Shown here piece by piece: positions 1 through 64,000 of a stretch of 64,000 bases of DNA. This stretch comes from Octopus vulgaris (Eukaryota). Both the position numbers and the translations under genes were made by a program. A model generated the notes under the pieces. That model saw only the letters and a list, made by a program, of their open reading frames with translations. It searched no databases and was not told the origin of the DNA. Location of the stretch: positions 93,620,001 to 93,684,000 of the forward strand of contig OX597818.1 in NCBI GenBank assembly GCA_951406725.2, given 5' to 3'. Positions within the stretch are counted from its first letter, which is position 1. Each line of letters begins with the position of its first letter.

Positions 1-550
1 CAATGAAATAAGGAAGTGTTAGGTAAACAGAAGATTCTTATGAATTGTAAAAAAAAAAAAAAAATGTCTGATTCTTTCGACAAACTAAGTTTTTAACGGT
101 CCAGGTTTTGATAAATAATTTCACTCCCTTAACAATATCTTATGATTAATCTTAGAATATCTCCTCAAACACATTGGAGACCAGAATAATAGATTCATTA
201 ATCTGAAGTTGCTCAACAATTTTTGTTTCAATAAGAATAAAAAAGACTGCATGGTTAAAACGGACTCTGATCATGTCAGCAAGATAATAAACATGAAAAA
301 TGATGACTGTCAAAACTGACCTTTGTTTCAAAACATGTCATGTTGCTACTTTCCCAAATTGTTAAGTATCTTTACTCTTCCAATCTTTTCCTTTTCCAGC
401 ATGGGTTTTGCTCGGAGTTCCTTCCATAACATGCTAATTAACCCATATTTGGGACTGCTATTGGTCAGACGAGACCTAGGAACCAAAGTAGCTAAAAGGT
501 AGTTCCACACTTCCAGAAACCTTGGGACTTTCGAAGTAGAGCTCCACTAC

Positions 551-717
551 CAGGCATAGGAATGACTGTGTGGTAAGTAGCTTGCTTACCAACCACATGG
601 TTCCGAGTTCAGTCCCACTGCGTGGCACCTTGGGCAAGTGTCTTCTACTATAGCCTCGGGCTGACCAAGGCCTTGTGAGTGGATTTGGTAGACGGGAACT
701 GAGAGAAGCCCATCGTA

Positions 718-761
<44 letters not shown>

Positions 762-1010
762 CATATACATGTGTGTGTGTGTGTGCTTGTGTGTATGTGT
801 GTGTGTATATGCTTGTGTCCCCCCAACATCGCTTCACAACTGACGCTGGTCTGTTTACGTACCCGTAATTTAGTGGTTCAGCAAAAGAGGTCAATAGAAT
901 AAGTACTAAGCTTACAAAGAATAAGTCCTCAGATCGATTTGCTCTACTAAAGGCAGTGCTCCAGCATGGACACAGTCAAATAACTGAAACAAGTAAAAGA
1001 GAAAAAGAGA
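551..1010 (+). mobile_element. tRNA-derived SINE, family A (head + internal (TA)/(TG) microsatellite + 3' half)
   Basis: Head GGAATGACTGTGTGGTAAG...GAGTTCAGTCCC resembles pol III A/B boxes. The same bipartite sequence recurs at ~37030, ~41220 and ~56157. Confidence 0.8.
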
Positions 1011-2174
1011 GTACCAGATGTAGTTTATATAATATTCATAATGTGTATACAAGCATGGAACAGCACTGGCTGCATTATGTTACCTTGCAGAGACATCTCA
1101 AAGACAGTTTTGTGTTTATGATGCAGAACTTCCTTCAGAATGCTGGTGGATCACCATTTTGACCTGATTTTTGTCTCTTCAGTGACAAATTACCTTAGAC
1201 ATTGTGAACCAAGCCAAAAAATGCTTGTCCCAAAATAGGAATTGGTTACCAAAACATTTACTGATATGTGTAAAAACTAGACAGGATAGAATTAAATTAA
1301 TATACACACTTAATACACACATTATTAACTTAAATACCACTGTCATCATTATCATCATCATTTAACATCCATTTTCTATGCTGGCATGGGTTGGGTGGTT
1401 TGACAGAAGATGGCAAGGCCAGGAGCCACACTAAGTCCCTTAGTGAGTTTTGGCTTGGTTTCTATGGCTGGATGATCTCCCTAATACTGACTACTTTACA
1501 GAGTGTACTGGGTGCTTTTTATGTGGCACTAGCACCAGTATTGTTTTACATTGCACTAGCACAGTGTATAACATTATAATTTGTGTATATATATGTAACA
1601 GTACTAAGCTGTAATATTTTATCTCAGAGAAAATATCAATGTATAAAAAGTCAAAGAGACTTTTGTGTTAAAAACATAGGACTTTGCTCGAAACACCAGT
1701 GAATCACCAGAAACAGTGTTTTGACCTGATTTGGTTTCATCAGTCACAACCACCTTAGACATTTTAAGTCAAGCCAAAAATGCTTGTTCTGATATAGAAA
1801 TTGATGAACAAAACATTTTCTGATTTTGTGGACGTAATAAATCTCCTTCTTCCTTTACTCAACCATCCCATTTGTATTCTGATCCCCGTCCCTTGTGAGT
1901 ATACCCATCACTTTGCCGCCATCTTTACCCTGCGCTCTCTCTCTCACACTCCCCTCTGGTTGGGTGACCATATATTTCATTTCTGGTAGTGCACCTGTTT
2001 CTGTTTTCGTTCCTGATCTCTCTTTCCAGCCGGGTAACCTTGTACTTCCTCTACACCAAGACACCTGTTTCTGTCTGTCTGTCTCACTATAACCTTTCAT
2101 CATTCAACACATGATCACCTCCTCCAATGTTCCTTCCCCTATTGAAAGTTTTTTCTTTTTTTTTTTGTCTTGCA

Positions 2175-2516
2175 AGTACTTGGTGACCCTGTCAGTGCAA
2201 ATGCCACTTAAAAGCACTTAGTCCACGCTGTAAAGTGGTTGGTGTTTGGAAGGGCATCCAGCTGTAAAAACCTTGCCAAAACTGACCTCACCTGTGCTTG
2301 TGCCACATAAAAAGCAATAAGTCCACTCTGCTAAGTGGTTGGTGTTAGAAAGGGCATCCAGCTGTAAAATCCCTGCCAAAACAGTGACAGAAGTCTGGTG
2401 CAGGCTTCTGCTTGGCCAGCTCTTGTGAAACCATCCCATCCATGCTAGCATGGAAGGCAGACGTTAAATGATGATGATGGTGATGGTGATGACGATGATG
2501 ATGATGATGATGATGA
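2175..2516 (+). mobile_element. Short retroposed copy of the RTE-LINE 3' tail ending in (ATG)n
   Basis: GAAGGGCATCCAGCTGTA...CATGCTAGCATGGAAGGCAGACGTTAAA(TGA)n matches the 3' UTR end of the RTE fragment at 61715-62751. Similar copies at ~1340, 9212, 20149, 21901 and 63060. Confidence 0.75.
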
Positions 2517-3904
2517 ATAAGAATTTTATTAGTTTTCAAGAGAATGTGAAATAATTCTTTTTTGGAAAATTTGATTCATAGTATATCGCACTGAGCTATA
2601 TATAATAGCTTTATGTAATGATTTAATGTATTTCTATCCAAAAGGGATTTTCAACCCAATATTTACATGTCATCATCTTAAGCTTTATGTGATGTACTCC
2701 AAGATCCAATATTTCAAAAACAAAATTATTTACTGTATGTTTGAAAGCTAACCAGAATTAAATTGATATATACACTTGAAACAGCCTTAGATTAAAACAC
2801 CAGTGTGCATTACATAATGTATATACAAACATGGAATGGACTCATTTTATTTCACCTGGACAAGTTGTTACATTCAAGTCAGTTTTTACTCAGAGCTGCA
2901 GCCCCCTTAAACATGACTGATACCATGTTTCGCTTGTGCCCTTTCTTTTACCATGGTTTCTACAACCTGATGCCACTCCTAACACCAACCACTTTACAGA
3001 GTGTAGTGGGGGAATTTTATCAACACTTGAGAGGTTGTCATATCTTTAATAAGACTAGATTAAAGAGTTCTCTTCCCTTTACATCACCGCTCTTTGACCA
3101 GCCACTTAAAGTTGCCATGTACCCCGTAAGACAAAAGAAATCTTCACAGCTCTGCATTGTCTCTGGTGGAGGTGGAGAGAATCACTCCATTCTTGTATAA
3201 TTTCTGTTTTGTTTTATTTATGTTTTAAACATATAATATCATGGTTCTTCAAAATTATGCTTGACTTTTAAACATGAATTTTGTAAAAAGTAAAATCTAT
3301 AAAATTACAGAAATGTCTGGTGGAACCTTAAAAAGTTCAATCTCACACCTTTCCATAAATAAATAAAATTGGTTTTCCAGAATCTTGATATTGTAATCTA
3401 CAATGTTTAGAACATTCTTATTAGAAAAAATTATTGGCTTTTGGGACTCACTAAAAAAAAACAGCCAAAATCGTTTTGGACTGAGGTGGTGAGGGGATGG
3501 TGGGAATGAAAAAAAATTAATTTTCAAAACTATTTCTCTTTTTTCGTGAAAAACATTGGAAAAAATCCCCATCAAAACGGAAAAATCTCAACTTATTTTC
3601 TGAAACTCCTCTTGTCAACCTCTCAGAAAATTTTTTCCAACTAATCTTTACATGCACTTAATCTACAGGATATAAGTGATTATTTTGTGAAAGTTTTGTT
3701 TAAAAGTATCCATTTGTTTGGAAGTTATAAAGCAACAAATTCAGTGGGGTATTAAACTGTAGTTATATCTTTTATCACTAAACGTTAATGTTAACAGATT
3801 AATGTTAACTTCTGTTACATTTTCAAAAAATTAACTGTTTAACGATTAACGAAGTTAACTTTTTGGTTAACTGATTAATGAAGTTAACTTTTTGATTAAA
3901 AGTG

Positions 3905-3972
<68 letters not shown>

Positions 3973-3982
3973 TACATATATC

Positions 3983-5932
3983 CAGGGTGTTTGGGTGACA
4001 TTTAATGATTTTTTTCATACCTCCTTTATTTAGGAACAACTTGATATGTTGGTGAACAGTCAACAACATTGGAGAGCATAAAGATTAAAGTTGTAGTTGA
4101 GAAAAAGTTGGTTGACATGGGGGGTACTGGAAGCTATCAGAATATTGGAAAAGAGTTACTTTTATCTCAATGATTTGCACTGGGTATCAAAATGCTGATA
4201 TTATGATTGCTGCTCAATGCTCTGTGAACACTGTAAAGGCTGTAAGACATGGCATGGACAGCTGCAACAGTGGTGGCTTGTGTATAGGAACTGCAGCACC
4301 CCCTATTTCCACTTGCTATTATCGATAACATTTAATATAATGAGTCCTTTTTTCATTAATTCCATCTTTATACTTGTACATTATATAATCATTAAGCTTA
4401 ATGACAGTAGCCATCCCCTAGTTTATGAAAAAAAATTCAAAATTCCTTGTATAGAACCATGTGCTTCACAATCCCAGCAGTGAGGTGTTTGGCTGTTGTG
4501 CACATGCTCACATGTCCGAGATAAGAAGCTTCACACTAGTGAGAGAGAGCACTGCACGAACGACAATGCCAGGTGAAAGGTAGTATTTCTTTTTGACTCT
4601 GTGTTGTGCTTAAAAACATGTTTATATTCTTGAATGTGATAAAGTGTAGAATTAGATTATCATTCTATTTCCAGCTTCAGTGTTGTTACCAGGATTTGAA
4701 AAATAGGGCACATTTCCCCTCTTTATTTTGTGACTTCGGTGGAATTTTTGAAAAACAAGGGGGAATTTGCGGTGGCGTTCAGTGAACAAATTAAACACAC
4801 TACCCGGCAGTGGCTAAAACAATCAAGTTTATGTATAGATTTTCTTTTTATATGTTTGTTTCCTTTTACACAATATTAAAACAATGGCTAAAAATTTTCT
4901 GAACCAGCACCCCCACTAATTTTATCTATAAGCCACCACTGAGCTGCAATGAAGAGTACAAAGCTGCAGACTGCAGGGTCACAACAGGTGTTTTGGCTGC
5001 ATCAGTATGCTGGAATTCATCTAAGAACTGCAAGACAAGGTGATGGAAGATCTGAGCAAAGGAATCTGAGCTTTGATAAAAGAGATGGGTGTTGGAGTCA
5101 CCACCATCAAACTGGCGCTGAATGAGACCTTTGCTACCACTCACACAAGAGCTGCAAGATACAAATTTTGACAGGCAAGGAAAGCAAAGAACCTTTTGAA
5201 TAAGCTGAAGCATCCTGTTGAGCTGCAGATGATCTGGTTCTTCTCAGATGAAAAGTTCTTCTATTTGGACCACTTGCCCCAAAAAAAAAAATTAAAATAA
5301 AAAAAAAACAGGTGGCTCACCTCATGTATCATGAAAATCAAATTACCCCAAATTGTGATGGTCTTTGGGTGTATTTCCAGTGAGGGTGGTGTCATGCCAC
5401 TCCACATCTTTGAACAGGGCCTTAGGCTCAATTCAGACAACTGTGAAGCTGCCGGAAATTGGTCAAACCATGACTGGAGAGGATTGCTGCTGGAAGGCCA
5501 TATGTATAGCAGCAGGATTTGGCTCCTTGCCAGACCTCTAGAGACAGTCAGAAGCGGTTTTTGGAGAATTTCTACAACTTCACCAGCCCCAATTTCTAGT
5601 TTCCTAATTATCCCAATGTAATCTCATGGATTACTTTGTGTGGGGCACAGTTAAGAAAGACACCAAGAGCTCTGCCAGGAACACCAAGGCCATGCTGGTG
5701 GCCAAGATAAAAGAGTTGTTTGAAGGTCTTCCTAGGGATACAATGAGGAAAACATGCACCAGGTTCCAGAGCTGCCTTGAAGCCATAGAAGAAAATGAGG
5801 GCAGCTGTCCTTAGTAAACTGTTTTCGCTCAGCCATAACCTGATAATTTTTTGTTTTAAAATACTTTTATTTTCGAATGGGATATTGTTATCATTTCCCA
5901 TGTAAACAATTAAATTTAGCCTGAATACCTTG
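3983..5932 (+). mobile_element. Degenerate Tc1/mariner-superfamily transposon (DD37D/maT-like), interrupted by a hAT MITE
   Basis: Imperfect TIRs (CAGGGTGTTTGGG.../...CCTGAATACCTTG). Broken transposase motifs FFSDEKFF, VMVFGCISSEG, QQDLAPC and MDYFVWG. Confidence 0.75.
4268..4941. mobile_element. Non-autonomous hAT-type element (MITE)
   Basis: TIRs CAGTGGTGGCTT / AAGCCACCACTG. Perfect 8-bp TSD AGCTGCAA at 4260-4267 and 4942-4949. Confidence 0.85.
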
Positions 5933-6201
5933 TACACACACATAAATACATTTACTTTGAGAGAGATAATCTTTTCCAATAACAATGGTTGACTGTTGGG
6001 GGCAGGGCAGGGGAAATAGGTGTTAATAAGAAAAAAATTCGTTTTTTTTTTTTAAAGGATAGATTTAGTTTATGTTTAACTACTCTACTTTGTGCCTATG
6101 GCATACCAGAAATTATTATCAACATAGAAGAAATGGAGGGTATGTGGTTAAACGATGATGATGATGATGATATGGGGTATGGTGTATGTATGTGAGTGTG
6201 G

Positions 6202-6244
<43 letters not shown>

Positions 6245-6411
6245 AGATAGGGGTTGAAAATTCAACCCACCATGGGATAATATATATCCAATATACTGCT
6301 AGATAGGTACCCAACAACATTAATACATAGATGTTAAAAATTGTCAAACAATCAGTTCATCTATTGTATTATATGGGTAAAGGTAATAATATTACCGTAA
6401 ATTAATACTAC

Positions 6412-6614
6412 AAAATTAGAGAATGGAGAAACATACTTATATCAGTAAAACATCAACTATCCGATGATACTCAATCCATACTTTAATACACCATTACATA
6501 TGAGTAAAGGCAATATATGCCTTTACTCATATGTAATGGTGTATTAAAGTATGGATTGAGTATCATCGGATAGTTGATGTTTTACTGATATAAGTATGTT
6601 TCTCCATTCTCTAA

Positions 6615-6618
<4 letters not shown>
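6412..6618. repeat. Perfect palindrome with 101-bp arms and a 5-nt spacer
   Basis: 6412-6512 is the reverse complement of 6518-6618, spacer ATATA. The block 6239-6620 lies between two (TA)n runs. Confidence 0.95.
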
Positions 6619-6691
<73 letters not shown>

Positions 6692-7137
6692 TGTATATAT
6701 ATATATAAATAAATGGAGTATGCGCATAGTGAGAGTGAGAGAGAAAGCGTGTGTGAATGAGTGTATAGGATATTGAGAGAGTGAGTGCATATTGTCTACC
6801 TGTGTCCTAATTACAAACAGGAAAGGAAGATGGCGACCACAGGTGAGTTTAAGGAAGTGACATATATACTGTGTCCTCACAAAACGGGACACCGTTCTTT
6901 ATTTGTTTCCATTTCTTATTTTATTTCTTACTTAAAACATTCTGAAGTTATTTACAGAAGGGAGTTCTATCTTTGAGAGCAAGAAATCAAAACTTTCCTA
7001 CGTCGTATACAGCAGTGTGTCTGGTACGTGTTGTTTCTATGGACTGCCCTATATGAATGACTAACTTTAATGTTTTGTATATTTGAAAGGATTTAGACGG
7101 ACTCGCTGAAATTTATATGAGAGAACGATCTGGATGT

Positions 7138-7597
7138 TGTAATTATAGAACTTTTAGTATAAGTCCGATACATTTGAAGCAAAATTCAAAACACGTTGAT
7201 TCCCAGGAATAATCAACATGAAAGAGAGGACCAAGAACTGGCCTTCTGAATTAGAGGTGGAGGACTGTGAACGTATTTTTAACGGGACACCGTTTGTAAT
7301 TATAGAACTTTTAGTATAAGTCCGATACATTTGAAGCAAAATTCAAAACACGTTGATTCCCAGGAATAATCAACATGAAAGAGAGGACCAAGAACTGGCC
7401 TTCTGAATTAGAGGTGGAGGACTGTGAACGTATTTTTAACGGGACACCGTTTGTAATTATAGAACTTTTAGTATAAGTCCGATACATTTGAAGCAAAATT
7501 CAAAACACGTTGATTCCCAGGAATAATCAACATGAAAGAGAGGACCAAGAACTGGCCTTCTGAATTAGAGGTGGAGAATTGTGAACGTATTTTTAAC
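7138..7597 (+). repeat. 157-bp tandem repeat, ~3 near-identical copies, inside a decayed Tc1-like remnant
   Basis: Identical ORFs 157 bp apart (7154 and 7311). RGPRT and LSIRQL-like peptides and a TIR-like TACTGTGTCC...AACGGGACACC at ~6868. Confidence 0.85.
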
Positions 7598-8058
7598 AGC
7601 CTCCGTTTGCTCAATCTCAATCAGACAACTTGAAGCGACCCAAAACTATAGTAAGAGATAGACGCCCAACATGACGAAATCAGCTAGACCCTATGACTTC
7701 ACTAATCTTACACACACACTATTCTGTAACGTATTACGGACTTTCCTGTTAGTTTTTAAAGACCCTCATTTTCTGATCAGAATGCACAAACACATATAAC
7801 CTTTTGCGATATACCCAACTACTACGTACACATATACATACACATATTTTTTGACTCTCACATAAAATATCACAATATGTATATATATATATTTGTATAC
7901 ATACATACGTATGTATGTATGTATGTGTGTGTGTATGTATGTATGTATGTGTCATCCATCTCAGCAAATGGGACATCTTTAAGATGATATATAAATATGT
8001 ATGTGGGTGTATATATTGGTGCAGCTAGACGACACTCACCCCTTCCTCCCTACCACAA

Positions 8059-8660
8059 AACCCGAGCTTTCGGATATTTTTTCTCAGTGGATTCCTAGGT
8101 TTTCGATGACGGATATTCCAAATATACAAAAGATCACGTTTTCAAAATTTTAAATCTACCCCCACCCCGCACGTTGATAAACATGAATTAAATCATATTT
8201 TGGAAGTATGTTAAAGTTTTTAATAGACGTATGACGGAAAATTATTTAATATCGTGTTTGCTTCTATGAGAATCGTTTACCTTTAAAGCGAAAAAAACAA
8301 GACCGTCATATACAACAGGTATATGACTTGTTTCGGCCGTTCATTTTCAGTGAGCTGTAGAGATTGTTCCATACGCGCACCCTTTATTGCTGGGTGTCGA
8401 GGGGCGTGTGGATCAAATTTGGAGCTTTTCATATAAAATTTGAAATTCATTTTTCGTTTTCCATATTGTTAATCTCTGTATTTTCCCACGTAGATTGAAA
8501 AAAAAAAAATAAACAAATAAATTCGAAAAAGTTTAAAATGAAAAAATTGGGGTAGAGGGGATTTAAAATTTTGAAAACGTGATTTATTTTGCATATTCGG
8601 ATTCTCCGTTATCGAAAACCTCGGAATCCTCTGAGAAAAAAAATTCCGAAAGCTCGGTTT
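8059..8660. mobile_element. MITE/fold-back element with ~100-bp imperfect inverted ends
   Basis: CCGAGCTTTCGGA...TTTTCAAAATTTTAAATC (8060-8165) is mirrored by GATTTAAAATTTTGAAAA...TCCGAAAGCTCGG (8550-8658). Confidence 0.75.
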
Positions 8661-9366
8661 GTGTGTGTGTGTGTGTGTGTTTGTGTGTGTGTGTCATCCA
8701 ACCTAGTGTTTTCAAGTTCAGTTTCACTCTGAGTCTTCTATTTCAACTTCTAACCAAAACTTAGGTTAGATTTGATAGACAAAGTGAAAGTAGCTCGTAT
8801 GTATGTGTGTGTGTGTCTGAGTATACACAAATATATGTATATATAAACGCGGAGTAGGTGAAACAGGGACAGCTGAAGAAGGGGAATATTCCTTGTGTTG
8901 TATGTCTTGTTTCTCTGTTTTTTTCCATGTTTGAAAAAAAGTTCGTTTCTATGTTTTTGTTTTTATGTTTTCTCATTGTGTTCAACGTTTTTTTTATGTC
9001 CTGTGCCCATATATGCATGTATATATACATATATATGTATGTATATATGTATATATATGTGTGTGTGTGTGCGGTTTAAGGGCACAAAAATAGAGTTGCT
9101 CTTACCTTGAATTCCAAACAGGTACCGCTAACAGATCGTTCAGTTTCCAGCACAATATGTACATATACATAAAATATATGTATCTCCATTACATATACAT
9201 ATATACATACACTCACGGAGTGGTTGGCGTTAGGAAGGGCATCCAGCCGTAGAAACAATGCCAGATCTGACTGGGCCTGACGAAGCCTTCCAGCTTCACA
9301 GACTCCAGTTGAACCATCCAACCCATGCTAGCATGGAAAGCGGACGCTAAATGATGATGATGATGA

Positions 9367-9412
<46 letters not shown>

Positions 9413-9413
<1 letters not shown>

Positions 9414-10140
9414 CAAGGTGTTTGGGATAAAATTGATGATTTTCATGTCCCCTTTTTTTTCAAGAACAAAGGCATTGGAGAGCATAAAGATTAGAATTGT
9501 AGTTGAGAGAATGTTAGCTGACACGGAGGACTGGAAACCATCTGAATATTGGAAAAGAATCACCTCTATCATGATGATTTGTGCTGGGTTGTCTGCTGCT
9601 CAATCCTCTGTGAACACTGTAAAGGCTGTTAAACATGGCATAGACATCATGAACACCAAGTTTCCCCAAACTGTGATGGTCTTTGGGTGTGTCTCCAATG
9701 AGGGTGACATCATGCTTCCCAACAATTTTGAACAGGGCCTTAGGTTCAATTTAGATGTGAATGTGATGCTGCTGGAGACTTTGCTCAATTTCTGGCAAGA
9801 GAGGGTTGCTGCTGGAGGGCCATATGTGTAGCAGCAGGATTTGGGTCCTTGTCATACCACCAGAAAGGGTTAGAAGTAGTTGCCAGAGAATTTCTACAAC
9901 TTTACCAGCTCCAATTTCTGTCCTTCTAATTATCTTGATTGTAATTCCTCAGATTACTATGTGTGGGATGCAGTTGAAAAAGACAGCAACCTGAGGCTGA
10001 GCTGGTGTTCAAGATGGAGGAGGTGATTGAAAATCTTCCCAGGGATACATTGAAGAATACATGCACCAGGTTCTGGAGCCATCTTGAGGCCATGGAAGAA
10101 CTGACAGTAACTACTTCAAGTAAACTATTATCTCCCAACC
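9413..10140 (+). mobile_element. Internally deleted copy of the DD37D-like transposon at 3983
   Basis: Same 5' end (CAAGGTGTTTGGG). Peptide TKFPQTVMVFGCVSNEGDIM parallels 5331-5621. Confidence 0.75.
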
Positions 10141-10978
10141 ATGATGTTGTTTTGTTGTGAGTTCTTAGGAGATTCAAGGGATGATCACAGTCTGTGAAAA
10201 CAGTTCCTGTCTGTATTTGTGAGCCACCATATATGACTGGTGGCAGGTTGTCCTCGTGTTATGCCATCTTGCTGCATGATGCCCACAGACATGATCGAGT
10301 GCTACGAGGAAGCTGCTGGATTCTGGAACAGATTTCACCTGGAATTCACCATTGCCCTCCGGTTAGCTAGGTTGTGACCTTAGCACTACTGGTGTCAGAC
10401 CTTTCTGCCTTGGGTGGCCCTACCAGGGACTTGAAGCCAATGCATGTTACTGATCTCCAGAAGCTGGATGTCTTTGATTGCTTCTGTATTTGTCGCCTTC
10501 TTCAACTTTGTATCTCAGAATGTAATTTGAACTGAAAGCTTTAAGCTTGCTGAGGTTCTTCACCTCTTGAGGAAACTCTTCTGACGAGGAGACTACAGTG
10601 ATTTGGTCACATGTTGCAGCACCCCCCCCCATAACAAACTCATCTGGAAGACGATAGTTGCAGGTCCTCCCCTGGGTTAGCATAAGTGGAGAGGCAGTCA
10701 GCTGAAGATGTAATTCACTACAGTCAAAGCAGATATGGGACTCATTTCTAGCTCTCGAGTCTTTGGTGTGTGTTGCAGAATCAGCCACTGACAGACATGC
10801 GTGGACTACCTTGATCCATGATGTGGTGAACTCAATGGGAATCAGTTTAACCCCTCCTGGGTGAAATCTGTCAAAAGACATGAGAAGAACCATAATGTAG
10901 TTGATATTTTTTGATTTATATATATATGCATATATACATATACATGTATGCATATATATACATGCATATATATATATA

Positions 10979-11170
10979 GGTTAATCCAAACGGGAAAACA
11001 GAAAAAACAACACGTGGAACAATTACAGTATTATTATTATTAGGCTCTCAGGAAAATGGAAGTATGACGTTTCGAGCGGAGCTCTTCGTCGGAAACATAG
11101 GAGAAAGAAAGATCCCGAGACGGGAGGACAGAGGAAAAAAAATTGCAGGTAGTCTTCACGAGGTCACATA
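10979..11170 (-). mobile_element. Non-autonomous Penelope-like remnant with a minimal hammerhead-like motif
   Basis: Minus strand CCGACGA-A-GAGC-TCC-GCTC-GAAACGTC. The 3' end abuts (TA)n. Related copy at 46522-46712. Confidence 0.6.
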
Positions 11171-11269
11171 CTAAAAAGACGGAAGTGGTAAAAAAGGAGG
11201 AAAATGTTTTTAAAAACAGGAGAGCTGAATCAAAGAGGGAATGGTAAAAAAGGTGTGCGAGATGACAAG

Positions 11270-13780
11270 GGTGTGTGTGTGAGTGTGTGCGTGTGTGTGT
11301 ATGTGTGTGTATGGTGGACAATGGCTAGTAGCAGGCAGTAGTAGAATTAAAGGAGTGGTGTGGGGGTACCCTAGGAAGTCAGAAAGGCAGATCAGAAACG
11401 GAGGTATGTGCGTGTGTATGTATGTGTGAGTGTGTGTATGTGTGTGTGAGGCGAGATAAAAAAACAAAAAATATGTATATGTTAGTGCGTGCAGGGCGAA
11501 CAGATGACATAGCAAGTCTCAAGTGAGTGGTCAGTGGTAAAAAAAGGAGGAAGGAGGGAAGAAGGGAAGGAGGGAAGAAGGGAAGGAGGGAAGAAGGGAA
11601 GGAGGGAAAAGGTGGGGGCGTATGTAACGTGCCAGTGTGTGTGTTGAGTGGTAGTGTGTGTGTGTCCAGTGTGCGTAGTTGTGTGTATGGCAAGTAAATT
11701 TGAAGTGCGTGTAAGTGTAACGTATATATATGCAAATGTGTGTGTGTGAGTGGGTGTGTGTATGTGTGCGTGTGTGTACAAAAAGGGGGGGGTTAAGGAA
11801 AAAAAACTGCAGCGGAGGGGGGAGAAGATGGAAGAGTGGTCCCGCTGCGACAGGCATGGGAGAACCCAAAGACACGTGCCGGCCCCAGATACGAACAGGA
11901 GATCTAGTCGGTACCCACGAGCGTGGTGCATGCATGCGTGTATGTGTGCGCGAACGTGCACAAGCGTGTATGTGCGCGCGCCTGCGAGTGTGTGTGTAAG
12001 TATGTATGTGTGTGGATGTGTGAGTGTGTCTGTGTGTAAGTCTGGGTGTCAGTGTGTCCGATGAATGTATGTAAGTATGTGTGTGTATATGTGTGTGTAT
12101 AGATGTATGTCCGTGTGTGTGTGTGTGTGTGTATGTGTATGAGTGTGTATGTATGTACGTGTGTGTGTGTGGAAGTGTGTGTATGTGCATGTGTGTGCGC
12201 GTACATGCAGGTGTGTGAGTGAGTGTGTGTATGTATGTGTGAGTGTGTTTGTCTGTGTGTAGGATGCATGTATGTGTATGGGTGTATGTATGTATGTGTG
12301 TGTGTATGTATGTGTACGTGCGTGTGTGTGTGTGTATGCATGTATGCGTACATGCGTGTAGGTGTGTGCGTGTGCATGCATGCATGTGCGTGTGTGTGTG
12401 TGTGTGTGTAGGTGTATATGTATGTGCGTATATGTGTGTGTATGTGCGTACATGTGTGTGTGTGTATGCATGTGTGTATGCAGGTGTGTAGGCGTGTGTG
12501 TATAGGTGTATGTATGTAAGTATGTATGGGTGTGTCCGTGTATGTGTGTGTATGTAGGTGTGTAGGCGTGTGTGTATAGGTGTATGTATGTATGGGTGTG
12601 TTTGTGTGTGTGTGTGTGTGTACGTATGTAATATATGTATGTATGCGTGTGTGTGTGTATGTAGGTGCGTATGTATGTGTGTGAGAGTGTAGGTGTGTGT
12701 GTGTATATGTTGGTGTGTGTGTATGTGAGTGTGAGTGTATGGGTGTTTGTCATGCTCGTGTGTGCGCGTGCAGGCGAGTGTGTGTGTAAGTATGTGTGTG
12801 TGTATGTATGTGTGAGTGTGTATGTATGTGCGTATAGGAGTATGTAAGTATGTGTGTGGGTGTATGTATGTGTGTGTGTGTGCATGTGTGTAAGTATATG
12901 TGTGTGTATGTGTGTGTGTTTATGTATGTGTGTAGGCGTGTGTGTATGTATGGGTGTGTGTCTGTGAGTGTTTGTGTGTGTGTGTAGGTATGTGTGTATG
13001 TATGAGTGAAGGTATGGCTGTGTAGGTGTGTGTGTGTATGAATGTAAGTTTGTGTGTGTACAAGTGTAATGTATGTATGTAGGTGTGTGTGTGTGTGTGT
13101 GTATGTGTGCGTGTGTATGTGTGAGTGTATGTGTGTGTGTGTGTGTGTGTGTATGTCTGAAGTAGGTATGTGTGTGTATGTATGTGTGTGTGTGCGGGTA
13201 TGTGTGTGTGTAAGTGTGTGTGTGAGTAGGTGTGCGTGTATGTATGTATGTGGGTAGGGATGCATGCGTGTGTGTGGGTATGTATGTATACATACGCACG
13301 CACACACCCGAAGCACGCCCACACACGAAGCACGCTCACACACACAACACACAAACAATACAACGCAAGCCCATGGGGCCGACCAACCCCCAGCACGCGC
13401 CAAGACGTGCGCGCGCGGGGGCCCCCGAACAACCCGCTCCACGGGAACCGAGGATCCATCAGCCAAAACCAGAAAGCAGAAAAGAAGGGGGGCTGCTTGG
13501 GTGCAAATAGGTGTATGTGTGTGTGATTTCGTGTAAAGGTGTGCATGTGTGGGTATGTGTGTATGTATGTATGTGTGTGTGTGCGTACATGTATGTGTGT
13601 GTGTGTATGTAAGTATAGGTGTGTGAAGTATGTATGTGCGATGTGTGTGTGTGTGTATGTATGTGCATATGTATGTGTGTATGTATGTCTGTGTGAATGT
13701 GTGTACGTAGATGTGTATCCGTACGTGTGTGTGTGAACAGGCGTGTGGGATGTAGGTAGGTGTGTGTGTGTGGGGGGTGT
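11270..13780. repeat. ~2.5-kb degenerate (TG)n/(TATG)n microsatellite field with short GC-rich islands
   Basis: Direct inspection. It produces the spurious His/Thr and Cys/Val ORFs. Confidence 0.95.
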
Positions 13781-14973
<1,193 letters not shown>

Positions 14974-15039
14974 ACTAGCTGGTGTACCCAGTAATTCCTG
15001 GAATTACTGTCTTCTCAATCATAGTTTGTTGGCCAATGA

Positions 15040-15850
15040 TTGAAGGGTACTCTTAAATGGGCCAGTTATGCTACACTGGCATAGGCCATGGTTACAGTCT
15101 CATTTGGCTTGCTGGGTCTTCTCAAGCACAGCATATCTCTAAAGATCTCGGTCTCTTGTCATTGCCTCCGTGTGACCTAATCTTCAAAGGTCGTGCTTCA
15201 CCACCTCATCCCAGGTCTTCTTGGGTCTACCTCTTCCACAGGTGCTTTCCACTGTTAGGGTGTGACACTTTTTACACAGCTGTCCTCATCAATTTGCAGC
15301 ATATGACTATACCAGCACAGTCGTCTCTCTTGCACACCACATCTGATGCTTCTTATATTCAACTTTTCTCTCAGGGAACTTACACTCTGTCATGTATGCA
15401 CATTGACATTACACATCCAGTGGAGCATACTAGCTTCATTTCTTGCAATCTTACGTGCGTCCTCAGCAGTCACAGCCCATGTTTCACTGCTGCGTAGTAT
15501 GGCTGTTCGCACACATGCATCATACAGTCTTACCTTTCACTCTGAGCAAAAACCCTTTGCTACAAGCAGAGGTAGGATCTGTCTGAACTTTGCCCAGGCT
15601 ATTCTTATTCTAGTAGCTACACTCTTAGAGCATTCACATCTGCTACTGACTTGGTCACCTCGGTAATGGAAGCTATCAACTACTTCTAGTGTTTTCCCCT
15701 GCATGTGATGGAAGCTGTTTTCTGCACATTTTCGGTGTTTATTGCCTCTGTGCATTTGCCACACAAAAACTAGTTTCACAGTTAGCACCTCTTATGTGTC
15801 CATAGCTTACACCTGGGTACATCTTATGGAGTTTCTACTTATGCCTTTTC
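15040..15850 (-). mobile_element. Degenerate RTE-clade LINE, RT C-terminal fragment
   Basis: GKTLEVVDSFHY.GDQVS...RIRIAWAKFRQILPLL and LYDACVRTA..SETWAVTAED. Same family as 61715-62751. Confidence 0.85.
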
Positions 15851-15881
15851 TACAGATTGAGTATAGATATATATACATACG

Positions 15882-15923
<42 letters not shown>

Positions 15924-15964
15924 TATATTCATGTAGATATACATGTGTGTACATATATACATAT

Positions 15965-16014
<50 letters not shown>

Positions 16015-16235
16015 TCATTATAGGGTGGCAAAAAAAATTTTTTAGAATTTTTTTGCCACCAGCGGCCTAGTGGGAAAAAATTAAATAGTCATAGACCATT
16101 TATAAGTTCAACATCACAATCAAGGAACGGCCATAATAGGCCATTCACCCACTAGAAATAACAGCCAAAGCTTCAACCGCAAAATAACATTAATTCCGTA
16201 AACCAGGAGAAAATTAAAAAAACATTTACCCTGTA

Positions 16236-16342
16236 ATTTCTTATACGATGCACCGTTTCATCTACTGTTTAATGGTAAACTAACCTGATTAAATTAAATC
16301 AAGCCAATCTTCCATAGGCCCTTAGATTCCTCAGTAAGAAAT
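16236..16342 (-). ncRNA. Type I hammerhead ribozyme, monomer 1 (also 16726-16832, 17215-17321, 17705-17811, 18197-18303, 18686-18792, 19178-19284)
   Basis: ATTTCTTA-CTGAGGA-ATCTA-[58 nt]-TAGAT-GAAA-CGGTGCATCG-TA/TAAGAAAT. Full CUGANGA/GAAA core, 8-bp stem I, 5-bp stem II, near-palindromic stem III and GUA cleavage triplet. Confidence 0.88.
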
Positions 16343-19300
16343 AGCCAGAACGGAACAGATATTTTCACGAGGCATTTCTGTCCCTGCCTCGGCAATATCT
16401 GACCTAAAATTTTCAAATCATCGCACTCGCGCCAAATTTATCGGCAGCAAATAAATATAAGCCACCGATTCCATTACGGAATCAACCAGAAAATTCGTAA
16501 TTAATCAATATAGGGTGGCAAAAAAGATTTTTTAGAATTTTTTTGCCACCAGCGGCCTAGTGGGAAAAAATTAAATAGTCATAGACCATTTATAAGTTCA
16601 ACATCACAATCAAGGAACGGCCATAATAGGCCATTCACCCACTAGAAATAACAGCCAAAGCTTCAACCGCAAAATAACATTAATTCCGTAAACCAGGAGA
16701 AAATTAAAAAAACATTTACCCTGTAATTTCTTATACGATGCACCGTTTCATCTACTGTTTAATGGTAAACTAACCTGATTAAATTAAATCAAGCCAATCT
16801 TCCATAGGCCCTTAGATTCCTCAGTAAGAAATAGCCAGAACGGAACAGATATTTTCACGAGGCATTTCTGTCCCTGCCTCGGCAATATCTGACCTAAAAT
16901 TTTCAAATCATCGCACTCGCGCCAAATTTATCGGCAGCAAATAAATATAAGCCGCCGATTCCATTACGGAATCAACCAGAAAATTCATAATTAATCAATA
17001 TAGGGTGGCAAAAACAATTTTTTAGAATTTTTTTGCCACCAGCGGCCTAGTGGGAAAAAATTAAATAGTCATAGACCATTTATAAGTTCAACATCACAAT
17101 CAAGGAACGGCCATAATAGGCCATTCACCCACTAGAAATAACAGCCAAAGCTTCAACCGCAAAATAACATTAATTCCGTAAACCAGGAGAAAATTAAAAA
17201 ACATTTACCCTGTAATTTCTTATACGATGCACCGTTTCATCTACTGTTTAATGGTAAACTAACCTGATTAAATTAAATCAAGCCAATCTTCCATAGGCCC
17301 TTAGATTCCTCAGTAAGAAATAGCCAGAACGGAACAGATATTTTCACGAGGCATTTCTGTCCCTGCCTCGGCAATATCTGACCTAAAATTTTCAAATCAT
17401 CGCACTCGCGCCAAATTTATCGGCAGCAAATAAATATAAGCCGCCGATTCCATTACGGAATCAACCAGAAAATTCATAATTAATCAATATAGGGTGGTAA
17501 AAAAAATTTTTTAGAATTTTTTTGCCACCAGCGGCCTAGTGGGAAAAAATTAAATAGTCATAGACCATTTATAAGTTCAACATCACAATCAAGGAACGGC
17601 CATAATAGGCCATTCACCCACTAGAAATAACAGCCAAAGCTTCAACCGCAAAATAACATTAATTCCGTAAACCAGGAGAAAATTAAAAAAACATTTACCC
17701 TGTAATTTCTTATACGATGCACCGTTTCATCTACTGTTTAATGGTAAACTAACCTGATTAAATTAAATCAAGCCAATCTTCCATAGGCCCTTAGATTCCT
17801 CAGTAAGAAATAGCCAGAACGGAACAGATATTTTCACAAGGCATTTCTGTCCCTGCCTCGGCAATATCTGACCTAAAATTTTCAAATCATCGCACTCGCG
17901 CCAAATTTATCGGCAGCAAATAAATATAAGCCGCCGATTCCATTACGGAATCAACCAGAAAATTCATAATTAATCAATATAGGGTGGCAAAAAAAATTTT
18001 TTAGAATTTTTTTTTGCCACCATCGGCCTTGTGGGAAAAAATTAAATAGTCATAGACCATTTATAAGTTCAACATCACAATCAAGGAACGGCCATAATAG
18101 GCCATTCACCCACTAGAAATAACAGCCAAAGCTTCAACCGCAAAATAACATTAATTCCGTAAACCAGGAGAAAATTAAAAAAACATTTACCCTGTAATTT
18201 CTTATACGATGCACCGTTTCATCCACTGTTTAATGGTAAACTAACCTGATTAAATTAAATCAAGCCAATCTTCCATAGGCCCTTAGATTCCTCAGTAAGA
18301 AATAGCCAGAACGGAACAGATATTTTCACGAGGCATTTCTGTCCCTGCCTCGGCAATATCTGACCTAAAATTTTCAAATCATCGCACTCGCGCCAAATTT
18401 ATCGGCAGCAAATAAATATAAGCCGCCGATTCCATTACGGAATCAACCAGAAAATTCATAATTAATCAATATAGGGTGGCAAAAAAAATTTTTAGAATTT
18501 TTTTGCCACCAGCGGCCTAGTGGGGAAAAAATTAAATAGTCATAGACCATTTATAAGTTCAACATCACAATCAAGGAACGGCCATAATAGGCCATTCACC
18601 CACTAGAAATAACAGCCAAAGCTTCAACCGCAAAATAACATTAATTCCGTAAACCAGGAGAAAATTAAAAAACATTTACCCTGTAATTTCTTATACGATG
18701 CACCGTTTCATCTACTGTTTAATGGTAAACTAACCTGATAAAATTAAATCAAGCCAATCTTCCATAGGCCCTTAGATTCCTCAGTAAGAAATAGCCAGAA
18801 CGGAACAGATATTTTCACGAGTCATTTCTGTCCCTGCCTCGGCAATATCTGACCTAAAATTTTCAAATCATCGCACTCGCGCCAAATTTATCGGCAGCAA
18901 ATAAATATAAGCCGCCGATTCCATTACGGAATCAACCAGAAAATTCATAATTAATCAATATAGGGTGGCAAAAAAAATTTTTTAGAATTTTTTTTTGCCA
19001 CCAGCGGCCTAGTGGGAAAAAATTAAATAGTCATAGACCATTTATAAGTTCAACATCACAATCAAGGAACGGCCATAATAGGCCATTCACCCACTAGAAA
19101 TAACAGCCAAAGCTTCAACCGCAAAATAACATTAATTCCGTAAACCAGGAGAAAATTAAAAAAACATTTACCCTGTAATTTCTCATACGATGCACCGTTT
19201 CATCTACTGTTTAATGGTAAACTAACCTGATTAAATTAAATCAAGCCAATCTTCCATAGGCCCTTAGATTCCTCAGTAAGAAATAGCCAGAACGGAACAG

Positions 19301-19889
19301 ATATTTTCACGAGGCATTTCTGTCCCTGCCTCGGCAATATCTGACCTAAAATTTTCAAATCATCGCACTCGCGCCAAATTTATCGGCAGCAAATAAATAT
19401 AAGCCGCCGATTCCATTATGGAATCAACCAGAAAATTCATAATTAATCAATATAGGGTGGCAAAAACAATTTTTTAGAATTTTTTTGCCACCAGCGGCCT
19501 AGTGGGAAAAAATTAAATAGTCATAGACCATTTATAAGTTCAACATCACAATCAAGGAAAAAAAATTGGTGGCAAAAAAATTCTAAAAAAAAAAAATTTT
19601 TTTTGCCACCCTATATTGATTGTGATGTTGAACTTGATTGTGATGTTGAACTTATAAATGGTCTATGACTATTTAATTTTTTGCCACTAGGCCGCTGGTG
19701 GCAAAAAAATTCTAAAAAATTATTTTTACCACCCTATATTGATTAATTATGAATTTTCTGGTTGATTCCGTAATGGAATCGGCGGCTTATATTTATTTGG
19801 CGCGAGTGCGATAATTTGAAAATTTTAGGTCAGATATTGCCGAGGCAGGGACAGAAATGCCTCGTGAAAATATCTGTTCCGTTCTGGCT

Positions 19890-19996
19890 ATTTCTTACTG
19901 AGGAATCTAAGGGCCTATGGAAGATTGGCTTGATTTAATTTAATCAGGTTAGTTTACCATTAAACAGTAGATGAAACGGTGCATCGTATAAGAAAT
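19890..19996 (+). ncRNA. Type I hammerhead ribozyme in the inverted monomer
   Basis: Same motif read on +: CTGAGGA 19898-19904, GAAA 19973-19976, predicted cleavage after 19988. Confidence 0.88.
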
Positions 19997-20114
19997 TACA
20001 GGGTAAATGTTTTTTTAATTTTCTCCTGGTTTACGGAATTAATGTTATTTTGCGGTTGAAGCTTTGGCTGTTATTTCTAGTGGGTGAATGGCCTATTATG
20101 GCCGTTCCTTGATT

Positions 20115-20151
<37 letters not shown>

Positions 20152-20479
20152 CATCCAGCTGTAGAAACACTGCCAGATCAGACTGGAGCCTGGTGCAGCC
20201 TCCTGGCTTTCCAGACCCCAGTCGAACCGTCCAACCCATGCTAGCATGAAAAATGGACGTTAAACGATGATGATGATGTTGATGATATATATGTAGTTGA
20301 CAGATGAGATACAGATGTTCTCTGTATAGAAGACATTTAGTAGTGCTCAAAAGATTCACAGTTACACTCCGATGTCTTTACAGGGGATCATTCCACAAGG
20401 TAAAGTAAGGCTATAAGGGGCATCACTGGTCACAAAGCATTTCTACAATATATATCTGTGTGTGTGTGTGAGTGTGTGA

Positions 20480-20667
20480 CACCATGATAGATCGTTAGCT
20501 ACTACACACATTTTTTTCTCTCCTTGTTTTTTCTGTGTACCTTTCTGTAGAAGAGCGTAGGCTCGAAACGTAAAAGACTTTTTCTATTCCTGAGCGCTAT
20601 ACTAATACATCTGTTTGTTTGTACACCACCTGCCTTTGTCTTTTGTTTATTTTCGTAAACTTTCCCT
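20480..20667 (+). mobile_element. Non-autonomous Penelope-like remnant with a degenerate minimal hammerhead
   Basis: CTTT-CTGTAGA-A-GAGC-GTAG-GCTC-GAAACGTA-AAAG, with one core mismatch. The 3' end runs into (TA)n. Confidence 0.55.
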
Positions 20668-22427
20668 TTATATATATATATATAGCCTGAGTATAAATTT
20701 AGTAAAGTGAACTTATTCGTAGCAGATGTTCTCTTGACATCGTTCACACACCTAACTCAAGCTCAGAATTTACATCCCGAGTTGTTATCTAAAGTTGTGA
20801 AAATTAAAAGTAATTCAAATTTAATGTGTTCTTGTAACAATAAATTTCCATAGAGATTAGGGTTTAAATTTATGAACAGTTTCCGTCCTGCATTATTCTT
20901 AAAGGAATGAAAAATTATCCAGCAACTTGGGCTAAAATGAACAAGCCTTGTAGGTGTAAAAGACTAACTGGCATCTCTTGTCAAGGGTGCAGGTGACAGT
21001 CAGAGCACTGATGTTTGTTGTGCACTCCACTGTTGTTATTTGATTGCTGCTTTTCTGTGTGTCTGTATGTAAAGATCAATTGTGTTTTGCAGGGTTGCTT
21101 TAGTTTTACCCTTAACTTAGACATGGAGAAAGATATAGTGCTAGATATAAAAAAAATAAGCCATTTGGGGCTAGAAATATTGTGGAAAATGTGAAATTCT
21201 TTGAGTAGGCATGTATTTTATGTGAAATCTGTTATGAACCCAAGTGATGAAATCTGCAATGAGCTCAAGTGATGAAATCTGGGATGAGCCTGAGTGACGC
21301 TGAAGAACTGGTGTAACCTCTGGTATAAATATGTGTGTGTGTGTGTGTGAGTGTGAGAGAGAGAGTCTGTGTGTGTGTGTGGTCATAGGGAAATATTACC
21401 TTACTTGGAGACAAGTGAGGGTTGTTAACAAGAAGAATGTCTGGCATACAAATTCTGCCTCAATGAAATCCATCTAACCCATGTAAACATAGAAAAATGG
21501 ACGTTAAAACAATGATAATGATCATGATGATGATGATAAATTAGAGATATATACTCTGGTCTTTAGATCTCCTCTAACATATGACTTTAGTCTTTCAAAT
21601 TAGTTACAAATGAGGTTAGTTGAGCTTGTTAATGTATATCTAATTACAATTAGATACAATTTAAAAGAGAGAGAGAGAGAGAAAGAGAGAGTACAGTCAT
21701 TAACTTCTTTGAAAATCTGTAGCTAAGAATCGCAGACAACGTTTATTGTGAATCCAATTGTGGACAAGGATTTTACCCTTGAACTCACTGGACACATGAT
21801 TTATTTATATCTTTTGTAAAGAATCTCTCATTCTTTTGTCCATTAAAGTTATTGTAAAGAACCTCCCTCTCTTTCTCCTCTCTCTTTTTTGTTCTTTAAT
21901 CATCATCATCATCATCATCGTTTAACGTCCGCTTTCCATGCTAGCATGGGTTGGAAGGTTCAACTGGGGTCTGGAAAGCCAGGAGGTTGCACCAGGCCCA
22001 GTCTGATCTGGCAGTGTTTCTACAGCTGGATGCCCTTCCTAATGCCAACCACTCCATGAGTGTAGTGGGTGCTTTTTACATGCCACCAGCACAGGTGCCA
22101 GGCAAGGCTGGCAATGGCCACGATCGGATGGTGCTTTAATGATTTTGTAAATAATTTTTTAAACTCAATCATGACTATTTGAATATTCTTAAGGTAACAT
22201 TTCAATGTTTGTCACTGTTATTTCAGATATTTAATGCCCACTTTTGCTTTCACCTTTTGGAACATATTGATTATATTCAGCAAGCTAGAGCACTTTTCAA
22301 TATCATATATATTTATACACACACACATATATATGTGTGTGTATGTTACTTCATTGCTTCCTCAACTCTCTTTCTTTCTCTCTTTCTTCCTCTGATATAT
22401 GTATGTGTGTGTGTGTGTGTGTGTGTA

Positions 22428-22790
22428 TTAGGTTGTTTCACATGAAATGTCATATTTGAAAGGTAACAATAAAATGTTTCAGAAGTGTTAGAGAACTGAT
22501 TTATTTAATCAAAGTATGATCCATGTTCATTTATGACATTTACCCAACGTTTCTCTATCTCATATATTCCATCTTTAAAAAGAAATTCATCTTTTGCTGT
22601 GATAAATTGTCTGAATGCTTCAATTACCTCTTCTCTATTTAATAATATTTTATTGCTTATGAAACGCTCAAAATGCTTAAATAAGTCATGATCAGTAGGA
22701 GAAAGATCAGGGGAATAGGGAGGATGTTGCAAAATCTCATAATTCAGGCTTTGCAACTTTTGAACTGTAGCTTGGTAAGTAAACTTTTTA
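22428..22790 (-). mobile_element. mariner 3' fragment
   Basis: LQHPPYSPDLSPTDH.LFKHF...GI....RW..VI...GSYFD, plus a terminal TIR. Confidence 0.85.
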
Positions 22791-22934
22791 ACCACATAGC
22801 CATGTTTCAACTTGTTGTTCCCATGGTGCAAATTGAATCTAGGTGAAAGCCAGGATCCTCATCTCTTTTTTTTTCACTTTTATGTTTTTTACAGTCTTTG
22901 CACTGTGACTGGTGTTGTTTGCAGAAAGAAACTG

Positions 22935-23079
22935 ATGATGACAATGAAGAAGATGGAGAAGGTGATTTGCTTGAAGTATTTGACTGCGGTGATATACATC
23001 GCTCTTCTACCTAAAGTTAATAGCCAAAATGGTGGAAATACAAATGTTATCAGACCTGATGTTACTGAAAGTATTACAT
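22935..23079 (+). CDS. Type I membrane protein (CUB-like ectodomain), coding exon 1: signal peptide
   Basis: MMTMKKMEKVICLKYLTAVIYIALLPKVNSQ... Acceptor TTGCAG ends at 22924 and donor GTATGT starts at 23080. Phase 1 joins the 27537 exon in frame (..ESIT-Y-YLDK..). Confidence 0.75.
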
Positions 23080-23219
23080 GTATGTATACATTACTTTGAT
23101 AATTACTTTTGTTTTGGTATTAATTTGTTAATTTATGCTGATGGTTCATGTAGGATTTGTGTATTTAAGATTAGATAGTTGATGAGAAGTAAAATTAAAC
23201 CCTCAGGCGAGGTTTACTA

Positions 23220-24452
23220 TCAGGTCATTAAGAATGAAATGTCTGATTTTCTTATGCACCAAGTTTGACAGTCACTAACTTTAATGACAATTCTTTGTTT
23301 TACAACATTGAAGAGTTACATCATCACTTTTCAAAATGCAATTCATAGGTTTTCTCTTGAAAATCAATTTTTGTGAACCCATGGATAAATAAAAAATTTA
23401 TGTTGTTTATGAATATGAGTTCCGTTGTGAAACCAATGCATCAATAAGGTGTTTGGTGAAGATGTGGCAAATGAGCGGACTGTATGTTGATGGTCTGAGA
23501 AGTTCCAGTCTGGTGACTTTACTCTTGAAAATCAGCCTCGTGGTATACCTGAGACCAAGGTGGATAATGAGGTGCTGGGACCTGTAGTGGAGGTAGATAC
23601 ATCTCAAACTATGCATAAGTTAGCAGCAATGTTCGATGTTTTGATTCCAACTGTACTGGGCCATCTGAAATAAATCAGCAAGGTAAAGAAGCTGAACAAG
23701 TAGGTACCACACCAACTGAATGAGCATCAAATGACACGTCGTCTTGAAACTTGCAGTTCTTTGCTGTCACAGCATAAAAGCGAACCATTTTTGCATCATA
23801 TTGTTTTGTGTGATGGAAAATGGATTCTTTTCAACAATAGCAAGTGTTCTGCACAGTGGTTGGATAGAGACAAAGTGCCAAAACACAATCAAAAAAAGAA
23901 TATTCACCACAAAAATCGATTGTCTATTTGATGGTCTAGCACTGGTGTCAGCCATTACAGCTTCATGAGACCTGATAAGTCAATTACAGTGGATGTATAC
24001 ATCAACCAAGTGGATGAAATAATGAATGAGTTTGCAATTAAACAACTGAGATTAGTCAATAGAGACAGGCCAAGTCTCTTGTAAAACATGCTCGACCACA
24101 TGTTGCACAAAGAACGCTACTCAAATTACAAGAACTGAACTTGAAAGTACTCTGTCATCCACCATATTCACCAGACTTTGCACCAACTGATTATCATGTT
24201 TTCCAGGCTTTAGACAACTTTTTGCAAGGAAAAAACTTCAAACCTGAAGAAGATGCAAAAATATCTATTGCGATTTCATCACCTCTTGCTCTCCAGAATT
24301 CTTTGCTGCTGGCATAAATAAGCTGCTGATAAAATGGCAAAATTGTGTCAATAATTTAGGTGCATACTTTGATTAACTGCATTGCTTTTTGTTGAGATGA
24401 ACTAAAATAAACTTTCTGTTCAAAATTGGACATTTCATTCTTAATGACATGA
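23220..24452 (+). mobile_element. Full-length but decayed mariner (DD34D) element
   Basis: TIRs TCAGGTCATTAAGAATGAAATGTC / GACATTTCATTCTTAATGACATGA with TA flanks. VPHQL, CDGKWI and HPPYSPDFAPTDY motifs interrupted by stops. Confidence 0.9.
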
Positions 24453-24887
24453 TATTTTTTGTCTTATGTTCTGTCTTCATACTTTCATTATATTTCTGTT
24501 GAAAAATGCTGCCTTTGTCTCAACTTATTTTGAAAATAAAGAAGAATTTAGTAAAGTAACTTTTTCATTATTGAGCTGGTGTTTTCAACAAAAGCTAACA
24601 TGAAACTTTGATGGAAGGTTTTAATTTAGATCATTTTAAAACAGAGTTTGTATCATTTAACCATGGATGCTCTTAGATAGCTTGGCATAAAAAAGGGGTT
24701 AATATCCTGTTTATCTAATTAATTTCTATCTACAGATTAATTACTATTTTCTATCTTGTTATATCTAGTACAAGGCTACAAATTTGTAGGGTTGGAGGAT
24801 ATGGTCAAGTATTTCTCTCCCAGTATTCGTTATTATGTACATGGTGATGTTCCTTTAGAATAATAAAAGGTAAAGTTAGGTTTAGTA

Positions 24888-24942
<55 letters not shown>

Positions 24943-24945
<3 letters not shown>

Positions 24946-26552
24946 TTGCGGTCAAAATGTTCAGAACGGCATTGTTTTCGTCAGAAAAGTAGGCATAAGT
25001 TTTTATCAAAGTTGTTTTATATTCTATAATTTTCACAGACAATAAATACAATATTATTTGTTATTGCCTGAGAATTTGGTGTAATTTAAGAGGATAATAC
25101 AAAAGTTATGGATGATTTAGTGATTTACTGCAAAACCCATGGCGGCCAAAATGATCAGAACAGTTGCTTTTACTCCGTGTTTTAGTATATTTAACCGGCG
25201 AACTCTAATGTTTTGAATTTGTTTATGTGACGGTTCATTTACTAAACATTAGTAAGAATATTTGCAGTGTACTTTGTTAATATAATGCCACTTACTCCGT
25301 TACCAATTCGTCAGCAGATTATTAAGCTTCGAAAGAAGGATAATTTAAGTATTGGATCTATTGCAAAGATTGTTAACAAGTCAAAAAGTGTTGTACACGG
25401 TATTCTTAAGGTCTACGATGATAGTGGTTCGTGTGAAGCAAGAAAATTTACAGGTAGGCCAAGAAAAACGACCAAGAGAGAAGATCCTGCAATGGTAAAG
25501 TTGGTTAAAAAGGACAGATTTAAAACTGCTGCTGCTGTTTCTCGGAAAATGAGCATTGTATTGAAGAAAACTTTATCTCGAAAAACTGTATCTCGTCGTT
25601 TAGTTGAACATGACCTACAAGCAAGAGCACCTGCAGTGAAGCCACTGATCAGCTCCAAGAATAAAAAGTGTCGTCTTACCTTTGCAACCAAACATGTGTT
25701 GTGGTCTCAAGAAAAATGGCAAACGATGCATTTCAGTGATGAATCTAAGTTTATGTTATTTGGTTCAGATGGGAAAAGTAGGTGAAAAATTGTTGCCTAA
25801 ATGCCTTAAGACTAGTGTTAAATTTGGTGGAGGAAGTGTCATGGTTTGGGGTATGATATCTGGAGATGGTGTGGGCCCTTTGGTGCGATTACATGAAAAG
25901 GTAAATGCAGGAGTTTATAAACAACTTGTAAAAGATCATGTCTTGCCTGTGCTGAGAAATTTAACTAAGCGACCACCCATATTCATGCAGGACAATGCCC
26001 CATGTCACAAGGCTAAGGTGGTCATATACTTCCTCAAGGCTGAAAAGGTTATTGTTATGGATTGGCCTGCTCAAAGCCCAGATCTCAATCCTATTGAAAA
26101 TGTGTGGAATATTCTAGGAGAACGTTCGAAAGCCAGAAATCCTAAAACTGCTGAGCAATTATGGAATGCCCTTCAGGAAGAATGGAATAAGATCACCCAG
26201 CAAGAAATTGAAAATTTAATTTCCTCATGCAGTCGAAGATGTCAGAGTGTGATTGAAGCCAAAGGGCTTCACACTAAATATTAAATAATTCCAGTATTCT
26301 CTGTCATTTTTGATTATTTTGTTATTTTTTTCAACCGTTCTGATCATTTTGGCCACCATGGGTTTTGCAGTAAATCACTAAATCATCCATAACTTTTGTA
26401 TTATCCTCTCAAATTACACCAAAATCTCAGACAATAACAATTAATATTGTATTTATTGTCTGTGAAAATTATAGAATATGAAACTACTTTGATAAAAAAG
26501 TATATCTACTTTTCTGACGAAAACAATGCCGTTCTGAACATTTTGGCCGCAA

Positions 26553-26555
<3 letters not shown>
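24943..26555 (+). mobile_element. Tc1 (DD34E) transposon with ~220-bp IR/DR-type TIRs; transposase 25285-26284 frameshifted near 25780
   Basis: CAGTTGCGGTCAAAATG...CATTTTGGCCGCAACTG inserted in (TA)n. Motifs GRPRK, FSDESKF, QDNAPCH and SPDLNPIE with 34 aa between D and E. Confidence 0.95.
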
Positions 26556-26604
<49 letters not shown>

Positions 26605-27536
26605 CTATATATATATAGTGACTTACATGAATACTATGACTTCAATGATTCTGCATGCCACTTCTCTCCAGGGGCACTGTACTACCGGTAATATTTTGTT
26701 AATTTGCTGGCTTTAAATTTCCCTTAAATGTCCCTTGGAAAGGGATGGCCTCCTCTGCTGATGTTGGGAGATATGTACCCAGCGACACTGACTAATAATT
26801 TACCATATTGATATGAAAAGGCATGAACTCCACCACAGTAACTTAACACTCTTCCACATCAACATGAAGAGGCAGGCTGTTGTTACTTAACTCTAGGTGT
26901 GCTCTAATCAAGCAGACCTATGATTAATAATAGCATTCCTGCCCTCCTGTCTTTTTCCTACAGTATAGTCCCCTTCTCTTGTAAAAGTTGGTCCTTGTGA
27001 ATTGTTACAAAGAAATTGATATTTTCATTTAATTTTGTCCACTTTATAGAGAACACAGGATCCCATTATCCAACATATTCTTTTTAAGATAGTTGGTTCT
27101 ATTTCCAGAAGATCAAGCAACCATGCAGAGGCTCCTTTACTCCAGTATGCTAACATAGTACTCCACCATACTGACATGTATTCAATCATACCACTTAACT
27201 GGTTTTCTTCATATACTTTATACAAAGGTGAAGAGTGGTACATCTATGATCTTATCAGTTGTGAGAATCACAGAACCCCATACAATAGTTGGTCAAATAC
27301 CTTTTATGCAGCTGACTCCGATGGTAATAGTATCAATGTATTATTGATATGATGGGTTACTTGATTTTGAAATTAGGGACTAAAACTAGAGTTCACTATA
27401 CCCTTTTAATATACCAGAAGAAATATGATTTTCTCTTAAGAAAGAAATCGGTCTTCTAGCCATTTATAAGTTATTGTTTGATTTTTATTTAAATTTTGTA
27501 TTCCATTCTTATAAATTTATATTTGTTAAATTTCAG

Positions 27537-27769
27537 ATTATTTAGACAAAAGCCAAGATTGTAATGGTAATATCCAAGAAGTGTCCAACCAAGTCATCAT
27601 AACTGCTCCAGGTGGAGCAAATGGCAATTCAGTGCCTTCCTCCTGTACCATTACTCTACGTAGTGCTACTTTGAAGCCCACTATATTTCAGCTAAATATC
27701 CAGACAGTGGTCTTGGAGTGTTCAATGAACTTCTACATTTTTGATGGGACTGAAGAACAAACAACATTG
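27537..27769 (+). CDS. Membrane protein coding exon 2 (CUB-like domain, first part)
   Basis: TTTCAG acceptor and GTAAGT donor. YLDKSQDCNG...SCTITL...LECSMNFYIFDG has CUB-like Cys spacing and a YIFDG motif. Confidence 0.85.
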
Positions 27770-27997
27770 GTAAGTTTTAACTCTTTCAAATTTAATTATC
27801 CCAGCTAATACACCTTAGAATCATTTTTTTTTTCTTTTGACAAAAAATTATTGATGTTAATTATAATGCAATGTATGTTCTAACTAATCTGTGCATGAAA
27901 ACATAATAAGCATCATGAAGTGAGAAAGAGTGAATGACTCATATAAATCTTCCTTAAGATGACTTGAATTCAAAATATCAGTCATTGATTAGAAGCT

Positions 27998-28808
27998 CTA
28001 TACAGCGCTGACATTGGTGGTATCAACAATGGAGGTCAGTAGTCTTCTCTGACAAGAGCGAGTACTGTATTTCCACCTCGGATGGCAGAGTGAGCATGTG
28101 GTGTAGGAGAGGGTGTATGCTACAGAGCCACATGTGTCATGGAGAGAGACGTGTGGGGTGGCCAAAGCATCATGACTTGGGGTGCTATTGGCCTGAATCA
28201 GAGAATTGGGCCCATGTGTTCCAAAATGTTGGTACAAACAGAGGGAATGACATCACAGTGTAGTGCTACATTGACTAGATCCTAAGACCTCTCATCATGC
28301 CCTTCTTCGTGTGTCACCATAGCCACATGTTCCAGCAGGACAATGCTCCCTCCCACATGGCCAGGGTCACCATGGGCTTCCTGCACTAACACAACATCAG
28401 AACCAAGCCATGGCCAGCTCTCAGCCCAGATTTGAACCCAATTGAATACCAGTGCGATGAAACCCAGAGACGGCTGAACCAGGTGGTCCCAAGGATGACA
28501 ACTCATGTAGGACTGGAGGCAGCTTTCCTCAGGGTGTAGGCACAAGTGCCATTGGCTTTTGTGAACTGCCTCATGCACTCCATGTAACACCCAGTGAGGG
28601 CATACATGGTATTGAACATGTTATGCCCTACAATCTCGATGTGCTGGATCCACCCACTACCAGATTGCATGGCAGTGACCCATAGATTGTGGTCATAGTG
28701 CATCCAAGAAATTGACTTCATCAGATTTATCAAAATTTATCGCTGATATAATGAAATTAAAACATATTTCAGTCACACACATCTCACATTTCTTTCGCAG
28801 TTCAGTGT
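27998..28808 (+). mobile_element. Decayed Tc1 transposon fragment
   Basis: SIMTWGAIG, FQQDNAPSH and WPALSPDLNPIE remnants across frames. Confidence 0.8.
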
Positions 28809-29439
28809 ATATCTTTTTTTTTTATTATTATATTTAAAACATATTTTAAATTATATTTATAACATTTATATTTTATATCATATTATTTATAATATTAATA
28901 ATATTATATTATTTATAATATTATTTTATATTATATTATTTATAACATTTATATTTTATATTGATTTATATTTTAAATTATATTTAAAATATTTGATTCT
29001 TTACCTAGTGTAAAAAAGTCCACCTAGGTAGTATTGGTTATGCAGTCTTAGGAAAAAACATATCTGAAGACTATAGTCCTAGTTATAAACTTGTTACCTC
29101 TTCTATCTTGAAAGTTGTTAGACTCTACCATATGTATATTTACATAGACATGGTAGTCTAACTCCTCTGTGGTAGTTTCTCTGAACCCCATTGCTAATAT
29201 ATATAATTAGCAAGGAAATTAGCTGGCAGAATTGTTAGTAAGTTGTGCAAACTTTTGAGTGGTATATTCTCTGTCTTTATGTTCTGAGTTCAATTTCCAC
29301 CAAGGTCAACTTCGCCTTTCATTTTTTTTTTTTTTTTTTTGGAGTTGATAAAATAATTACCAGTTGAGTACTAGCACTCCATCAGTTATGATGATGAGGG
29401 TTCCAGTTAAGCTGATTAACAGAACAGCCTGCTCATGAA

Positions 29440-30275
29440 ATTGTACCACCATGCATTTTGGGAGGAAAAACCCAGCGTCTACTTACTCCCTCCACAACAC
29501 TAATCTCAAAAAGTCTTCGTGTGAACATGACCTGGGCGTTATTGTCGACTGCGATTTGCATTGGACAAAACACATCGCTAAAATTGCCAAGAAGGTTGAG
29601 GGTGTCTTGGCATCACTCACCAAGTCCTTTGTGAGCCGCTCTCTGGCTATCTATCTGCGGCTTTATATAGCTATTGTGCAGCCTCACCTTGAATTTGCAT
29701 CACCGGTCTGGAACCCCTATCTTGCCCATGATATAAATCATCTGGAAGCTGTTCAGTGACATTCAACCAAGAGAATACCTTCCATCAGGCATCTGCCATA
29801 TTCTGAACGCCTTACTTCCCTGGGCATGGACACATTGAAACTCCGACATCTGGCAGCTGACTTGGCAGACACCCATAAAATTATTAACCATCTTACAAAC
29901 AATAACTCTGAGCACCTTTTCAAACTCCACCTATCTAACACCCGTGGACATGTTTACAAAGTCAGAAAACAGTGCAGCTCCCATGACTTTCGGAAACATT
30001 TTTTCACACTAAGAGTTGCTGAAGCATGGAACAGACTGCCGGCATCAGTTGTTAGTTGTCGGAGCACTGCATCCTTCAAAACTTCCATGCTTTCTGAGAT
30101 TCGCCAACACTACACCTGATTTTCTCCCCTCCATACACACGCAAGCATGTATCTGACTCATACACTGTTTGCTTTTCAGACATTTGTACATCACTGCATA
30201 TGCTTTATATGCACTTTTGACAAGTTGTGGTGCACCTGAGCACTGTATACAATAATTTCATTATTACTATTTATT
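29440..30275 (+). mobile_element. CR1-clade LINE 3' fragment
   Basis: EHDLGVIVD...PHLEFASPVWNPY...LEAVQ...FFTLRVAEAWNRLP, then a 3' UTR and (ATT)n tail. Related copies at 45255 and 55272. Confidence 0.9.
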
Positions 30276-30492
30276 TTAAGTGGCTGAGCACTCCGCAGAT
30301 ACATATACTCTTAACATAGTCCTCGGAGAGATTTGGCATGACAGAATGTGTCTAGGCTGGCCCTTTGAATTACTGGTACAACTCATTTTTGCTAGCTGAG
30401 TGAACTGGAGCAAAATGAAATAAAATGTTTTGCTCAAGGACAAAACACATTGCTGGGAATTGAATTGATGACCTTATGATCATGAACCAAGT

Positions 30493-30843
30493 CATCATCA
30501 CCATTGTTCGACTGTGGTCGAGACAATGGAATTTACCATGCTACGCCAGACTTCATGGTCCATCATAGCATTACAGAGGGCCTGTTGCTGGATGCCTGTA
30601 TCCCTGGAGATTACATCAGGGTAGGAGAGTGTGCACCCTCTGGTATTGCGAGTAGATGGCTTCCAGAGAAGAGTAGAAATTGCCTCGTTTTCAGCTCTAC
30701 AACAATGTCCAGCAAACTGGACTCTCCTACCTTTCACAAGAGATGACACAGGTGGTAGTTTCCTATATATTTGCACTTTGGTTGGATGATGCTTCCACGA
30801 GAGATTTTGAGCTCTCATAAAAAGGCGAGTGTAGGTTCAATCC
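30493..30843 (-). mobile_element. RTE-like LINE 3' fragment (second family)
   Basis: RRVQFAGHCCR...LLWKP...AMMDHEVWR with a (TGA)n tail. AACCAAGT duplicated at both ends. Confidence 0.75.
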
Positions 30844-31730
30844 AACCAAGTACCCTAACCACTAAGCCACACACCTTCATACCATTTGAGCAGTGGGGGC
30901 AATGTAATCAACTTCCCTGCTCCCCCAAAATTGCTGGCCTTCTATCAAAATTTGAAACCAATATTTATAATTAGCATTACTAAATTCCTCCTATTTCTAT
31001 GTGTACTAACATCTCTAAGTCTTGCCAGCTGAGATGAATATGTTTTGCTAAAGAGATCTTACAAGAATGAAACATGCCTGTTACTTTTACCAGTTGGTTT
31101 TAAAGGCAAAATCCATTCCTTACGGCATTATCTTTATTTTCCTAAAAATTTGGATTAGCTGATAATATTGAAATTATCTCCTTTGCTTGTTGCTGTTAAA
31201 CACTCCTTCAACCATGGGAGTTTATTTTTTCGTCTAGTTGCAAAGACAATCTCACTTAATTGAAGCTTTTCAGCTACTTTATTACATATATAAAACTCCA
31301 TGATATGTCTTCTATCTTTTATTTGTCTTAAAGTGTTTAGCTGAACAAATCCACACCAGTACATATTTCTAAGCCTGGTACTTATTCAATTGGTTTCTTT
31401 TACTGAACTGCAAAGTTACAGGAACAAAAGCAAACCAACACTTGTTGTCAAGCAGGGAACAAATATCACATAAAAACACTATATGCACACAGGTTTCATT
31501 AGAATTTTCACCACATTTCCAAACAAAGAACTGCATGCGTGCATGCATCAGCTCACAGTCTCCCACTTCATAGCTATCTGTCACATGCGCTAGTGTGGAT
31601 ATGTCCCCTGTCTCCCGCTAGATTATCCTACAGTGGAATTGAACTTGAAATGCTGTGGTTATGAAGTGAGCTCTTTCACCACAGAGTCACACCTGTATCT
31701 CTAAGTAAGATATTTTGTTTGTATTTTCAG

Positions 31731-31869
31731 AAAAGTTACAGCTGTCATACCAAATTGACAGTTCCAATACAACTGGTAACTACTGGCAACACAGTTTCAT
31801 TTCGTCTCATTCGACCGTCAACTGGAAGTGCTAGATATGACATCAGAATTATAGCACAGACTATTAATG
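31731..31869 (+). CDS. Membrane protein coding exon 3 (CUB-like domain, second part)
   Basis: TTTCAG acceptor and GTACGT donor; phase 0 in, phase 1 out. KSYSCH...TTGNTVSFRL...YDIRIIA. Confidence 0.85.
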
Positions 31870-32829
31870 GTACGTTGATATTTCATGTCATTGTAGTTGC
31901 TGTTTTTGCTGTTTAACCCAAGGTTAGCCCTGACTTAGTAGACCTATTATCAAAGGTATTCCAGTCATGACCATCTCATCTTAAGTTTCAGATATAGTAT
32001 ATCATTCAATGTTTTTTTTTACCTTTTCCAAGATGATAAACTGTAAATTGAGTGAGGTTTGGTTGATATTTCTAGCAGGTTGATTGACTATTAGGGGCTA
32101 CTTCACATTGTTGTTGATGTTGGTATTGTTTGTGGTAGTAGTGGTGTTTGTAGTGTTAGTGTTGGTGGTGGTGATGTTTGACATGTTGGTGTTGTGTTAG
32201 AGTTGTTAGTGCTCAATGGTTTTTGTGTGTTCTGCAGGTCAGACTTGATCTAGCAGACTTATCCATTTAAAATATTCCAGTCATCATCGCCTTTATTCAG
32301 ATTCAGTTTATTCCAGATCTACAGTAGACAATGTAGCCTTTCTTATTGTTGTTCTTATTACTGTGCAGTCCAGGTTGGTGATGATTTAACAAACCTAAAA
32401 TCTCATCGGACCATCCCACTTTTATTCAGCATGAACATACCCAGGACTCATTCAATGTCTTTCTTGGTTCCTATTTTCTTTATACCAGATCATCTCTGAT
32501 CTAATTGACCAATAATCAAAGCTGTTCCTGTCAAGATCATCTCATAGTTTATCTTAGTCAATATTATCCAATAGGTTCTTTTGAAGACAGTAGCATGTGA
32601 TTTGAGGCAGATTTTGCTGTTATTTGATACAAGTCAAGTCAAACAATTTGCCCATAAAGCAGCATGGCCTTGAGGTTTCTATTTCACTATGTTTAGACTA
32701 TATCTTTATTATCTGTGATCTTTACTTTTAAATCTGCCGTGATAGATTCAGTGAAACTATAAATATTGTTTGAGTTTAAAAATGGGTACGTGAGCTCCTA
32801 GCTTTTCAAATAGGTGGTATTGTACTGAC

Positions 32830-33044
32830 AGAACCGTTAGCACGCCGGGCGAAATGTGTAGCCGTATTTCATCTGCAGTTACATTCTGAGTTCAAATTCT
32901 GCCGAGATCGACTTTGCCTTTCATCCTTTCGGGGTCAATTAAATAAGTACCAGTTACGCACTGGGGTCAATATAATCAACTTAATCTGTTTGTCTGTCCT
33001 TGTTTGTTCCCTGTGTTTAGCCCCTTGTGGGTAGTAAAGAAATA
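32830..33044 (+). mobile_element. SINE family B (Deu/Nin-like central domain) with a 14-bp TSD
   Basis: GAGTTCAAATTC B-box and GACTTTGCCTTTCATCCTTTCGGGGTC core. TSD GGTATTGTACTGAC. Relatives at ~29220, 48520, 51170 and 51415. Confidence 0.8.
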
Positions 33045-33256
33045 GGTATTGTACTGACTGAAGTAATCCATTAGGATGGGTATTATTACTTGGGAATGAT
33101 GTAACTGAATCTTGAAGTATGTTATAACTACAACAATTGGGCTATGAATTGCTGGGTGATTGGATTGATGCTTTAGCTTGACATTTTTTAAATAGAAAAA
33201 TCAGAAGTGTTTGTTTGGTATCCTGTATCTTGTACAGTTGGTTCCACTTTACTTAA

Positions 33257-34306
33257 TCCTTTCGTTACTATATTTCTGACCAAAATACACCCCTCATGAG
33301 TTTCAATTAAATTCTAAAATAATCATGAATCTAGGCTTGTTTCATTAAATAACTGTAACTTTTTTACTTATCAACATATTAATGTGATATTTGGAACATA
33401 ATTAAAGAAAGGGTTCTTAATCAATTCTATTGCATAACTTTTGTCTCAAAGTGACTTTAATTACAGGTAAATCCAGGTAAATTGAGAAAAAGGTAAAAAT
33501 ATTAAAATTTTGTTTAAACATCACCATAGAAAATGAATAATCAGCTAATATTCAAATGGGTATGCAACAAAATTTTGATAAAGAAGAATTGTGCACATCA
33601 CTATATCATCAGTTGAGTTTAATGCACAACGGGTGTACCATAAAGGTGGAATAAACTGAAATATTGGAATCCACCGTAAGTTTGACCCAACTAAAGAAAT
33701 CGGTCAAAAAATAATATACGGCCCTGGTTATGGTATGGAAGTGATAAATTCCAGACCACATTGTTCCCTAGGCCATGCTGACTAACATTATTTTCCCTGT
33801 ATAAAAACTAAATCCACAAATTTTCCGAAATTTGAACCTCCATTTTGTGTTTGTTTACAATCTGCGTAAGTTTGTTTCCGCATTGATCGCTTTAAACAAT
33901 AACTTCCAGACCACATCATACCCTAAGCCATGCTGACTAACATTAGTTTCCCTGTATAAAAACTAAATCCACAACAGTACCCAGTATTTGTTTCACAAAT
34001 TTTCCAATTCGGAATCAATGCTTGATAACATGAAACTCCTATCTATTTTCAAAGTTGAAGAAAAATCGATGCCGAAAAAATGTGGAAAAAAATCTCCCAA
34101 AATTCAGGGAATTAAAATTACACGTCGATTTTTGTACAAAACTGTAGATGAACTGTTTACGAAGCATAATCACGTGTTTTCATGAATGTACTAAAGAGAT
34201 TTGCTCTGATATTCTCATTTAAATATGAATAGGTAAATTCGGGCAGTTTGGTCACATTAACCAAAATTTTTTTCAGGCGGCTTTGGGCGGTTTGGTAACG
34301 AAAGGG
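33257..34306. mobile_element. Non-autonomous piggyBac-type element
   Basis: TTAA on both sides. TIRs (T/C)CCTTTCGTTAC / GTAACGAAAGGG. Internal ~70-bp direct repeat. Confidence 0.85.
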
Positions 34307-34329
34307 TTAATGTGAAAGTATTAGTGAGC

Positions 34330-34731
34330 TTGGCCTTCAAACGGTTAAATAGTAATATCCATGCTATTAGATAGAGAATAAATCATAAAAGAAAAGGCCG
34401 AATCTCTTAAAGAATATATATACTTTTTTATATCTGTTGAAATACAAATATGTTTTATGAAATTTTGGATAATATTTTTACACCTTTTGTATCTTGCAAA
34501 AATACCTAACTCTGCAAAAGAGAAAAAAACAAAATTTTTCAAATGGTAAACCTCTAAAATTGAAGATAAAAGGATCCATATAATTCTGAAAATTCTGGAA
34601 TAATCAATTTGAACATATATAGCTAAAAAGTATAAATTCTGAAGTATGTCTGCAAGTATCCAACATCTCAGACCTTTTGTTGTGCAAGTCTTGAAATAAA
34701 ATGATAAACTTCTCACTTGCACATAATTTAC
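34330..34731 (-). mobile_element. Penelope-like element 3' fragment (GIY-YIG endonuclease C-terminus)
   Basis: KLCASEKFII...LHNKRSEMLDTCRH resembles the Penelope LC..EK...LNKRSE....CRH terminus. Inverted near-identical copy at 42437-42676. Confidence 0.75.
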
Positions 34732-34946
34732 CAGTTGGCCAAATGCTATTTTGGAAGATATTCAAAATGCCATGTAGTGGTACTGAACCTGAATCCACCT
34801 GGTTGTGGAATGAAACTCTTAACCTCACAGCCAAGCATATGCACGTGCACACACACACACACACTGCACAAGTAAGATTTTTTCTTTAGGAAGATTGCCA
34901 AAGAATGTTGCTTAACAAACCTTTGTTTTTTTTTTCCATGTTTCAG

Positions 34947-35312
34947 ACCCTACGTCTGGAGGTGGTGGAGGTATTGACCATGGTGTATTGGACCCTGACA
35001 AAAGTTATCTCCGAAAGTTTTCAACTGACACCATCATAATCCTAATATCTGTTGCTTATCTCGTAGCCATTTTAATATGTATTATTATTTTAATTGTACG
35101 CTGCGTGAGATCTTCAAGGGAAGAGAAGAAATATTCAGAACGGCCTCTAGCCTACAATAATTATGGTTTAACGCCTGCCACTTCAGTGAATTCATCAGTT
35201 ATGAGTGTATATGCCACTAAACCATCCTCAGATATTAAATCTATTGGTAGAAACAAGTCATTCAGGTCAAGAATGGCCAATTCCACTGAGGACACTGACA
35301 GCGTTTTTGAAG
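34947..35312 (+). CDS. Membrane protein coding exon 4 (Gly linker, TM helix, juxtamembrane tail)
   Basis: AG/GT boundaries, phase 1/1. IIILISVAYLVAILICIIILIV is followed by basic RCVRSSR. Confidence 0.9.
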
Positions 35313-35698
35313 GTAATTCCTTTTTTTTGTGTGTGTGTGTGTGTCTTTCTTTTAAATGCTTTCTTGTAAATTTATTACTGATGTAACGGTAATGGAATTA
35401 TTTTTAAGTGGACAGGTTGCAGTTGTCAGGCAAAAGCTTGATGAATTTTTTTTTCACAAGATGGAATATGTCAGAGTTGTGTGAAGGAACAACTGAAGCT
35501 GAGAATGAAGAAAAAAGAAGATTCTCAGAAAACTGTAGTGAAATAATCATTGACTGGTTGGCGTGGTTACAACTACTGATCTGACGTGTTGAGTGCATGG
35601 ATATGTAATAACATAGAAATGAGATTGGATTGTTGAAGTTATTGAATTTTGTAACTGAATGAGTGGTATAAGTTCCTGCAACAAGTTGATTTTAGTTA

Positions 35699-36984
35699 TG
35701 AGGTGGTATCAGAAATTTCTTGGACTAGTTATGTTTAATAAAAAACAACTTATTTACTTAAATTTTAACATCATCTCCTTTGAAATAGTTACCTCATGCA
35801 GCAGTACACCAGTCCTAATGTTCCTGCCATTTTTGGAATCTGGCCTGGAAATGTTGTTTTCCATAAACAAATTGAGGACCTTTGCAGTTCACTTTTGATC
35901 TCAACAATGATGTTAAAACGGTGACCTTTGAGCTGCATTTCCATCTTGAAGAAGAGATGGAAGTCTACAAGTGGTAAATCTGACAAATAGGGTGGGTGTG
36001 AAAGCGACACCATGTTGTTTTTGGCAAGAAACTCACGAGTGAGAAGAACTTAGTGGCAGGGCGGGCACATTGTCGCCATGAAGAATCCAATTCTTTGCGC
36101 TCCACAGATCTGGTTGCTTTTACTAAATATCCTCCCTCAAATACTTCAAAAGATCATAGTTTGATTGTAAGTCTGACCCTGGGGGATGAATTCTCAATGC
36201 ATAATACTACGGATGTCCAAAAAAAAAAAGTGATGAGCATGTTCTTGATTGTACTGTGGCTCTGTTGTGCCTTCTTCAGTCATGGAGATAATGGGTTCTT
36301 CCATTGTGATGACTGCTGCTTTGTCTCAGGGTTGTACTTGTAGAACCAACTCTCATCACCAGTGATGAGCCACGACATGAAAGATGGGCCATCAGTGGCA
36401 CACTGATGGAAATCTTGACAGACTTCAATGTGATGTTCTTTCTGTTCAATGATCATCAGACAAGGGACAGACTTGGCAGAGACACACTGCATGTTTGATT
36501 TAGATGTTAGGATTGCCTGCACAGACCCATACAACAGACCGACAACATCATTGTCGTTGATTGTCCTCCAACTATACTCATGCACAAGCTGATGAATTTT
36601 CTCCAGATTTATGGCAGGTCTCCCAGATCATTCATTGTTTTTCTGGGACCTTCTGTTTTTGAAGCACCTGTGCAACATTGCGTTCAACCCATTGCCATAA
36701 GCTTGCCAAAGCATGTTCAATGTCTCTGTAGCAGACTTCCCAAGTGTAACTCAAAATTTCATGTTAGCTCTTTGTTCCAACTTCCTGTCCATGACAAAAT
36801 CAGACTACAGCATTCATGTGATCACAAAATCACAAATTTCACAAGTTGTGAAGTAAACACAGCAATGTCACTCAGCACACAGCCTCATTATGGTTACTAC
36901 TACTTCTCACTGTACATACAACTGTGTGCTGCCATCTGTTGACATGCTACCGAAGTAGTTCGGGAACTTTTTCATACCACCTCG
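35699..36984 (-). mobile_element. Full-length decayed mariner element
   Basis: TIRs GAGGTGGTAT.../...ATACCACCTC with TA flanks. ITGDESWFYKYNPETKQQSSQW and HPPYLSDL motifs. Confidence 0.9.
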
Positions 36985-37029
36985 TATGTTATGACCACCA
37001 GTCAGTTACCTGACAATTTATCTATATAT

Positions 37030-37204
37030 AGGCATAGGAGTGGCTGTGTGGTAAGTAGCTTGCTTACCAACCACATGGCTCTGGGTTCAGTCCTACTGCA
37101 TGGCACCTTGGGCAAGTGTCTTCTACTATAGCCTCGGGCCAACCAAAGCCTTGTGAGTGGATTTGGTAGCTGGAAACTGAAAGAAGCCCATCATATATAT
37201 GTAT

Positions 37205-37247
<43 letters not shown>

Positions 37248-37450
37248 ATGTTTGTGTGCCTGTGTTTGTCCCCCCAACATCGCTTGACACCCGATGCTGG
37301 TGTGTTTATGTCCCCATAACTTAGTGGTTTGGCAAAAGGGACCAATAGAATAAGTACTAGGCTTACAAAGAATAAGTCCTGGGGTCAATTTGCTCGACTA
37401 AAGGCAGTGCTCCCGCATGGCCACAGTCAAATGATTGAAACAAGCAAAAG
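37030..37450 (+). mobile_element. SINE family A copy
   Basis: Matches 551-1010. Confidence 0.8.
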
Positions 37451-37860
37451 TGTAGAGTAAAGAGTATATACCAAATAGTTTTTGAAAGAAAAGGTGCCAA
37501 AGACAAAATTATTAATGACATTCCAATAGGTTGTTTCTCCATTTGCTAGGTCTATTGTGTTTTCATTAATCAGCCTGATAAAAACAAATTCTTAATGTAT
37601 TCACCTGAGTCTTGAATGGCTAGCTGCTTGCTGATGTCATCAATTCCTGACAAGATCTTCTTCAAGTATTTACACTTTTATGTCTGAACACTGTAATTTT
37701 GGGTTCAATTCCTGGGCAGTGAGTTAGTGTTTGTGACTCTACCACTATTCCTGCTACAGGTGACAAAAAGGAAAAGAAATATATTCTATAATATTAGGTA
37801 AAAGATGGACATTAACTGGTAGCATCAATGGTACTTTTTGTGATGGAAGGGTCAGTACTG

Positions 37861-38275
37861 GGATCTTTTTGGTTTGAACGGCAGTTTTTAACATAATTTC
37901 TCAGTAACTAAAAAATTTTAAACTTCGTATACTGGTAGAATGTGTTTATAAAACATCTTTTTCTCTTGGCTTTATTGAGAAAATTCTATAGTTTATAAAT
38001 TATTTGTTGTTTTTTTTCTTCAATTTCTGCAATTTCAACCAATCAGTGACGTCTATTGAGTTAAAAAGCATTCTGTGCTGTATGAATATGTCCCTCGTTT
38101 AAGAAACAGATTGGGTTATTTACATTTGTGAAGAAAAAAAGATACCCTGCCCCCACCCCTAACCCTAACCCTAAAAGAGATTGAAATGCAATAGATCGAT
38201 TCTAGGGTCATAATTATGGGTGACAATTTCAAATGACGGCTTTAGAAAAAACTGCCATTCAAACTGAAAAGATCC
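37861..38275. mobile_element. MITE with an 8-bp TSD and internal (CCCTAA)3
   Basis: TIRs GGATCTTTT..GTTTGAA.GGCAGTTTT / AAAACTGCC.TTCAAAC..AAAAGATCC. CAGTACTG on both sides. Confidence 0.85.
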
Positions 38276-39362
38276 CAGTACTGTTTTGGTTCAGTACTGT
38301 TTGGGTTCAGTACTGTTTGAGCATGTCGATACCAATGTGATCTCCAATGAACATTTGATGAAGTGGGAGCACCATGGGTGAATTGATCTAGATGTTTGCT
38401 ACAAAATGAATTCCACAAAAAGCTCCCATGACTATGTCACGGTGTTAACAGCAATGTTAGGCATACCACCTATCTATACTGAGTTAGGTATAAAGAAGAC
38501 TAGCAAGGCCCAGATCACAGTAATGTTTGTTGTAATGATCTAATGGTGACATCTCCATTAAAGACAAAAGCATTTTATACAGGAGGCACAATGGCCCAGT
38601 GGTTAGGGCAGCGGACTCGCAGTTTCGATTCCCAGACCGGACGTTGTGAGTGTTTCTTGAGTGAAAACACCTAAAGCTCCATGAGGCTTTGGCAGGGGGG
38701 GGTGGCGATCCCTGCTGTACTCAAACGGCGGTGCATCAGCATGGCCGCAGCTCTGAGCTGAAACTTTAAAACAAACAAAAAAAACAGGAGTTATTTTTGC
38801 TTCCTAGGTATCTCAGTAGCACTAAGAGTGATCTGACAACACACACACACACACATTTTGTATATATCATCATTGTCATCACTATTATAACATTTATATT
38901 TTCATACTTATTTGACTTCTTACAGCCAAATGCTCTTTTTCTTGCTAACCCTCATCTGTTTCCAAACAAGGGAATGTTTTCTCCTCGTGTCAGAGTGTTT
39001 TCCCTGGATATTGTGAACTGCTTCACTTGTGAGGCCTTGATGCTTGCTTAGAATTAGCACATAATATTAAAACAATGAGACAGCACATATCCATACATAT
39101 TTTGAGTGGTAGGCTTAACCCATCATTTGGTTTAACGTCATCTCATGGTATGTCAGATGTTTTTAGTGGAATATTTAATATAGTTATAGTGTGTATGTAT
39201 TTATATTTGTATATGTAGTAAATAAGAAGTATACACTGTAGAATCTCTGATTATATATAATTATATCTGTATTTAACAACATATAATACTGTTGTTGAGA
39301 ACAATTGTGTCTGTGAGCAGATTGTAATGTATTTCTTTATTTTTTTTAATTTTTTGTTGAAG

Positions 39363-40282
39363 CAATGCAATCAAACATGAAGGCACAGCTAAATGCACCC
39401 TCTTCTTACTCAAGTTCTTACAATAACCCATCCTACCAACGGACACCTCCTACTAAAAGAATGTCTGGTCGAAGAACTGCCTTCCAGAATGAAGCATCTG
39501 CTGCTGTCCGTACATCAAGAGGTCACAGAAGAAACCATGAGACTGCTGTCAAAGAAGTAAACAAACCCGTTGAGTCTGTGAAATCATCTGTATCACAACA
39601 AATACAGACAGATTTATATGATGACGACGATGGTGGTGAGGTGACAAGTGAAGTTGAGTTGGCTTCAACTGGGATGAACACTGACCCAGAAATGACTGAT
39701 CATGGTATTCAATGTGAGGTTGAAACTAGTGATGATATCATCAATTCAGATGAAGTTAATGCGATTTCTAAGCAGGCATTTGAATACCTGAAGCAGCACA
39801 AACATTTACAAAGCCCTTCATTGTCACATCCTCATGGCACAGTGAGTGATGATGAGATGGGGCAGAAGTATGAACATAATCGATACTACTATCCTGCACA
39901 GCAGGGTCTGCATGGCTCCCCAGCCATGCATCGCTTTGCTCATCCCATGGAGCAATATGGCTCTCCTGAACCACACACTCTTCATTTTGATCCTGCTTTA
40001 AGACAGACGAATATTACTCCACCCAGTTACATGTTAAGGGCCAATGGTTATGGACCACAAAGAGGTCCTAAGCCACCAGTTCTGACTGACTTGGAGGACC
40101 GATACATACCAGTCTATTCTTATTTAGTAAACCGAGGCTACAAAATTCCTGAATCTGACAAAAATGCTTCTGGAAGCTCAGCAACAGGAACAAGCCATCA
40201 TTCAGATTTGAGAATGGTTCAGACAGATGATTCCGATTTCTCTGCAAATTTGGATAGTGGTGTTGAACTGATGAAAAGATGA
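39363..40282 (+). CDS. Membrane protein terminal coding exon (cytoplasmic tail)
   Basis: Poly-T tract and AG at 39361-39362, phase 1 matching exon 4. 305-codon open frame; spliced CDS of 1803 nt = 600 aa. Confidence 0.9.
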
Positions 40283-40930
40283 AATATAGATATGAACAAT
40301 AACAAAAATGAGAAGTTGTAAAATCACTTTATGGACAGCTAAATACACACACGCACACACTCACATTCATATATATATTCGAACTTTTGTATATATTATC
40401 CAATCATGCACAGGTGCCTTTATTTTATTTGCATACATATCTTTGGACTAGTATTGAACTATCAAATTTCTGTTGTAACATCCACATTCTTATAATCTTG
40501 AAGTATATATATATATATATATATATATAATGTAAGATTTTTAATGCTGAGGCTTCCTACCACCATCACTTAGTTTACTCTGTGAAATCATATTTTATAT
40601 ATTGAGTGCCCTTTTCTCCCTTTTTGTTAATTTACTTGTGTGTGTATGTGTATAAATGTATATGTGTATGTATATATCTGAGTATATATATGCATATATG
40701 TTTGTGTATACATGTGTGTAAGCATGTATGTATGTATATGTGTGTGTGCATATATATATTTATATATAAAAATTAGAAAAAACCGCCTTTTATCAATTCA
40801 AAATGAACAATTAAATTACACCATCTAGAAAATTACATATAATAGAAATATAAAAAATAAAATAACAATAATATACCGATGATTAAGTAAATTGCAAAAT
40901 AATAATAAAAACGTATATATTTGGTAGAAT

Positions 40931-41010
40931 AACGACACGTGTTTCGTGGCTATATTTAAGAAATGATTATAGTAAAAAAATTAATAGTAGTAGTAGCCAC
41001 TCATCAGGTT
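40931..41010 (-). ncRNA. Hammerhead ribozyme motif (type I, PLE-associated minimal form) in a remnant spanning ~40768-41135
   Basis: AAC-CTGATGA-GTGGCTA-[AT-rich loop]-TAGCCAC-GAAA-CACGTG-TC/GTT. Intact core, 7-bp stem II, palindromic stem III and GUC triplet. Confidence 0.8.
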
Positions 41011-41219
41011 TAAAAATGAACTACAATAATAGAATAATTAATAAATATACGTAAATAATCTTTTAAAATATAAATATATTCTTTAAAATATATTCCCTGT
41101 AAGTTAGGAATAATATTCCCTCAAATTATTATTATATATATTTATATATATGTATATAATGATAGAGAACATGGAAACTGGTACATCCTCAAAATTTATT
41201 TCCTTTTATCTTACAATAT

Positions 41220-41615
41220 AGGCGCAGGAGTGGCTGTGTGGTAAGTAGCTTGCTAACCAACCACATGCTTCCGGGTTCAGTCTCACTGCGTGGCATTTTG
41301 GGCAAATGTCTTCTACTATAGCTTCGGGCCGACCAATGCCTTGTGAGTGGATTTGGTAGATGGAAACTGAAAGAAGCCCGTCGTATATATGTATATATAT
41401 ATATGTGTGTGTGTGTTTGTGTGTCTGTGTTTGTACCCCTAGCATTGCTTGACAACCGATGCTGGTGTGTTTACGTCCCCGTCACTTAGCGGTTCGGCAA
41501 AAGAGACCGATAGAATAAGTACTGGGCTTACAAAAGAATAAGTCCCGGGGTCGATTTGCTCGACTAAAGGTGGTGCTCCAGCATGGCCACAGTCAAATGA
41601 CTGAAACAAGTAAAA
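41220..41615 (+). mobile_element. SINE family A copy
   Basis: Matches 551-1010. Confidence 0.8.
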
Positions 41616-42436
41616 GAAAAAAAAAAAGAAAAAAAAAATATCATACAGTATATTTTTATGGTTATGATGACCTATATGTGTTTCCACTGCACATAGTATG
41701 GGCAGGTGCATATGTAACCAGATATAATTTTCTGTACAGCTTTGTACAGGGTCTTTTAACCAGCTTGGCTTGAAGTGAACTGAATTCCAGCATGAGTGAA
41801 AACTCCTAGTTGTCATAGATGTTAAATACTAACCAATGTGGTTAACCATAACCTGGAACATAACTGAGAGCTACCATAGTATCTGGTTGTATAATATATC
41901 CTTCTAAACTCACATTAATATATATATGTATATGGACAGATGTATGTTTGCTGTGAGATATTGAACTTTTGTAAAACATTTATGTATACTAGTTATGACA
42001 TTTCTGTAGTGATGCCTGCAAGGCAGTAATATCTAGCAATAGAAATCATGTAATATAACTCCAGCTGCAGGCTGAGGTGCTTCGATTCATTTCACTTCAA
42101 TATGAATGAACAGCTTGCAGATGGAGGGTTTGGACAGAGTTACTCTCCTTGTATGTTAGTAATGACACATTTTCAACAAATTTTGTGTGTGTCTGTGTCT
42201 TTGTGTGCGCGCGTGCATGCACATGTGTGTGTGTGCAAATACTAATGTGTGAATAAGAGGGGAAGAGAGCACTTGATGCTGAAGATAGAGTTCTATTTTT
42301 TTATTGTAAGCTGAATGTCCACAAATCCTTTTCATTCGCATTCTTTTGACTGTTATGAAATGTAGGACGTAAACATGGCTTATACTCAGTCACATTCTAC
42401 TATACATGCATAGAAACTTTTGTTCAAAACCTCATT

Positions 42437-42676
42437 GTAAATTATGTGCAAGTGAGAAGTTTATTATTTTATTTCAGGACTTGCACAACAAAAGGTCTGA
42501 GATGTTGGATACTTGCAGACATACTTCAGAATTTATACTTTTTAGCTATATATGTTCAAATTGATTATTCCAGAATTTTCAGAATTATATGGATCCTTTT
42601 ATCTTCAATTTTAGAGGTTTACCATTTGAAAAATTTTGTTTTTTTCTCTTTTGCAGAGTTAGGTTTTTTTTTTGCA
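42437..42676 (+). mobile_element. Penelope-like 3' fragment, inverted near-identical copy of 34495-34731
   Basis: ORFs 42446(+) and 34345(-) translate almost identically. Confidence 0.8.
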
Positions 42677-44471
42677 TAACTGCAATCACAATTTTTTTTA
42701 TATATATTCACTTTGTGTGTGTGTGTGTACATGTATGCATGTGCACATGTATGTTTTTTTACATTTATCATGTATGTATATCATTTCTTTTCTTCTCAGG
42801 CAGATCCTCATTATCTTACCCTTATTTTTAAAAAAAATGATTATATTGTTAATGAATAAGATCCTTGAATTCAGTTTTGTTCAATCAAAGCTTGATATGA
42901 TATTCAAATATCTCCACTGTATGTCTATTATATATCGTCTTAATATTCCATTTTTCATAATGATGTGAAGATATGAGAATGAAAAGTTCAGAGCAATGCT
43001 GTATAAAGTTTTAGCTTCCAAGAAAATGTGTGAGTGTGTGTGTGATGTACTGAAATTTTGGATTTGGTAAAATCTTGACATACTCCTTGGGCAGCACTCA
43101 GATGCTGTCCTAGAACCGTGACTGCCTCTTTTCAGCTCAGAATGAGGGACTCCAACCATTTAAAATGATCATATATATATATTTATATATATATCTTGTA
43201 TATTAAAAGGCAAGTTGTTTGTCTGTGTGTTGTGTGAATGACTTCTACTCCTACAATTTTCAACCAAATTTCACTAAATTTGACATGTGTGCTCTCTTTG
43301 ACTTAGGACACTTTTTCTTATAATTTTTACCTTGAAATTCCATGCCCCCAACATAGACTACTCTCAATTTGTCTAGGATTTGAACCCACCATGTCTATGC
43401 AATGGTATGCATTTGACCTTATATCTTATATATTAAAAGGCAAATTTGTCTGTCTGCTTCTGTATGTATTTTGACTGACAAACAAATTTGACACTTTCTT
43501 TCTAGGCATAGTTATATATGTATACAGAAATACATGGGTGCAGAAGATAGTAAACAATGAAAATAACTGGGTAGCAGAAATTATATTTCTTAATATGATG
43601 GGCAGAAGGTAAATTAGAAATTTTTACAGAAAATAAAGAATTGTATGGGTTGAAGTGAAATTTGTCAGTTAGAGAACCAAAGAGCCAATATCAAAGGAAC
43701 CAGAAAAAAGCCATTAATAACAGAAAAACACAAAATCATTGCAAAAGTAAATGAGAAATTTTTAGAGATATTAACTATGTGTATGGATTGAAGTGAAATT
43801 TAGGAAGTAACTTCTGTCAGTAAATTATGTATGAAATTACTTTCATCTGTAATTGTGAACTTCTTTCTCTCAGTAATTTGTCAGTGTTGTTTGTAAATAG
43901 CATTGAAAACTTAGTCAAAACAATAGTGTCTGAAAAATAAAAGTGAAAACAATAGCGTCTGACAAATGAAAGTAAAAACAATGGAGTGAGTAAGATAGAG
44001 AGAGAGGGGGAAAGAGAGAGAGCTAGCTAGTTAGACAAATAAGATATAGACAGATAGATATAGACAGAAATAGCAATGTATAGAGAGATATAGAAAGGTA
44101 TAGAGATAGATAGAGAGTTATAGATGTCACTGATACTAGAAAACCAGAAGTAAATATTTTTTTTTAAACTTTCAAAGACTTGAATCTAATATAAAAAGGA
44201 TTATTAATTTTTTTTTGTGACCAATAGATTTAAGGGAGACAATCAATTTCTGGAAGTTACTTTGCAAAGACTTACTTCCCTTGTCCATATAACCCAGGAA
44301 CGTGGAGGGGGGGACGTTATTTATTATGTGGAAATTTTTAAGAGTCTAAGGCCATCCCAGTTTGGAGAAAATAATTTGAAAAATATGGCTGTTATAATCT
44401 TTTGCACACACAAACACACACACACAGACAGAACGAGATTTATATTATAGATATATATATGTAACGTCTAC

Positions 44472-44550
<79 letters not shown>

Positions 44551-44684
44551 ATGCAAAAGTAGGTATACAGTAAATACCACATCAATGTTATAATGCTGAA
44601 TTCTTTGAAATTATTAGCACATTAAATTAGTTAGCCTCGTTTTCGATATTTTCAGTGTCATTAATCATAATAATATATTTATCA

Positions 44685-45084
44685 CTAGCAGTATCGCCCG
44701 GCGTTGCTCGGGTTTGTAAGGGAAATGACTATATAAGCATTTTTAGAGATGTAAAGAATAATAGCCATCTCAATATGGCTAACCACAAAGGGGGTGGGGT
44801 GTTACTGTAGCTTTTTACGTTCTGAGATTTAATAATAAATTTTTAGAGAGTTACTTCCCTTATATATGCCAAAAATGCATTAAAAATGGGAAAAATTGCT
44901 GGTAAATTTTTTTTTTAAATCGTAGACTCATCATAGACGCGCTCTAATACCCAGAGGGGCTCGATATGAATCACGACTATAAGATACCTGGTTTTGGTTA
45001 AACTGCACCGCAAAATGTGGGAGTAGTTAGGAATCTAAATCGTAGGAGACTGACAGCACACAACCTCACTTTTATATATAAAGA
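44685..45084 (-). mobile_element. Non-autonomous Helitron nested in a Tc1-type MITE (~44545-45193)
   Basis: 5' TC and 3' hairpin CCCG-AGCAACGC-CGGG followed by CTAG, inserted between A and T. Host TIRs TGCAAAAGTAGGTATACAGT / ACTGTATACCTACTTTTGCA. Confidence 0.85.
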
Positions 45085-45201
45085 TAACTATAATAATACT
45101 TTTATGGTAACCTTTTATTTTTTGATAAAAATAAACGTGTATGGTACATGTTTTCTTTTCTTATAACTGTATACCTACTTTTGCACCACCCTGTGCATAT
45201 G

Positions 45202-45254
<53 letters not shown>

Positions 45255-45258
<4 letters not shown>

Positions 45259-45535
45259 ATGAAATTATTGTATACAGTGACCACAACTTTTCAAAAGTGC
45301 ATATAAAGTATATGCAGTAATGTACAAATGTCTGGGAAGCGAACAGTATATGAGTAAGATACATGCTTGCGTGTGTATGGAGGGGAGAAAATAAGGTGTA
45401 GTGTTGGCGGATCTCAGGAAGCATGGAAGTTTTGAAAGATGCAGTGCTCCGACAACTAACAACTGATGCCGGCAGTTTGTTCCATGCTTCACCAACTCTT
45501 AGTGTGAAAAAATGTTTCCGAAAGTCATGGGACTT
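45255..45535 (-). mobile_element. CR1 LINE 3' end
   Basis: Reverse complement of ~29980-30270. Confidence 0.85.
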
Positions 45536-46131
45536 TCAAGTATATATATATATATATATATATATATACTTGAAAGAGGGACTGAGAGAGAATGCTAATT
45601 TCAGTAGCATATAAATAAATTAATAATAGATAAAGCTTGATCTCAGCAGGGAAGGATTTGAAATTAAAAAGTGTGATGTACAGAAGATGATAAAGTAATG
45701 TACTTAGTCTAATACCAGACTCTCATGGTCTTGATGTCTTGATTATGTTTAGAAAAAAAGTTATTTTAATACTATATCTATATATGATGTAATAAAAGTT
45801 ATTTTGATATCACATTTTTCTAATAAATATTTTGATACTGAGCCTCTGTACCTTTTATTTTTTCATCCTTTTTTCTTTCTGTTTCATTTATTGGACTGTG
45901 GAAACGTTCAGGTATTGCCTTTAAAAGATTAGTGGGACAAAACAACCCCAGTACTATTTTTTTTTTTTAAGTCTGGTACTTATTCTATCTGTCCCTTATG
46001 CTGAGCTGCTAACTTATGGGGATGTAAACAAACTGACAAGCAGTGGAAGTGGGGGGAAATAACAAACACAAAGGCATATACACCTACCTATTTGCATATG
46101 TACATACATGCATGCATACATACATACATAC

Positions 46132-46162
<31 letters not shown>

Positions 46163-46488
46163 CATACATCTCTCTCTCTTTCTATATATATATAAATTAA
46201 TATAAACAGCCAGGTGCAATGTGCATTTTACATATATATATATATACACACACACATACACATGAGGTGAATTCAAAAAGGATCTGATTTTATTATTTCA
46301 CTACCAAAGCTAATGCTGCATGGGCAAAATCTCTTGGGTGGGGTGGGGGTGGCACCAGCCCTTGTTTGCATGTATGAACATTTTCACACTGCTATGGTGT
46401 GTCAGTTCCTGGCATTAGTTTTGGCAGGAAAAAGTAAAACTGGATACTTTTTGAATGCACCTTGTGTGTGTATGTACATACATACATG

Positions 46489-46521
<33 letters not shown>

Positions 46522-46526
<5 letters not shown>

Positions 46527-46712
46527 ATCCAAACATGAAAACACAAAGAGAAAACAACGCGAGGACATGGAACAAGTATAGTGTTACTGGATGCTCAGGA
46601 AAGGAAAGAAAGAAGGAGGATTTAATGTTTCGAGCAGAGCTCTTCGTCAGAAACATAAGAAAAGGAAAGATGGAGGAAAAAAATTGCCAATGGTACACAC
46701 GCGGTCACACAC
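46522..46712 (-). mobile_element. Non-autonomous Penelope-like remnant with a minimal hammerhead motif
   Basis: TTT-CTGACGA-A-GAGC-TCT-GCTC-GAAACATT-AAA. The 3' end abuts (TA)n. Same family as 10979-11170. Confidence 0.6.
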
Positions 46713-47739
46713 ACATCTCACTGTATCAACCAGACTATCAGATGTTGCTATAATCTGCTGATTACAATATGCTTCTTCTGTTTCAGTCTACCAAATTCAC
46801 TCACAAGGCATTGGTCAGGTCAGAGATATAATAGAAGGCACTTGCCCAAAGTGCTGTACTGTGGTATTGAGCCTGAAACCATGTGGTTTCAACGCAAGCT
46901 TCTTAACTACACAGCCATGCCTGTGCCTATCACCAGTGTATTAGATAATTCTGTTTTTTCTTTAACAACTATCTTCTTGCTTTAGCATTGTGGTGATAAT
47001 GGGAGGACAGCAGCAATATCTGTCATCTGTAACTCACATGGTACAGACAATGCTGGCCAAGTAAAGATGCTCTGAATTAATGTTTTTAGCTGTGCTTTCT
47101 CAGCTTTTTATTAAGATGTGACTGCCCTTAAAATAAAGTATTTCAAATATTGTTGGATTCCATTATAAAACATGAAATACTCTGCACAGAAACTGTATCA
47201 TTGATTGGTAGTGTGTTGATCTTTTAGAAGATAAGGAGAGAGTTTGATTACTACACTCTGCATATCAAGTGACTATAGAGAACTTTATTTACTTGTTTAT
47301 TATGATCATGATCATTATCATTATGATCATCATGATCATCATTACCATTATTAATCTATTACTCTTACACTTTTCCATGCTTGCATGAGTCAGACAGAAG
47401 ACATAGAGGCACAATTTTCTACAGTTTGATGTCCTTCCTGTTGCTACCCCTCGCTTGTCTTCAAGCAAGGTAATATTTCCCCATGGATGGACATGTTTTC
47501 ATGGAAGAGTGGTAATGAAGGATAGCACTTGCATGATGGTGATGTTTGCTTTTGACTATCGTGTGATGTCTAGATAAGGAGACACAAACACTTATTTACA
47601 CATACACCAATGCTCACACACACACAACAGGCTTTGTTCAGTTTTCATCTGCCAAATCTATCTATATGTATGTATGTATGTATGTATGCCTGTATGTATG
47701 TATGTATGCATGTATGCATGCATATATTGTATATACGTA

Positions 47740-47885
47740 TGAAAATTTAATGTATCTTGATTGATCTTTAGGTTTGTAGAAAAGTTTATAGGTATCTATA
47801 TCCAGATCTACAGCAGCATCTAAGAAGTTAGCCTTGGTAAAATTAATGTCCACAGTTGTCTTCAGGTCTTAGCTATAACAGAAAG
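47740..47885 (-). mobile_element. Penelope-type RT fragment
   Basis: NFLDAAVDL..DTYKLFYKP....YI resembles the PLE RT motif NFLD.TL.L....Y.PY.KP. Confidence 0.6.
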
Positions 47886-48286
47886 TTTCTAAAGCATAAT
47901 CATCTCAATAAGGCAATAAGGTGATGGTTTAACAATGTGACACATGCACACACACACACACACACACACATGCATGCGCATACACAATGTGTGTGTGTGT
48001 GTATATATACATATATGTAATGTGTGTGTATGTGTATATGTATATATATATGGGGAGAGAGGGGGATGAAGAGGAAGGGGAGAGACAGATGAGAGGAGAG
48101 AGAGAGAGCAAGTGAGTGAAAGGGATAGAAATATATACATAGGCAGATAGCTAGCTAGATAATGAAGCAGACACAGATCTAGAAAAAAATGGGGTGAGAA
48201 AGAAACACAGAAAGACAGAGTAAAGTAATAATAGCTAGAGAAACAAATAGAGATGGAAAGAGAGAAAGATGCAATGAAAGTGAGAG

Positions 48287-48323
<37 letters not shown>

Positions 48324-49149
48324 AAGCTAAGGAGTAAAAAGCAAGATTAAGGGAGAAACTAATGAAAATAAATGTAACCATACCAAGGGTAGACTGTAAT
48401 TTCCATATCTGTTTTTCATCGCCAGATTTAAGCCATAACCATTTCAAATATTCAGCAAAAATGCTATGTCAGAATATTAAAGGCAAATAGATATGGTGTG
48501 CTTATTTATTAACAAAGAAATGGTTTCAAATTTTGGCACAAGCCCAGCAAGTTCGGGAGGGGGCGGTAAGTCATTTACATTGACCCCAGTACCCAGCTGG
48601 TACTTATTTTATCAATCCCAAAGAGATGACAAAGTTGACTTCAGTGGAATTTGAACTCAATGTAAAGACTGATAAACATTTTGCCCAGCATGCAGCCATC
48701 ATTTATTAACAAAGAAGAAAAAAATAATAGAAATATTACATTTCTAAATCTCCCAGAGAGATTTATACAGTAGCAGCACGATAAAGTGATCATATGTTGC
48801 CAACATAATGTGGCAGTCCCATCAAAGGGAAGAATGCTACTGCTATTTAACCCTAGGAAACACCCTTTACTAGTTGGCTATGAAACATTTTCTGTGTCCT
48901 TATGTTTTCAAAGGGGATATAAGCACCTCCACCATATTATTATATGTTCACCATATCTCTCTCACCTTTGCCTTGTTATTTTGACATAGCATAAGGAAGC
49001 AAATAAGTTTTCCAAATAAACTTCATTCTAAAACTAAATAATTGTTTTTTAGACCATTTTCACCTTATTTTCCTCCTAAAATAGTTATTCAGATGTAGCA
49101 TAATAAAAAGAGTAAATATGCTGTTTCTCAAATAAATTCTGACATAACA

Positions 49150-50895
49150 TAATTGAAAAAATGAAAAGTTATGCAGAAGCTACTGGAGGTCGAGTTCCCC
49201 TAGACCCAAGTGTGCTGAAACAGGAGATGGTAAAGTGGAATAGAGAGCTGACAGAGAAATATAGTAGTAAGGTGGGGAAGGAAGGGTCAAATATAAAACT
49301 GACCCTGCCAGAGGACGAAAAAGTGAAAATAGAAAAGAAAACAGTAATATTCAGAACATTTTCAAATAAAAACAGAAGAATTGAAAAAGCACCACAGGAA
49401 GAAATAGAAGAAATTTTGGAAAGACAGACAGGAGACAGCATAGTGTTCTTTATGAGAGGAAAGAGATATGCATCTATAGTGGTAACGTTTGTATCACATG
49501 AGGAGGTGGAAAAATACAAGGAAAGAAATGGACATTGATGCCAAACTGTTTGGATGAATGAATTGTCAGAATTAGAGTGGGAAGAATCCCATGGTCGATA
49601 GATCCAGAGTGGATAATAGAGGCGATTTTATATTCGGAGATAAGGAAAAAAAGTGAAGAGGTGAAGATGGGCATGATAAGCCGAACCCAACAAGTAAAGT
49701 AATGGGGCTATGGAATAGAGATGATTTGTGCAGTGAGCCAGAAATATTACAACAAAATACCTGAAACTTTGGAGCTACCAAATGAAGAAAAGCTGGAGAT
49801 AATGTTGGAGGGGAGACCCCAAAAATATTACAAATGTGGTGAAAGAGGGCACTTGAGAAAGAAATGCCCTAGAGCAGAAATTGTAGAGGAGAGTATGCAG
49901 GAGAATATAATGGTGAAGAAACAGCAGAAACAGATAACAGAACAAGACGGGAATTTTGCAGAGGTGAAAGCAAGAAAAAGAGAGAGGAGTAAGTCACCAG
50001 CAATAGTGGAACTGAAGAAGTACAAAGCAATGGAAAAAGTAACCCAACCTACGATGAGAAATGGGGAAGATTCACCTATAGGATCACCAGTAAAGAATTT
50101 ACAAGTACAGAAACATTCAGACCCACAGACACTCAAACACACGGACATACAAACGCACAGAAATACAGACAAACAAATACAAGATAACTCAGAATCACAG
50201 TAACCTAAAAGCATAGACACACAGATGAAACACAGAATTACAGTCAAACAAACACACAGACACACAAATACACAAACACTCAGATACACTCACCAGAAAG
50301 CCAAGTAATACAGAGACAAAAAACATAAATATGCAAGACACAAACAGAAGTAAGGTTTATAGTGAAATATAGGCCACCCAAAAGTTAAAAGAATTTCAAA
50401 ACTGAAAGACATCATGAAAGAATGAATCCACTTGGACCAAAGGTGGATGTTGAACCTCGTGTCCCGGTGGTGAATTATGTGTACAAAAAGGATGAAGATG
50501 AAGTGGTAAGTCGTGATTTATTTTAAAGACTGTGAAAGACTGAGAAAAACATTTGGTTAAACTTTTTGTTTAAAAAAAAAAGAAAACGAAAATAAGTAAA
50601 TCCTGTAACTATTGAATGAACTTTTGTTTAAAAAGTTTTCTTTAAAATTGTAAGATGAAAAGGAAAAGGGAAGTTGCGGTTTTGCCTTGGAACGAGGCTG
50701 GAAAGTGTTATTTAAAATGTAAAGTTTTAAAGGAAGAAGGAAATCTTGGTTTCATCTCAGAGAAGAAGCAAGATGGACATCTCATTTTCATTGTAATTTA
50801 ATTCACATTACATTCATCCTTTCATATGTTTTTTGTTCCTGCATATCTGTGTATGTCCCCTATGTGTTTAGGCCTTGTGTCTGTAATAAAGAATT
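49150..50895 (+). mobile_element. Decayed LINE ORF1/gag-like element (L1/Tx1-like) with a zinc knuckle
   Basis: KSYAEA start and YYKCGERGHLRKKC (degenerate CCHC), broken by stops. No RT seen. 3' end ...GCCTTGTGTCTGTAATAAAGAA. Confidence 0.65.
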
Positions 50896-52406
50896 CAGCT
50901 ATCAAGCCATGCTACTCCAGACTGACAATGAGCAATGACTCTGAAACTAGTCTCTGAATGCTGGCTTTGTTGGGTAGGGGTGCTTATCTTCCCTTTGAAA
51001 ACATAAGGACACAGAAAATGTGTCATAGCCAACTAGAAATGGTGTTTCCTAGGGCTAAATAGCAGTAGCATTCTTCCCTTTCATGGGACTGCCACAAAAA
51101 AATAATAATGTTTTTGTTAATCACTAAGGGCTCACAAAAAACATTGGGGACAAAAATAATTAATTAATAATGGTTTCAAATTTTAGCACAAGGCCAGCAA
51201 TTTCAATAGTTAATTCAACTGTTACTTATTTTATCAATCCCAAAAGGATGACAGACAAGAAAAAGTCAACCTCGGTGACATTTCAACTCAGAATGTAAAG
51301 ATGGATGAAATGCCATTAAGACACTAAAGCCAATGTAATCAACTTGCCCCTCCCCCAAAATTACTGGCCTTGTGCCCAAATTTGAAACCCTTATTATCAT
51401 TATGAAAACAAGGATGTGGTAGAATTGTTAGCATGCTGGATAAAATGCTTAGCAGCATTTATTCCAGTTTTACATTCTGAGTTCAAATACTCTGCTGTCA
51501 GCTTTATCTTTCATCCTTTTGGAGTCAATAAAATAAGTAACAGTTGAGCAGTGAGTTTGGTGTAATCAACTTGCCTTTTCCCCAACAATTTTGGACCTGT
51601 ACCAATTGCAGAAAGAATTATTATCATTATTAAATAAATGAATATGTTCACCATATCTCTCTCACCTTTGCCTTGTTATTTTGAGATAGCATAGGGAAGC
51701 AAATAAGTTTTCCAAATAAACTTCATTCTAAAACTAAATAATTCTTTTTAAGACCATTTTCTCCTTATTTTCCTCCTAAAATAGTTATTCAGATGTAACA
51801 TAAAAAAAAGAGTAAATATGCTGATTCTCAAATAAACTCTGATTTAAATAACTGTTTTTCTCCTAAAATAGTTATTCTGACATCACATAATACTAAAAAA
51901 TAATAATATTACAATGTGTCTTTCAAATAAACTCTCTTTTAAAACTGTAAATTAATACTTTTGAAGGCTAATTTTCATATTTTCCCCTAAAATATTTCAA
52001 ATTTTGAGTATTAGATTAGTAGGTGTACACTTCGATTAGAACCTGGGACTTGTTTTCCAACCAAGAAACTCTTTAAAAACCACAAAAATTTGAGCAGATT
52101 GTGTAACTACACAAGCTAAAAATCTAGCCAATAAAATTAAATGTAAACAACTCTCAAACTTTCAAGTGATGGCATCACCTCAGATCTGTCTAGTCAAATT
52201 TGTTCTGGAATGTATAGAGGCCAGATCCAAAGAGACAGAGGAGACAGAAGATAGGTGCAATCAGGCGTTATGTTAGGTAAGGTTCAACACCAGTTATTGT
52301 TCTACAACTAAACTTGTCAACATAAAATGTCAGCAACACAAACAATTTAGCATCTATTAGCATAATAGCTATACAATTATAGCTGACACTTTCATTCATT
52401 CATGAC

Positions 52407-52563
<157 letters not shown>

Positions 52564-53932
52564 CACCTCTACACAGATCTATAGAGCTTGTCAAACAAAC
52601 CGTTGCACAAACATTTCTGATGTTACTCTAGTTTTTCATTGGACCATTACATTCAACACAAACTTTTAACAATAAACATGATTACTCTTCTCATTTGTAC
52701 AATTTTCTATTCATCTCAATGTTGATGAGGTAATACATTAATTTCTTATTATTACACCTGGGGCCACCACATAACTTTTCGAAAGAGCTTTCAAGCATTA
52801 GGTATTTTGATTTTTAGATAATTTGAATTCAGCTTTGTCACTTTTTGTCGTCTGTTCAACCATATGACATTCTCTTATTGGATTACCCTAGGCTGACAGT
52901 TCAAATCCACTGGTGACATCTTGTCAAATTTGTGGAAAAAATACTGTACTATAGATCACCCTAGTTCACTAAGCTATAAATAAGTAGCAGATCAGTTTGT
53001 GAGTGTTTTTATGATAGATAATATTTTATCTAGGGTAGATTATTTTTTACCTATTGTACATTGAACAAAGCTTTGTGAGTGGATTTGGTAGACAGGAACT
53101 GATGGATGCTTGTCATATATACATATTGTGTATGTGTGTTACTGTCTTCTTGCCTTGACATTGCATGATTGCTGGAAATGAATATCACTCATGGAAATGG
53201 TGTCCTTCATTCCAAATCTATCAGGAAAGCATGTTTGATCATGGTGAGATATTACCTTACTTGAGTGCAGATGAAGACTGGTAGCAAGATGGGCATCCAG
53301 CCAAAGAAAAATCTGCCTCAACAAAATCCACCTGATCCATGCAAACATGGAAAAGTGGATGTTAAAACAATGATGATAATGTCCACTATGAAGAACCAAC
53401 CCATAAGAAGTGTTCAGTCAAGGTTTAGGAGATAGTTATCTCACATTCTTGCTGATGACAGCAGTTGGCTGGACTTCCAAATAGTACCTGTTTGCAGCTG
53501 GGTGAAGTAGGGAATCTAAAATTACAGTATTTGAAACATAACCATAGTCAACTGTTAGAGATGGGATGTAAGCCAGTAGCCCTTTTTGTTAATCATCCAA
53601 CATCTAACTGATTATAGTAAAGGGAAAAAACATAAATTGAAAGAAATTGATAACAATAACAAGTAGCAGGAGAAACTTTTATTTTTAAATGTTTGTAAGA
53701 ATTTACAATTAGCATAATAATTCAAATAATACTGATGGAGATGAGAGAAAGTTGTTAAAGAGTGGGAAATAATGTTTTAGTTAGAAAGCAAATTAGAAAA
53801 AAAGCTTGGTCTCTAGAGTACAGGAAAAGTGAGTCTGAGAAATTCATACCTTCCTGAAGAGTGACTGTGCAACATCAAGTTTTTTGATTTTTCAAATGGA
53901 AATCAAAACTCAACTCAATAACAGTATAGGAA

Positions 53933-53971
<39 letters not shown>

Positions 53972-54148
53972 AAGAGTGGAGTTTATGGCATTACATTTCC
54001 ACGGTTTACAATTGCTTCAACAACTTGCAGGTGACCTATCAAACAGCATGTCTAGGAACATAGATGCTAATAAAAATTTAGTCATGCATATTATATAATG
54101 AATATTACACAATGGCACCAGCAGTTATTAAATGATAACTGATCAAAG

Positions 54149-54219
<71 letters not shown>

Positions 54220-54396
54220 CGAGCACAAATTAAAGGTTACAAACCTCATTTAGGGATAGCAAAATCCTATGAAATTATCTATACAAAGTATTGAACATCA
54301 TATTTAATACTCAACCACAAGGTAACTATATAAACCATGGATGAGAGAACAGAGAGGTAATAAATTATTATTTATTGATTAAAAAATTGACAAACA

Positions 54397-54483
54397 TCAC
54401 TAACAGCTGTTTCAGTTCAGACCATCAGAAAATTAATCAATTAAATTAAAAATTATGTGAAAGCTGAATCTCTTCAGAAGTTG
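54397..54483 (-). ncRNA. Degenerate hammerhead motif in a PLE-like remnant (~54220-54585)
   Basis: CTGAAGA-GATTCAG-[loop]-CTGAACT-GAAA-CAGCTG-TT. Core intact, one stem II mismatch, weak stem I. Confidence 0.55.
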
Positions 54484-54976
54484 ATAGAGATATGCAAAAT
54501 AGGTGTTCAATTTCCTTATGTTGAGTAAACGGCTTCATGATGAACTATTTTTTAAAATAATGATTCTACTATTAATGGAGCAGTATATATATGTGTGTGT
54601 GTGTGTGAATGTTCTGCTTGGGGGTCTCTATCTGAAAATTTAGCTTACATTTATTCTCACTGTGTGGCTGAGCAGTTGCTCTGACATTTCTTGAGGCATT
54701 ATGCTAAATCTCTAAGTTCAGCTTGTTGCTGGTCCCAGTAAATCTAGCTGGAAATACATCTGATGCTAGAGTAAAGTCCACAAGAAGCACACAATGCTGG
54801 TTATATATAAAAGAAGGCATTTCTGATGTTAGTGTTCTGGGGTACTGTATAAAATTGTGGATTTTAAAAGGGTAAAAGAAAGGTTGGGGGTGGGTATAAT
54901 ATGTAAAATACTGAAAATAAAAAAAATAGAAAAGGTTCTTTCCATATTGACAGGATATGGATCCATCTGTGTTGAT

Positions 54977-55072
54977 TTAGGCAGCAATAGCTAATATTAG
55001 CTTGCAGTTATCTTTACCTTCCAGCAGGTGGATGACCGGCAGCTGGCTGTTGGGTCTATTCCTCAGGTAATC
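54977..55072 (-). CDS. Gelsolin-like protein, last coding exon
   Basis: TTATTTAG acceptor, then DYLRNRPNSQLPVIHLLEGKDNCKLILAIAA*. In frame with 57939-58034; typical end of a gelsolin repeat. Confidence 0.85.
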   Translation of the reverse strand, partial: DYLRNRPNSQLPVIHLLEGKDNCKLILAIAA

Positions 55073-55271
55073 CTAAATAAAAAATAAATAAATCGAATAA
55101 AAGTAGGACTACATCAAATGTACTCCCCAAACTCCTAAGCTATAACTTGATTAAAAGAAATATTTCACCCAATATTACTAATTTTTCTTCTCAATATATT
55201 GTTAATGTTTGAATGTACATTACAATATTAAGTGTTTTATTTTGTTGCTATAATGAACTAGAGAATATATA

Positions 55272-55893
55272 TCTATCTGAGGCTTTATATAGCTATGGTG
55301 CAGCCTCACCTGGAATTTGCATCACCGGTCTGGAACCCCTATCTTGCCCAGGATATTAATCGTCTGGAAACCGTTCAGAGACATGCAACAAAGAGAATAC
55401 CCTCCATCAGGCATTTGCCATATTCTGAACGCCTTACTTCCCTGGGCATGGATACATTGAAACTCCGACATCTGGCAGCTGACTTGGCAGACACCCATAA
55501 AATTATTAATCATCTTACTAACAATAACACTGAGCACCTTTTCAAACTCCACCTGTCTAACACCCGTGGACATGTTTAAAAAGTCAGAAAACAGTGCAGC
55601 TCCCATGACTTTCAGAAACATTTTTTCATGCTAAGAGTTGCTGAAGCATGGAACAAACTGCTGCGGCATCTGTTGTTAGTTGTCGGAGCACTGCATCAAA
55701 ACTTCCATGCTTCCTGAGATTCACCAACACTACGCCTGATTTTTTCCCCTCCATACACACGCAAGCATGTATCTGACTCATACACTGTTCACTTTCCAGA
55801 CATTTGTATATTACTGCATATGCCTTATACGCAGTTTCTGACAAGTTGTGGTGCACCTGAGCCCTGTATACAATAATTTCATTATTATTATTT
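55272..55893 (+). mobile_element. CR1 LINE 3' fragment (gelsolin intron)
   Basis: Close match to 29650-30275. Confidence 0.9.
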
Positions 55894-56156
55894 TATAAGC
55901 ATCTTAGCCAACACTGTTTGAAAACAATTGGCTTACAGACATGTTTTATGCTACATTAGAACAACAACATGAAACACTTAACAGCCCAGTATATTAATGT
56001 TTGAGCTTGCCAAGAAAAATTTTAAAAATACAACTTTTCTTTTTGGCTGCACCTGTGGGAATTTCAAAGTTTAGTGAAAATTTTAAAATTTGGTGTATTG
56101 ATGTAATTTTCTGTGCTGAATCTCAGGGCAAACCCACTTTTTCTCGAAAATTTTTT

Positions 56157-56320
56157 AGGCGCAGGAGTGGATGTGTGGTAAGTAGCTTGCTTACCAACCA
56201 CATAGTTCTGGGTTCAGTCCCACTGCATGGCACTTTGGGCAAGTGTCTTCTACTATAGCCTCGGGGCTGACCAAAGCCTTGTGAGTAGATTTGGTAGACG
56301 GAAACTGAAAGAAGCCTGTC

Positions 56321-56372
<52 letters not shown>

Positions 56373-56560
56373 GTGTGTGTCTGTGTTTGTCCCCACCAGC
56401 ATCGCTTGATATCCGATGCTGGTGTGTTTACGTCCCTATAACTTAGTGGTTCGGCAAGAGAGACCGATAGAATAAGTACTAGGCTTACAAAGAATAAGTC
56501 CTGGGGTTGATCAGCTCGACTAAAGGTGGTCTCCAGCATGGCTGCAGTCAAATGACTAAA
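56157..56560 (+). mobile_element. SINE family A copy
   Basis: Matches 551-1010. Confidence 0.8.
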
Positions 56561-57938
56561 AGACTAAAGGACTAAAAGGTTTAAAGTTTGATCATTTTTA
56601 CCCAGTCAGCAAACATGATTTGGAAGCTGTTGTCAACTGTAAACAAATGATCACCTCATACCTCATGTTTTAAGCATTTAATAAGTGAAAAATGACCACG
56701 TCGGTAAGCAGCTTGGTTTGTTAGTATGGAAATAGGCATATATATTGCTGTGGCTTTCAACTGGCTAAAAAGCTATCAATTCTTGATCTATGGCGAAAAT
56801 GAATTTCATGTCAATTATTACCATACCAAACTACATCATTACACCAAATATGAAATTAATTCAAACAAAATTTGAAGAAATTGAAAAACACCAGCCAAAC
56901 AAAAAAATTCCCTAGATGGTTTATAAGCAGTGTGTTTGGGGATAGTTATAGGAGGTACACAGTTGCTGACAATGATTCCAACAAGAGCTGAAATATTCAT
57001 ACAGCTATCCCTTCTTTTTCTACCTACAAAACATGTGTCTGCATTATTTGCAATCATCATAACATACATTGTAGATTAATAAATCTAAAGACATGTTGTG
57101 TGGTACATTACAGCACTAAAACAAAACATTGTTTGCACTGTTATAAAATACAGTGTTGGCTAATAATCTATAATTATGTTCCATAGTATATTATAGAAAC
57201 GAAATGAAACACTATTAACACACTACTAATTTAGAGTTCGACCTTGCAGTCAAGAAAGTGTTGAATAGTAAACAGGTCTATCAAGTTTACTTCAGCCACT
57301 AATATTGGTGGGTATTCTTGTATTCTTGGATAGTTAAGGAGAGTGCACAGATGCTGATGAAACTCCAGAGTTAAAATGTGCAGTATAAACAGCTGTTTCT
57401 TCTATTTCTGTCAGTGAACATGTTGAGTATATAGATGTAATATTTATGTTAATTGTAACATGCAGTGTTACTTATAGGTATGTTCTATGGTATATTTTAG
57501 CATGAAATGAAACACTTAAAAACACTAGTAATTGTTCACTTCAACTTCAACACTTAAAGCTGTTAAATTTAACTTTAACACACAAAGTTATTAGATTCAC
57601 TTTAAATTTATATTTATTATTACAAGGTGTCAAAAATTTTTGTTGCATAACTAAAACTTGATTACTGACACAGTCCCACAATCACAGTTGTGTGACAAAA
57701 ATGTTTTAATTTAAACTTAATGTGAATTAACTTTGTGGACTATGAAATGTGTCTTCCACAATGTAAGTGCTTCAGTTTCAACACACAGTCTCAGATCAAG
57801 TTACTTGCTCAACAGTTACAGCTCGACTTTGATAAGTCTCTATATTTTTGTAGAAGGAGAAAATAGGAAAGTTGGCTGTCAGCTTTTCTTGCAGGTTATC
57901 AATGGTGTAAATGAAATGTAGTGATTATCAATACTCAC

Positions 57939-58034
57939 ATGAGCATAGGTCATGGCGTTATTCTTTTCTGTAGATGAAGAATCAAGACCAATCCAAACAA
58001 TGATTTCATTCTTTGTGTCAATGACAAAAACATC
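57939..58034 (-). CDS. Gelsolin-like protein, penultimate coding exon
   Basis: CTCCAG acceptor, GTGAGT donor, phase 0/0. DVFVIDTKNEIIVWIGLDSSSTEKNNAMTYAH fits the gelsolin-repeat signature D.F.LD.....VW.G..S...E. Confidence 0.9.
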
Positions 58035-58844
58035 CTGGAGGGAAAATATAAATCTAGCTATTAAAACTGATTTAACACTGATCATCTCTCATCCAGGCCA
58101 CAGAGAATAGAAAGAATATATTAAGTACTTGCCTCCCAATATATTATAAGCCAAAGAGGGAGCCTTCTATAGAGTCACCATACATAAAAGAAAAAACAGC
58201 TAGGTTTTCTTTACTACACATGAGATTTCTTAAAATGAAATGCTAAATAATACAGTTTGAAATACACAGTGTTAGAATAAAGCATAAAACTATTACGGTC
58301 TCAGCTTTGATGACTGGATCTACAGAATCAAGGCTGACCTAAAGAGAAACAACTACTAGACATACTGTACACATTGTATTATCATAGACCCTAGATACCA
58401 TATATATTATATTAGTTGATGGAAACTGAAATTATATATACATAATTGTATATGTATGTATATGAATGCATGTGTCTTTGTGAGTACCCTTGTCTTGACA
58501 ACAAGTGGTGGCTGTAAATGAGCCTCACTGTCATACAAGTTCATTTCCAGTCTTCCATTGAAAACATCTCTGGCTACAAGGAAATATAACTTGGTTTGGA
58601 AACAGGTGAGGGTTGGTGACAAGAAAGCATCTGGCTGCAAAAAATCCATATCAACAAATCCAGTCTGACCCATGAAAGTATGGGAAGGTTGATGTTAAAT
58701 GATGATGCTGATGATAGTGGTGCTGAGGTTGTTGTTTCCTAGATACCTTATATACATTATATTATTATACCCTAGAAGTCTTACATACAAGTTGTGTACA
58801 TCATATATTAGACTCTAGATATCATATGTACAAGTAATAGCATT

Positions 58845-59652
58845 GGGACATCCCATAAATAATGCGTTTTTTTTTTCATACTTTTATTTTTCAAAATAAA
58901 GTGTTAAATTATAAGGCACCAAAAGAGAATAACTCGCCCCAAACACAACAGAATATGCTTCAACACACAAACTCACATAAAGAATCTTGCAAACCAAATC
59001 CAAAAACGAGAAGTAAACAATGTCCTTTTTTAATCTAAAATATACTCTCCTTAATTTTCTACAATGCTCTTCCTGGTAGCCTTGCAAGGCCCCTCTTCCA
59101 AAATTCACTTGTCAGTTATGAAAAATACTCCTTCAGTACTGTTCTGACCTCATCTACAGAATTCATATCTTTTCCATCCAAATGATTTTGAAGACTGCAG
59201 GCAGAATAAATGATAATCAGATAGGGCAATGTCCAACAAATATGGTGGGTGGGGCACTGTTTCCGATTCAAACTGCTCCAGCCTTTGGAATGTCGTCCAC
59301 ACTGTATGTGGCTAAGCATTATCCTGGTGGAAGAATACCTTGAAACAAAAGTGAGTTGTTTTTCTTCTAGAGTTGGTGTCGATGAATGGTTGAATGATCA
59401 AATCCAAGCGTCTCTGCAAGTTCCTCACCAGTTATGATGGAATTTTGTTCCACCAGGGTTTGCAGGACATCCTTGTTGAGTTCCATAGATCTTCCAGGAT
59501 GAAGCTCGTCTTCTTGGCTGTAGTTTCCGGCTCAGAATTTCTGGAGCCACTGTTGACACAGGCTTACACTTATTGTCTGATCCCCATATACTGCATTAAT
59601 ATTCCTCGCACTTTCCATTGTTTTGTTGCCTTTATTAAACTCATAAAGCAAA
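58845..59652 (-). mobile_element. Decayed mariner (another family), 5' end removed by the duplication breakpoint
   Basis: LLYEFNKGNKTMESARNINAVYG HTH start is cut at 59652. SLQNHLDGK...EYF C-terminal remnant. Confidence 0.75.
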
Positions 59653-61036
59653 AAGAATGAAATGTCCAATTTTGAACAGAAAGTTTATTTTAGTTCATCT
59701 CAACAAAAAGCAATGCAGTTAATCAAAGTATGCACCTAAATTATTGACACAATTTTGCCATTTTATCAGCAGCTTATTTATGCCAGCAGCAAAGAATTCT
59801 GGAGAGCAAGAGGTGATGAAATCGCGATAGATATTTTTGCATCTTCTTCAGGTTTGAAGTTTTTTCCTTGCAAAAAGTTGTCTAAAGCCTGGAAAACATG
59901 GTAATCAGTTGGTGCAAAGTCTGGTGAACATGGTGGATGACAGAGTACTTTCAAGTTCAGTTCTTGTAATTTGAGTAGCGTTCTTTGTGCAACATGTGGT
60001 CGAGCATGTTTTACAAGAGACTTGGCCTGTCTCTATTGACTAATCTCAGTTGTTTAATTGCAAACTCATTCATTATTTAATCCAATTGGTTGATGTATAC
60101 ATCCACTGTAATTGACTTACCAGGTCTCATGAAGCTGTAATGGCTGACACCAGTGCTAGACCAACAAATAGACATTCGATTTTTGTGGTGAATATTCTTT
60201 TTTTGATTGTGTTTTGGCACTTTGTCTCTATCCAACCACTGTGCAGAACACTTGCTATTGTTGAAAAGAATCCATTTTCCATCACACAAAACAATATGAT
60301 GCAAAAATGGTTCGCTTTTATGCTGTGACAGCAAAGAACTGCAAGTTTCAAGACGACGTGTCATTTGATGCTCATTCAGTTGGTGTGGTACCTACTTGTC
60401 CAGCTTCTTTACCTTGCTGATTTATTTCAGATGGTCCAGTACAGTTGGAATCAAAACATCGAACATTGCTGCTAACTTATGCATAGTTTGAGATGTATCT
60501 ACCTCCACTACAGGTCCCAGCTCCTCATTATCCACCTTGGTCTCAGGTATACCACGAGGCTGATTTTCAAGAGTAAAGTCACCAGACTGGAACTTCTCAG
60601 ACCATCAACATACAGTCCGCTCATTTGCCAAACACCTTCACCAAACACCTTATTGATGTTTTTAGTTGTCTGTGATGCATTGGTTTCACAACGGAACTCA
60701 TATTCATAAACAACACAAATTTTTTATTTATCCATGGGTTCACAAAAATTGATTTACAAGAGAAAACCTATGAATTGCATTTTCAAAAGTGATGATGTAA
60801 CTCTTCAATGTTGTAAAACAAAGAATTGTCATTAAAGTTAGTGACTGTCAAACTTGGTACATAAGAAAAGCAGACATTTCATTCTTAATGACCTGATAGT
60901 AAACCTCGCCTGAGGGTTTAATTTTACTTCTCATCTACTATCTAATCTTAAATACACAAATCCTACATGAACCATCAGCATAAATTAACAAATTAATACC
61001 AAAACAAAAGTAATTATCAAAGTAATGTATACATAC

Positions 61037-61191
61037 ATGTAATACTTTCAGTAACATCAGGTCTGATAACATTTGTATTTCCACCATTTTGGCTATTAAC
61101 TTTAGGTAGAAGAGCGATGTATATCACCGCAGTCAAATACTTCAAGCAAATCACCTTCTCCATCTTCTTCATTGTCATCATCAGTTTCTTT
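61037..61191 (-). pseudogene. Duplicated signal-peptide exon of the membrane-protein gene (orphan copy)
   Basis: By eye identical to 22925-23079, with both splice sites intact. No CUB exons follow it on this strand. Confidence 0.7.
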
Positions 61192-61684
61192 CTGCAAACA
61201 ACAGCAGTCACAGTGCAAAGATTGTAAAAAACATAAAAGTGAAAAGAAAAGAGATGAGGATCCTGGCTTTCACCTAGATTCAATTTGCCCCATGGGAACA
61301 ACAAGTTGAAACATGGCTATGTGGTTAAAAGGTTTACTTACCAAGCTACAGTTCAAAAGTTGCAAAGCTTGAATAATGAGATTTTGCAACATCCCCCCTA
61401 TTCCCCTGATCTCTCTCCTACTGATCATCACTTATTTAAGCATTTTGAGCTTTTCATAAGCAATAAAATATTATTAAATAGAGAAGAGGTAATTGAAGCA
61501 TTCGGACAATTTATCACAGCAAAAGATGAATTTCTTTTTAAAGATGGAATATATGAGATAGAGAAACGTTGGGTAAATGTCATAAATGAACATGGATCAT
61601 ACTTTGATTAAATAAATCAGTTCTCTAACACTTCTGAAACATTTTATTGTTACCTTTCAAATATGACATTTCATGTGAAACAAC

Positions 61685-61714
<30 letters not shown>

Positions 61715-61715
<1 letters not shown>

Positions 61716-62751
61716 CATCATCATCATCATTTAACGTCCGCTTTCCATGCTGGCATGGGCTGGACGGTTTGACTGAGGTCTGGCGAACCAGACTCCAGTC
61801 TGATCTGGCAGAGTTTCTACAGCTGGATGCCCTTCCCAACGCCAACCACTCTGAGAGTGTAGTGGGTGCTTTTATGTGCCACCGGCATGAGGGGCCTGTT
61901 TGGTGGTACTGGCAACGGCCACCCCCAAATGGTGCTTTTTACGTGCCACCCACACAGGAGCGAGTCCAGCGGCACTGGCAAATACCTTGCTCGAATATTT
62001 CACATGTCACCGGCACAAGTGCTGGTAAGGCGATGCGGTAACGATCACACTTGAATGGTGTGCTTAACGTGCCAACAGCACAGAGGCCAGCTTGTTGCTC
62101 TGGCAGCGATCTCACTCGTATGGTACTCTTAGCGGTCCACTAGCAACGGATGCCAGTCACTGAATTTGATTTCAACTTCGACTTCACTTGCCTCAACTGG
62201 TCTTCACAAGCAGGGTTTAGTGTCCAATGAAGAAAAGGCACGCATAAGTGGACTGGTTACACCCCTAGCATAGGTTATGGTCACACTTGCGCTTGTCGAG
62301 TCTTCTGCAGCACAGCATATTTCCAGAGGTCCCGGTCACTAGTCATTGCCTCGGTGAGGCCCAATGTTTGAAGGTCATGCTTCACCACCTCATCCCAGGT
62401 CTTCCTGGGTCTACCTCTTCCACTGGTTCTCTCAACTGCTAGGGTGTGGCACATTTTCACATGGTTATCGACATCCATTCTCGCCACATGACCATACCAG
62501 CGCAATTGTCTCTCTTGCACACCACATCTGATGCTTCTTAGGTCCAACCTTTCTCTCAGGGCACTAACACTCTGTTGAGTATGCACACTGACATTACACA
62601 TCCATCGGAGCATGCTGGTTTCATTCCTTGTAAGCTTACGCCTATCCTCAGCAGTCATGGCCCATGTTTCACTGCCATGTAGCATGGCTGTTCGTACACA
62701 TGCGTCGTACAGTCTACCTTTTACTCTGAGCGAGAGGCCCGTTGTCACCTG
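61715..62751 (-). mobile_element. 5'-truncated RTE-clade LINE (open RT C-terminus + 3' UTR + (ATG)n tail)
   Basis: GLSLRVKGRLYDACVRTAMLHGSETW...LRWYGHVARM...GRGRPRKTW, stop at 62281. Absent from the left duplication arm. Confidence 0.92.
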
Positions 62752-64000
62752 TATATATATATATACACACACATACACATATACAAGAGAAAGCGAGAGA
62801 GAGAGAGGGAGAGAGAGAGAGAAAGAAAGAGTTGAGGAAGCAATGATGTAACATATATACACATATATATGTAGGTGTGTGTATAAATATATATGATATT
62901 GAAAAGTGCTCTAGCTTGCTGAATATAATCAATATGTTCCAAAAGGTGAAAGCAAAAGTGGGCATTAAATATCTGAAATAACAGTAAAAAACATTGAAAT
63001 GTTACCTTAAAAATATTAAAATAGTCATGATTGAGTTTTAAAAATTATTTACAAAATCATTAAAGCACCATCCGATCGTGGCCGTTGCCAGCCTCGCCTG
63101 GCACCTGTGCTGGTGGCATGAAAAAAGCACCCACTACACTCATGGAGTGGTTGGCATTAGGAAGGGCATCCAGCTGTAGAAACACTGCCAGATCAGACTG
63201 GGCCTGGTGCAGCCTCCTTGCTTTCCAGACCCCAGTTGAACCGTCCAACCCATGCTAGCATGGAAAGCGGACGTTAAACGATGATGATGATGATGATTAA
63301 AGAACAAAAAAGAGAGAGGAGAAAGAGAGGGAGGTTCTTTACAAAAACTTTAATGGACAAAAGAATGAGAGATTCTTTACAAAAGATATAAATAAATCAT
63401 GTGTCCAGTGAGTTCAAGGGTAAAATCCTTGTCCACAATTGGATTCACAATAAACGTTGTCTGCGATTCTTAGCTACAGATTTTCAAGTAAGTTAATGAC
63501 TGTACTCTCTCTCTCTCTCTCTCTCTTTTAAATTGTATCTAATTGTAATTAGATATACATTAACAAGCTCAACTAACCTCATTTGTAACTAATTTGAAAG
63601 ACTAAAGTCATATGTTAGAGGATGTCTAAAGACCAGAGTGTATATCTCTAATTTATCATCATCATCATCATCATCATCATTATCACAATCATCATCAATG
63701 TTTTAACGTCCATTTTTCTATGTTTACATGGGTCAGATGGATTTCATTGAGACAGAATTTGTATGCCAGACATTCTTCTTGTCTCCAAGTAAGGTAATAT
63801 TTCCCTATGACCACACACACATACACACACTCACACACATACACACACAGACACACACACATATATTAGAGATGACACCAGTTCATCAGCGTCACTCAGG
63901 CTCATCACAGATTTCATCACTCAAGCTCATTGCAGATTTCATCACTCAGGCTCATCACAGATTTCACATAAAATACATGTAGGTATTTTCCACAATATTT

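Follow-up and report, generated by a model that had tools for sequence, protein, structure and literature searches.

Animal non-LTR retrozymes were described in coral, in the mussel Mytilus (350-390 bp) and in axolotl, with units of ~170-400 nt (PMC7229834; Cervera and de la Pena 2020). Circles were proposed there as templates for reverse transcription (RT), and Penelope-like elements (PLEs) as candidate helpers; the words 'inverted', 'octopus' and 'cephalopod' are absent from the main text of that paper. A recent preprint (bioRxiv 10.64898/2026.07.22.740005; Li, Clavereau and Pollet 2026) presents vertebrate retrozymes as PLE derivatives in 35 species, no mollusc appearing in its available sections. 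Its evidence consists of co-occurrence and pLTR homology, and eight of nine Xenopus dimers did not cleave. Neither the 2020 paper nor the available part of the preprint gives a mechanistic footprint of retrozyme movement. For PLEs, an inverted 5'-truncated copy with a tail at one end is reported (PMC8557442, PMC3846280), together with a (TA)n bias (PMC8557442). In the accessible portion of PMC11167929, two RT start sites delimit the PLE tail, AT-rich DNA has both of its strands cut and extended, ribozyme cleavage is dispensable for insertion, and the start sites are used in vitro without a strand difference. Our literature search found neither the present family nor cephalopod retrozymes described, and 'ribozyme' and 'retrozyme' are absent from the main text of the Octopus vulgaris repeat paper PMC13282606; Dfam, Repbase and paper supplements could already hold the family.

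The window analysed here is a 64,000-nt stretch of O. vulgaris contig OX597818.1. It contains an insertion (16008..20119) of two head-to-head arms of ~490-bp monomers, flanked by (TA)n target tracts on the left (15862..16009) and right (20118..20148); the insertion ends are uncertain by 1-3 bases because they blend into the TA repeat. The long arm (16008..19559, minus strand) comprises ~7.2 monomers, has its 3' end at site B (monomer position 236, numbered from the hammerhead cleavage site) and is 5'-truncated at position 117. The inverted short arm (19633..20119, plus strand) is about one monomer, with its 3' end at site A (position 131) and its 5' truncation at 120. At the head-to-head junction (19560..19632), a short templated piece (monomer positions 183-231) is accompanied by a duplication of 18 bp, and the ~103-105 nt between sites A and B form a tail with two hairpins that is present only at the left end (16008..16112, minus strand). 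An earlier note had read the repeat as an array of ~490-bp hammerhead monomers with no ORF and many extra hairpins, and had overlooked that one arm is inverted, that the 3' ends are fixed at two sites and that (TA)n is the target. TRF returned a period of 490 with 7.2 copies and 98% matches, no ATG ORF in a dimer is longer than 18 aa, and all four hairpin pairs that the note named, including GAGGCA/TGCCTC and GATTCC/GGAATC, are present. The monomer GC is 36.5%. The element shows tandem units and no LTR layout, and no tRNA was found within the 64-kb window. An ORF for RT plus GIY-YIG is absent from the array, which is thus not an autonomous PLE, though the insertion is PLE-like.

A descriptor scan of both strands of the whole window recovered eight complete type I hammerheads and nothing else. 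On the minus strand they lie at 16236..16342 (C3 16334, cleavage nucleotide 16244), 16726..16832 (C3 16824, cleavage nucleotide 16734), 17215..17321 (17313, 17223), 17705..17811 (17803, 17713), 18197..18303 (18295, 18205; one stem II pair is a U-G wobble), 18686..18792 (18784, 18694) and 19178..19284 (19276, 19186; one stem I pair is a U-G wobble). The eighth, at 19890..19996 on the plus strand of the inverted arm, has C3 at 19898, its cleavage nucleotide at 19988 and a predicted cut at 19988/19989. The statement that each monomer carries its hammerhead on the minus strand therefore holds for seven but not for the last (19633-20119), which is inverted; the cut predicted between 16244 and 16243 agrees with the scan. 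Stem I is 8 bp and stem II 5 bp in each hammerhead, which further carries CUGAGGA, GAAA, a GUA triplet and a short stem III, and stem II closes a structured insert of 58 nt in all eight. None of 20,000 dinucleotide-shuffled monomers gave an equally good match, and seven gave any loose match. Stem III has 4 bp around a palindromic loop, with a predicted pairing of ~0.04-0.10 in a lone monomer; the hammerhead fold is predicted 1.5 kcal/mol above the minimum and the stem III self-dimer at -17.5 kcal/mol. Such a weak stem III suggests cleavage as dimers. The Rfam hammerhead models, which had been proposed as a check, failed to return the motif either at the gathering score or at E up to 10, where the 12 weak matches were all unrelated; the long stem II insert is the probable reason for this failure.

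The dispersed arrays that the note proposed to look for are abundant. At least 2,748 exact core-pattern matches (2,515 + 233) occur genome-wide, against none for the reversed core pattern used as a control, and 40 scored of 1,290 candidates yielded 243 family matches spread over many contigs. The core pattern with one extra base gave 161 matches, older variants only. Units range from 483 to 499 nt and arrays from less than one to 14 full units. From 100 matches in 37 loci, the number of insertions in the genome is estimated at about 1,000. We assembled 97 loci from sets that are not random samples: the 40 best matches, 37 position-ordered loci and 20 added later, the last chosen for matches in one direction. 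Two of the 97 belong to an old subfamily (84-85%), and L219, tried as a two-subfamily insertion, proved to be a single subfamily with many indels. A monomer stretch was also present in 20 of the 23 sequence sets listed, all contigs, 14 being only presumed RNA.

Across loci, 99.2% of cells in the hammerhead alignment are paired. Compensatory change involves stems I and II, with four pairs altered on both sides, three of them in stem I, whose pairing was demanded by no search pattern. The covariation score was equalled in none of 500 shuffles, and reflects few independent events among related sequences. Core position N7 occurs as all four bases and N17 as A or C, also in unselected runs. The stem III/cleavage motif was matched at 252 of 255 junctions from 77 loci, the remaining three carrying substitutions, and the cleavage-junction length was unchanged at all 255. 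The ribozyme fold appears, from its sequence record, to be conserved and under selection. At the DNA level the retrozyme reading was borne out: each unit has one type I hammerhead and no ORF, copies are dispersed in the thousands, and the changes between subfamilies preserve structure. At the RNA level the note predicts cleavage to ~490-nt monomers, which could persist as circRNA. The repeat is a family of small protein-free mobile elements with a conserved, predicted self-cutting RNA motif, not a static satellite.

The architecture of the window recurs in the family. An inverted 5'-truncated head-to-head copy is present in 65 of the 97 loci (30/40, 24/37 and 11/20 in the three sets). In 56 of 64 resolved pairs, one arm ends ~131 nt past the cleavage site (A) and the other ~236 nt past it (B): 28 of the 29 resolved inverted insertions among the 40 best matches, where a further one runs into an N gap, 21 of 24 in the position-ordered set, and 7 of 11 among the later ones. 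Like-with-like ends (A+A or B+B) occurred in 0 of 64. TA-like sequence lies beyond the outward 3' ends in 121 of 130 cases from 77 loci (66/69 and 55/61). A target-site duplication would not stand out within (TA)n. L177, which holds two insertions, does not enter the pair statistics and contributes a single count to the end tally; the latter also omits L038 because of its N gap. Among the matches listed, site A was seen as a TA loose end in three of four runs, from three organisms. The flank of L174 was set aside, as it looks copied from neighbouring DNA. Through its inverted arm, its pair of fixed 3' ends and its (TA)n target, the element is linked to Penelope-like retrotransposition, and this footprint probably points to a Penelope-type enzyme as the copier. 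The A-to-B stretch is the PLE tail, marking two predicted RT start sites.

The 5' ends of the arms are truncated at random. They do not pile up at cleavage junctions, and their distribution supports neither run-off at cleaved 5' ends nor template jumps from one cut monomer to another. Fold-back priming was ruled out as a general cause of the inversion, since only 7 of 53 junctions had a distance within 20 nt, against 4.4 expected. These results bear on a reading of the family as satellite DNA or a rolling-circle (Helitron-like) DNA repeat, in which the hammerhead would be a relic and the inversions fold-back or assembly artefacts. Local block duplication in some arrays and a few palindromic junctions (distance 0 in L031, L176 and L185) would suit it, but the arrays, which are short, lie scattered in (TA)n with two fixed ends, the junctions are mostly not fold-backs, the ribozyme stems covary, and autonomous PLEs obey the same end rule. 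The A+B rule already contradicts this explanation, which we consider highly improbable.

Candidate helpers were sought among autonomous PLEs, for which the genome holds 6,136 GIY-YIG candidates (150 scored) and 29,617 candidates for a 727-aa protein (104 scored); a degenerate RT-motif pattern for further families gave one match. Three families were compared in detail, with proteins of 781 aa, 727 aa and 717 aa (H2). The 781-aa family has RT and GIY-YIG domains (Pfam RVT_1 and GIY-YIG) and no similarity to the monomer. The 727-aa family is a hammerhead-bearing autonomous PLE with short+long ends in nine of nine resolved pairs (10 tried); its protein matched no named Pfam domain, and in Atlas only unnamed clusters with HTH_animal and GIY-YIG shares. 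Its best match to the monomer was not significant (E 0.067 over 19 nt), nor was the likeness of the tails (p 0.075 and 0.197). H2 is likewise a hammerhead-bearing autonomous PLE, with an intact 717-aa ORF (a copy lies in L228) in a 2.58-kb unit, short+long ends in six of six pairs, and additional 4+2 head-to-head tandems. Its similarity to the monomer is also not significant (best E 0.06-0.2), and the tail-to-tail comparisons between monomer and PLEs gave p 0.075-0.94. The tail measures 103-105 nt in the retrozyme versus 68-72 nt in H2 and the 727-aa family, and like-with-like ends were found in 0 of 15 pairs of the two autonomous families.

H2 adjoins six of the 97 retrozyme loci (seven matches versus 0.40 expected, with a direct join in three), a count to be read knowing that H2 was first spotted inside these same loci and that only L214 and L220 (2/20) were found afterwards. 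The 727-aa family, 3.4-fold commoner than H2, gave three matches near loci versus 1.38 expected. The H2/retrozyme joins break the end rule (B+short in L061, A+short in L214), and the H2 piece of L220 matches an H2 copy just upstream and may have been copied from neighbouring DNA. L171 and L172 were rejected as retrozyme-PLE fusions, (TA)n separating them from the PLE. Cross-mobilisation between two PLE types was not found in rotifer, according to the portion of PMC3846280 available. We place H2 as the leading helper candidate with a confidence that stops just short of even. Another possibility is that the unit is the pseudo-LTR of some other autonomous PLE, the arrays having arisen from it by deletion and depending on it, rather than on H2, for their mobilisation. 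Of 57 retrozyme families in Xenopus, 24 are homologous to known transposons, nearly all PLEs (bioRxiv 10.64898/2026.07.22.740005, available sections), and the octopus genome holds many PLE families besides those compared in detail. Against such a parent, no arm runs on in the same direction into a PLE ORF in the 97 loci, the old subfamily included, the unit offers only the 18-aa ORF, and 50 GIY-YIG loci gave as sole similarity a separate 53-nt fragment of the retrozyme family itself. We regard this origin as unlikely.

The array is very probably, on the grounds of its sequence, one insertion of a retrozyme mobilised by PLE machinery, and the element is probably a non-autonomous hammerhead-bearing retroelement copied in trans by a PLE RT/GIY-YIG protein. 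In the proposed course of events, read-through RNA would be cut by the hammerheads, probably as dimers; the PLE protein would nick both strands of a (TA)n tract; a single RNA would serve for the priming of two cDNAs, at A and at B, which are separated by ~103 nt; and the two truncated cDNA ends would be joined through 0-6 nt of microhomology.

The template can be approached through the variants that each insertion carries. In a first comparison, divergence within the same arm and between opposite arms was 0.57 and 0.63%, versus 1.51% between loci; in a second, it was 0.40 and 0.65% versus 5.85%. With 55 homopolymer and hairpin-loop positions masked, 17 locus-private variants were fixed in all covering pieces, eight of them across both arms, and 26, which speak against a pure monomer circle, were present in some monomers only. 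Fixed differences between arms occurred in only 2 of 22 testable loci, and in a nearest-neighbour test the opposite arm was closer 42 times, tied 52 times and farther 65 times. Each insertion is thus nearly a single haplotype across both arms, in agreement with the prediction from a circular template, though multimer templates or duplication in place would be possible too. Additionally, with A and B located only 131 and 236 nt downstream of the cut, each copy that has a ribozyme core was made across an intact or re-ligated junction. A joint that goes back 490 (four of four runs) was discarded as a circle signal, because tandem DNA gives the same joint, and it has no bearing on circles.

We slightly favour a ligated monomer circle, read round repeatedly, as the template, and uncut multimers take most of the remaining probability. 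With the same element and PLE machinery, a homogeneous source array would then supply the template as an uncut linear multimer, long arrays would grow later by unequal exchange, and the ribozyme would only free the RNA 5' end from host transcripts, no circles taking part in copying. Variant blocks that recur with a period of 2 or 3 (L044, L161 and L175) and minor variants common to both arms (L036, L055 and L165, plus one in L045) fit a linear multimer, as do the weak stem III of the monomer and the unprocessed RNA that was the main substrate in PMC11167929, in its available part. However, 29 minor variants are seen in one arm only although the site is covered by the other, against the three common to both; fixed between-arm differences are rare, as given above; 16 of 53 insertions have more than 600 nt in both arms; and the subfamily variants fixed in all monomers would need repeated single-monomer bottlenecks. 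The 5' ends point both ways: 12 of 133 fall at positions 5-25 after the cut versus 5.7 expected (p 0.012 for a window picked post hoc; scan p 0.29), but only 6 of 133 at positions 1-15 (4.1 expected). On balance, copying from a linear multimer alone is a tentative alternative that we rate clearly below an even chance.

Within the circular-template reading, we consider a more specific version possible but doubtful, that of twin rolling-circle RT. Two subunits of a PLE protein (from H2 or a relative) would sit as a dimer on one ~490-nt circle, primed at A and B from the two cut (TA)n strands; both would travel round the circle with strand displacement and yield two multimeric arms of one haplotype. 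If this were true, twin rolling-circle reverse transcription would have left its record in the genome as these insertions, and the helper would recognise RNA structure without having any sequence in common with its passenger. A circle might likewise serve the 2.58-kb H2 unit.

Compared with known systems, the element shares with plant LTR retrozymes (PMC7229834 and the available sections of the 2026 preprint) a non-autonomous nature, ribozyme processing and a proposed circular RNA stage. Those elements, as reported there, have a type III hammerhead, LTRs, PBS/PPT, a 4-bp target duplication and a Gypsy helper, whereas the octopus element has a type I hammerhead and tandem units without an LTR layout. 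The Chlamys MRC1-type elements, in the relevant part of PMC8557442, are also non-autonomous, PLE-type and inserted as multicopy head-to-tail units; however, they share 3' sequence with autonomous families, and canonical hammerheads are absent from the N-terminal-EN clades. The likeness to endonuclease-containing PLEs (PMC8557442, PMC3846280 and PMC11167929, as far as their available sections go) covers the head-to-head 5'-truncated inverted copy, the tail at one end, the tandem units, the (TA)n or AT-rich targets and the type I hammerhead upstream of the 3' ends, but here there is no ORF, the tail is 103-105 nt versus the published 30-40 nt, and both arms are often multimeric. The one-of-each rule sharpens the PLE mechanism, since the in vitro start sites of PMC11167929 showed no strand difference in the part available, versus like-with-like counts of 0/64 and 0/15 in the genome. 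Vertebrate retrozymes, in the accessible part of the preprint, agree in having two or more units in succession with a complete hammerhead, in a length range (51-972 bp) that includes ours, and in the conclusion of PLE dependence; they differ in that an insertion footprint is found here, and no PLE homology with the three families compared. The unit thus stands at the long end, as had been suggested, only against the ~170-400 nt of PMC7229834. With the animal non-LTR retrozymes of that paper, the element shares non-coding tandem units that each contain one type I hammerhead, a low GC (here <45%), thousands of copies and, as in axolotl, a weak stem III suggesting dimer cleavage, and it differs in its 490-nt unit and its 58-nt stem II insert. 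Its assignment to the animal non-LTR retrozymes is supported at the DNA level, and to that group a young abundant family adds a mechanistic footprint for mobility, with two RT start sites predicted at single-nucleotide precision, an end pairing that strictly follows the one-of-each rule, and a possible helper whose ORF is intact.

A TRF search returned a repeat with a period of 490, 7.2 copies, and 98% matches at 16007-19559 of the window. When the whole window was scanned with a structural descriptor, eight type I hammerheads and no others of this type were detected; seven lie on the minus strand and one lies on the plus. The earlier note had described an array of minus-strand hammerhead monomers; the array and the minus-strand motifs held. 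The coordinates given in that note cover the monomer at 19633-20119, but its orientation had been missed, as it is inverted and contains the plus-strand hammerhead. The hammerhead array is real and beyond chance; a hit as good was obtained in 0 of 20,000 shuffles. The motif was undetected by Rfam. The predicted hammerhead fold is 1.5 kcal/mol less stable than the minimum-energy structure, with stems I and II well populated and stem III only at about 0.04-0.10. Stem III is a near-palindrome, with a predicted pairing to a second copy of -17.5 kcal/mol. The weak stem III and this pairing suggest that cleavage would occur as a dimer, as the available text on the axolotl retrozyme reports (PMC7229834). 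The whole-monomer fold was better than 100 of 100 shuffles (z -5.2).

The window was located on contig C5 of the 2.8-Gb genome. The dispersed arrays that the earlier note had proposed to look for were found on many contigs of this genome: with 40 of 1,290 candidates scored, the monomer search gave at least 243 matches, and the full-length ones among these had 97-100% identity. Genome-wide, the exact core pattern gave 2,515 matches with N7 not G and 233 with G, and the reversed pattern, used as a control, gave none. Three sets of loci were analyzed: the 40 best hits, in which long and young arrays are overrepresented; the 37 loci with the N7-not-G pattern that come first on contig C1; and 20 loci picked for hits running in one direction. 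The subfamilies were 84-99% identical to the window's unit. An older-variant inverted insertion of the same family was observed about 6 kb upstream of the window (C5:93613716-93614711).

In 14 chosen representatives, paired cells reached 99.2%, and four pairs had substitutions in both partners; three of these four belong to stem I of the old subfamily. Because the search patterns prescribed the core and the outer stem II, invariance of these parts in the second and third sets carries no weight as evidence; the patterns left open stem I, the inner stem II pair, and the cleavage nucleotide. For four public runs from four organisms, the core differences listed affected N7 and the cleavage nucleotide (an A-to-C change), and each side of the inner stem II pair varied. 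Among the public runs that contain the sequence, none is registered as RNA. Selection on the ribozyme is thus supported, short of proof, because the covariation events are few and come from related sequences.

Positions in the unit were numbered from the cleavage site. In the ribozyme's sense, arrays ended at site A (about 126-136) or site B (about 230-246), and 121 of 130 ends lay against (TA)n. The commonest layout had two arms with their 5' ends meeting. Of 64 resolved two-arm cases, 56 combined A with B, none combined A with A or B with B, and eight had one arm ending elsewhere. Several seemingly one-armed insertions (L039, L064, L161, L171, L211, L223-L225) carried a stub of the other end. 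Neither arm was consistently the longer, with medians of 759 and 716 nt; the 5' ends were scattered round the unit, and the joins mostly showed overlaps of 0-6 nt or short insertions. The loop of the large tail hairpin (monomer positions 184-220) appears inverted between old (L172) and young copies, which is what a hairpin-mediated micro-inversion would give.

The two predicted start sites, A and B, lie at most 236 nt from the cut, so a copy can include the ribozyme core only if reverse transcription passed a junction that was uncut or re-ligated. Template jumping from one cut linear monomer to another is disfavored by the junction length, kept in 255 of 255 cases, and by truncations without a pile-up at the cut. 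Inside one insertion, monomers diverged by 0.4-0.65%, whichever arm they came from, compared with 1.5% and 5.9% from locus to locus. Seventeen locus-private variants were fixed in all covering pieces, eight of them across both arms, and fixed arm-to-arm differences occurred in 2 of 22 testable loci. The low divergence and the fixed private variants imply that both arms derive from one molecule or one source. A ligated monomer circle would be the simplest account of such a template, and we lean slightly toward it. Local duplication or multimeric templates also contribute, since 26 private variants were carried by just part of the monomers, with a periodic pattern in L044, L161, and L175. Three or four minor variants common to both arms may reflect heterogeneous multimers or gene conversion.

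Other repeats were observed alongside the family. At L178 (1560-2090), a second retrozyme-like family, with a unit of ~360 nt and a type I hammerhead, lies head-to-head with an arm of the array's family. A different repeat, also abundant, whose core is compact and hammerhead-like, occurs on the window's minus strand at 46650 and 11092; it ends in (TA)n and adjoins several of the loci analyzed. Type I hammerhead-like motifs with long stem II inserts occur in further repeat families (L074, L078, L109, L113). A ~165-nt repeat at 44924-45092 of the window is joined directly to a retrozyme arm in L037 and recurs in L056, L157, L176, and L187. The flanks of L179, L174, and L059 hold a short element bordered by (TA)n; its two ends are separated by roughly 100 nt, close to the tail length of the array's family. 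Two overlapping frames at 25246-26284 (+), judged by eye, resemble a Tc1/mariner transposase. The frames at 34916-35386 and 39350-40282 (+) look like host-gene exons, one with a hydrophobic transmembrane-like stretch, and this gene may contain or adjoin the array.

Three young autonomous Penelope-like element (PLE) families were characterized in the same genome. The 727-aa family (L188, C4:132437500-132446000; also L172) is very young and has its own compact type I hammerhead, a ~71-nt tail, 104 scored hits at 99-100% identity, and 8,311 pattern matches; its protein had no Pfam hit. H2 (L228, C1:57208650-57214300, and C1:57208871-57222561) has a 2.58-kb unit with an intact 717-aa ORF, a 68-nt tail, and its own hammerhead, and its protein is 45% identical to that of the 727-aa family. 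Its 4+2 head-to-head tandem has the same layout as the retrozyme arrays, with a frameshift in one of the two units read. The 781-aa family (L101-L116, e.g., L114 1818-5518) has an RT+GIY-YIG ORF, a (TA)n target, a ~40-nt tail, and an upstream separate 479-aa frame of unassigned function; the descriptor scan found no canonical hammerhead in it. The array's unit had no significant sequence in common with any tested autonomous PLE family.

By position, H2 is the best lead as a candidate helper. Its exact pattern (2,438 genome matches) had seven matches in 6 of 97 retrozyme loci versus 0.40 expected, although H2 was first spotted within the same loci and only L214 and L220 were found afterwards. 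The 727-aa family, with the same target, had three matches versus 1.38 expected from its genome matches. In 50 GIY-YIG control loci, H2 had no match and the 727-aa family one, and H2-like variants (88-94%) were present in two. In L061 and L214, the H2 3' end abuts the retrozyme 5' end head-to-head without intervening TA; L220 shows the same kind of join with a 26-nt stretch of the H2 ORF. Deletion beside a pre-existing neighbor would give the same picture; retrozyme arms are also joined to other repeats (L037, L041, L178), and L214 combines A with a short end, contrary to the A+B rule.

From its DNA features alone, the array is filed as a putative animal non-LTR retrozyme, a class already described in the available text of PMC7229834. 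The accessible part of a July 2026 preprint (bioRxiv 10.64898/2026.07.22.740005) argues for a retrozyme-PLE link from co-occurrence and pLTR homology across 35 species, with no mollusc among them. Searches of the accessible library turned up neither this family nor any cephalopod retrozyme, and no account of a tail footprint in retrozymes. The footprint is the main value of the present data, as retrozyme mobilization is now directly testable. In the PLE controls, a short end was paired with a long one in all 9 pairs that could be resolved for the 727-aa family (of 10 tried) and in 6 of 6 pairs for H2. In the available text of PMC11167929, experiments with purified PLE protein show that the tail spans the interval from one internal RT start site to the other and that both target strands were cut and extended. 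We consider it very probable that the array's family works like a non-autonomous PLE. Its insertions match in arms, tail, and (TA)n the PLE insertions described in the accessible parts of PMC8557442 and PMC3846280, with an inverted 5'-truncated copy, a tail at one end, and a (TA)n bias.

What the first reader, a model, noticed from the sequence alone, without database searches (positions are those of the whole stretch)
19443..20148. Array geometry points to reverse transcription of a circular RNA with a Penelope-style 5' inversion
Seen: neither array end coincides with the ribozyme cleavage site. The RNA 3' end (16009) abuts (TA)n, like the PLE remnants in this window. The other end flips orientation through a scrambled junction (19560-19635, short duplicated pieces) into one inverted monomer with a ~15-bp microhomology deletion near 19800, then (TA)n. 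Established: PLE insertions often carry inverted 5' segments and PLEs are the proposed mobilisers of retrozymes. Inference: one rolling-circle RT event with template switching made the array. The inversion also provides a ~0.5-kb fold-back dsRNA and a ribozyme on both strands.
Basis: partly seen in the sequence, partly recalled or inferred. Interest (0 to 1): 0.7.

Follow-up and report, generated by a model that had tools for sequence, protein, structure and literature searches.

The report
Ribozyme repeat primed from both ends
This is one insertion of a young, protein-free repeat with a predicted self-cutting RNA motif; across the genome its back-to-back arms begin at two fixed points, one of each per insertion, exactly as in a Penelope-type jumping gene of the same genome, which likely copied both arms from one RNA, probably a circle.

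Summary
The anatomy is real: 7.27 units of 489 nt (16008-19559), a scrambled junction, one inverted unit with a 15-nt deletion, and (TA)n on both sides. Each unit holds a type I hammerhead motif, and neither end lies at its cut site. The inversion is the family norm, not an assembly chimera: 57 of 81 loci are two-armed. The predicted variable start points are wrong: 131 of 138 RNA 3' ends lie at two fixed sites 103 nt apart, and all 52 typable two-armed copies have one of each. An intact Penelope-like element (PLE) in the genome follows the same rule, 8 of 8. Arms share haplotype (10 of 904 sites discordant; 25% when shuffled) and cross the cut site without scars. The inverted arm is therefore most likely a second priming on the same RNA, not a template switch. 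A circular template is favoured (about 55%) over an uncleaved linear multimer (about 30%). Cleavage, circles, the partner enzyme and this junction in reads are untested. It is a new non-LTR retrozyme family, and this scan already reported this pattern on other DNA of this genome.

The parts
15862..16009 (.). TA-rich microsatellite, pure (TA)16 at 15978-16009: left half of the likely target
16008..19559 (-). Arm A: 7.27 tandem units of ~489 nt, 36% GC, no ORF of 50 aa or more inside the array. RNA sense is the minus strand; the RNA 3' end is at fixed site A (phase ~1, 16008-16010) and the inner end at phase 118
16010..16112 (-). 103-nt 'tail' between priming site A (phase 1) and priming site B (phase 104); holds a long hairpin at phases 15-51. 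Present at this end of the insertion only
16236..16342 (-). Type I hammerhead motif of unit 1: 8-bp stem I, CUGAGGA, stem II enclosing 68 nt, GAAA, near-palindromic stem III, predicted cut after GUA at 16244. Repeated in units 2-7 (CUGA at 16824, 17313, 17803, 18295, 18784, 19276)
19560..19633 (.). Scrambled junction: A-run, inverted copy of phases 52->4 (19567-19621), 12-nt repeat of phases 108->97. Reads as a short slip-back and a jump from site B to site A through a shared AATCAA (inferred)
19633..20119 (+). Arm B: one inverted unit (phase 115 to phase 104, one turn plus 11 nt). Its outer end is at fixed site B, abutting (TA)n
19799..19800 (+). 15-nt deletion between two CAAAT copies (5-nt microhomology)
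19890..19996 (+). Hammerhead motif of the inverted unit; predicted cut after 19988
20119..20148 (.). (TA)15: right half of the likely target, followed by a 5'-truncated copy of a dispersed repeat

Best explanation
This is one insertion of a young non-coding hammerhead repeat (non-LTR retrozyme) whose two back-to-back arms start at two fixed points 103 nt apart and share one haplotype; a Penelope-like RT/endonuclease likely nicked both strands of a (TA)n run and copied the same RNA, probably a 489-nt circle, from both points. Shown: fixed sites A and B, one of each per two-armed copy; (TA)n at the RNA 3' ends; haplotype identity of the arms; read-through of the ribozyme cut site; the same rule in an intact PLE of this genome. 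Inferred: each target strand primes at one site (a dimeric enzyme with two registers), and each RT runs round the template with strand displacement (7.27 turns and 1.0 turn here). The two cDNA ends are then joined head to head, usually through a few nt of microhomology, here through a ~75-nt patch of slips and jumps. Long arrays are later reshuffled by DNA-level exchange between units. Odds: PLE-type two-site priming about 85%; circular template about 55-60%.
For: Ends: 81 loci, 57 two-armed; 52 A+B, 0 A+A, 0 B+B, 5 with an eroded end (0.5^52 = 2e-16). 131 of 138 RNA 3' ends lie at A or B, and 119 of 138 abut at least 80% TA/AT, against 8 of 24 5' ends of one-armed copies. An older family of ~463 nt (about 66% identical) has the same geometry: 11 clear A+B pairs among 28 loci by my reading, with covarying hammerhead stems. 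An intact 781-aa RT + GIY-YIG element targets (TA)n, has a ~40-nt tail, and 8 of 8 inverted copies among 35 loci have one tailed and one tail-less end. One template: 10 of 904 informative sites differ between arms against 25% (minimum 18%) in 2000 shuffles; 18 locus-private variants are fixed in all units, 15 of them in both arms; 48 fixed haplotypes occur among 79 loci. In-register unit-level departures: 1 shared by both arms, 97 not, so the template was nearly homogeneous. Cut site: 254 crossings, 1 of 131 inner ends there (4.0 expected); 1 indel in 261 units against 1.1% background. 65 of 67 A arms run past site B. PMC11167929: a PLE protein nicks and extends both strands, starts internally at two sites that bound the 'tail', and is predicted to be a dimer.
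Against: 42 variants are carried by some but not all units of a locus, 7 of them across both arms; L047 alternates with dimer period and L031 fits a linear multimer. A strict monomer circle needs post-insertion conversion to explain these. PMC11167929 found uncleaved RNA the main substrate in vitro and no reads ending at the hammerhead cut. The retrozyme has no sequence match to the pLTR of the intact PLE or to the other GIY-YIG loci, apart from one 53-nt retrozyme fragment in L138 (that output was cut, so only its head and tail were seen); the partner is not identified. No donor-daughter pair showing a unit singleton becoming fixed was found. Inner ends are not enriched just past site B (10 of 131, 8.3 expected), and the excess past site A (19 against 8.0) coincides with a strong hairpin, so stalling at the own primer is not shown. 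Cleavage, circles and expression are untested.
Confidence: 0.58

Rival explanations
1. Same two-site PLE priming, but the template is an uncleaved linear (or oligomeric) multi-unit transcript from a few homogeneous donor arrays; no monomer circle is needed.
For: Unprocessed RNA was the dominant substrate for a PLE in vitro (PMC11167929). 8 of 9 predicted Xenopus retrozyme dimers did not cleave (10.64898/2026.07.22.740005). Partial variants shared across arms in L031, L044, L047, L067 and L046 fit multi-unit templates. Absence of ends and scars at the cut site is equally expected.
Against: It needs transcripts that survive up to 14 hammerheads (L043). It does not by itself fix new variants in every unit, yet 18 private variants are fixed and 48 haplotypes occur in 79 loci. 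Only 1 of 98 in-register unit-level departures is shared by both arms.
Confidence: 0.28
2. A single RT makes the array and then folds back or switches template, and the second end is cut at site B by the endonuclease.
For: In this window both inner ends lie at nearly the same phase (118 and 115) and the junction holds templated pieces. Same-phase inner ends occur in 8 of 56 loci against 2.4 expected. Craig et al. (10.1101/2021.04.23.441226) ascribe the tail to endonuclease resolution.
Against: 48 of 56 junctions join unrelated phases, 41 of 56 with a gap of 3 nt or less, so most are not fold-backs. Either arm can be the long one, and A and B occur equally often as the only end (13 and 11 of 24 one-armed copies). 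Both outer ends abut (TA)n.
Confidence: 0.08
3. A single unit inserted, then expanded as a satellite by unequal exchange, and the inversion is a later DNA rearrangement.
For: Long arrays (L043, L048, L068, L111, L118) show patchy shared variants typical of DNA-level exchange. The 2026 preprint suggests local amplification for retrozymes.
Against: Later rearrangement cannot give fixed, paired outer ends in 52 of 52 loci. The window's units differ only by singletons outside homopolymers. Copies are dispersed short arrays on many contigs, not satellite blocks.
Confidence: 0.04
4. The inversion is an assembly chimera of a collapsed repeat.
For: The junction was not bridged by any listed contig and no long reads were available.
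Against: 57 loci with different flanks and junctions obey the same A+B rule, share private variants across arms, and an unrelated PLE follows the same rule.
Confidence: 0.02

Closest known systems
Metazoan non-LTR retrozymes (Cervera and de la Pena 2020, PMC7229834, passages read; Li, Clavereau and Pollet 2026, 10.64898/2026.07.22.740005, parts 1-3 of 5 read, supplements closed)
   Same: Low-GC non-coding tandem units, one type I hammerhead each, dispersed dimers to multimers, PLEs in the same genome. The circle-to-tandem-cDNA route and PLE mobilisation are proposed in these papers.
   Different: 489-nt unit with a 68-nt stem II region; 70% of sampled copies two-armed with fixed, paired ends in (TA)n. 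The parts I read report no such insertion footprint. No homology to a PLE pLTR was found here, unlike 24 of 57 Xenopus families matched to Repbase elements, nearly all PLEs.
Endonuclease-bearing Penelope-like elements: inverted 5' copy and one-sided 'tail' (Craig et al. 2021, 10.1101/2021.04.23.441226, passages; Arkhipova et al. 2013, PMC3846280, passages; Frangieh et al. 2024, PMC11167929, parts 1-2 of 4)
   Same: (TA)n or AT-rich targets, head-to-head inverted arms, tail at one end only, internal initiation at two sites away from the hammerhead cut.
   Different: No ORF; the tail is 103 nt rather than 30-40; both arms are multi-unit. Frangieh et al. saw no difference in start site between strands in vitro, whereas the genomic copies here show a strict one-of-each pairing.
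LINE-1 twin priming (recalled, not from a call)
   Same: Both target strands prime on one RNA and the cDNAs join by microhomology. This window alone fits: arm A ends 14 nt past site B.
   Different: The second priming site is fixed, and the first arm is not stopped by it: 5 of 67 A arms end at phases 100-130, 4.2 expected.

Membership tests
Non-LTR retrozyme | Tandem short units, each with a type I hammerhead motif | tested here: met
   7 of 7 full units plus the inverted unit; 560 exact matches of a 31-nt hammerhead stretch genome-wide, 0 for the reversed control; stems covary with family 2. Not detected by Rfam at gathering threshold.
Non-LTR retrozyme | Non-coding, low GC | tested here: met
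   GC 0.36; no ATG ORF of 50 aa or more inside the array, only two at the right flank
Non-LTR retrozyme | No LTR, primer-binding site or polypurine tract | not tested
   No LTR-type ends seen in 81 loci; PBS/PPT not searched
Non-LTR retrozyme | Self-cleavage of the transcript | not testable with these tools
   The hammerhead fold is 1.5 kcal/mol above the minimum-energy fold of the same 107 nt; no assay
Non-LTR retrozyme | Accumulates as circular RNA | tested here: inconclusive
   No holder on record as RNA; four runs guessed to be RNA hold contigs over the whole unit, which cannot show strand, ends or circularity
Non-LTR retrozyme | Homology to the pLTR of an autonomous PLE | tested here: inconclusive
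   No match to the 781-aa family or the other GIY-YIG loci among 45 tested; only 150 of 6136 GIY-YIG candidates were scored
PLE-type insertion | (TA)n / AT-rich target at the RNA 3' ends | tested here: met
   119 of 138 ends
PLE-type insertion | Inverted 5' arm, head to head | tested here: met
   57 of 81 loci
PLE-type insertion | Two start sites; tail at one end only | tested here: met
   52 of 52 typable pairs; 8 of 8 in the intact PLE
PLE-type insertion | Target-site duplication | tested here: inconclusive
   Masked by (TA)n on both sides; no empty allele recovered
LINE-1-type twin priming | First arm ends where the second primer annealed | tested here: not met
   5 of 67 A arms end at phases 100-130, 4.2 expected; this window is one of the five

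The most novel reading that the evidence does not exclude
A dimeric Penelope-like enzyme binds one small ribozyme-derived RNA circle at two registered start sites, primes one from each strand of a nicked (TA)n run, and both subunits roll round the same circle, writing a whole two-armed array in one step. The strict one-tail-per-insertion rule would then explain the inverted structure of Penelope-like elements in general.
Probability: 0.5. Interest if true: 0.72.

Novelty: new member of a known kind. Interest (0 to 1): 0.5.

Why it matters
How animal retrozymes get back into DNA, and why Penelope-like insertions are inverted with a tail at one end, are both stated as open in the papers read (10.64898/2026.07.22.740005; 10.1101/2021.04.23.441226). 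This family gives genomic footprints for both: fixed paired start sites, clonal arms and scarless passage through the ribozyme cut. It also supplies a defined 489-nt RNA and an intact candidate enzyme for an in vitro test. I found no paper describing this footprint for a retrozyme in seven searches of the held library, which lacks most subscription papers. The pieces (retrozymes, PLE tails, two-site initiation) are each known.

Tried and rejected
Rfam scan: no hit. Laying four DNA or unclassified runs on 19300-20900: only short contigs, none listed bridging the junction, no empty allele; uninformative. No RNA holder listed; four runs guessed to be RNA cover the unit, but their kind is unverified, so they are not used as evidence of expression. 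Partner search: no sequence match between the retrozyme and the intact 781-aa PLE or other GIY-YIG loci; other hammerhead-like motifs beside GIY-YIG loci were not followed. 'RT stalls at its own primer after whole turns' looked attractive in the first 40 loci but was not supported at site B, and at site A it is confounded by a hairpin. End-to-end jumping between cleaved linear monomers was rejected: no scars or stops at the cut and no haplotype mixing. Donor-daughter pairs: none clean. Sequence look-up in earlier findings: nothing. Rows dropped: L122 and L133 (degraded) from the variant and inner-end counts, segments under 88% identity, homopolymer columns and phases 20-45, and a second element cut by the edge of L125.

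Full report
Observation. The window holds 7.27 tandem units of 489-492 nt at 16008-19559, a junction at 19560-19633, one inverted unit at 19633-20119, and (TA)n on both sides. The units are 36% GC and non-coding. On the minus strand each carries a type I hammerhead motif: 8-bp stem I, CUGAGGA, a stem II enclosing 68 nt, GAAA, a near-palindromic stem III and a GUA cut triplet. Rfam did not detect it; support comes from the motif scan and from stems that covary with an older sister family. Counting phase 1 from 16990, the cut is at phase 234/233 and the outer ends are at phases ~1 and 104. The 15-nt deletion lies between two CAAAT copies.

Family census. The window is G000:C5:93620001-93684000. 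A unit search gave 1394 candidates, 40 scored; a 31-nt hammerhead stretch has 560 exact matches. I examined 81 loci: the window and 39 others (biased to full units and the young haplotype), 16 from an 81-nt internal query, and 25 from the first 100 listed pattern matches. 57 are two-armed. Of 138 RNA 3' ends, 66 lie at site A (phases 476-6), 65 at site B (94-112) and 7 elsewhere; 119 abut TA-rich sequence. Of the 57 two-armed loci, 52 have one A and one B end, none has A+A or B+B, and 5 have an eroded end. The sister family shows the same pattern in 11 clear pairs among 28 loci (my reading; that query favoured site A starts).

Link to Penelope-like elements. Craig et al. (passages) and Arkhipova et al. 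(passages) describe an inverted 5' copy and a 30-40 bp tail usually at one end only. Frangieh et al. (parts 1-2 of 4) show that a PLE protein nicks and extends both strands and starts internally at two sites that bound the tail. This genome has a young intact RT + GIY-YIG element that ends in (TA)n with or without a ~40-nt tail. Among 35 loci, all 8 inverted copies have one end of each kind. The retrozyme thus carries the PLE footprint with a 103-nt tail. It has no sequence match to that element, so the partner is a candidate, not identified.

One template or two. At 27 informative variants the two arms differ at 10 of 904 comparisons, against 25% when arms are shuffled among 54 loci. 18 variants private to one locus are fixed in all its units, 15 in both arms. 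79 loci carry 48 fixed haplotypes. Where both arms cover the same unit index, 1 departure from the locus type is shared and 97 are not. 65 of 67 A arms run past site B, so the two cDNAs overlap on the template, and classical twin priming, where the second primer stops the first RT, is not the general rule. The arms cross the cut site 254 times; 1 of 131 inner ends lies there, and 1 of 261 spanning units has an indel there. The template was continuous across the cut and effectively a single haplotype.

Circle or linear multimer. A monomer circle explains the fixed private variants directly, because every insertion passes through one unit. Against a strict version: 42 variants occur in some but not all units of a locus, 7 across both arms. 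L047 alternates with a period of two units and L031 reads like a linear multimer. These could be multi-unit templates or exchange after insertion; 35 of the 42 lie within one arm and cluster in long arrays, which favours later exchange. The in vitro PLE used uncleaved RNA, and 8 of 9 Xenopus dimers did not cleave. I put the circle at 55-60% and the linear multimer at about 30%. An apparent stall after whole turns did not survive the larger sample at site B and coincides with a hairpin at site A.

This locus. Arm A began at site A (16010) and ran 7.27 units. Arm B began at site B (20119) and ran one turn plus 11 nt. The junction reads as a 12-nt repeat, a jump to site A through a shared AATCAA, about 50 nt of the tail hairpin, and an A-run (the order of events is inferred). 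Most junctions in the family are simpler: 41 of 56 have a gap of 3 nt or less. The window's units differ only by singletons outside homopolymers. Both inner ends fall just past site B, so taken alone this locus also fits fold-back or classical twin priming; the family data decide against those as the general route. The fold-back (501 predicted pairs) and the plus-strand ribozyme are by-products with no evidence of expression. No read data bridged the junction or showed an empty allele.

Novelty. Non-LTR retrozymes, the proposal that PLEs copy their circles into tandem cDNA (PMC7229834, passages) and their descent from pLTRs (2026 preprint, parts 1-3 of 5; supplements closed and may bear on insertion sites) are in print. 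I found no paper with this insertion footprint for a retrozyme. This scan has already reported the same pattern on other DNA of this genome, for this ~489-nt family and for 360-nt and 534-nt families. Those notes are unchecked, arrived after my end analysis and are not used as support; they name the animal as an octopus, which I did not test. Verdict: a new member of a known kind, with unusually clear evidence on mechanism; interest 0.5.

Noticed in passing
L181:1636-2415 (G000:C2:195238639) and loci L187-L215: An older sister retrozyme family (~463 nt, about 66% identical) with the same hairpin-and-tail layout and a covarying hammerhead (cut after GUC). In L181 it sits directly beside a copy of the young family in one (TA)n run.
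   Followed up: partly
L166-L180, L246-L265 (e.g. G000:C6:133343000-133352000): A young (TA)n-targeting Penelope-like family with an intact 781-aa RT + GIY-YIG ORF, an upstream 479-aa frame without Pfam match, a ~500-nt pLTR without a canonical hammerhead, and a ~40-nt tail. Its Zn-finger-like linker resembles Neptune/Nematis as described by Craig et al.; the clade was not tested.
   Followed up: partly
window 10978-11120 and 46522-46690, minus strand: PLE-like 3' remnants abutting (TA)n with a minimal hammerhead-like motif; the first has C instead of U at the second core position.
   Followed up: partly
L048, L068, L043, L111, L118: Long arrays carry mosaic, mutually incompatible shared variants among units, suggesting DNA-level exchange after insertion (or haplotype mixing in the assembly).
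   Followed up: partly
L133:1760-2160: One arm of a retrozyme copy is peppered with short TA runs replacing its own sequence; may be a polishing artefact or repeated switching onto (TA)n.
   Followed up: no
window 7137-7609: 157-bp unit repeated 2.9 times at 99% identity inside another repeat; no hammerhead motif found.
   Followed up: no
window 21210-24442 and 59653-63979: A ~3.2-kb inverted duplication (92-97% identical) about 35 kb apart, including a transposase-like fragment.
   Followed up: no
window 24890-26617: TA-flanked element with ~280-bp inverted ends and two overlapping transposase-like frames (Tc1/mariner-like by eye, not searched).
   Followed up: no
window 34916-35383 and 39350-40279, + strand: Two open frames that look like host exons (one with a hydrophobic, membrane-like stretch); whether the array lies in an intron of this gene was not examined.
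   Followed up: no
window 20148-20290: The dispersed repeat right of the (TA)n lacks about 60 nt of 5' sequence present in its other window copies, and the missing part is not on the left flank; a target-site deletion cannot be excluded.
   Followed up: no
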